A stretch of DNA of 24,000 nucleotides, from contig JBPDWA010000002.1 of assembly GCA_051295955.1 (NCBI GenBank), positions 377,174 to 401,173 of the forward strand, in the 5' to 3' direction. Position 1 is the stretch's first letter. Each line of letters begins with the position of its first letter. A program made the position numbers and the translations under genes. This DNA is from Enterococcus faecalis (lineage in GTDB: Bacteria; Bacillota; Bacilli; Lactobacillales; Enterococcaceae). The notes under the pieces were generated by a model. That model ran no database searches. It saw only the letters and a list, made by a program, of their open reading frames with translations, and was not told the DNA's origin. This document shows, piece by piece, positions 1 through 24,000 of this stretch.

Positions 1-1530
1 ACGGCCTTTCAACAGAAAAAAATTATTGCTGTAAAAAAAATGTTGGGCTATTCAATGGGGCGACAGCTATTAGATGCAAGCAAAGAGTTACTACCTTTAG
101 CACTTGGTGCTTTTAACGCACTAGTTTTAATGTCGGTGCTGCAATTCAGCAAGCTGCAAGCGGTCTTTGGTTGGATCGTATTAATAGTGATTATTTGTTT
201 GGTTTTAATTGCTTGTGGTTATCTTGGATTGGTTATGTTACTACAATCGAAGGTAAAAATAGCGTTAACTGTAAACGGTCATTTTTATCGCAAGATAACG
301 TTGTTCAGTTTGGCCATACTGTTATGTGGTACGCTGCTCGTCTTTTTAAATCAATCTCTCAAGCTCCAACAAGAACTTCAAACTATCAAAAAGATCAACA
401 ACAACCATTTAATTTGGAAACAAACAAAGCATCTTTATAAAACTAATATAACAAATCAATTAGATCGTAATGATGCGACAGAAGAACAGGACTATCTGAA
501 AAAAGCTCAAGTTTTCTATGAACTTATATCAAAAAAGTGGAAGACGTTTATTATAGCTCCCTATAATTATGTAGAGCTACAGCGAACTAAGAAAAATGAC
601 CCGATCTTTGTTGGTGAAATGCGTGGTTTCTCTGCGGAAGAATACATCACTGAACCAGGTGGTATTGATTTAACAATTGACGAAAATTATTTAAAAAGAA
701 ATCCAGTGAGCTTTGTTGACGCTAGAAGTCGCAACCGAATTAATCAGGAAAAAAATACATTGTATCTATTAGTGCCGGAAAAATATCGTTCGTTTGAACA
801 AGCGATCAAAGCCAATTATCTGGATAGCACTAAATTTTATTTAAAGGAGGATCCACCTAATTATCCAGTGGCTTTAGATAAAATTACTATTGAAACGCTC
901 TATGTTGAGAATAATCAAAACTACTTTACGTACAATCCTTTTTATAGTACGCCAGAACAACAGCATACTGTAAAAGACCCTATAGCAATTGTGGTGAATC
1001 CTCATTTGATGAGTGGTTTATTTTGGGGCAACCTTTTGACAGAACATGGAGGGTTGTTTTTTGATGTTCAAGGAACCAAATCAACAGCTGCCTTTGATCA
1101 AATAAAACCTCAAATTAAGCAAGCAAATCTTCAAAATACGGTCAACTCCACCAAATCTGTATATAAAGAAGTAAGCAATTATATTCGCTTAAATCAGACG
1201 CAATTTCTGGCTTATGTTAGCCAATTTAGCCTGTTAATAGGGTTGATTTGTATCTTGAACGTCCAGCTGGTTGGCATTTTGTATCAAATAAATACCAAAA
1301 AAATATTTATAAAACAAGCTTTCGGATATTCTTTTATAGAGCAAGCGTTTGATGTGGTTTTCTGGCCTTTAATTATTGAAAGTGGCACTTTGTTGGCGAC
1401 TCAGTTTCTTTATGGCAGCAATTTATTGAATGTGATAATGGTCAGTCTGTTAGGGTGTTCTAACCTGCTTTGGTTTATTATTTACCGTCATAAGAAACAG
1501 TGTGATTTAAAAAAAGGAGGAATGCTATGA
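1..1530 (+). CDS. Bacteriocin-associated integral membrane protein (DUF1430 / FtsX-like, lactococcin-972-type putative immunity/permease), 5'-partial
   Basis: The frame is open from nt 1, with no stop before the first ATG at 40, so the gene probably starts upstream of the window. It has N-terminal hydrophobic helices, a ~250-aa soluble loop and three C-terminal TM helices. Its stop overlaps the ATG of the downstream ABC ATPase (ATGA at 1527-1530). The family call rests on remembered architecture, not a search. Confidence 0.6.
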   Translation, partial: TAFQQKKIIAVKKMLGYSMGRQLLDASKELLPLALGAFNALVLMSVLQFSKLQAVFGWIVLIVIICLVLIACGYLGLVMLLQSKVKIALTVNGHFYRKITLFSLAILLCGTLLVFLNQSLKLQQELQTIKKINNNHLIWKQTKHLYKTNITNQLDRNDATEEQDYLKKAQVFYELISKKWKTFIIAPYNYVELQRTKKNDPIFVGEMRGFSAEEYITEPGGIDLTIDENYLKRNPVSFVDARSRNRINQEKNTLYLLVPEKYRSFEQAIKANYLDSTKFYLKEDPPNYPVALDKITIETLYVENNQNYFTYNPFYSTPEQQHTVKDPIAIVVNPHLMSGLFWGNLLTEHGGLFFDVQGTKSTAAFDQIKPQIKQANLQNTVNSTKSVYKEVSNYIRLNQTQFLAYVSQFSLLIGLICILNVQLVGILYQINTKKIFIKQAFGYSFIEQAFDVVFWPLIIESGTLLATQFLYGSNLLNVIMVSLLGCSNLLWFIIYRHKKQCDLKKGGML

Positions 1531-2174
1531 TCATTGAAGCAAAAAATTTATTTATTTCTCGAGGAGATAAGCCAATCATAGCAGCTCTTGATTTGGCAGT
1601 TGATTATGGAGAATTTATTATTATTTCAAGAAAAAGTGGTTCCGGAAAAACGACGTTAATTAATAACTTAAGTTTATTAGAGCATAACTATCAAGGTGAG
1701 TTGACCTATTTTAATCAACCGTTAAAAAGTCATAAAATGCTCCAACATTTAAGAAGAAATCACATTAGCTATCTGTTTCAAAATTATGGGTTGCTAAACA
1801 ACTTATCGGTTTATGAAAATCTTAAGTTGGCTTTAAATTATAATCATCAAATAAAAAAAGCGCAGTTACCAGCGTTTTTGGAGGAATTTGGTTTAAACGA
1901 TGTATTGTCAAAGAAAGTCGTTCTTCTTAGTGGTGGTGAGCAACAAAGAGTCGCTTTACTGCGCAGCTTGTTAAAGCCTTATGATATTTTATTTGCCGAT
2001 GAACCAACCGGGAATTTAGATCAAGAAAATACAAAAATTATAATTGAACACTTGCAACGAATTGTAAAACAACAACAGAAAGCAGTGGTAATGGTCACTC
2101 ATGATCCTTCGTTGTTTCGGTATGGAGATCGAGTTATTGATCTTTCAGCAAGGCAAGAAGAAAATTGTTATTAA
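1527..2174 (+). CDS. ABC transporter ATP-binding protein (bacteriocin/peptide-export type, partner of the upstream permease)
   Basis: Motifs present: Walker A-like RKSGSGKTT, Q-loop YLFQNY, ABC signature LSGGEQQR, Walker B ILFADEPTGNLD, H-loop VTHD. It is translationally coupled to the upstream membrane protein. Confidence 0.9.
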   Translation: MIIEAKNLFISRGDKPIIAALDLAVDYGEFIIISRKSGSGKTTLINNLSLLEHNYQGELTYFNQPLKSHKMLQHLRRNHISYLFQNYGLLNNLSVYENLKLALNYNHQIKKAQLPAFLEEFGLNDVLSKKVVLLSGGEQQRVALLRSLLKPYDILFADEPTGNLDQENTKIIIEHLQRIVKQQQKAVVMVTHDPSLFRYGDRVIDLSARQEENCY

Positions 2175-2178
2175 AAAA

Positions 2179-2218
2179 GCTGTCAGGAATTTGGCTCCAA
2201 ATTCCTGACAGCTTTTTT
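2179..2218. terminator. Bidirectional intrinsic terminator between the convergent ABC ATPase and fni genes
   Basis: Perfect 14-bp stem gctgtcaggaattt (2179-2192) / aaattcctgacagc (2199-2212) with a 6-nt loop. It has an A-run upstream and a T-run 2213-2218 downstream. Confidence 0.85.
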
Positions 2219-2228
2219 ATGGGAAAGG

Positions 2229-3284
2229 CTATTTTAGTTGGCTTCTAGTCGCTAATGAAGCAATCGGTAGTTTACGACTTTGGCACCAATTGGTTAATGT
2301 AGGATCCAATACTAGATCAGTGGTGGTAAGTTCAGCAGTTGTCTTTTTGCCTAATAAAGTGTAGAGCATGCGTAATTCTGCTTGCCATTGCTGAATTAAA
2401 GCTAAGGAAGCTGTTAGACCGTCCTGCTTCATTAAGGTGGCTAGAATAGTTCCGGCAACGCCCATACTTTTGGCGCCCAGTGCCAAGCCTTTAACAATAT
2501 CAAGTGAATTGCGAATGCCGCCCGAACCTAAAACCGTTAACTGCTTTTGCCAGGGCAAAGATTCCAAGAGTGAAATGACCGTTGACTGACCCCAATCATC
2601 TAAGAAAGCCAGCTCACGTTTAGGGCGCCGTGCATTTTCAATCTGAGTAAAACTAGTACCCCCTTGACCGCTAACATCGACAGCTGTTACGCCGATTGCT
2701 ATCAGTTGTGCTAAAGTTTCTTGGCTCACACCAAAGCCAACCTCTTTTACAATGACCGGTACGGGAATTTTTGCGACGATCGCTTCAATTGATTTTAGCC
2801 AGTTGGTGAAATCACGATCGCCTTCTGGCATCACGAGTTCTTGGGGTAAATTCAGATGAATTTGTAAGGCATCAGCCTGTAGCAAGTCAATTGCTCGTTG
2901 AGCTTCTTCCAAGCCTAAACCAGCTCCGATATTTGCGACAATAACGCCACGGGGATTTTCTTGTCGAAGAACTTGATAGGTTGGTGCTAAACTGGGATCC
3001 TTTAAGGCAGCAGAAACAGAACCAGTTGCTACTAACAAGCCAGTTTCTTTAGCGAGTATGCCTAATTGTTGGTTGATTTCTTGCGCTCGTTGGCTGCCGC
3101 CGGTCATAGCATTTACATAAAAAGGTTGCGGCAAATTAAACGTCAAAAAAGAAGTCGAAATATCTACTTCGTCTACAGAAAGTTCGGGCAACGAGTGGTG
3201 GACAAAACGTATGCGGTCAAAATCATTTGTTTTTTCTTTATGAAAGGCTTTGGCCAGTGAGAGATGTTCATCTTTTCGATTCAT
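2229..3284 (-). CDS. fni: Isopentenyl-diphosphate delta-isomerase, type 2 (FMN-dependent)
   Basis: [11 protein letters not shown]... N-terminus, TIM-barrel/FMN-type sequence, and position as last gene of the mevalonate operon. I prefer the ATG at 3284, preceded by AAGGAG, over the track start at 3314. It overlaps the mvaK2 stop. Confidence 0.9.
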
Positions 3285-4365
3285 TGTGCTCCTTCTTTCC
3301 ATAACTGTAAACATGTAATGGCAACGGCGTAATGCCTTCTTTCTCCCAAGCGCTCATCAGCGGCAAAATACCGGACTTTTGTTTGAAAATAACAATACCG
3401 CAATCTCCTCCGCCGGCACCTGAAGATTTAGCGGCGCCTCGGTAAGATTCGGCTAAGTCACATAATTTTTTTAATTCTTCAGTTTCGATTATGACACCTG
3501 TCATAGCTGATAGTTCTAGCAAAAGCTGCCGATTTTGAGTTAATTGTTGTTGAATTAATGAAAGATTTCCAGTGGAAAACCCGTGAATCATCGTTTCTAC
3601 GCAAGCTTTGCTTTTAATCAGAAATTGTTGATAGGCTGTTTGCTGATCGGCCTTTGATTGATGAACTTGATCCACTAAATCAGAAGTAGAGGCAGGGCTT
3701 CCGGTCCAACCAATCAATAAACGTAATTGTTTTGGCACCGTTAATGGCTGAATTCTCAGTTGGGGCCATTTTACCGCTAGTAGCTGAGTAAGTGAAGTGT
3801 TTTCCGCTTTTTGATTGACCCAATCATGATCAAAAGTTGAAAAAGCAATCCAACCACCATAGCAGCTGGCTGCAATATCGCCACAAGAACCATTCCCTTG
3901 TACTTCTAAGTGAGCGAGAGCCGATAGTTTGAAAATTTGTTCTTCTGTTAATTTTAGCTCATAAAAAAGATTTAAGGCTTTAACTGTAGCGACCGTTACA
4001 GCTCCGCTAGAACCTAATCCATATTTCCGACCGCTGGAATTATCCAATTCACTAGTCACCTTTAAATGGAAAAAAGAAAGTTGTTTTTTTTGTTCACGTG
4101 CATATTTTTCCGTTAAATGAATCGCTGCTAAAACGTAGTGAAATGGATTTTCTCGAATATCTAATACCAATTCACCTTTGCGCCTAGTCCAGCGAATCGG
4201 TAAAGAGCTATATTGAGCCGATTGAATACTGCCGGCTCCTGTGGTTGCTTCTAAAGTCACTGTAACAAATTGATCTACAGCCACAATAATTGCAGGGTGG
4301 CCGGGTTCAACTACTGCATACTCACCGGCGATAAACAATTTGCCTGGCGTTGCAACTTCAATCAT
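3268..4365 (-). CDS. mvaK2: Phosphomevalonate kinase (GHMP kinase family)
   Basis: [24 protein letters not shown]-terminus and GHMP motif [11 protein letters not shown]. It lies between mvaD and fni. I prefer the start at 4365 (M17 of the track ORF), which overlaps the mvaD stop by 8 nt. Confidence 0.88.
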
Positions 4366-5359
4366 GAATTTCCATCCCTTTCTCATCAAACAACGTGATC
4401 CCCGGTCCAGCAAAGGCCGTGATCAATTGTTCTTTTGAAAAATAGTCTGTTAAAAAAGCTGTGAGAGCCCCTAAATTTTTCTTTTCCACTAAAACTTTAA
4501 CATTTGGGCCTGCATCCATTGTGAAGTAGCAGGGAATTCCGTGTGCTCTAGCTTTGCGCACACAAGCCATTGCTTTAAGGCTATCAGGTGACCAATAAGT
4601 AAAAGGGGGTAACGCCCCTAAGGTCGTTCCATGCATCCGTAGAGCGTTGGCTTCAATTGTTTCTCCTAAATAGATGAAATCTTGCGTGTTAATCGCTTTA
4701 TGAACGGCGGTTAAATCAGCCTCCACTGATGATAACCAGCCGGGATAAAAGACAGAGGTTTCGACAGTTCGTTTCATACCGTCGCGACTGGATATTTCTT
4801 TTTCATTATCGCTTATTAAAATAAACAGCATGGCTAGTTGGTTTTCCCAGCTAGCTGCCGAAATTGCTTCGGCAAAGGACGTTTCATCAGAATCCCCTTG
4901 GTGCCATTGAGCAAAGCCGCCAAAAATACTGCGACAGGCCGAGCCGGAACCTCTGCGAGCTAAGCGGGAGAGATCCTTATCTGATAAATCCAGCTGCAAA
5001 GCTACATTACAGGCTCCTGCTAAAGCTGCTAAGCCACTGGCGGAAGAAGCCAAACCGGCAGCTGTAGGCACGTGATTTTCACTAGTGACTTTCGCATAGA
5101 AAGAACAGTCGGCTTGTTGGCGGACGATGTCTAAAAATTCGGTCAGCTTAGCTGTTTGCTGTTGATTCTGTTGATGACCATCCAAGAAAAAGTAATCTTC
5201 TTGATAAGTAGGATCAAAGGAAACGGTAGTTTCTGTATAAAAAGTATCTAATGTTAAAGATAAGCTACTGTTCATTGGCAAAATTAATTCTTCATTTTTT
5301 TTGCCCCAATACTTGATTAACGCAATGTTTGTATAGGCTCGTGCTTTCCCTAAAAGCAT
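4358..5359 (-). CDS. mvaD: Diphosphomevalonate decarboxylase
   Basis: ARAYTNIALIKYWGK and AAGLASSASG motifs. I prefer the start at 5359 (M11 of the track ORF), which has a GAGGTG RBS and a TAATG overlap with the mvaK1 stop. Confidence 0.9.
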   Translation of the reverse strand: MLLGKARAYTNIALIKYWGKKNEELILPMNSSLSLTLDTFYTETTVSFDPTYQEDYFFLDGHQQNQQQTAKLTEFLDIVRQQADCSFYAKVTSENHVPTAAGLASSASGLAALAGACNVALQLDLSDKDLSRLARRGSGSACRSIFGGFAQWHQGDSDETSFAEAISAASWENQLAMLFILISDNEKEISSRDGMKRTVETSVFYPGWLSSVEADLTAVHKAINTQDFIYLGETIEANALRMHGTTLGALPPFTYWSPDSLKAMACVRKARAHGIPCYFTMDAGPNVKVLVEKKNLGALTAFLTDYFSKEQLITAFAGPGITLFDEKGMEIHD

Positions 5360-6303
5360 TATTTTTTCACCTCTAATGATTGAATCCATGTAGTCACAGC
5401 ACCTTGTTTTTCTAAGGCTTGTGCAATAGTTTCAGCTGTTGATAAAGAATCAGCTAAGGCAATCATGCAGCCACCGCGGCCACCACCGGTTAATTTAGCG
5501 CCTAAAGCATTGTTCGCTAAAGCAGTAGCTACCAGCTGATCTAAAATAGGATTACTAATGGATAGTGTCTGTAAATAATTTTGAGCAGCAGTCATTAATC
5601 TACCTAGCATTTGGTTATCGTCAGCCATGATTGCTGCTTTGGCTTGCTTGGTTAAAGTACCTAGAGCAGTCATTTTGGCTAGAATTGCTTGTTGGTCCTG
5701 CTGGAATAGTTGAGCGACGTCTTTGACAACGGTGCGCGTTTGACCTTTAATGCCTGTATCAGCCACTACCAAGTAGGTGTGAGATAAATTCATAGGGAAG
5801 TGGTGCAACGGTTCTCCTTTAATAAAAAGTACTGGATTAAAACCGCTAGTTGCGGCTGCATCAATACCGCTGGGATTACCGTGGGCAATTTTTTCGCTAA
5901 AGGAAACAAGTGAAAGTAATTCTTTTTGAGTATAGGTATACTCATAATAATCAAAGAAACTACGGACAACGGCCACGGATGTGGCTGCGCTAGAGCCCAT
6001 TCCACGTTCTGACGGTATTGTACTGGAGATGGTGATGGCAAAAGCAGTCGGTGCCTTTTTTAAAAAAGAAAAAATTTGTTGAACGAGTTCCTTAATATTC
6101 TCTAATTGGCGCGGAGACTGTGCCAAGGGCCCCGAATAATAAGAACAATCGATGGTCATGGCTGCGCTTGGTGTGACGGTAGCTGTTACGGCTGTACCTT
6201 GAAAAGGGAAGGCAATTGCCGGCTCTCCATAAACTACAGAGTGCTCTCCCATTAAGATGATTTTCCCGGCAGCTTCCCCGACACCTTGTTTTTTCTCAGT
6301 CAT
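5359..6303 (-). CDS. mvk: Mevalonate kinase
   Basis: GKIILMGEHSVVYGEPAIA and PSERGMGSSAA GHMP-kinase motifs. It is the first gene of the mvaK1-mvaD-mvaK2-fni operon. Confidence 0.9.
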   Translation of the reverse strand: MTEKKQGVGEAAGKIILMGEHSVVYGEPAIAFPFQGTAVTATVTPSAAMTIDCSYYSGPLAQSPRQLENIKELVQQIFSFLKKAPTAFAITISSTIPSERGMGSSAATSVAVVRSFFDYYEYTYTQKELLSLVSFSEKIAHGNPSGIDAAATSGFNPVLFIKGEPLHHFPMNLSHTYLVVADTGIKGQTRTVVKDVAQLFQQDQQAILAKMTALGTLTKQAKAAIMADDNQMLGRLMTAAQNYLQTLSISNPILDQLVATALANNALGAKLTGGGRGGCMIALADSLSTAETIAQALEKQGAVTTWIQSLEVKK

Positions 6304-6585
6304 TTACTTACAGTCCTTTTACTTAAAATAGCGAATGTTTCCGATAATTGATCGCTGTATGTATGAATAATTTCATCGATAGAAACATAGGCTCAGCCTA
6401 TTAAGAGTACCACAAACCCTTCAGACTGGCAAAATGTTATGCCGATGGTGTGAGTGGATTCAACGGAAAAATGAGAACGACATAACCAATCACTCATAGT
6501 TGATTAAAAAAAGATTGTCATCAATTGATACTTCGTGTCTTAACCTTCAATAGTTTACCCAAAAAAGCTGCAGAAGTAAAATAGC

Positions 6586-6633
6586 TCTAATTATTTTTCA
6601 AAAAATTTAACAACTTTTTGAAAAATAATTAGA
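6586..6633 (-). terminator. Perfect 19-bp AT-rich inverted repeat (tctaattatttttcaaaaa / tttttgaaaaataattaga, 10-nt loop). Possibly the terminator of the pentapeptide/FUSC operon, possibly an operator.
   Basis: Read directly: arms 6586-6604 and 6615-6633. It lies 12 nt downstream of the pentapeptide-gene stop and ~280 nt upstream of the mvk start. The U-tract on the minus strand is only partial (gctatttta). Confidence 0.4.
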
Positions 6634-6644
6634 ACTGCTAACGA

Positions 6645-7277
6645 TTATTCAATAATTAATCCTAAAGTACTGGCAATTAATAGCCCCTGTTCTGGTGTCA
6701 CAATAAGTCCTTTTAGATTTTCAGGGGAAAAAAGCAGGGAATCAAAGGTATTACTGGTGAAATCCAATCCTTGTAATTTTGTTCGCAGCCAATTGCTGCC
6801 AGTCAAATTAGCATGTTGGATCAACAAGTGCTTCCAAGTCAATTCGAAAAAATCGCTCTGCTTCAAGCTGGTATTTTGGAAATGAACATCTTTGATGTTG
6901 GTAGCACTAAAAGATGCATAATCCCCTAAACAGTCTTCAAAAACGCAATCTCTTAAATAACCTTCGGCAAAATTAGTGCCGGTTAATTTGCACTGATGAA
7001 AGACGACTTGGTGAAAGCTACCACCAATGAATTCCGTGTTGGAAAAATCACAGCATTCAAAGCGAACGTTGCTGCATTCAAAACGAACAAGATGATTACG
7101 CTGCATGATAACGCGCTGAAAGACTGATTGACGAACTAGCAAGCTATGAACATCTTGATAACTTAAATCTTGATCGACGAGCTGAATGCCGTCAATGGTT
7201 TGTTCATCATCAAGGGTTAGATAATCAAGTTCATCTAATGAAGGAATAACAGGTGCTAATGGTGTTCTTTTTTTCAT
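6645..7277 (-). CDS. Pentapeptide-repeat protein, Qnr-like (EfsQnr-type)
   Basis: Long run of A(D/N)LXX-type pentapeptide repeats (e.g. FECSNVRFECCDFSNTEFIGGSFHQVVFHQCKLTGTNF). About 210 aa with an AAGGAGG RBS. It has the same size and genomic neighbourhood as the E. faecalis qnr-like gene, from memory. Confidence 0.85.
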   Translation of the reverse strand: MKKRTPLAPVIPSLDELDYLTLDDEQTIDGIQLVDQDLSYQDVHSLLVRQSVFQRVIMQRNHLVRFECSNVRFECCDFSNTEFIGGSFHQVVFHQCKLTGTNFAEGYLRDCVFEDCLGDYASFSATNIKDVHFQNTSLKQSDFFELTWKHLLIQHANLTGSNWLRTKLQGLDFTSNTFDSLLFSPENLKGLIVTPEQGLLIASTLGLIIE

Positions 7278-7305
7278 AACAAAACCTCCTTAAGCCCTAA
7301 GCAAC

Positions 7306-8373
7306 TTATTCAACTTCTTTGTCAAAATTTACATTCAACTGATAGGCACGATTGTAGAATTTCACGCTGGTAGTAAGTACATAAGCGCTGGCTAAACCTA
7401 ACAAACTACCTAAAACAATTCCTAATAAACGATAACTTAGCAAGCTGGAGATATATTGGTGACGTGCTAGATTGGAAAGTAACAAAGCCATAGGAGTTGT
7501 AAAAAAGTTTGCGATGGCGTAATTCCGTTTGACAGAAAATTCGACGGTCATAAATAGTAAGCAGATCAATCCAATTGTTTGTAAAGGAGACAAAGCGATG
7601 TTCAATAGAAGGGCGGAAATTAACAAACCAACCATAGTTCCAAAAATTCTTTGGAGATTGCGATGCATGACTGCCCGTAAATTTTCCCCCTGCAAGACAG
7701 CAGCACAGGAAACGATCATCCAATAAGAATTAGTTAAATGAAGGGATTGACTAATATATGTAGCCAAAAATAAAATAACAGCATAATGCAATGCGTCCAA
7801 TAACGCGGCGGGATCTACATATAAGCGTTCTTGTAAGGACATCTTTTTTTGACTCACCATGGGTACGGCATGACGCTGAAGGTAAAAGCTAAGCAAAGTA
7901 GCAATGACTAAAGAAGTTAAAACGCCAATACTCACAAAACCAATCATAATAGGAATTTTGGCTAAAGGAATTTTCATAGCTGTCCCCATCGCAGTGACCA
8001 TAATAATAAAAAAGCCTCCTGGTTTTGCGATCCCATATAAGCGAAAAAGGATCCGGGCGCCAAAGGCTACACCGCTAATCGCAAAAGGAATTGTCCAAGG
8101 CGTATGCGTGCTGAACATACCAACCATCACGCCCGATAAAAGTGAGCAGCCGACAATTCCTAAACGCCGGAGCAACTGCTTGCGAGGCAGATCTTGATAA
8201 TACAATAGAGGGAAAATACCTAGAGAGCCAAAGCTGCTGATGGTTAGATTGTTAAAAAAATAGCCGATTAAAAGAGGAATGGCCATGCAAACTCCAGAGC
8301 CGATTATTCGTATGGGATTTTCTTGAGATCTATTGATGGTGAAGAGGTTTTTTAAAAAAGTTGAAATTTTCAC
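7306..8373 (-). CDS. FUSC-family (aromatic acid exporter-like) integral membrane protein
   Basis: Multi-TM protein, 28 nt upstream of the pentapeptide gene on the same strand. I prefer the GTG at 8373 (VKISTFLKNLF...), preceded by AAAGGATGAG with 7-nt spacing. The track start at 8496 has no RBS and would cover the likely promoter. Confidence 0.65.
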   Translation of the reverse strand: MKISTFLKNLFTINRSQENPIRIIGSGVCMAIPLLIGYFFNNLTISSFGSLGIFPLLYYQDLPRKQLLRRLGIVGCSLLSGVMVGMFSTHTPWTIPFAISGVAFGARILFRLYGIAKPGGFFIIMVTAMGTAMKIPLAKIPIMIGFVSIGVLTSLVIATLLSFYLQRHAVPMVSQKKMSLQERLYVDPAALLDALHYAVILFLATYISQSLHLTNSYWMIVSCAAVLQGENLRAVMHRNLQRIFGTMVGLLISALLLNIALSPLQTIGLICLLFMTVEFSVKRNYAIANFFTTPMALLLSNLARHQYISSLLSYRLLGIVLGSLLGLASAYVLTTSVKFYNRAYQLNVNFDKEVE

Positions 8374-8407
8374 AGACTCATCCTTTCTACTATAAGGGAA
8401 CACTTCT

Positions 8408-8437
8408 AATGTATCATATTGTTTTTGGCGCTGGCAA
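8408..8437 (-). promoter_or_regulatory. Putative sigma-A promoter of the FUSC/pentapeptide operon
   Basis: On the minus strand: TTGCCA (rc of 8432-8437), 18 nt, then TG-n-TACATT (rc of 8408-8413) as an extended -10. It lies ~35 nt upstream of the GTG start. Confidence 0.3.
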
Positions 8438-8523
8438 TACATAAAAAAAGAAGTTATATAAAGACGAAAAGAAAATTTTATGGGAATAACTGACAAAAAG
8501 ATTAAAAAAAAGAAAGTTAAATA

Positions 8524-8552
8524 TTGCTTTTTTGATGTGAAAATTGTAAACT
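8524..8552 (+). promoter_or_regulatory. Putative oppA promoter
   Basis: TTGCTT (8524-8529), 17 nt, TAAACT (8547-8552). An alternative is TTGTAA (8544-8549), 17 nt, TTAATA (8567-8572). The region is AT-rich, so the assignment is tentative. Confidence 0.3.
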
Positions 8553-8564
8553 GTATCTCATAAG

Positions 8565-8604
8565 TATTAATAATTATTAAATTTTAAATTCTTAATTATT
8601 AATA
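8565..8604. promoter_or_regulatory. Operator-like inverted repeat in the oppA promoter/leader
   Basis: tattaataatta (8565-8576) and taattattaata (8593-8604) are exact reverse complements, 16 nt apart. The left arm is embedded in the perfect palindrome ttaataattattaa (8567-8580). Confidence 0.5.
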
Positions 8605-8618
8605 GCTAGTAAATTCTG

Positions 8619-8633
8619 ATTTTTCAGAAAAAA
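8619..8633 (+). promoter_or_regulatory. Candidate CodY box in the oppA leader
   Basis: ATTTTTCAGAAAAAA matches the CodY consensus AATTTTCWGAAAATT at 12 of 15 positions. opp operons are classic CodY targets in Lactobacillales. Confidence 0.45.
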
Positions 8634-8660
8634 CAATTAATATCTTGGGAGGCAACAGTT

Positions 8661-10331
8661 ATGAAATTGAAAAAGTCAATTGCATTGGGTTGTGTTACTT
8701 TGTTTAGTCTGACAGCATTAGCTGCATGCGGCGGAAACAACAACTCTGGTAGCAAAAATAAAGCAAGTGAAGGCAAACCGAGTGGAGAACAAGTCTTCCG
8801 TTATACCGAACAACAAGAAATGCCAACAGCCGATTTATCAATGGCAACGGATGAAGTAAGTTTTAACACGTTAAATAATGTTTACGAAGGACTTTACCGC
8901 TTAAATAAAGATAATGAAATTGAACCGGCTGGTGCTGCTGAAAAAGCCGAAATCAGCGAAGACGGTTTAACTTATAAATTTAAATTAAATAAAGATGCGA
9001 AATGGTCAGACGGCAAACCCGTAACTGCCAAAGATTACGTTTACGGCTGGCAACGGACGGTTGACCCTAAAACAGCTTCTGAATATGCGTACTTATTCAG
9101 CCCTGTAAAAAATGCCGATGCTATTAGTAAAGGTGAAAAGGATAAATCTGAATTAGGCATTAAAGCAGTCAGCGACTATGAATTGGAGATTTCCCTTGAT
9201 AAAGCTGCTCCTTATTTTGATTACTTGTTAGCCTCTGTTTCTTTCTTCCCGCAACGTCAGGATATCGTAGAAAAATTTGGCAAAAACTATGCTTCTACTA
9301 GTGATACCGCAGTCTACAATGGACCTTTTGTATTGGCTGATTTTGATGGACCAGGAACAGACACAGAATGGTCTTATAAGAAAAATGATCAATACTGGGA
9401 TAAAAACACTGTAAAACTTGATGAAGTGAAAGTGAACGTGGTAAAAGAATCACCAACAGCTCTAAACTTATTCCAAGATGGTCAAACAGATGATATCAAA
9501 TTAACAGGAGAATTAGCACAACAAATGGCTAACGATCCAGCATTTGTTTCTCAAAAAGAAGCATCAACTCAATATATGGAATTAAATCAACGCGATGAAA
9601 ATTCACCATTTAGAAATGCTAACTTACGGAAAGCAATCGCTTATTCAATTGACCGTAAAGCCTTAGTGGATTCTGTTTTAGGCGACGGTTCCATCGAGCC
9701 CAACGGTTTAGTTCCTGCCAACGTGGCTAAAGACCCAAGCGGTAATAAAGACTTTACAAAAGAAGCGGGCAGTAACATTGGTTTCGATAAGAAAAAAGCC
9801 AAAGAATATTGGGAAAAAGCTAAAAAAGAATTAGGGATCACTACCTTGAAGATGGACATCTTAACTTCTGACGCTGATATTTCTAAGAAAACCGTAGAAT
9901 TCGTCCAAGGAGCGATTCAAGATACTTTGGAAGGGATTAAAGTCACTGTAAGTCCGGTACCATTCTCTGTTCGTTTAGACCGCTCAAACAAAGGTGATTT
10001 CTCTACGGCGATTGGCGGTTGGAGTGCCGACTATGCAGATCCAAGCAGTTTCTTAGACTTGTTTGAATCAACAAATTCATATAACCGTGGCCGTTACAAT
10101 AATCCAGAGTACGATAAGTATATTGAAGCAGCTAGCACAACGAATGTAACTGATCCAGAAAAACGTTGGGATGATATGGTAAATGCTGAGAAAACCATTA
10201 TGGACGACATGGGTGTAATTCCATTGTATCAAAAAGCGGAAGCACACTTACGTTCTGCTAAAGTGAAAGATGTTGCGGTACATCCAGCTGGTGCGAAGTA
10301 TGACTACAAATGGGCTTATATTTCAGAGTAA
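8661..10331 (+). CDS. oppA: Oligopeptide ABC transporter substrate-binding lipoprotein
   Basis: Signal peptide with lipobox LAAC (LTALAACGG), SBP family-5 length and sequence, GGGAGG RBS 8 nt upstream. Confidence 0.93.
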   Translation: MKLKKSIALGCVTLFSLTALAACGGNNNSGSKNKASEGKPSGEQVFRYTEQQEMPTADLSMATDEVSFNTLNNVYEGLYRLNKDNEIEPAGAAEKAEISEDGLTYKFKLNKDAKWSDGKPVTAKDYVYGWQRTVDPKTASEYAYLFSPVKNADAISKGEKDKSELGIKAVSDYELEISLDKAAPYFDYLLASVSFFPQRQDIVEKFGKNYASTSDTAVYNGPFVLADFDGPGTDTEWSYKKNDQYWDKNTVKLDEVKVNVVKESPTALNLFQDGQTDDIKLTGELAQQMANDPAFVSQKEASTQYMELNQRDENSPFRNANLRKAIAYSIDRKALVDSVLGDGSIEPNGLVPANVAKDPSGNKDFTKEAGSNIGFDKKKAKEYWEKAKKELGITTLKMDILTSDADISKKTVEFVQGAIQDTLEGIKVTVSPVPFSVRLDRSNKGDFSTAIGGWSADYADPSSFLDLFESTNSYNRGRYNNPEYDKYIEAASTTNVTDPEKRWDDMVNAEKTIMDDMGVIPLYQKAEAHLRSAKVKDVAVHPAGAKYDYKWAYISE

Positions 10332-10494
10332 TTCAAAAATGAACCACAGTGAAATGGATCTGAAACAAAAGAATTTTTACTAGCCTGACCAGTAAAAAAG
10401 CGTGAGGCAAGGAGCGAGTGACTGATACCAAAACAGCACCGCAAGCGTTACTGAAAAAGTAACGCTTAGCTTGTCCTTGTTACGTTAAATTTTT

Positions 10495-10530
10495 AGAGGC
10501 TGGAACACTGCTGTCCCAGCCTCTTGTTAT
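10495..10530 (+). terminator. Intrinsic terminator after oppA (may also serve the convergent minus-strand gene)
   Basis: GC-rich 9-bp stem agaggctgg (10495-10503) / ccagcctct (10516-10524), followed by tgttatcttt. Confidence 0.6.
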
Positions 10531-10536
10531 CTTTAC

Positions 10537-10887
10537 TTATAAAAAGTAAAATATTAGAAAGACTAAAGATGGAATTAATAAGATGCCTCCGGTTTCCAAC
10601 CAAAAACGGCTATGGTCTTTTCCAATGGTGGAAAGCGGCACAAATTCTTTTGGATCATTTTTTCTTTTAAAGCGTAATGATTGTTTCATAAAGCGCTGGA
10701 AATTATCAAAAAATCCTGAGGACATAATCCACAAGGCGATTCCGATAATTAAAAAGAAAAGTGCTACCAAAAAGAAGGTATCCGATAAAGTGACGATAGA
10801 TAGTTCTTTCTTTCCTAACAACAGGTACAGAAAAATACCAATGGTGGAAATGAAGGCCGTTAATAAAGGCCATTTTCTTTTTTTCAT
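10537..10887 (-). CDS. Small membrane protein (DUF3899-like), antisense to the opp genes
   Basis: 116 aa with three or four hydrophobic helices and a FFDNFQRFMK loop. An AGGATGAG RBS precedes the ATG. It lies between oppA and oppB. Confidence 0.7.
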   Translation of the reverse strand: MKKRKWPLLTAFISTIGIFLYLLLGKKELSIVTLSDTFFLVALFFLIIGIALWIMSSGFFDNFQRFMKQSLRFKRKNDPKEFVPLSTIGKDHSRFWLETGGILLIPSLVFLIFYFL

Positions 10888-10967
10888 GGACTCATCCTGT
10901 CTAAATTAAACTATTTCTATTCATTACTTTAACGAAATTTGTTAATGAAGTCAAAAAAATCTCGGAG

Positions 10968-11918
10968 GTGTCATTTTTGAATAGTTTTGGGAAATATTTT
11001 CTTAAACGGGTCATTTTTATGATTATCACTTTGTGGCTAATTGCGACCATCACATTCTTCTTAATGAAATTACTACCAGGAACTCCTTACACAAATCAAG
11101 AGAAACTTAGTCCCGAAACAATTGCGATGCTTAATAAGCAATCTGGCTTAGATAAACCGGTAATTGTTCAATACGGAATTTATTTGAAAAATTTATTAGT
11201 TGGTGATTTCGGTATTTCCTTCCAATTTAAAAACCAACCGGTGGCTAAACTACTTGCAGGTCGAATTGGACCTTCTTTACAGTTAGGTGGACAAGCAATT
11301 ATCTTTGGTACATTGGTAGGAATCTTGCTGGGAGCTATCGCAGCGATGAAACAAAACACGTGGGTTGACACTACTGCAACGCTCTTAGCCATCTTAGGTC
11401 GTTCTATTCCTAACTTTGTCTTCGCTGTTTTGTTGCAATATATCTTCGCTATGAAATTAGGCATTTTGCCAATTGCTATGTGGAACGGCTTTGCCTATAC
11501 AATTTTACCGACGATCGCACTGGCGATGAGTCCGATGGCAGACTCGGCCCGATTTATTCGCACCGAAATGGTGGAAGTGTTGCATAGTGATTATGTAGAA
11601 TTGGCTAAAGCAAAAGGATTAAGCCGTTGGCAAGTTGCATTTCGCCATGGCCTTAGAAACAGTATGATTCCATTGATTACTTTATTGGGACCTTTGGCTG
11701 TTGGCTTAATGACAGGTTCTTTAGTAGTTGAAAATATTTTTGCGATTCCAGGAATTGGGGAGCAATTTGTAAAATCAATCATGACAAACGACTATCCAAC
11801 AATTATGGCTGTAACCATCTTGTATTCTGCAATGTTAGTAATGGTTATTTTAATTGTTGACTTACTTTACGGCTTAATCGATCCAAGAATTCGTGTTTCA
11901 GGAGGTGTGAAAGGATAA
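10968..11918 (+). CDS. oppB: Oligopeptide ABC transporter permease
   Basis: BPD-transporter permease with an OppB-like N-terminus (KYFLKRVIFMIITLW). The track start at 10968 is a GTG sitting inside the GGAGG RBS. The in-frame TTG at 10977, 8 nt after GGAGG, is the more likely start. Confidence 0.9.
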   Translation: MSFLNSFGKYFLKRVIFMIITLWLIATITFFLMKLLPGTPYTNQEKLSPETIAMLNKQSGLDKPVIVQYGIYLKNLLVGDFGISFQFKNQPVAKLLAGRIGPSLQLGGQAIIFGTLVGILLGAIAAMKQNTWVDTTATLLAILGRSIPNFVFAVLLQYIFAMKLGILPIAMWNGFAYTILPTIALAMSPMADSARFIRTEMVEVLHSDYVELAKAKGLSRWQVAFRHGLRNSMIPLITLLGPLAVGLMTGSLVVENIFAIPGIGEQFVKSIMTNDYPTIMAVTILYSAMLVMVILIVDLLYGLIDPRIRVSGGVKG

Positions 11919-12970
11919 TGGAAACGATCAGTTCAAAAAATTTACCACAAGACATCCAAAATATTCCTGCAGACGCTTTCCAACCTTTAAACACTTCAAC
12001 ACTTGAAGAAAGAGAGCGGATTGCCGCACCTTCACTAAGCTTTCTCCAAGATTCCTGGCGTCGGTTAAAGAAAAATAAAGCCGCTGTTGTTTCTATGGCG
12101 TTCTTAGCGGTGATCATTTTTATTTCAATAATTACGATTTGGGTATCGCCTCATAATCCAACGCAACAAAATGTTTCCTACATTAACTTGCCGCCACGGA
12201 TTCCAGGGCTGGACAGTGTCAACGGCTTAAATGGTAAGACGATGGTAGCAGGACAGCTAGTGGACAAATACGCTCAAGCAAACGTACCAGATAATGTGAA
12301 TTTCTATCTGGGAACAGATGGCTTAGGTCGGGATGTTTTAAGTCGTTTGTTTATGGGAACGAGAATTTCCTTGTTAATTGCTTTTATTGCGGCGATTTTA
12401 GATATTACCATCGGGGTTACTTACGGCTTAATATCAGGCTTGTTTGGCGGTCGTATTGATACCGTTATGCAGCGTATTTTGGAAATTCTTTCTGGAATTC
12501 CTAATTTAGTTATCATGATTTTAATGTTGACAATTTTTGATCCGGGGATTTTATCTATCGTTTTAGCGATGGTTATTACGAACTGGATTTCAATGGCTCG
12601 GATTGTGCGGGCTCAAACATTAAAGCTAAAAGATCAAGAATTTGTCTTGGCCGCTCAAACTCTAGGTGAATCACGTCTGAAGATTGCCTTAAAGCACATT
12701 TTGCCAAATATTTCTAGTGTAATTATTGTACAAATGATGTTTAGTATTCCATCCGCTATTTTCTTTGAAGCGTTCTTAAGCTTTATCGGACTTGGTTTAA
12801 GACCGCCAACCGCTTCTTTGGGAACTTTATTGAATGAAGGCTATAAAACATTCCGTTTCCTTCCTTATTTAATGTGGGTTCCAGCCGCAACCTTATCAGT
12901 GGTAATGATCTGTTTCAACTTGCTGGCTGATGGTCTGCGTGATGCATTTGATCCTAAGATGAAAGAGTAG
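11918..12970 (+). CDS. oppC: Oligopeptide ABC transporter permease
   Basis: OppC-type permease (N-terminal extension, EAA-like loop). Its ATG overlaps the oppB stop (TAATG), and a GGAGGTG RBS lies upstream. Confidence 0.9.
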   Translation: METISSKNLPQDIQNIPADAFQPLNTSTLEERERIAAPSLSFLQDSWRRLKKNKAAVVSMAFLAVIIFISIITIWVSPHNPTQQNVSYINLPPRIPGLDSVNGLNGKTMVAGQLVDKYAQANVPDNVNFYLGTDGLGRDVLSRLFMGTRISLLIAFIAAILDITIGVTYGLISGLFGGRIDTVMQRILEILSGIPNLVIMILMLTIFDPGILSIVLAMVITNWISMARIVRAQTLKLKDQEFVLAAQTLGESRLKIALKHILPNISSVIIVQMMFSIPSAIFFEAFLSFIGLGLRPPTASLGTLLNEGYKTFRFLPYLMWVPAATLSVVMICFNLLADGLRDAFDPKMKE

Positions 12971-12975
12971 AGTGA

Positions 12976-14034
12976 ATGACTATGGAAAAAGTATTAGAAG
13001 TAAAAGACTTAAGAATTTCCTTTGATACATTCGCGGGAAAAGTCAACGCGATTCGCGGCGTTAGCTTTGAACTATTCAAGGGGGAAACCTTGGCAATCGT
13101 AGGTGAATCCGGTAGTGGAAAGTCAGTGACGACCCGAAGTATCATGCGCCTATTAAGTAGCAATGCTACAATTGATAGCGGTGAAATTCTTTTTAAAGGA
13201 CAAGATATTGTCCGCAAAACAGAAAAACAAATGCAAACGATTCGTGGTAAAGAAATTGCGATGATCTTCCAAGATCCGATGACTTCTTTAGACCCGACGA
13301 TGCCAATTGGCAAACAAGTCGCTGAATCTTTAATTAAACACAACAAGGTTTCAAAACAAGAGGGCTTAACTCAAGCATTAGAATTATTGAAATTGGTGGG
13401 TATCCCCAACGCGGAAAAACGTTTGAAAAATTACCCTCATCAATTCTCCGGCGGTCAACGCCAACGGATCGTCATTGCTATTGCACTGATTTGCTATCCG
13501 GAAGTTCTGATCGCTGATGAGCCGACCACCGCTTTGGATGTAACTATTCAAGCTCAAATTTTAGAATTACTGAAAGATCTGCAAGAAAAGATCAGTACCT
13601 CAATCATTTTTATTACCCATGATTTAGGTGTAGTAGCCAATGTTGCTGATCGGGTAGCGGTTATGTACGGTGGGCGCTTAGTGGAAGTAGGAACCGCTGA
13701 AGAAATTTTTTATAATCCGCAACATCCCTATACATGGGGCTTATTAGGTTCTATGCCAACGATGGAAGGAACCGAAGACAAACTTTATGCGATCCCTGGT
13801 TCACCGCCGGATTTACTTGATCCACCAAAAGGTGACGCCTTTTATCCACGGAACGAGTATGCGTTGAAAATTGACGCTGAACAAGAGCCACCGTATTTTG
13901 AAGTTTCACCAACTCATAAGGCTGCAACTTGGCTTTTAGCTCCTCAAGCTCCAAAAGTAACACCTCCGGCTGAAATTGTTCGTCGCTGGGCTATCTATGA
14001 ACAGCGCTATAAAAAGACAGGAGGTGCCAACTAA
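12976..14034 (+). CDS. oppD: Oligopeptide ABC transporter ATP-binding protein
   Basis: Walker A GESGSGKS, signature FSGGQRQR, Walker B LIADEPTTALD, H-loop ITHD, and the OppD/F C-terminal extension. Confidence 0.92.
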   Translation: MTMEKVLEVKDLRISFDTFAGKVNAIRGVSFELFKGETLAIVGESGSGKSVTTRSIMRLLSSNATIDSGEILFKGQDIVRKTEKQMQTIRGKEIAMIFQDPMTSLDPTMPIGKQVAESLIKHNKVSKQEGLTQALELLKLVGIPNAEKRLKNYPHQFSGGQRQRIVIAIALICYPEVLIADEPTTALDVTIQAQILELLKDLQEKISTSIIFITHDLGVVANVADRVAVMYGGRLVEVGTAEEIFYNPQHPYTWGLLGSMPTMEGTEDKLYAIPGSPPDLLDPPKGDAFYPRNEYALKIDAEQEPPYFEVSPTHKAATWLLAPQAPKVTPPAEIVRRWAIYEQRYKKTGGAN

Positions 14035-14996
14035 TGGAAGCAAAGAAAAAAGTTTTACTGGAAGTAAAAGGCTTAAAGCAATATTTCAACGTTGGCCGTA
14101 AAGATGAAGTTAAAGCGGTGGATGACATCAGCTTTCACATTTATGAAGGAGAAACATTTGGGTTAGTTGGCGAGTCCGGTAGCGGAAAATCAACGACAGG
14201 CCGGAGTGTGATCCGCTTATATGATCCTACAGCCGGTGAGATTATTTTTGATGGCAAAGATATCAGCAAAATTCGTGCTAAAAAAGATTTGCAGGAATTT
14301 CGTCGAGAAGTTCAAATGATTTTCCAAGATCCTTACGCATCTTTAAATCCTCGCATGAAAGTTAATGATATTATCGCTGAAGGAATTGATATCAACAAAC
14401 TTGCCAACGATGAAGCACAACGGACTGCTAAAGTAAATGAGCTATTACAAGTGGTCGGACTTGATCCAAGTCACGGCACGCGTTATCCTCATGAATTTTC
14501 CGGCGGTCAACGGCAACGGATTGGCATTGCCCGAGCTCTCGCAGTCGATCCGCGTTTTATCATCTGTGATGAACCGATTTCTGCATTGGATGTTTCGATT
14601 CAAGCGCAAGTAGTTAATTTATTGCAAGACTTACAAAAAAATGTTGGCTTGACCTATTTATTTATTGCTCATGATTTATCAATGGTAAAACATATCAGTG
14701 ACCGAATTGGTGTGATGCATAGTGGTAAATTACTGGAGATGGGCTCAAGTGAAGACGTGTATAGTTTTGGTGTGCATCCTTATACGGAAAGCTTACTTTC
14801 GGCAATTCCGCTGCCTGATCCTGAATACGAACGCAATCGTAAACGGATTATTTATCAAGCACCGGCAGCAGATAATAAAGAACGGAAATTACGTGAAATT
14901 ACACCAGAACATTATGTGTATTGTTCGGAAGATGAGGTAATGATCTACCGTCAAAAAATTGAAGCCAAAAAAGCAGCGGCCCAAGAAAGCTTGTAA
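14034..14996 (+). CDS. oppF: Oligopeptide ABC transporter ATP-binding protein
   Basis: Walker A GESGSGKST, FSGGQRQR, IICDEPISALD, IAHD. Its start overlaps the oppD stop (TAATG), and a GGAGGTG RBS lies upstream. Confidence 0.92.
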   Translation: MEAKKKVLLEVKGLKQYFNVGRKDEVKAVDDISFHIYEGETFGLVGESGSGKSTTGRSVIRLYDPTAGEIIFDGKDISKIRAKKDLQEFRREVQMIFQDPYASLNPRMKVNDIIAEGIDINKLANDEAQRTAKVNELLQVVGLDPSHGTRYPHEFSGGQRQRIGIARALAVDPRFIICDEPISALDVSIQAQVVNLLQDLQKNVGLTYLFIAHDLSMVKHISDRIGVMHSGKLLEMGSSEDVYSFGVHPYTESLLSAIPLPDPEYERNRKRIIYQAPAADNKERKLREITPEHYVYCSEDEVMIYRQKIEAKKAAAQESL

Positions 14997-15006
14997 TCGC
15001 TAAAAA

Positions 15007-15048
15007 AGAGACGGAAACAAAAGCTACATAGCCAATGTTCCTGTCTCT
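15007..15048. terminator. Imperfect hairpin after oppF (weak or leaky terminator on the + strand)
   Basis: agagacggaaac / gttcctgtctct stem with one bulge. The T-run is on the minus-strand side (aaaaaa at 15002-15007), and on the + strand it is followed by aaaaatt. Read-through into the downstream gene therefore looks possible. Confidence 0.35.
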
Positions 15049-15303
15049 AAAAATTATTTCAACGCTAACAGTTGCCATATAAGAAAAGGAACATTTTCGG
15101 TGTTTTGCTTGGCTAGTGCTTCAACTACTGGTGTTAAGAATGAATTCCAACGCAAATCTGTGTTACTGATAGGAGCGTAGCGTTGGCATGAAATAGTTCA
15201 GGCTAGATACTTCTGTTTAAGCTCTTGGTCTTCTCAAAAATGAATGGCAATACGACAGTGATAGAGTGGTTGTTTTAACGATCTTGGTAGGGTGGTTTTG
15301 AAA

Positions 15304-16362
15304 ATGAATATTTTAAGGGCTTATAAGTTTCGACTTTATCCCACCTCAGAGCAGGCGGCGTTTATTCAAAAGTCATTTTCTGCGGTCCGACTGGTGTACA
15401 ATTTGTTGTTACAAGAACGCATTAGAAACTATAAACAGTTAAAAGAAGACCCTGGCGCAACGATTAAAATTCCTACGCCGGCTAAGTACAAAGAACGGTA
15501 TCCTTTTTTGCGAGAAGTAGACAGTTTGGCTTTAGCGAATGCACAAGTATATTTAGATCGTGCCTTTAAAAATTTTTACCGCGGACGCGCAGTGGGGTTT
15601 CCTAAGCTAAAACGCAAAAATACTGTTCATTCATATACGACGAACAATCAACATGGGACTGTTAAGGTTATTGATGGCCGCTATTTAAAAGTTCCCAAAT
15701 TAAAGACGCCTATTAAAATAGCAGTCCATCGACCGTTACAAGGCGAAATTAAGTCAGTGACGATTTCCGTAAGCTCTAGTGGCAAGTATTTTGTGGCGAT
15801 TTTATGTGAAGAAAACGTGACGGCAAAACTTAAAACTGAAAAGGTAACTGGAATTTATCCTAGTCATCAAGCTTTTGCTGAACTAGCTTCAGGAGAACTG
15901 TTAGACAGTCATCATTCTCATCGATGGCAGCAACGGTTAACAGTTGAAGAGGCTAAATTGCGTCGGCGCAAGCAACTGGCTAACAAAAAAGGTAGGGACC
16001 TTGCTTATTGTAAAAATTATCAAAAACAAAAGAAAAAAGTGGCCACTATTCGTGAAAAATTGTTGAATCAACGTTTGGATTTCTTAAATAAGGTGACCAC
16101 TTCCTTGATTACAGATTACGATATAATCTGTATTGATGATTTGGAACAAAATAAGTTGGAAGCCAAATCAGCTTGTAAACAACAATTGCTGGATTTTTCA
16201 TGGCCATTATTTATTGCCAAATTGGAATATAAAGCATTATGGTATGGTAAAAAAGTGATTCGCCTTTCTGCGTGTGAAAGTACCTTAGCTACGCAATTTC
16301 GTCATCTTGACAAAGCTGGTATCCAACAATTTTTAACTCAGCAAGCTGCCGACGCTGAATAG
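15304..16362 (+). CDS. tldR: TnpB-family (IS200/IS605 OrfB-like) protein, catalytically dead and C-terminally truncated: TldR-like RNA-guided repressor candidate
   Basis: The N-terminus MNILRAYKFRLYPT, WED/REC-like middle and ...FIAKLEYKALWYGKKVI are collinear with ISDra2 TnpB, aligned from memory. The RuvC-I GxDxG motif is GIYPS (Tyr codon 15856-15858). The RuvC-II Glu position is Asp (IDDL, 16135-16137). The CxxC...CxxC zinc ribbon and the RuvC-III DRD motif are absent. No tnpA is present. The ATG at 15304 is preferred over the GTG at 15292. Confidence 0.75.
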   Translation: MNILRAYKFRLYPTSEQAAFIQKSFSAVRLVYNLLLQERIRNYKQLKEDPGATIKIPTPAKYKERYPFLREVDSLALANAQVYLDRAFKNFYRGRAVGFPKLKRKNTVHSYTTNNQHGTVKVIDGRYLKVPKLKTPIKIAVHRPLQGEIKSVTISVSSSGKYFVAILCEENVTAKLKTEKVTGIYPSHQAFAELASGELLDSHHSHRWQQRLTVEEAKLRRRKQLANKKGRDLAYCKNYQKQKKKVATIREKLLNQRLDFLNKVTTSLITDYDIICIDDLEQNKLEAKSACKQQLLDFSWPLFIAKLEYKALWYGKKVIRLSACESTLATQFRHLDKAGIQQFLTQQAADAE

Positions 16363-16507
16363 GAGAAACGCTCCGTTTTTTATGAACTGTAGGGACGACA
16401 GGGATAGCCTAGGGGATAAAAGAAGATCGGTTGATAGCTTCTGTTTCTAGGAAGTTTCCATCGCTTGATGGAAATGGTTCACTAATTATTTTTTAATATG
16501 CTTATAC
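16363..16507 (+). ncRNA. Putative TldR/TnpB guide RNA (omega-RNA-like scaffold 3' part plus guide). The 5' boundary may lie inside the ORF 3' end.
   Basis: Nested helices are present: cctag (16409-16413) / ctagg (16448-16452) enclose agaag...cttct. A perfect 8-bp hairpin follows: tttccatc (16455-16462), gctt, gatggaaa (16467-16474). Next comes tggttcac (16475-16482), then the AT-rich segment taattattttttaatatgcttatac (16483-16507) immediately before a terminator. Confidence 0.55.
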
Positions 16508-16560
16508 AGGACCTTTTGTAGGCGTGTCGTAACCGACAACAAGAGCAAAAGGTCTTTTTA
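16508..16560 (+). terminator. Intrinsic terminator ending the tldR/guide-RNA transcription unit
   Basis: gaccttttg (16510-16518) / caaaaggtc (16546-16554) stem with an inner tgtcg/cgaca helix, followed by ttttt (16555-16559). Confidence 0.75.
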
Positions 16561-16608
16561 TAAATATTTATTATGCATATAAACTACACATAATCATAAT
16601 AAAAATTA

Positions 16609-16623
16609 ATGAAAGCGTTGACT
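16609..16623 (+). promoter_or_regulatory. cre (CcpA) site overlapping the -35 of the bgl promoter
   Basis: ATGAAAGCGTTGACT fits WTGNAANCGNWNNCW at every constrained position. Confidence 0.6.
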
Positions 16624-16646
16624 ACCATGAAGAAAACGGCTATAAT
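16618..16646 (+). promoter_or_regulatory. Sigma-A promoter of the beta-glucoside operon
   Basis: TTGACT (16618-16623), 17 nt, TATAAT (16641-16646). Confidence 0.8.
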
Positions 16647-16697
16647 ACGTTATGTAAGTAAGAAAAAAAAACAGAGATAGCGCAGTAGTTATTTCTA

Positions 16698-16788
16698 GAG
16701 TTATGTTACTGGTTAGCAGGCAGAACTCAGATAAGTATGAGATGAACCAGCCCATGGTTTATTTGATACTTGTCTGAGTTTTTTTTCT
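16698..16788 (+). promoter_or_regulatory. RAT antiterminator target overlapping an intrinsic terminator (BglG/LicT-type attenuator)
   Basis: gagttatgttactggttagcaggcagaactc resembles the RAT consensus (..TGTTACTG...AGCAGGCAAAAC..). The terminator stem aactcagataagtat (16724-16738) / atacttgtctgagtt (16766-16780) is followed by a T-run. The 3' half of the RAT is the left arm of the terminator. Confidence 0.8.
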
Positions 16789-16800
16789 GGAAAGGAGCAA

Positions 16801-17645
16801 ATGATGAAAATTCGTCAAATATTAAACAATAATATTGCTGTAGTAGATCGGGGAGGACATGAGTCCATTATTTATTCAAAAGGAATCGCATTTAAAAAGA
16901 AAGTTGGCCAACAAATCAACGATTCTGAAATTGAAAAAACCTATGTTTTGGATTCAAAAGATCGCTTAGAGCACTTTAGCTATTTGCTATCTCAATCGGA
17001 TGAAACCGCCATCTCTTTCATTAACGAATTGGTGCAATACGGTGAAAAAAGAATCGGCAAAATAGCAAATGATTATTTATATTTGGCACTGTTGGATCAT
17101 GTAACCTTTGCTTTGGAACGAGCAAGAAAAAATCAATTTGTTCGTAGTCCGTTAGCGTGGGAAGTTAAAAAATTTTATCCCGATTACTTTGCGATCGGCT
17201 TACAAGCACTAACGCGAATGCAAGAAATTTATCAGATTGATTTTCCGGAAGATGAAGCCGTTTCCATTGCCTTACACTTTGTAAATTTACAAGAAAACCA
17301 ATCGCATTTAGATGAGCGTCTTGAGGATATGGAAACGCTACGAGATATTTTGAATATCATTAAATATCACTTTAATGAAGAATTCGATGAATCCAGCATG
17401 AATTACATGCGCCTAGTGACCCATCTACAGTATTTTATCGAACGAATGCGTACGAACAATCCTTATGAGGAAAAAGAATCGCTGTTATTTCAACAAGTAA
17501 AAAGTTTGTATCCGGCAGCTTATGATGCGGTGGAAAAAATTGCGATTTACGTAAAAGGAAGATTTAATCAACATCTTTCCAAGGATGAATACACGTATTT
17601 AATGATTCATATTAATCGTGTGACAGAAAGGATGAACGAAGAAAC

Positions 17646-17649
<4 letters not shown>
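16801..17649 (+). CDS. licT: BglG/LicT-family transcription antiterminator (CAT + two PRD domains)
   Basis: MKIRQILNNNIAVV N-terminus (CAT RNA-binding domain) with PRD-like repeats. It sits downstream of the RAT/terminator. The second ATG at 16804 has better spacing to AAAGGAG. Confidence 0.9.
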
Positions 17650-20955
<3,306 letters not shown>

Positions 20956-21169
20956 GCTGCAACCGTAAAATAATGCTTAATTCTTGGGGAAGAAAATGTG
21001 CATCACCAAAGGTTGTAATAGCTTTTCACCGTTATAAACGAAGAACATCTGGAAAAGGCGCTGGCTTTTTCAAGGAGTATAACAAGTTGGCTAAAAGAGA
21101 GACATAAGCAAGCCTGTAAAGCTTCTCAATTCTCTAAGCGTTAAAAACATCTATATAACAATATTTTCC

Positions 21170-21204
21170 AGAGGCGCCAAGAATTTGGCGTCTCTTATTT
21201 TTTT
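21170..21204 (+). terminator. Intrinsic terminator ~215 nt downstream of the glucosidase gene
   Basis: agaggcgcc (21170-21178) / ggcgtctct (21187-21195) stem with one G-U pair, followed by tattttttt. Confidence 0.7.
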
Positions 21205-21787
21205 GAAATAGAGAACACTTTACAAAATTGTACTTCTTTAAAAAAGGAAGGGACACTAAATTTGATTAGCTCCTTTCATATAATTCGTAATAACGTAAAT
21301 TTCTGTGCTCCGGATGTCTGAATGTGTCACAGCTTGTACGATTTCTGTGATAGTCAAGTGTTCCGTATCTTATGGGATCAGCAAGTAGATCATCTGGTTT
21401 TATAAAAATCCCTGTAGAAAAAGCAGATCAACTGTTTAGAGGTACAGAGCCTCTTGAAATGAAAGTTGAAATTTGGGCTTAATTTCCAGTGTTCTATTTT
21501 TGAGAAAACTCAGCTAAAGAAGCTATGAGAAAAACAGCAAAGAATATGGGCAACTTATCTAAAAGTGGTAAATATGATGATAGTGAAATTCCTAAATCAT
21601 CTGTTTTTGTAGCTGATTCTATTTCTGTGGATGAGGAAACAAATGGAACGAAAATAACCAATATGCGAATGGAAGTTTAAAAAAAAGCTCTGGCATTAGG
21701 TAGAGTATAAGTTTGTTTTATAGATGTGATTTTCAAAAGAATTTAATTATGATATAGTTAAATTACTCTTATTTTAAGGAGAAACGA

Positions 21788-22294
21788 ATGAAAAAAAATC
21801 TATTCATAGCTTTAGCCATAATAATTTTAGTAGCAATTGGGGGAGCATGGCACATGAAAAGAGCCAAGGATTTAGCAGAATTACATGAGATTCAGACCGA
21901 TTTAGCTAACTATTTGTATAATAACTATAGGATATATACGTTTAACAAAGAAGAATTAGACCAATTAGATAAAGCATATGATGCTGGGAAAATGACGTAT
22001 CCTGAATATTCTAAATGTTTAGATGAAATAGCTAAATATTCGGATATAAGCAAAATAGAATTTACCGGCTTTTCTGTTAGTCCAATGAATATATTAAAAG
22101 TACAATATACAATCAATGATGTATTGGATAAAGAAACATCTTTGGACACCATTTCAGCTGAGACGAAAAACTTAATATTCAGAGTAGGGGAGCATGATGG
22201 AAAAGGAGTGTATTCCTTAGAAAAAAAGAAAGAAGCAACCAACGTATCTTTGCCGGAAAACCTTGTTATTTATTATGAAGGAGGTATTAAGTGA
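21788..22294 (+). CDS. Small N-terminally membrane-anchored protein (DUF1433-like), paralog 1. Candidate immunity protein.
   Basis: AAGGAG RBS and a single N-terminal TM with no lipobox Cys. It is a paralog of 22535-23056, sharing the blocks KRAKDLAELHEIQTDLANYLYNNYRIYT, YSDISKIEFTGFSV and IYYEGGI. Confidence 0.75.
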   Translation: MKKNLFIALAIIILVAIGGAWHMKRAKDLAELHEIQTDLANYLYNNYRIYTFNKEELDQLDKAYDAGKMTYPEYSKCLDEIAKYSDISKIEFTGFSVSPMNILKVQYTINDVLDKETSLDTISAETKNLIFRVGEHDGKGVYSLEKKKEATNVSLPENLVIYYEGGIK

Positions 22295-22506
22295 TGGATC
22301 AATACAGAATCTTATCTGATGCTTCGTATAATATTGAAAATAAAAAAGTAAAATTAAATACTCGAATTGAAAATACAGATTATATCGTTCTAGACACCAT
22401 CGACACAAACAAAGATTAACTGAGATTTGAAGATAGACCCAGAAACAACGGTATGCAAGCGATGACGGAAAAATCAATTAGAGGAAATCAAGCACATAGT
22501 AAATAA
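22294..22506 (+). pseudogene. N-terminal remnant of a lipase-like gene (paralog of 23056-24000+), with an in-frame stop and loss of the catalytic domain
   Basis: MDQYRILS...LDTIDTNKD is collinear with VDEYRILS...IDTIDTNKD of the intact copy. TAA at 22417-22419 replaces the ACC codon of the intact copy. Homology continues in frame (RNNGMQAMT vs RNNSMQAMT) to a second stop at 22504-22506, after which the next paralog unit begins. Confidence 0.75.
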
Positions 22507-22534
22507 TCGTTCTACATAGAAAAGGAGGGGAAGA

Positions 22535-23056
22535 ATGAATAAGAAAAAAATAGGAGTAATGATATTCATTATTGTAGTACTGATAGGAATAGGAGGAAAA
22601 CTTTCTATGGACAAAAGAGCCAAGGATTTAGCAGAATTACATGAGATTCAGACCGATTTAGCTAATTACTTGTATAACAATTATAGAATTTACACTGTAG
22701 ATAAAGAGAAGGATGAGCAATTAAACACGGAGTACGATAGAGGAAAGGGATCTTTAACGACTAAAGAATTTCTAAAAAAATCAGATGAATTAAAAGAATA
22801 TTCGGATATAAGCAAAATAGAATTTACCGGTTTTTCTGTCGGACCGATGAATACGTTAGAGGCTTATTTGAAAATTAACGATGTTTACGAAGAAGAAGTA
22901 GACTTGGATACATTGTCAGCAGAAACAAACACGTTTATTTATCGCATTACAGATAGTACAGGTAAAGGGCCTTACTATATAGAGAAAAAAAGGAAGCCTA
23001 TAGACTCAGCTATTCCTGAAGCTGCAATTATTTATTACGAAGGAGGAATAGATTAG
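22535..23056 (+). CDS. Small N-terminally membrane-anchored protein (DUF1433-like), paralog 2. Candidate immunity protein.
   Basis: AAGGAGGGG RBS and an N-terminal TM. Its stop TAG overlaps the GTG start of the downstream lipase-like ORF by 1 nt. Confidence 0.75.
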   Translation: MNKKKIGVMIFIIVVLIGIGGKLSMDKRAKDLAELHEIQTDLANYLYNNYRIYTVDKEKDEQLNTEYDRGKGSLTTKEFLKKSDELKEYSDISKIEFTGFSVGPMNTLEAYLKINDVYEEEVDLDTLSAETNTFIYRITDSTGKGPYYIEKKRKPIDSAIPEAAIIYYEGGID

Positions 23057-24000
23057 TGGATGAGTACAGAATATTATCAAAAAGAGTATACCAGATAGAA
23101 GAAGGCATTGTTCAAAAAAACGAAAAAGTAAAAGGAACCAATCATATTGTAATAGACACCATCGACACGAATAAAGACACCTTAAAGATGGAATATTTCC
23201 CGAGAAACAACAGTATGCAAGCGATGACGGTGGCAGAGATTAAAGATGAGTTTAAATCATATAAAGAAAATAAGTTGAAAGAAATCGAAGGCTACCCTCA
23301 ATCGGTAGTAAAAAAAGAGTTAACAATTGTGTATGCGGGAACGAGTGGGTTAAAAGATTGGACCACGGATGCCATCGAAATTGGAATGAATGCCAAATAT
23401 AACAATGGGTCATTCTCTTCAGCAGTAGATTATGCCCGAGAAATTGAAGTGAAGTATCCCAAAGAAGCCGGCTTTACAATTGGCACTTCCGGGCATTCAC
23501 TCGGTGGTGCCGAAGCTATTTATGTGGCAGTTTCACTGGGATACAATGCCATAACCTATGGTGCGGCTGGATCAGGGTTAACCGAGGCACAGATTAAAAA
23601 TTATAAAGGCACTATTGTCAACCTTTATGATACATCAGACATTGTTACTAGCGGATGGATGACTGGTGGGCAGGAAAATATACCATTCTTAAGTATAGGG
23701 ATCGATAATGAAGGGTGGGAAACATTCGGTCATTCATTGGATCAGTTTGAGGTCGATAAAAAAGGCAACTATCTCAATAAATATGGAGATATAGTCATTT
23801 ATTCTGATTTAACTGGTGGAATATCAATTGAACAAACCTTACTAGCGCAACAAATTGTACAAAATAAACACAATATTCGAGGAGTAGAAACCTATGACGG
23901 GACCAATCCCCATTCAATAGCAGAAATTAAACGGCTAAAAGCAGAAAATAAGTGGCTCCAAGCGCAAATCGATAGTTTTACCCAATTAAATGGTTTACGT
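23056..24000 (+). CDS. Lipase-like alpha/beta-hydrolase (class-3 / DUF2974-like, GHSLGG), 3'-partial. Candidate secreted lipase toxin.
   Basis: It is absent from the ORF track, but I translated frame 1 from the GTG at 23056 (RBS GAAGGAGGAA, 7-nt spacer) to nt 24000 and found no stop. It has the nucleophile elbow GTSGHSLGGAEA, candidate Asp in LYDTSDIV and candidate His in ETFGHSLDQF. From ~23900 the sequence becomes helical or coiled-coil-like (IAEIKRLKAENKWLQAQIDSF). Confidence 0.8.
   Translation, partial: MDEYRILSKRVYQIEEGIVQKNEKVKGTNHIVIDTIDTNKDTLKMEYFPRNNSMQAMTVAEIKDEFKSYKENKLKEIEGYPQSVVKKELTIVYAGTSGLKDWTTDAIEIGMNAKYNNGSFSSAVDYAREIEVKYPKEAGFTIGTSGHSLGGAEAIYVAVSLGYNAITYGAAGSGLTEAQIKNYKGTIVNLYDTSDIVTSGWMTGGQENIPFLSIGIDNEGWETFGHSLDQFEVDKKGNYLNKYGDIVIYSDLTGGISIEQTLLAQQIVQNKHNIRGVETYDGTNPHSIAEIKRLKAENKWLQAQIDSFTQLNGLR

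What the first reader, a model, noticed from the sequence alone, without database searches (positions are those of the whole stretch)
8565..8604. oppA leader carries an inverted pair of TAATTATTAATA boxes sharing the guide's 8-nt seed (alternative TldR target or unknown operator)
**Seen in the sequence.**
- TAATTATTAATA occurs on the + strand at 8593-8604 and on the - strand (rc of 8565-8576), 16 nt apart.
- A third TAATTATT lies at 8571-8578, inside the perfect palindrome TTAATAATTATTAA.
- All three share the first 8 nt of the predicted guide (TAATTATT) but diverge at position 9.
- The - strand copy is preceded by TTTAA and reads TAATTATTAATACTTATGAG. It aligns to the guide region TAATTATT[TTTT]AATA[TG]CTTATAC in three ordered blocks if two gaps are allowed.
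- The boxes lie just downstream of the best promoter candidates and upstream of a CodY-like box and the RBS. A roadblock there would repress oppA.

**Inference.** Autoregulation of the adjacent transporter is the biologically obvious model for an oppF-linked TldR. Ungapped complementarity here is only 8 nt, so I rank it below the 6588 site on sequence grounds.
Basis: partly seen in the sequence, partly recalled or inferred. Interest (0 to 1): 0.6.

Follow-up and report, generated by a model that had tools for sequence, protein, structure and literature searches.

The report
Known TldR target in oppA leader
One of the two AT-rich boxes upstream of this Enterococcus peptide-uptake gene is the docking site of an already published RNA-guided repressor (TldR), and the other looks like a decayed local duplicate found only in this species, so the finding is real but largely known.

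Summary
The boxes are real, but they are two different things. The minus-strand copy (TAM TTTAA at 8581-8577, seed 8576-8569) is the main target of the oppF-linked TldR-guide RNA, not an alternative one. It is the only TTTAA + 8-nt guide match in the genome. It has the same strand, the same 52-nt offset from the -35 box and the same 8-nt match length as the E. faecalis site, where about 40-fold oppA repression on TldR overexpression is published (PMC13622181). All 50 opp-tldR loci examined (this one included) carry one TAM+seed site in the oppA leader, with 6-8 nt matches, never longer. The 11-nt match at 6588 has no TAM. The T6 run is identical in independent assemblies, so it is not an error. 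The second box (8593-8604) has no TAM and is absent from the orthologues. It lies in a 32-nt species-specific insertion that reads as a decayed tandem copy of the self-complementary TAM/seed unit, and there is no sign of a separate operator. Minor new points: guide and target swapped position 9 but still mismatch, and a CodY-like box that overlaps the TAM in relatives is pushed 32 bp away here. The scan already noted this system on this same window.

The parts
8577..8581 (-). TAM TTTAA of the TldR target
   Evidence: inside the invariant 15-nt block 8569-8583 of the leader alignment; TAM of this clade per 10.1101/2023.11.30.569447 and PMC13622181
8569..8576 (-). 8-nt protospacer matching guide positions 1-8; position 9 (8568) mismatches; the guide pairs with the coding strand
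   Evidence: only TTTAA + 8-nt match in the genome; orthologous to the E. faecalis site
8567..8580 (.). 14-bp palindrome: TAM plus seed is nearly self-complementary, and one substitution at 8568 completes it
8566..8578 (+). Overlapping opposite-strand site with a non-cognate TAM (ATTAA) and 8-nt match; probably weak
   Evidence: ATTAA lost targeting specificity with Efa1TldR in 10.1101/2025.08.27.672191
8584..8615 (.). 32-nt species-specific insertion that reads as a decayed tandem duplicate of the ancestral 15-nt seed/TAM unit
   Evidence: absent from the 8 closest orthologues; repeat units shown; identical in 4 other assemblies of this species
8593..8604 (+). Second 12-nt box; no cognate TAM on either strand (+: ATTCT, 8-nt match; -: ATTAA, 6-nt match)
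8524..8552 (+). Probable oppA promoter: -35 TTGCTT (8524-8529), 17 nt, -10 TAAACT (8547-8552); start site inferred near 8559
   Evidence: one such element at the same offset in all 9 loci of the E. faecalis group; start 7 bp after the -10 box is by analogy to V583 RNA-seq; below the threshold of the consensus scanner
8610..8633 (+). CodY-like box (15-mer at 8619-8633 with 3 mismatches; 24-nt double site from 8610)
   Evidence: 2 mismatches in the closest orthologues; codY gene present; consensus from PMC10415144; not tested for binding
8661..10331 (+). oppA, oligopeptide-binding lipoprotein, the regulated gene
   Evidence: 82% identical to the E. faecalis orthologue
10968..14996 (+). oppB, oppC, oppD, oppF
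15304..16362 (+). tldR, nuclease-dead TnpB homologue, 352 aa
   Evidence: first RuvC Asp replaced by Tyr, C-terminal zinc finger and third acidic residue missing; TAM-contact residues kept
16382..16482 (+). Guide-RNA scaffold (5' end approximate)
   Evidence: conserved blocks shared with the E. faecalis scaffold; 97-100 nt length by analogy to Efa1TldR
16483..16493 (+). Guide, 9-11 nt by analogy; first 7 nt invariant in all 55 related loci where the junction was found
   Evidence: identical in independent assemblies

Best explanation
The minus-strand site at 8569-8581 is the cognate target of the TldR-guide RNA complex encoded after oppF. TldR reads the TTTAA TAM, the short guide pairs with 8 nt of the coding strand, and the nuclease-dead complex sits about +11 to +23 from the inferred start site and lowers oppA transcription by steric hindrance. 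Shown here: sequence, uniqueness, conservation, geometry, dead active site, intact TAM-contact residues. Shown in the E. faecalis orthologue by others: binding, 9-11 nt guide, repression on overexpression. Inferred: activity in this species; also that the block acts mostly on initiation or promoter escape, since the site lies inside the polymerase footprint and its TAM faces away from the promoter, the orientation that was a poor elongation roadblock in reporter assays. The second box is a by-product of a local duplication of the self-complementary seed/TAM unit and has no separate ligand.
For: Only TTTAA + 8-nt match in 2.69 Mb. None of the 7 other SBP family 5 paralogue leaders has a TAM-like + seed site. 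50 of 50 opp-tldR loci have exactly one TAM+6-nt seed within 260 bp of oppA, against 8 sites elsewhere in 692 kb; these genomes are related, so this is not 50 independent events. Offset from -35 is 52 nt here and in L049, and 52-53 nt in seven other close relatives. The L049 guide equals the published Efa1 guide and its leader target equals the published 9-nt target string, so the validated site is also an 8-nt match. About 40-fold oppA repression in V583. L4, S74, L75, N79, Q81, V82, N114, Q116, L167, Y307 and W311 are all kept. Second box absent from all orthologues.
Against: No binding or expression data for this species. In V583, deleting tldR and its guide did not de-repress oppA under standard culture; repression was seen only on overexpression. 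The inverted repeat is 2 bp longer than the direct repeat and needs two substitutions in the left arm (8565, 8568) that both perfect it, which simple tandem duplication does not require.
Confidence: 0.88

Rival explanations
1. The 12-bp inverted repeat is the operator of a conventional dimeric DNA-binding protein specific to this species, layered on the TldR site.
For: Perfect 12-bp arms, shuffle p about 0.004; fixed in 4 other assemblies of the species; both left-arm differences from the ancestral state improve the symmetry.
Against: Absent from all 49 related leaders. The next-best genomic copy has 4 of 24 mismatches. No regulator gene flanks the leader. The arms are all A/T, and the left arm is already explained by the TAM and seed.
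Confidence: 0.05
2. The repeat matters as an RNA hairpin at the 5' end of the oppA mRNA (stability or pausing), or the extra partial sites (ATTAA + 8 nt on +, ATTAA + 6 nt on -) add weak TldR occupancy. This can hold alongside the best explanation.
For: Predicted hairpin at about +5 to +49, -7.4 kcal/mol; the E. faecalis leader also folds weakly over the same segment (z -2.2); the seed is about 6 nt.
Against: Folding is not beyond shuffles (z -1.1 to -1.7) and leaves the ribosome-binding site free. ATTAA lost specificity with Efa1TldR.
Confidence: 0.1
3. The main TldR target is the 11-nt match at 6588 or 6631, between the pentapeptide-repeat gene and the mevalonate operon, and the oppA site is secondary.
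For: Longest ungapped match in the window (11 nt).
Against: Flanked by AGCTC and AGTTC, not TTTAA; no TAM-flanked counterpart upstream in the 8 closest orthologues; in V583 no differentially expressed gene other than oppA had TAM-adjacent complementarity.
Confidence: 0.02
4. The system has decayed in this species, so the site is a relic kept only as part of the promoter or CodY region.
For: The guide has diverged after position 8 into a T run and the leader has gained an insertion.
Against: Intact ORF with all TAM-contact residues, conserved scaffold, seed and TAM unchanged, match length equal to E. faecalis.
Confidence: 0.05

Closest known systems
oppF-associated TldR-gRNA of Enterococcus faecalis (Efa1TldR / V583); Wiegand et al. 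10.1101/2023.11.30.569447; Xiao et al. PMC13622181
   Same: Gene order oppA, antisense DUF3899, oppBCDF, tldR, gRNA; TAM TTTAA; guide positions 1-8; target on the bottom strand downstream of the promoter at the same 52-nt offset; 8-nt match; TAM-contact residues.
   Different: Protein 56% identical; first RuvC residue Tyr instead of Cys; guide position 9 is U and target position 9 is A (reversed in E. faecalis); a 32-nt insertion adds the second box and moves the CodY-like box away from the TAM.
oppF-associated TldR targets of the E. faecium / E. cecorum type
   Same: Same guide seed and TAM, one site in the oppA leader.
   Different: There the site is on the top strand inside the -35/-10 spacer (+12 from -35) with 6-7 nt matches; in this genome that spacer position has lost the TAM.
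CodY operator (15-nt pseudo-palindrome, often as a 24-nt overlapping pair; PMC10415144)
   Same: A CodY-like box lies at 8610-8633 in the same leader and is conserved in most relatives.
   Different: It is separate from the inverted boxes; no 15-mer with 3 or fewer mismatches overlaps 8565-8604.
ISDra2 TnpB (PDB 8h1j, 8bf8)
   Same: Homologous over residues 5-322 (E 4e-43).
   Different: Active nuclease with a longer guide and a different TAM; here the catalytic Asp and the C-terminal zinc-finger region are missing.

Membership tests
oppF-associated TldR system | TnpB homologue directly downstream of oppF of an opp operon | tested here: met
oppF-associated TldR system | [quoted passage not shown] | tested here: met
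   ISDra2 catalytic Asp aligns to Tyr, alignment ends at residue 322 of 352
oppF-associated TldR system | No adjacent tnpA transposase | tested here: met
   no transposase ORF in the gene calls around tldR; transposon ends were not searched separately
oppF-associated TldR system | gRNA scaffold downstream of tldR ending in CAC, followed by the conserved seed | tested here: met
   matches the published Efa1 junction
oppF-associated TldR system | TTTAA TAM plus at least 6-nt seed match upstream of the linked oppA | tested here: met
oppF-associated TldR system | TAM-recognition residues (S74, L75, Q116 and neighbours) | tested here: met
oppF-associated TldR system | Short mature guide, RNA-guided binding and repression in vivo | not testable with these tools
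   shown only for the E. faecalis orthologue
Conventional palindromic operator (12-bp inverted repeat) | Conserved in orthologous promoters | tested here: not met
   none of the related leaders has the box pair
Conventional palindromic operator (12-bp inverted repeat) | Further copies in the genome or an adjacent regulator gene | tested here: not met
   (next best 4 of 24 mismatches)
CodY operator (8610-8633) | Match to the 15-nt or 24-nt consensus, with codY present | tested here: inconclusive
   3 mismatches here, and 635 sites in the genome have 3 or fewer; 2 mismatches in close orthologues; codY present
CodY operator (8610-8633) | CodY binding and de-repression in a codY mutant | not testable with these tools
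   no paper found for this promoter

The most novel reading that the evidence does not exclude
The guide-target duplex of this TldR clade is actively capped at 8 bp or less. Here both guide position 9 and target position 9 changed relative to the E. faecalis group and the mismatch survived, so each species' guide fits the other's target better than its own (11 and 9 nt against 8 and 8). In addition, TldR and CodY would compete at an overlapping TAM/operator in the E. faecalis group, while the 32-bp insertion (about three helical turns) lets both bind here. That could explain why a tldR deletion shows no effect in rich medium.
Probability: 0.2. Interest if true: 0.45.

Novelty: new member of a known kind. 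Interest (0 to 1): 0.17.

Why it matters
It adds one unstudied sister species of E. faecalis to a published RNA-guided repression system and settles which site in this window is the target. The system and its oppA target are already described and tested in E. faecalis, so the core finding is not new. The comparison gives two small testable leads on the open question of when TldR acts: native matches never exceed 8 nt, and a CodY-like box overlaps the TAM in relatives but is displaced here. This species is a natural variant for testing TldR-CodY interplay.

Tried and rejected
The search for related loci in genome contigs gave only distant TnpBs; orthologues came from the genome search. A metagenome scan for the insertion junction found nothing. 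The consensus promoter scanner missed the plus-strand promoter, so it was placed by conservation. No solved TldR structure was in the PDB copy. The terminator scanner found nothing at 6500-6700, so the terminator reading of the 6588 palindrome was not confirmed here. Rejected: assembly error in the T6 run; perfect guide-leader matches in orthologues; 6588 as target (no TAM); the gapped extension as functional (9 extra nt, shuffle p about 0.006 post hoc, but 0-3 in the 8 closest orthologues and outside the mature guide); the inverted repeat as a CodY box or a repeated operator; a significant 5' UTR hairpin. One search failed on wrong coordinates and was redone.

Full report
Observation. The 12-mer lies on + at 8593-8604 and on - at 8576-8565, 16 nt apart. 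A third 8-mer at 8571-8578 sits in a 14-bp palindrome at 8567-8580, and TTTAA precedes the minus-strand copy. A perfect arm of 12 bp appears in about 0.4% of shuffles of the 80% A+T intergenic region, and the genome has 6 comparable all-A/T repeats, so the repeat is uncommon but not unique. The boxes are not independent, because the TAM plus 8-nt seed is nearly its own reverse complement.

Context. The window holds oppA (8661-10331), an antisense DUF3899 gene, oppBCDF, a TnpB homologue (15304-16362) and a downstream RNA unit. The TnpB homologue has Tyr at the first RuvC Asp and lacks the C-terminal zinc-finger region. The only other species of the same genus searched (G001, locus L049) has a 356-aa homologue that is 56% identical. 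Its gene length and guide equal those listed for Efa1TldR of E. faecalis in the supplement of 10.1101/2023.11.30.569447, so I treat L049 as E. faecalis. Every TAM- and duplex-contact residue named in PMC13622181 is kept here, and the scaffold aligns in conserved blocks.

What is published. Wiegand et al. found 9-11 nt guides, a TTTAA TAM, a seed of about 6 nt and predicted targets upstream of oppA. Xiao et al. showed about 40-fold oppA repression in V583 on overexpression of TldR and its guide, no de-repression on deletion under standard culture, and a site downstream of the start site. Their target search string is the 9-mer found after TTTAA in the L049 leader. It differs from the Efa1 guide at position 9, so the validated native site is an 8-nt match, as here. 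I infer this from sequences; I could not see their figure.

The target. TTTAA followed by 8 guide-matching bases occurs once in the genome, at 8581-8569 on the minus strand. One or two such 13-mers are expected by chance, so the argument rests on position and conservation. None of the seven other family 5 binding-protein genes has such a site in its leader. All 50 opp-tldR loci with a leader in view (this one and 49 related) have exactly one TAM+6-nt seed within 260 bp of oppA, against 8 sites elsewhere in 692 kb. These genomes are related, so the count shows conservation, not 50 independent tests. Three geometries occur: bottom strand at +52/53 from the -35 box (this genome, E. faecalis and seven close relatives), top strand at +12 inside the spacer (most others), and bottom strand just upstream of -35 (a paralogous operon). 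In the first group the 15 nt at 8569-8583 are invariant. Match length is 6, 7 or 8 nt in 16, 26 and 8 loci and never more.

The 11-nt matches at 6588 and 6631 have no TAM and no TAM-flanked counterpart in close orthologues. The T6 run is identical in assemblies from seven other samples that differ from the window by 0.1-0.35% elsewhere, and in one further genome assembly, so it is not an error. No orthologous guide matches its own leader perfectly. The gapped extension adds 9 nt (shuffle p about 0.006, post hoc), but the eight closest orthologues score 0-3 and the blocks lie beyond the mature guide length. I leave it as an unexplained, probably chance, resemblance.

The second box. Relatives have one seed/TAM unit running straight into the CodY-like box. 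This genome has 32 extra bases (8584-8615), giving two units of 22 and 25 nt that both start with the same 10 nt and end with the same 8 nt. That reads as a tandem duplication followed by small insertions, one of which broke the copied TAM: the copy has ATTCT on + and ATTAA with only 6 matches on -, and ATTAA lost targeting specificity with Efa1TldR. Because the unit is palindromic, a direct duplicate also appears as an inverted repeat. Two left-arm substitutions (8565, 8568) make the arms perfect; template-switch correction or an inverted copy would explain this without selection (inference). No related leader has the pair, the next-best genomic copy has 4 of 24 mismatches, and the boxes do not fit the CodY consensus. 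The predicted mRNA hairpin is not beyond shuffles.

Mechanism. The likely promoter is -35 at 8524-8529 and -10 at 8547-8552, with a start near 8559 by analogy to V583. The site is then at about +11 to +23. The guide pairs with the coding strand and the TAM faces away from the promoter. In reporter assays only the opposite orientation blocked elongation well in a 5' UTR. Since RNA polymerase covers DNA to about +20 during initiation (established knowledge, not tested here), I infer that TldR mainly hinders initiation or escape rather than acting as a pure roadblock.

Small new points. Guide position 9 is U and target position 9 is A here, the reverse of the E. faecalis group, so cross-species matches (11 and 9 nt) beat native ones (8 nt). 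This fits a selected limit on duplex length, but it is a single event. A CodY-like 24-nt site overlaps the TAM by 4 bp in the E. faecalis group and is moved 32 bp downstream here; codY is present, and PMC13622181 does not mention CodY. The match is weak on its own (3 mismatches, shared with 635 genomic sites).

Verdict. This is a new-species instance of a published and experimentally validated system. The target assignment is strong, and the inverted pair is most likely incidental. Earlier notes of this scan on the same window reached the same reading; they were not used as evidence. Interest 0.17.

Noticed in passing
L058:8534-10540, L083:8663-10600; also L062, L087, L100 (genus g14): tldR-like genes with the same 7-nt guide seed but no adjacent opp operon; they follow an aac(6')-Ii-like gene (for L058 and L083; the other three by similar N-termini). 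In G028 and G071 a TAM+seed site lies about 200 bp upstream of an OppA-like lipoprotein elsewhere (L125, L127), which suggests action in trans; G040, G028 and G071 gave no close oppA orthologue with this query.
   Followed up: partly
L080, L092, L097, L098, L102, L105: A second, paralogous opp operon (OppA about 25-29% identical to the window's) carries its own tldR with the same guide seed and a bottom-strand site just upstream of the -35 box; some genomes (G005, G034) hold two opp-tldR loci.
   Followed up: partly
window 8610-8633 and L047-L054 leaders: CodY-like box conserved in most oppA leaders; overlaps the TAM in the E. faecalis group, 32 bp away here.
   Followed up: partly
   Followed up: partly
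L049 and L047-L054 leaders, + strand: In the E. faecalis group the guide matches the top strand for 9-10 nt (7 in L050) without a TAM, because guide positions 7-10 are complementary to the TAM.
   Followed up: no
L066, L070, L071, L073-L075, about 2.0-2.4 kb upstream of oppA; L103:4742; L118 and L119: A second conserved TAM+6/7-nt seed site in some genera, upstream of a different gene or between oppA and oppB.
   Followed up: no
L107:2004-3139: The FUSC-family gene next to the oppA leader is called as two pieces (184 and 195 aa) in one metagenome assembly of this species but is whole in the window.
   Followed up: no

What the first reader, a model, noticed from the sequence alone, without database searches (positions are those of the whole stretch)
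16363..16560. Guide-RNA-like unit downstream of the dead TnpB: scaffold made from the former 3' coding region, an AT-rich guide slot, then a terminator
**Seen in the sequence.** The 120 nt after the stop fold into nested helices and a perfect 8-bp terminal hairpin (16455-16474), followed by tggttcac. This is the layout of an IS605 right end / omega-RNA 3' end.

Next comes a 25-nt unstructured AT-rich segment, TAATTATTTTTTAATATGCTTATAC (16483-16507). A strong intrinsic terminator (16508-16560) closes the unit.

A shifted frame across 16382-16405 reads MNCRDDRD. This looks like a relic of the TnpB second zinc-finger Cys pair plus the RuvC-III DRD motif.

**Inference.** The ancestral tnpB 3' end was kept as RNA scaffold while its coding function was lost. 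The guide would start at about 16482-16483.
Basis: partly seen in the sequence, partly recalled or inferred. Interest (0 to 1): 0.8.

Follow-up and report, generated by a model that had tools for sequence, protein, structure and literature searches.

The report
Guide RNA of oppF-associated TldR repressor
The RNA-like unit after the dead TnpB gene is the guide RNA of an already published system, an oppF-linked, nuclease-dead TnpB ("TldR") that uses a very short guide to sit on the leader of the neighbouring oppA gene. It is real but not new.

Summary
The described sequence features are present at the stated coordinates.

- **Scaffold.** A covariance model built only from the right ends of 16 active IS200/IS605 TnpB elements hits the window once, at 16385-16482 (44 bits, E about 5e-11). 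The hit ends exactly at ...GGTTCAC.
- **Structure.** Thirteen orthologous loci show compensatory base changes in the stems.
- **Guide.** TAATTAT after the junction is invariant, positions 8-9 are nearly so, and conservation then collapses. A terminator follows in the window and in all 10 orthologues examined.
- **Target.** The guide's first 8 nt, preceded by the TAM TTTAA, occur once in the window (8569-8581, minus strand). This lies in the oppA leader of the same operon, and the same site is present in 9/9 loci examined.
- **Protein.** It has D185Y and E278D in RuvC, lacks the zinc finger, keeps the published TAM-reading residues, and has no tnpA.

This is the oppF-associated TldR-gRNA system of Wiegand et al. 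and Xiao et al., here in a divergent orthologue (≤61% aa identity).

- The scaffold was never coding. Its 5' hairpin, which gives the 'MNCRDDRD' reading, lies 11-17 nt after the stop codon in active relatives.
- The scaffold is 98 nt, not 120.
- Only about 8-9 nt of the 25-nt AT-rich stretch act as guide.

Interest is low.

The parts
8524..8552 (+). Putative oppA promoter: -35 TTGCTT (8524-8529), 17-nt spacer, -10 TAAACT (8547-8552)
   Evidence: Hexamers and spacing are conserved at the same place in 9 orthologous oppA leaders. The simple consensus scan did not flag it. Inferred, not shown.
8569..8581 (-). Predicted TldR target: TAM 5'-TTTAA (8581-8577) followed by TAATTATT (8576-8569), matching guide positions 1-8. 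Core of the palindrome TTAATAATTATTAA (8567-8580).
   Evidence: Only exact match in the window; 0.02 expected by chance. The same TAM+seed site is present upstream of oppA in 9/9 orthologous loci. It lies 80 nt upstream of the oppA ATG and about +10 to +22 from the inferred transcription start.
8582..8612 (+). 31-nt insertion in the oppA leader, specific to this lineage, carrying a second TAATTATT (non-canonical TAM context)
   Evidence: Absent from L001-L007 and L087, where the target is followed directly by TTCTGATTTTTCAGAAAA.
8661..10331 (+). oppA (substrate-binding protein, SBP_bac_5), the predicted regulated gene
   Evidence: Pfam PF00496, E 2e-81
10537..10887 (-). Antisense DUF3899 gene interrupting the operon, as in E. 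faecalis V583
   Evidence: Pfam PF13038; described for V583 in Xiao et al.
10968..14996 (+). oppB (10968-11918), oppC (11918-12970), oppD (12976-14034), oppF (14034-14996)
   Evidence: Pfam BPD_transp_1, OppC_N, ABC_tran, oligo_HPY
15304..16362 (+). tldR: 352-aa TnpB-like nuclease-dead protein (D185Y, E278D, zinc finger absent)
   Evidence: Pfam HTH_OrfB_IS605 + OrfB_IS605, no PF07282. Alignments to TldRs and active TnpBs. TAM-reading residues S74 L75 N79 Q81 V82 N114 Q116 retained.
16363..16384 (+). Non-conserved linker between the stop codon and the scaffold; contains a small hairpin plus T6
   Evidence: Outside the covariance-model hit; not conserved in orthologues; local fold z = -3.5. Function unknown.
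16385..16482 (+). gRNA scaffold (98 nt): 5' hairpin 16387-16401; stem 16408-16414/16445-16451; inner stem 16421-16426/16437-16442; 3' hairpin 16454-16462/16467-16475; conserved GGTTCAC 16476-16482
   Evidence: TnpB-derived model R1: 44.1 bits, E about 5e-11, full length. Covariation. Rfam RF02841 Ref70: 65.4 bits, E 8e-12 over 16381-16494.
16483..16491 (+). Guide TAATTATTT. Positions 1-7 are invariant in 13 orthologues and 1-8 match the oppA-leader target.
   Evidence: Guide lengths of 9-11 nt were measured in E. faecalis orthologues.
16492..16507 (+). Non-conserved AT-rich spacer between guide and terminator
   Evidence: Column identity falls to about 0.55 after guide position 9; unstructured.
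16508..16559 (+). Intrinsic terminator (hairpin 16508-16554, T5 16555-16559)
   Evidence: -20.8 kcal/mol, z = -4.5. A hairpin plus T-run follows the guide in all 10 orthologues examined. A 'predicted gRNA terminator' is mentioned for V583.

Best explanation
Window 16385-16491 encodes the guide RNA of an oppF-associated TldR, a TnpB-like nuclease-dead repressor. The proposed mechanism, step by step:

1. The RNA is transcribed with or just after tldR (15304-16362) and ends at the terminator (16508-16559).
2. It is trimmed to a scaffold of about 98 nt plus a guide of about 9-11 nt. This step is inferred from the E. faecalis orthologue.
3. The TldR-gRNA complex reads the TAM 5'-TTTAA and pairs the guide's first 8 nt (UAAUUAUU) with the oppA leader at 8569-8581, just downstream of the inferred oppA promoter.
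4. Having no nuclease activity (D185Y, E278D, no zinc finger), it stays bound and blocks RNA polymerase. This lowers oppA expression without shutting off oppBCDF.

**Shown here:**
- homology of the RNA to TnpB omega-RNA
- covariation in its stems
- the fixed guide
- the unique, conserved TAM+target site
- the degenerate RuvC motifs
- the conserved TAM-reading residues
- the absence of tnpA

**Inferred from published orthologues:**
- RNA binding
- trimming
- repression
For: **RNA homology and structure**
- A model built only from active TnpB right ends hits 16385-16482 and the same position in 11 orthologous TldR loci.
- Stems show compensatory changes; all 5 aligned pairs of the 3' hairpin covary.

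**Junction and guide**
- In active TnpBs the sequence after ...AGTTCAC differs in every copy.
- In TldR loci TAATTAT is invariant and divergence begins after position 9.

**Target**
- TTTAA+TAATTATT is unique in the window (0.02 expected) and lies in the oppA leader.
- The same site occurs in 9/9 loci examined.

**Protein and context**
- Pfam domains, D185Y and E278D, no zinc ribbon.
- TAM-contact residues are conserved.
- The context oppA-DUF3899-oppBCDF-tldR is as published.
- There is no tnpA and no left-end similarity, whereas active relatives carry a Y1 transposase.

**Published biology of the orthologue**
- RIP-seq and RNA-seq boundaries, TAM TTTAA, and a 97-nt scaffold with 9-nt guide in cryo-EM.
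- About 40-fold oppA repression on overexpression in E. faecalis V583.

**Rfam**
- Rfam Ref70, an Enterococcus sRNA family, matches the E. faecalis-type locus above threshold. It matches the window at E 8e-12.
Against: - No expression, binding or repression data exist for this organism.
- Guide-target pairing is only 8 contiguous bp. Position 9 mismatches here (guide T, target A). It also mismatches in the other species examined (guide A, target T).
- In V583, deleting tldR-gRNA caused no oppA de-repression under standard culture conditions, so the physiological strength of the effect is unclear.
- The 5' hairpin carries one A/G mismatch in the window.
- Scaffold folding energy alone is unremarkable.
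Confidence: 0.88

Rival explanations
1. An inert fossil: a decaying IS200/IS605 insertion whose tnpB pseudogene and right end persist without function.
For: The protein has lost catalytic residues and the zinc finger. The RNA is homologous to a transposon right end. Deletion in V583 gave no phenotype under standard conditions.
Against: - The ORF is intact in 13 or more species at a syntenic position, despite identity of only about 50-60%.
- RNA stems keep pairing through compensatory changes.
- The guide is invariant and matches a conserved TAM-flanked site in the adjacent operon in every locus.
- TAM-reading residues are conserved.
Confidence: 0.04
2. An active or recently active TnpB/omega-RNA homing element whose guide reflects the flanking insertion site.
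For: The scaffold ends in the same ...GTTCAC as active elements, and the TAM family is the same.
Against: - There is no tnpA and no left end.
- RuvC residues D185Y and E278D are substituted and the zinc finger is lost.
- The locus is single-copy in the window.
- The guide is identical across species that have different downstream genes (bgl operon or infC), so it does not track the flank.
Confidence: 0.02
3. A conventional trans-acting base-pairing sRNA (as the Rfam name 'Enterococcus sRNA 70' suggests), or simply a structured 3' UTR and terminator region of tldR, acting on RNA rather than guiding a protein to DNA.
For: Rfam lists the family only as an sRNA gene. An 11-nt stretch of the guide region, TAATTATTTTT, also occurs in both arms of an inverted repeat at 6587-6632.
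Against: - The RNA is homologous to TnpB omega-RNA.
- The orthologous RNA is bound by TldR in RIP-seq and cryo-EM.
- The conserved match is TAM-flanked DNA.
- The 6587-6632 sites lack a TAM, and a single extra 11-mer event is not significant.
Confidence: 0.05

Closest known systems
oppF-associated TldR-gRNA of Enterococcus faecalis (Efa1TldR / V583); Wiegand et al. bioRxiv 10.1101/2023.11.30.569447, Xiao et al. bioRxiv 10.64898/2026.09.22.753285
   Same: - Same operon layout: oppA, antisense DUF3899, oppBCDF, tldR, gRNA, terminator.
- Scaffold of about 97-100 nt ending in CAC.
- Same guide seed TAATTATT and same TAM TTTAA.
- Same target position in the oppA leader, downstream of the -10 element.
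- Same TAM-contact residues.
- RuvC first residue substituted and zinc finger lost.
   Different: - The protein is only 57% identical to the E. faecalis-type cluster (P0014) and at most 61% to any database protein.
- Guide position 9 is T rather than A, and target position 9 is A rather than T.
- The oppA leader has a 31-nt insertion with a second seed copy.
- A bgl operon lies between the gRNA and infC.
- Stem 2 is a longer 9-bp hairpin.
IS200/IS605 TnpB omega-RNA (reRNA) of active relatives in E. cecorum, E. columbae and others; architecture as in ISDra2
   Same: - Homologous scaffold, shown by the covariance-model hit.
- Same 5' hairpin and same ...AGTTCAC junction.
- Guide immediately 3' of the scaffold, and the same TAM family.
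   Different: - Active elements have tnpA, an intact DED triad and zinc finger, and a 146-nt scaffold.
- Their guides differ at every copy.
- Here the scaffold is shortened to 98 nt, the guide is fixed, and the protein is nuclease-dead and immobile.
Rfam RF02841 Ref70 (Enterococcus sRNA 70)
   Same: Full-length alignment (model positions 1-122) to window 16381-16494. The E. faecalis-type locus scores above the gathering threshold.
   Different: The window scores 65.4 bits, below the gathering score of 115. Rfam describes the family only as an sRNA, with no link to TldR in its name.
fliC_P-associated TldR of Enterobacter prophages; dCas9/dCas12 CRISPRi
   Same: A nuclease-dead RNA-guided DNA binder that represses transcription by occupying a promoter or leader.
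   Different: They differ in clade, TAM (GTTAT), guide length (16 nt), target gene and genomic context. CRISPRi is an engineered system.

Membership tests
oppF-associated TldR-gRNA system | TnpB-homologous protein (HTH + RuvC-like OrfB_IS605 core) | tested here: met
   PF12323 E 7e-18 and PF01385 E 4e-8. 47-49% identity to active TnpBs and 50-61% to Enterococcus TldR-like proteins.
oppF-associated TldR-gRNA system | RuvC DED triad disrupted and C-terminal zinc finger lost | tested here: met
   IGIDLG becomes GIYPS (D185Y), ICIEDL becomes ICIDDL (E278D), and the CxxC...CxxC segment and PF07282 are absent. The status of the third Asp is ambiguous. Lack of nuclease activity itself is not testable here.
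oppF-associated TldR-gRNA system | Encoded directly downstream of oppF of an oppA...oppBCDF operon, without tnpA or transposon ends | tested here: met
   Gene order and Pfam. No similarity of 14997-15310 to TnpA or left-end regions of active elements. No Y1_Tnp among the called genes.
oppF-associated TldR-gRNA system | gRNA scaffold downstream of tldR, detectable with a model built from related TnpB omega-RNAs | tested here: met
   R1 (16 TnpB right ends) hits 16385-16482 at 44.1 bits, E about 5e-11. It is the only hit in the window.
oppF-associated TldR-gRNA system | Short conserved guide matching a TTTAA-flanked site upstream of oppA, with an intact 6-nt seed | tested here: met
   Guide TAATTATT is conserved. 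TTTAA+TAATTATT at 8569-8581 is unique in the window and conserved in 9/9 loci. The criteria are those.
oppF-associated TldR-gRNA system | TAM-contact residues (S74, L75, N79, Q81, V82, N114, Q116 in Efa1TldR) | tested here: met
   All are present at the same numbers in the window protein.
oppF-associated TldR-gRNA system | RNA is expressed, bound by TldR, and represses oppA | not testable with these tools
   Shown only for E. faecalis orthologues.
Active IS200/IS605 TnpB/omega-RNA element | tnpA or left/right ends present, intact DED, guide equal to the flanking insertion site and variable between copies | tested here: not met
   No tnpA or left end. D185Y and E278D. The guide is invariant across species with different flanks, against variable guides in active copies.
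Rfam RF02841 Ref70 | Score at or above the curated gathering threshold (115 bits) | tested here: not met
   65.4 bits, E 8e-12, full-length. The E. faecalis-type locus L087 scores 117.6 bits. The window RNA is a divergent homologue outside the curated cut-off.

The most novel reading that the evidence does not exclude
This divergent lineage may have re-wired the known circuit in two ways.

- The target core is a perfect palindrome (TTAATAATTATTAA), which offers seed matches on both strands.
- A lineage-specific 31-nt insertion in the oppA leader adds a further seed copy. TldR could therefore occupy two or three adjacent sites, or tolerate a relaxed TAM (ATTAA), giving a different repression strength or logic from that in E. 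faecalis.

A smaller point: the Rfam sRNA family Ref70 is the TldR guide RNA. No paper in the searchable library makes that link.
Probability: 0.1. Interest if true: 0.3.

Novelty: new member of a known kind. Interest (0 to 1): 0.15.

Why it matters
- It shows that the first-stage reader can recognise a TnpB-type guide RNA, and the scaffold/guide junction to within a base, from raw sequence.
- Biologically it adds a divergent orthologue to a published family. That supports how strictly the 8-nt seed, the TTTAA TAM and the oppA-leader target co-vary across Enterococcus-like genomes.
- It also suggests that only about 8 bp of pairing is conserved in nature.
- No new mechanism is revealed.

Tried and rejected
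- **Longer guide matches.** I searched for 9-16-nt matches of 16474-16510 elsewhere in the window. The only longer matches, 11-12 nt, lie in both arms of an AT-rich inverted repeat at 6587-6632. They have no TAM, so I judged them chance or irrelevant.
- **The 'MNCRDDRD' relic.** Rejected, because the homologous DNA is non-coding in 16 active TnpB loci.
- **Folding-energy significance.** Not informative for the scaffold (z = -0.79). Covariation was used instead.
- **Consensus scans.** They missed both the gRNA terminator (its loop is too long for the rule) and the oppA promoter. These were assessed by folding and by cross-species conservation instead.
- **Origin of Rfam Ref70.** I tried to trace it in two Enterococcus transcriptome papers and did not find it.
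- **Species identity.**
  - NCBI labels the identical MAG proteins 'Enterococcus faecalis'.
  - However, the window is only about 70-80% identical in DNA to the E. faecalis-type locus L087 and has different downstream synteny. The species stays unresolved.
- **Hairpin versus long-range pairing.** RNAalifold proposed pairing of TAGGGAC with GTTCACTA instead of the local 5' hairpin. Both are compatible with the counts. This may correspond to the published pseudoknot, but I could not decide it here.

Full report
**What is there**

The finding lies immediately after a 352-aa ORF (15304-16362, +).
- The ORF carries the Pfam domains HTH_OrfB_IS605 and OrfB_IS605 but no zinc-ribbon domain.
- It directly follows oppC, oppD and oppF.
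- Further upstream are oppB, an antisense DUF3899 gene and oppA.

This is the published layout of oppF-associated TldRs, which are TnpB-like nuclease-dead repressors.

**Checking the observation**

- The perfect 8-bp hairpin (16455-16462 / 16467-16474), the TGGTTCAC that follows, the unstructured AT-rich 16483-16507 and the shifted-frame reading MNCRDDRD are all literally present.
- The terminator hairpin 16508-16554 plus T5 is far stronger than shuffled sequence (z = -4.5).
- The scaffold's folding energy alone is unremarkable (z = -0.79). Support for it has to come from comparative data.

**Homology of the RNA**

The protein's closest database relatives are Enterococcus TldR-like proteins at 50-61% identity. 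Active TnpBs that keep the zinc ribbon are 47-49% identical.

I collected three sets of loci:
- orthologous TldR loci: L001-L007 and L080 from genomes, and L087, L088, L090 and L091 from assemblies;
- many active TnpB loci;
- six near-identical metagenome contigs that share the window's gene context.

In 16 active TnpB loci the right end is a 146-nt element, AACCGTAGGAACTACGG...GAGTAGTTCAC. It begins 11-17 nt after the tnpB stop codon and is followed by a different sequence in every copy.

A covariance model built from these 16 sequences alone hits the window once, at 16385-16482. The hit is full length, scores 44.1 bits and has E of about 5e-11. The model also hits the equivalent position downstream of tldR in 11 orthologues.

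**Structure**

I aligned 13 orthologues and counted base pairs.
- A stem at 16408-16414 / 16445-16451, an inner stem at 16421-16426 / 16437-16442, and the 3' hairpin are 95-100% paired.
- 11-12 pairs carry double changes. None of 500 shuffles reached this, and slid controls give 40-55% paired.
- All five alignable pairs of the 3' hairpin covary, and each species has its own stem sequence.
- The 5' element CTGTAGGGACGACAG (16387-16401) can form a local hairpin. The stem changes T-A to C-G between TldR and TnpB loci.
- Alternatively this element can pair with GTTCAC at the 3' end. That pairing may be the pseudoknot seen in the Efa1TldR cryo-EM structure. I could not decide between the two.

**Scaffold/guide boundary**

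- After ...CAC, TAATTAT is invariant.
- Position 8 is T in 11 of 13 sequences.
- Position 9 is A in 12 of 13. The window has T.
- Identity then drops to background, about 0.55.

However, it is about 8-9 nt long, not 25. This agrees with the 9-11-nt guides measured for E. faecalis. In all 10 orthologues examined a hairpin plus T-run follows roughly 15-25 nt later.

**Target**

- TTTAA+TAATTATT occurs exactly once in the window, at 8569-8581 on the minus strand. The chance expectation is 0.02.
- It lies 80 nt upstream of the oppA start codon.
- The same TAM+seed site is present, on the same strand, in all nine orthologous oppA leaders examined.
- In each it sits just downstream of conserved -35/-10-like hexamers, which in the window are TTGCTT 8524-8529 and TAAACT 8547-8552.
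- That places the site at about +10 to +22 of the transcript, as mapped for V583.
- Position 9 mismatches in the window (guide T, target A). It also mismatches, reciprocally, in the other species (guide A, target T). Only 8 contiguous base pairs are conserved.

**Protein**

- The RuvC-I Asp is Tyr (D185Y) and the RuvC-II Glu is Asp (E278D).
- The zinc-finger segment is missing from within the C-terminal region.
- The residues that contact the TAM in Efa1TldR (S74, L75, N79, Q81, V82, N114, Q116) are all retained.
- There is no tnpA and no left-end similarity. Active relatives have a Y1 transposase immediately upstream.

- The DNA that reads MNCRDDRD is the scaffold's 5' hairpin. It is non-coding in every active relative, so it is not a relic of the zinc finger or the RuvC-III DRD motif, and the scaffold was not made from former coding sequence.
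- The ancestral C-terminal helix seems instead to survive in frame at the end of the ORF. This alignment is tentative.
- The first 22 nt after the stop codon (16363-16384) are an unconserved linker.

**An Rfam link**

- A permissive Rfam search matches RF02841 'Ref70, Enterococcus sRNA 70' to 16381-16494. The score is 65.4 bits against a gathering score of 115, with E 8e-12.
- The E. faecalis-type locus L087 passes the threshold at 117.6 bits.
- The protein at L087 has the residue numbering of Efa1TldR.
- The TldR guide RNA therefore already exists in Rfam as an sRNA family with no stated function.

**Verdict**

This is a real, well-supported guide-RNA unit and a divergent member of a published system. 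The mechanism is RNA-guided repression of oppA without cleavage. It is inferred here from sequence and shown experimentally only in E. faecalis. Novelty and interest are low.

Noticed in passing
window 16381-16494; L087 11075-11184: Rfam family RF02841 'Ref70 Enterococcus sRNA 70' is the oppF-TldR guide RNA. It scores above threshold on the E. faecalis-type locus and 65 bits on the window. I found no paper in the searchable library that makes this link.
   Followed up: partly
window 8582-8612: A lineage-specific 31-nt insertion in the oppA leader, directly after the TldR target. It contains a second TAATTATT. On the minus strand this reads ATTAA+TAATTA, a non-canonical TAM. It is absent from 8 orthologous leaders.
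   Followed up: partly
window 8567-8580: The target core is a perfect palindrome, TTAATAATTATTAA. The plus strand therefore also offers ATTAA+TAATTATTA. In the other species the plus strand reads ATAAA+TAATTATTA, a 9/9 match to their guide but without a canonical TAM.
   Followed up: no
window 6587-6632: A perfect 19-bp AT-rich inverted repeat (TCTAATTATTTTTCAAAAA ... TTTTTGAAAAATAATTAGA) lies between two minus-strand genes. Both arms contain TAATTATTTTT, identical to 16483-16493, but without a TAM. It is probably a bidirectional terminator and a chance match.
   Followed up: partly
window 16363-16384: A small hairpin followed by T6 (GAGAAACGCTCCGTTTTTT) lies between the tldR stop codon and the scaffold (z = -3.5). 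It is not conserved in orthologues. It might attenuate read-through into the gRNA or might be chance.
   Followed up: no
window 16618-16803 and 16801-20955: A near-consensus promoter (TTGACT-17-TATAAT, 16618-16646) and the Rfam bglG-cis-reg antiterminator target (16667-16803) lead into the licT/bglG, PTS-IIABC and GH1 genes. This bgl operon sits between the gRNA and a 173-aa ORF at 22535-23056. That ORF has the same length as IF3 (infC), but I did not run a domain scan on it. In the E. faecalis-type loci infC follows the gRNA directly.
   Followed up: partly
window 15000-15056: An imperfect hairpin, AGAGACGGAAAC...GTTCCTGTCTCT, lies just after oppF. It has an A-run before it and a weak T-rich tail after it. 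It may be a partial or bidirectional terminator, which would fit the lower tldR expression relative to the operon reported for V583.
   Followed up: no
whole window; proteins MGK0551007.1 etc.: NCBI labels the identical MAG-derived proteins 'Enterococcus faecalis'. However, the locus is only about 70-80% identical in DNA to the E. faecalis-type locus L087, and its TldR is 57% identical. The label looks wrong, or the MAG represents a different species.
   Followed up: partly
L001 9680-10000; L004 9680-10000: The oppF-tldR intergenic region of E. sp. UD-01 and E. ureasiticus holds about three tandem copies of a unit of about 100 nt. These are absent from the window.
   Followed up: no
L011 10001-11200: One tnpB copy in E. 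cecorum DSM 20682 has a premature stop (…KVDK*). The zinc-finger and RuvC-III coding sequence continues out of frame. This looks like an early-stage tnpB pseudogene, distinct from the TldR clade.
   Followed up: no

Follow-up and report, generated by a model that had tools for sequence, protein, structure and literature searches.

What is the function of two genes for small membrane-anchored proteins, each running into a lipase-like gene, at the 3' end of a 24,000-nucleotide stretch of enterococcal DNA (the window)? It is very probable that this end of the window is the left two-thirds of a T7SSb toxin-immunity cassette, and that the cassette serves an antibacterial lipase exported "backwards" via T7SSb, a kind of locus known from Staphylococcus (2023, 2026). 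The gene order is til-like 1, lipase stub, til-like 2, tsl-like lipase, partner 1 and partner 2, followed by infC. The features are the following; the last two lie on contig C9, beyond the window.

21170 to 21195, plus strand: strong terminator-like hairpin (11-bp stem with 6 GC pairs, T-run), 3' of the bgl operon
21730 to 21758, plus strand: promoter-like site TTTTCA-17-TATAGT with TG upstream, a consensus match 30 bp 5' of the sm1 start
21788 to 22294, plus strand: sm1, 168 aa, Til2-like (DUF1433-related), with an N-terminal membrane anchor
22291 to 22506, plus strand: lipase stub, a pseudogene that retains codons 1-58 of a diverged allele of the lipase; codon 43 is TAA
22291 to 22419, plus strand: the 42-aa ORF called within the stub
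22535 to 23056, plus strand: sm2, 173 aa, Til2-like, membrane-anchored
23056 to 24000, plus strand: lipase, first 315 codons of 452, GTG start at 23056, open to the window end
C9:156-464: partner 1, 103 aa, small helical partner gene that follows the lipase stop
C9:486-743: partner 2, 86-87 aa, small helical partner gene after partner 1

The hairpin marks the left border of a gene-poor junction at 20956-21787. No ORF in this junction reaches 60 aa, in line with the roughly 830-bp gene-poor stretch that had been proposed to follow the bgl terminator, and a Pfam scan of the ORF relics within it gave no matches. A minus-strand relic at 21256-21369 was considered as the C-terminus of a tyrosine recombinase and dropped, as Pfam gave no support. 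The promoter-like site is, by its match to the consensus, a candidate promoter of the cassette; promoter-like sites are no more numerous in this region than expected from shuffled sequence.

Both small genes overlap the lipase reading frame that follows them, as the original prediction had it. The sm1 stop TGA (22292-22294) lies inside GTGATG (22291-22296), and the sm2 stop TAG (23054-23056) has its G in common with the GTG at 23056; GGAGG precedes both overlaps. The first lipase copy had been described as dead, and it is indeed a stub: in frame and collinear with codons 1-58 of the intact lipase (23056-23230), 54% identical in amino acids to its N-terminus, it runs into a deletion junction ('EKSIRGNQAHSK*') and then continues as the upstream region of sm2. 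The same junction is found at a paralogous locus on contig C9, where an intact 70-aa stub ORF is present (C9:47479-47691).

What kind of proteins do sm1 and sm2 encode? The two had been taken for paralogues of about 170 aa with a single N-terminal anchor, and this description holds. They are 57% identical across 169 aa (tblastn E 3e-56), and in each, residues 5-24 form the one strongly hydrophobic segment (Kyte-Doolittle maximum 2.4 over 19 residues), all other windows staying at or below 1.6; the remainder of each protein is presumably extracytoplasmic. Sequence inspection found no lipobox cysteine and Pfam no DUF576 match in either protein, and scans against Pfam, NCBIfam and PADLOC returned nothing significant. 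The original prediction had also called them DUF1433-like, a label that fell short at the Pfam cut-off (E 0.033, 14.9 bits against a cut-off of 30.8) but stood in a profile-profile comparison, in which the small-protein family matched 18 genuine DUF1433 proteins over a 48-column core (Prob 97.3%, E 1.8e-11). The small proteins are read, from these alignments, as distant DUF1433 relatives carrying an insertion. The AF2 model of sm2 (pLDDT 82.8) predicts a TM region and a long helix, then a helical hairpin inserted at residues 57-85 and a six-stranded sheet, and Foldseek found no PDB match to it. The paralogue alignment has a mosaic pattern; the genes form arrays in which 1-4 diverged, mosaic copies stand together, and they are retained at loci that have lost the lipase. 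The protein encoded by sm2, whose translation is probably coupled to that of the lipase, is probably its cognate immunity protein, and sm1 is probably an orphan immunity gene, paired with the dead stub.

Is the second lipase intact? The window alone cannot show this, because contig C2 ends one base past the window end, inside the lipase gene. The gene continues on C16 and then C9, a join that the assembly graph permits and that is backed by synteny to infC; a metagenome contig, L039, is collinear with the joined sequence over 2179 bp at 99.3% identity. Only through this join is the intact copy of the original prediction borne out, as an ORF of 452 aa. A path from the window lipase into C4 or C6, where no partner genes follow, was considered and dropped: the first 127 nt of C9 are identical to the same path, and synteny and L039 favour C9. 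The idea that C9 is a plasmid bearing the locus was rejected because C9 carries infC, rplT and metG. Small helical partner genes, WXG100/Lap-like, had been named as something to look for beyond the window. Two small helical genes do follow the lipase on C9, but the partner proteins match neither WXG100 nor any other Pfam family. The same gene order is found in E. rivorum ([167 aa][457-aa lipase][103][52]) and in E. faecalis ([4 x 171 aa][463-aa lipase][101][86]).

The part of the lipase that lies in the window covers the lipase domain and the beginning of a C-terminal helical trafficking domain. The N-terminal part is predicted to be an alpha/beta-hydrolase lipase domain with a Ser148-Asp195-His226 triad, as judged by residue conservation: it has a GHSLG elbow, and H147, S148, D195 and H226 are invariant among 62 homologues. 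In the AF2 model (pLDDT 86) of P0001, a 97% identical protein of 456 aa from metagenome contig L029, a predicted hydrolase domain (1-250) is followed by a bundle of long helices (258-455), of which those at 285-320 and 327-381 are joined by a conserved SGGGLS turn (321-326). The best PDB match of the lipase domain is 9cys_A, a T6SS lipase effector (Foldseek E 3.4e-4, prob 1.00). Searches of PDB sequences, one with the lipase and one with a profile of the C-terminal domain, reached only fungal class-3 lipases (E about 1) and EsxA (E about 0.3); in the Pfam, NCBIfam and PADLOC scans, the C-terminal domain had no significant match and a partial SA1320-family match was the sole match of the lipase domain. 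The lipase has no hydrophobic segment comparable to the sm1/sm2 anchor (Kyte-Doolittle maximum 1.06) and therefore lacks a Sec signal. Its domains are arranged in the reverse architecture of T7SSb lipase toxins.

By which route could such a protein leave the cell? A T7SSb cluster, which the original prediction had suggested looking for elsewhere in the genome, is present at C2:260-271 kb, on the same contig as the cassette and about 135 kb upstream of it. It was recognised by profile matches to WXG100 (EsxA, 79 bits), YukD (48.5 bits), YukC/EssB (384 bits), EssC (FtsK_SpoIIIE, 2.6e-55) and DUF4176 (2e-26). The cassette family was found in 37 of 134 Enterococcaceae genomes and EssB in all 37 carriers, which come from three genera and include related genomes, that is, non-independent samples. 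In genus g159, the family is present in 12 of 13 EssB-positive and in none of 6 EssB-negative genomes; in the window's own genus, genome G000 has both the family and EssB, and G401 has neither. Mosaic immunity paralogues, stubs and multiple copies are hallmarks of polymorphic toxins, and all are present here. Together, the homologies, the partner genes and the T7SSb give computational support to the toxin/immunity locus of the original prediction.

How does the locus compare with known systems? By its homologies, it is a hybrid of two published systems, Tsl2/Til2 and TslA, because the lipase and the small proteins resemble Tsl2/Til2 while the trafficking domain is of the TslA type. A literature search found no paper describing such a hybrid cassette in enterococci.

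The Tsl2/Til2 system is that of TslM, TilM and TlaM of S. aureus (Higginson et al. 2026, Microlife uqag031; PMC13560087), and anchored DUF1433 proteins (Til2) were shown experimentally in 2026 to be immunity proteins of the T7SS lipase TslM (PMC13560087). The enterococcal lipase shares with Tsl2/TslM an N-terminal GxSxG lipase domain followed by a C-terminal helical domain, and there are several paralogous loci per genome. The lipase domains are homologous: the 62 homologues aligned over 228 columns (hhalign, Prob 99.9%, E 1.5e-35) with six lipases adjoining true DUF1433 genes, comparators that were recognised by their DUF1433 neighbours and are not named TslM sequences. Similar to Til2, the small proteins, as immunity candidates, have a predicted uncleaved N-terminal anchor and a domain that profile comparison places as a distant DUF1433 relative, and are encoded in variable arrays that include orphans and pseudogenes. 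Unlike Til2, sm1 and sm2 are about 170 aa long and score below the Pfam DUF1433 cut-off; they contain a helical hairpin insertion of about 35 residues and are extended at the C-terminus. In the enterococcal locus, immunity and lipase genes point the same way and overlap at the lipase start, whereas til2 is divergent from tsl2, an arrangement in S. aureus that was termed puzzling by the authors (PMC13560087). Two downstream partners are found here instead of a single WXG100 gene (TlaM), and no alignment was obtained between the C-terminal domains of this lipase and of the DUF1433-linked ones. A canonical divergent Tsl2-type locus is present on contig C8, in the same genome as the window type, and also on L018 and L023-L025.

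The TslA system of S. aureus is made up of TslA, TilA, TlaA1 and TlaA2 (Garrett et al. 2023, Nat Commun 14:8438; PMC10730906), and a TslA-type cassette has been noted in enterococcal genomes (PMC10730906). Like it, the present locus has four genes on one strand, in the order immunity, lipase, partner 1 and partner 2. The comparator was a cassette of a DUF576 gene (E 9.5e-64), a 465-aa lipase and genes for 108-aa and 97-aa proteins, which is TslA-type by its architecture and not a named TslA. The C-terminal domain of the enterococcal lipase is homologous to that of this 465-aa lipase (hhalign Prob 99.15%, E 3.9e-19, with GGGLS aligned; BLASTP E 1e-10), and the GGGLS turn matches the G-x-L motif of TslA, in which the Leu is required for secretion (PMC10730906). 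By contrast, similarity to the DUF576-linked lipase domain is weak (E about 1e-9), the immunity protein is DUF1433-like and without a lipobox rather than a DUF576 (Csa1/Lpl) lipoprotein, and the partner proteins have no detectable similarity to TlaA1/TlaA2-like proteins.

The structural match of the lipase domain points to a third system, the Tle/Tli pairs of the T6SS. 9cys, from Enterobacter cloacae, is an interbacterial T6SS lipase effector solved in complex with its immunity protein, and the logic of an exported membrane-targeting lipase with an extracytoplasmic immunity protein is the same. The secretion system and the trafficking domain are different, the immunity proteins are unrelated and sequence identity is 16%.

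A mechanism can be proposed by analogy with TslA and TslM. The helical C-terminal domain, with two downstream partner proteins bound to it, would form the signal that is recognised by EssC, and the exported lipase would hydrolyse the membrane phospholipids of neighbouring Gram-positive cells from outside. sm2 would sit in the membrane of the producer with its DUF1433-derived domain outside, where it would bind and block the lipase domain; it would be made from the lipase transcript, coupled through the start/stop overlap. sm1 would be a leftover orphan immunity gene that remained after the deletion of its own lipase, partners and spacer, and it would probably guard against a different lipase allele of competitors.

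Does the strain under study still export the toxin? Partner 1 has a TAA nonsense codon at codon 31, where two 99%-identical strains have the intact 103-aa gene. The genome has three lipase copies, and in two of them, which lead into C4 and C6, the locus ends 47 bp past the stop codon, without partner genes. Export may therefore be disabled, and at present that of the window lipase and of the two partner-less copies may be impaired. The strongest version of this view, that the cassette has the same identity but is disarmed, with no lipase copy exported, immunity kept and the toxins reduced to decaying cargo, is possible but rather doubtful. It is consistent with decay elsewhere in the genome, in the form of stubs and a split hydrolase on C4, and with the loss of toxins and retention of immunity described as common at such loci (PMC13560087). 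However, the lipase ORF looks intact in all three copies, and the genome encodes four to five other, paralogous partner pairs (28-34% identical) that might stand in. The stop depends on one base of a draft assembly and could itself be erroneous. A disarmed cassette would modify the explanation as a T7SSb toxin-immunity locus and not exclude it.

Other explanations would deny that the locus is a toxin cassette at all. The lipase-specific foldases of Pseudomonas and Burkholderia are N-terminally anchored and encoded beside their lipase, so the small proteins might likewise be folding or export helpers, and the lipase a secreted nutritional or host-directed enzyme. TslA does add to virulence in a mouse abscess model (PMC10730906), yet this explanation is improbable. 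The small proteins are related to DUF1433 proteins with an experimental immunity function, and the nearest solved structure to the lipase is an interbacterial toxin. A lipase lacking a Sec signal would not meet an outside foldase before folding, and arrays of mosaic copies that are kept after deletion of the lipase fit immunity and not a chaperone. Phospholipase effectors are also found in several defence systems, and the locus could in principle be an anti-phage abortive-infection module, in which an intracellular membrane-destroying lipase is held back by the small proteins. This is less probable still: the locus has no PADLOC family match at a meaningful level and no sensor or nuclease partner, the C-terminal part of the lipase has its homologue in a T7SS trafficking domain, and the family strictly co-occurs with EssB. 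The cassette for a T7SSb-exported antibacterial lipase remains the preferred explanation.

To our knowledge, the characterised T7SS substrates of reverse architecture fall into just two families, both from S. aureus. The locus links these families, its lipase and immunity parts to Tsl2 and its trafficking domain and gene order to TslA, and suggests that the toxin class is larger and modular in enterococci. A broader reading, which as a whole has somewhat less than an even chance of being right, is that the TslA-like C-terminal domain and the two partner genes form a portable 'reverse' trafficking module. In enterococci, this module would be fused to at least three N-terminal hydrolase families (the GHSLG lipase, lipases of 398-414 aa and 405-aa 'GYSQS' hydrolases), and each of these would have a DUF1433-derived, anchored immunity family of its own. 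The TslA and Tsl2 lineages would have exchanged lipase, immunity and trafficking parts, and the window cassette would be the sole source of partners for the three lipase copies of the strain.

For T7SS specialists, the locus is a useful extension and not a surprise. Its overlapping, presumably co-transcribed immunity and toxin genes offer a natural test case against the S. aureus layout, in which they are divergent. About 158 enterococcal proteins annotated as 'hypothetical', with no Pfam assignment, become candidate immunity proteins, and homologues of the small proteins are carried by laboratory strains such as E. faecalis OG1RF. If the broader reading is true, reverse T7SS substrates would be a broad class of polymorphic toxins in which the variable end is N-terminal.

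The original prediction placed a tandem of small anchored proteins and lipases at the 3' end of the window. The observations on this locus were confirmed, and their interpretation as a toxin/immunity system is supported. Two small anchored proteins, sm1 and sm2 (putative immunity proteins), each precede a lipase reading frame:

21170-21195, plus strand: strong terminator-like hairpin, upstream of sm1
21730-21758, plus strand: candidate promoter-like site, upstream of sm1
21788-22294, plus strand: sm1, ORF of 168 aa
22291-22419, plus strand: stub ORF, 42 codons
22535-23056, plus strand: sm2, ORF of 173 aa
23056 to window end, plus strand: lipase ORF, GTG start

As predicted, the small proteins are paralogues of about 170 aa with one N-terminal membrane segment: they share 57% identity (tblastn E 3e-56), and in each, residues 5-24 form the only strongly hydrophobic segment. 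The lipase has no strongly hydrophobic segment of this kind and therefore no Sec signal. Both expected stop/start overlaps are present, the sm1 stop lying inside the start of the stub (GTGATG, 22291-22296) and the sm2 stop inside that of the lipase (TAGTG, 23054-23058), with GGAGG directly 5' of each. The 830 bp upstream of sm1, described as gene-poor, contain no ORF of at least 60 aa. A 37-codon relic with '...AVTHSDIRSTEIYVI...' on the minus strand (21256-21369) resembles a tyrosine recombinase C-terminal motif; this resemblance is unconfirmed, and the relic has no Pfam match.

Where does the lipase gene continue? Contig C2 ends one base past the window, inside the gene, because the genome carries more than one copy of it and the assembly breaks there. 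Three lipase 5' ends (the ends of C2, C9, and C3) face three 3' ends (the starts of C4, C6, and C9). The k=127 overlap graph leads from C2 through C16 to C4 or C6; C9 begins with 127 nt identical to the C16+C4 path and is thus a third possible continuation. In G401, a complete genome of the same genus, the window gene at 15292-16362 has its homologue about 400 bp upstream of infC, the first housekeeping gene on C9, and G406 has the same adjacency. Metagenome contigs L029 and L030 place the other two lipase 5' ends before C6 and C4. The 2179-bp metagenome contig L039 is collinear with C2-C16-C9 (99.3% identity, gap-free), and L038 runs on into infC-rpmI-rplT. Synteny, related strains, and the spanning contig L039 thus support C9 as the probable continuation. 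The joined lipase has 452 aa, with two residues different from L039, in agreement with the claim that the second lipase is intact. It is followed by two small genes:

C9:156-464, after the lipase: partner 1, 103 codons
C9:486-743, after the lipase: partner 2, 86 codons

By comparison with G401, about 9 kb are inserted between gene 15292-16362 and infC (window 16363-24000 plus C9:1-1000), made up of the licT-bglP-bglA operon, the gene-poor junction, and the cassette.

Homologues of the lipase are frequent among enterococci (E. rivorum, E. silesiacus, E. crotali, E. faecalis, and E. mundtii) and are also found in Carnobacterium, Marinilactibacillus, and Vagococcus. They are annotated as lipase, Mbeg1-like, or DUF2974, with Pfam PF26363 'Phospholipase-like'. 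In 62 homologues, H147 and S148 (in GHSLG), D195, and H226 are invariant, and SGGGLS at 321-326 is mostly so. An AlphaFold2 model was made for P0001, a 456-aa protein encoded on L029 and 97% identical to the window lipase (pLDDT 86, pTM 0.78). It has an alpha/beta-hydrolase domain (residues 1-250) and long helices at 258-281, 285-320, 327-381, 387-396, and 401-455, with SGGGLS in the turn that joins the second helix to the third. The best PDB match, 9cys_A (E 3.4e-4, prob 1.00), is a T6SS lipase effector in an Enterobacter cloacae toxin/immunity complex.

To which known system does the locus belong? In Staphylococcus aureus, TslA is neutralised by DUF576 lipoproteins (TilA), its secretion requires TlaA1 and TlaA2, and the Leu of a G-x-L motif at a helical turn matters for secretion (PMC10730906). 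Tsl2/TslM (S. aureus, August 2026) has the same reverse layout; immunity is provided by N-terminally anchored DUF1433 proteins (Til2), encoded in arrays that vary and contain pseudogenes, its til2 genes are divergent from tsl2, and its partner is a single WXG100 protein, TlaM (PMC13560087). Among true DUF1433 genes gathered from 401 sampled genomes of the class, many are divergent from a 377-445-aa lipase. The window-type small proteins match true DUF1433 over the conserved strand core (Prob 97.3%, E 1.8e-11), and window-type lipases match DUF1433-linked lipases over the lipase domain only (Prob 99.9%, E 1.5e-35). The suggestion that the small proteins are DUF1433-like thus stands at the level of profile comparison, but not in Pfam, where they fall short of the DUF1433 cut-off (E 0.033) because of an insertion of about 35 residues, aligned after the 'YLYNNY' helix and before the 'IEFT...PM' strands, and a C-terminal extension.

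A lipase-profile search of five staphylococcus-like genomes found 447-471-aa proteins that match best in the C-terminal domain. The comparator cassette from these comprises a DUF576 lipoprotein (Pfam E 9.5e-64), a 465-aa GHSKG lipase, and genes of 108 and 97 aa; typed by gene architecture, it is of the TslA kind. The window-type C-terminal domain matches this lipase with GGGLS aligned (Prob 99.15%, E 3.9e-19; pairwise BLASTP E 1e-10), whereas the lipase domain reaches about E 1e-9. Of the small helical WXG100/Lap-like partners expected beyond nt 24000, the two small genes were found, but similarity of their products to WXG100, or to the comparator's 108-aa and 97-aa genes, was undetectable. 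Judged from these mixed homologies, the locus is a predicted hybrid: the lipase domain and the divergent, predicted Til2-like immunity protein are Tsl2-like, while the trafficking domain, the gene order, and the presence of two partners are TslA-like. The kind of system is already known from TslA (2023) and Tsl2 (2026). A TslA-like four-gene cassette has been remarked in enterococcal genomes (PMC10730906); beyond this remark, no description of the enterococcal window-type family was found in the literature searched.

The T7SSb cluster sought elsewhere in the genome is present on C2 (260-271 kb), some 135 kb upstream of the cassette, with WXG100, a 1112-aa EsaA-sized gene, YukD, YukC/EssB, EssC, and DUF4176. 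Across 134 Enterococcaceae genomes, the lipase/C-terminal-domain family occurs in 37 (3 of 17 genera), all 37 of which carry EssB, compared with 46 of 134 overall. Within genus g159, 12 of 13 EssB-positive genomes have the family, against 0 of 6 that are EssB-negative; for the window's own genus, the genome studied here has both and G401 neither. This co-occurrence is supportive of a link between cassette and T7SS, short of statistical proof, as related genomes are not independent samples.

Partner 1 (also L033:156-464) is interrupted by an in-frame TAA at codon 31; this codon is sense, and the gene whole (103 aa), in L038 and L039, which come from strains of about 99% identity. The two other lipase copies end in a slightly different C-terminus, 'QINEAVT*', and have 47 bp after the stop in common, then no partner genes. 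Export of all three lipase copies may therefore be impaired, provided that no paralogous partners stand in and that the stop is not an artefact of the assembly. The two further units of small protein(s) and lipase lie at the C3 end (366895-367276), the C9 end (46964-48683), and the C4 and C6 starts; the small contigs C16, C18, C31, and C81 represent collapsed pieces of them. On C4, the partner-less copy runs straight into an unrelated DUF59/licT-PTS region, and on C6 into unrelated leuA/C/D fragments. At C6:1377-3554, leucine biosynthesis genes (HMGL-like leuA, leuC/leuD-like ORFs) are found as short fragments only, which suggests that they are pseudogenes.

A canonical Tsl2-type locus coexists with the cassette in this genome (C8:95870-98327, L026). 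Its 377-aa GHSLG lipase, whose C-terminus is helical, is followed 3' by a single 131-aa helical gene; divergent from the lipase are two true DUF1433 genes, of 121 and 148 aa (Pfam 58-65 bits). Four other loci encode a 405-aa hydrolase with a 'GYSQS' nucleophile elbow, which has no Pfam match, and the same C-terminal ASGGGLS helical domain:

C5:107819-110862, minus strand: anchored small protein upstream, in the order immunity, 82-aa stub, immunity, toxin
C1:140612-142825, minus strand: anchored small protein upstream
C4:126885-129354, minus strand: anchored small protein upstream, hydrolase gene split in two
C1:248282-249897, minus strand: N-terminally truncated, no upstream small anchored gene listed

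The upstream protein (127-180 aa) is present in three of the four, and partner genes of about 100 and 85 aa lie downstream in all; one of the small proteins reaches Prob 71% against DUF1433. The loci with this C-terminal domain also include two lipase loci. At C2:66747-68638, a further reverse lipase (398 aa, GHSLG) has a 109-aa protein upstream, in which no membrane anchor is evident, and a single 118-aa gene downstream. The repeated contig C15 (720 bp), at two assembly junctions, carries a fragment of yet another lipase, 'ASGGGSLS'.

The first lipase copy is, as proposed, a dead stub: it is in frame and collinear with lipase codons 1-58, with a TAA at codon 43, and terminates in the junction peptide 'EKSIRGNQAHSK*'. 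The same junction is present at the paralogous C9 locus, where a 70-codon stub remains open, which argues that the deletion is older than the duplication or spread of this two-module unit. The small-protein paralogues are mosaic (window 21788-23053 aligned with C9:46964-48235): in the first C9 copy, for example, the middle segment matches sm1 and the C-terminal half sm2, and 'KDLAELHEIQTDLANYLYNNY' is identical in all four own-genome copies (sm1, sm2, and two on C9). This pattern fits gene conversion or recombination. Stubs one immunity gene 5' of a full lipase are also found in other species (G458, G460), so that the loss of the toxin with retention of its immunity gene is recurrent.
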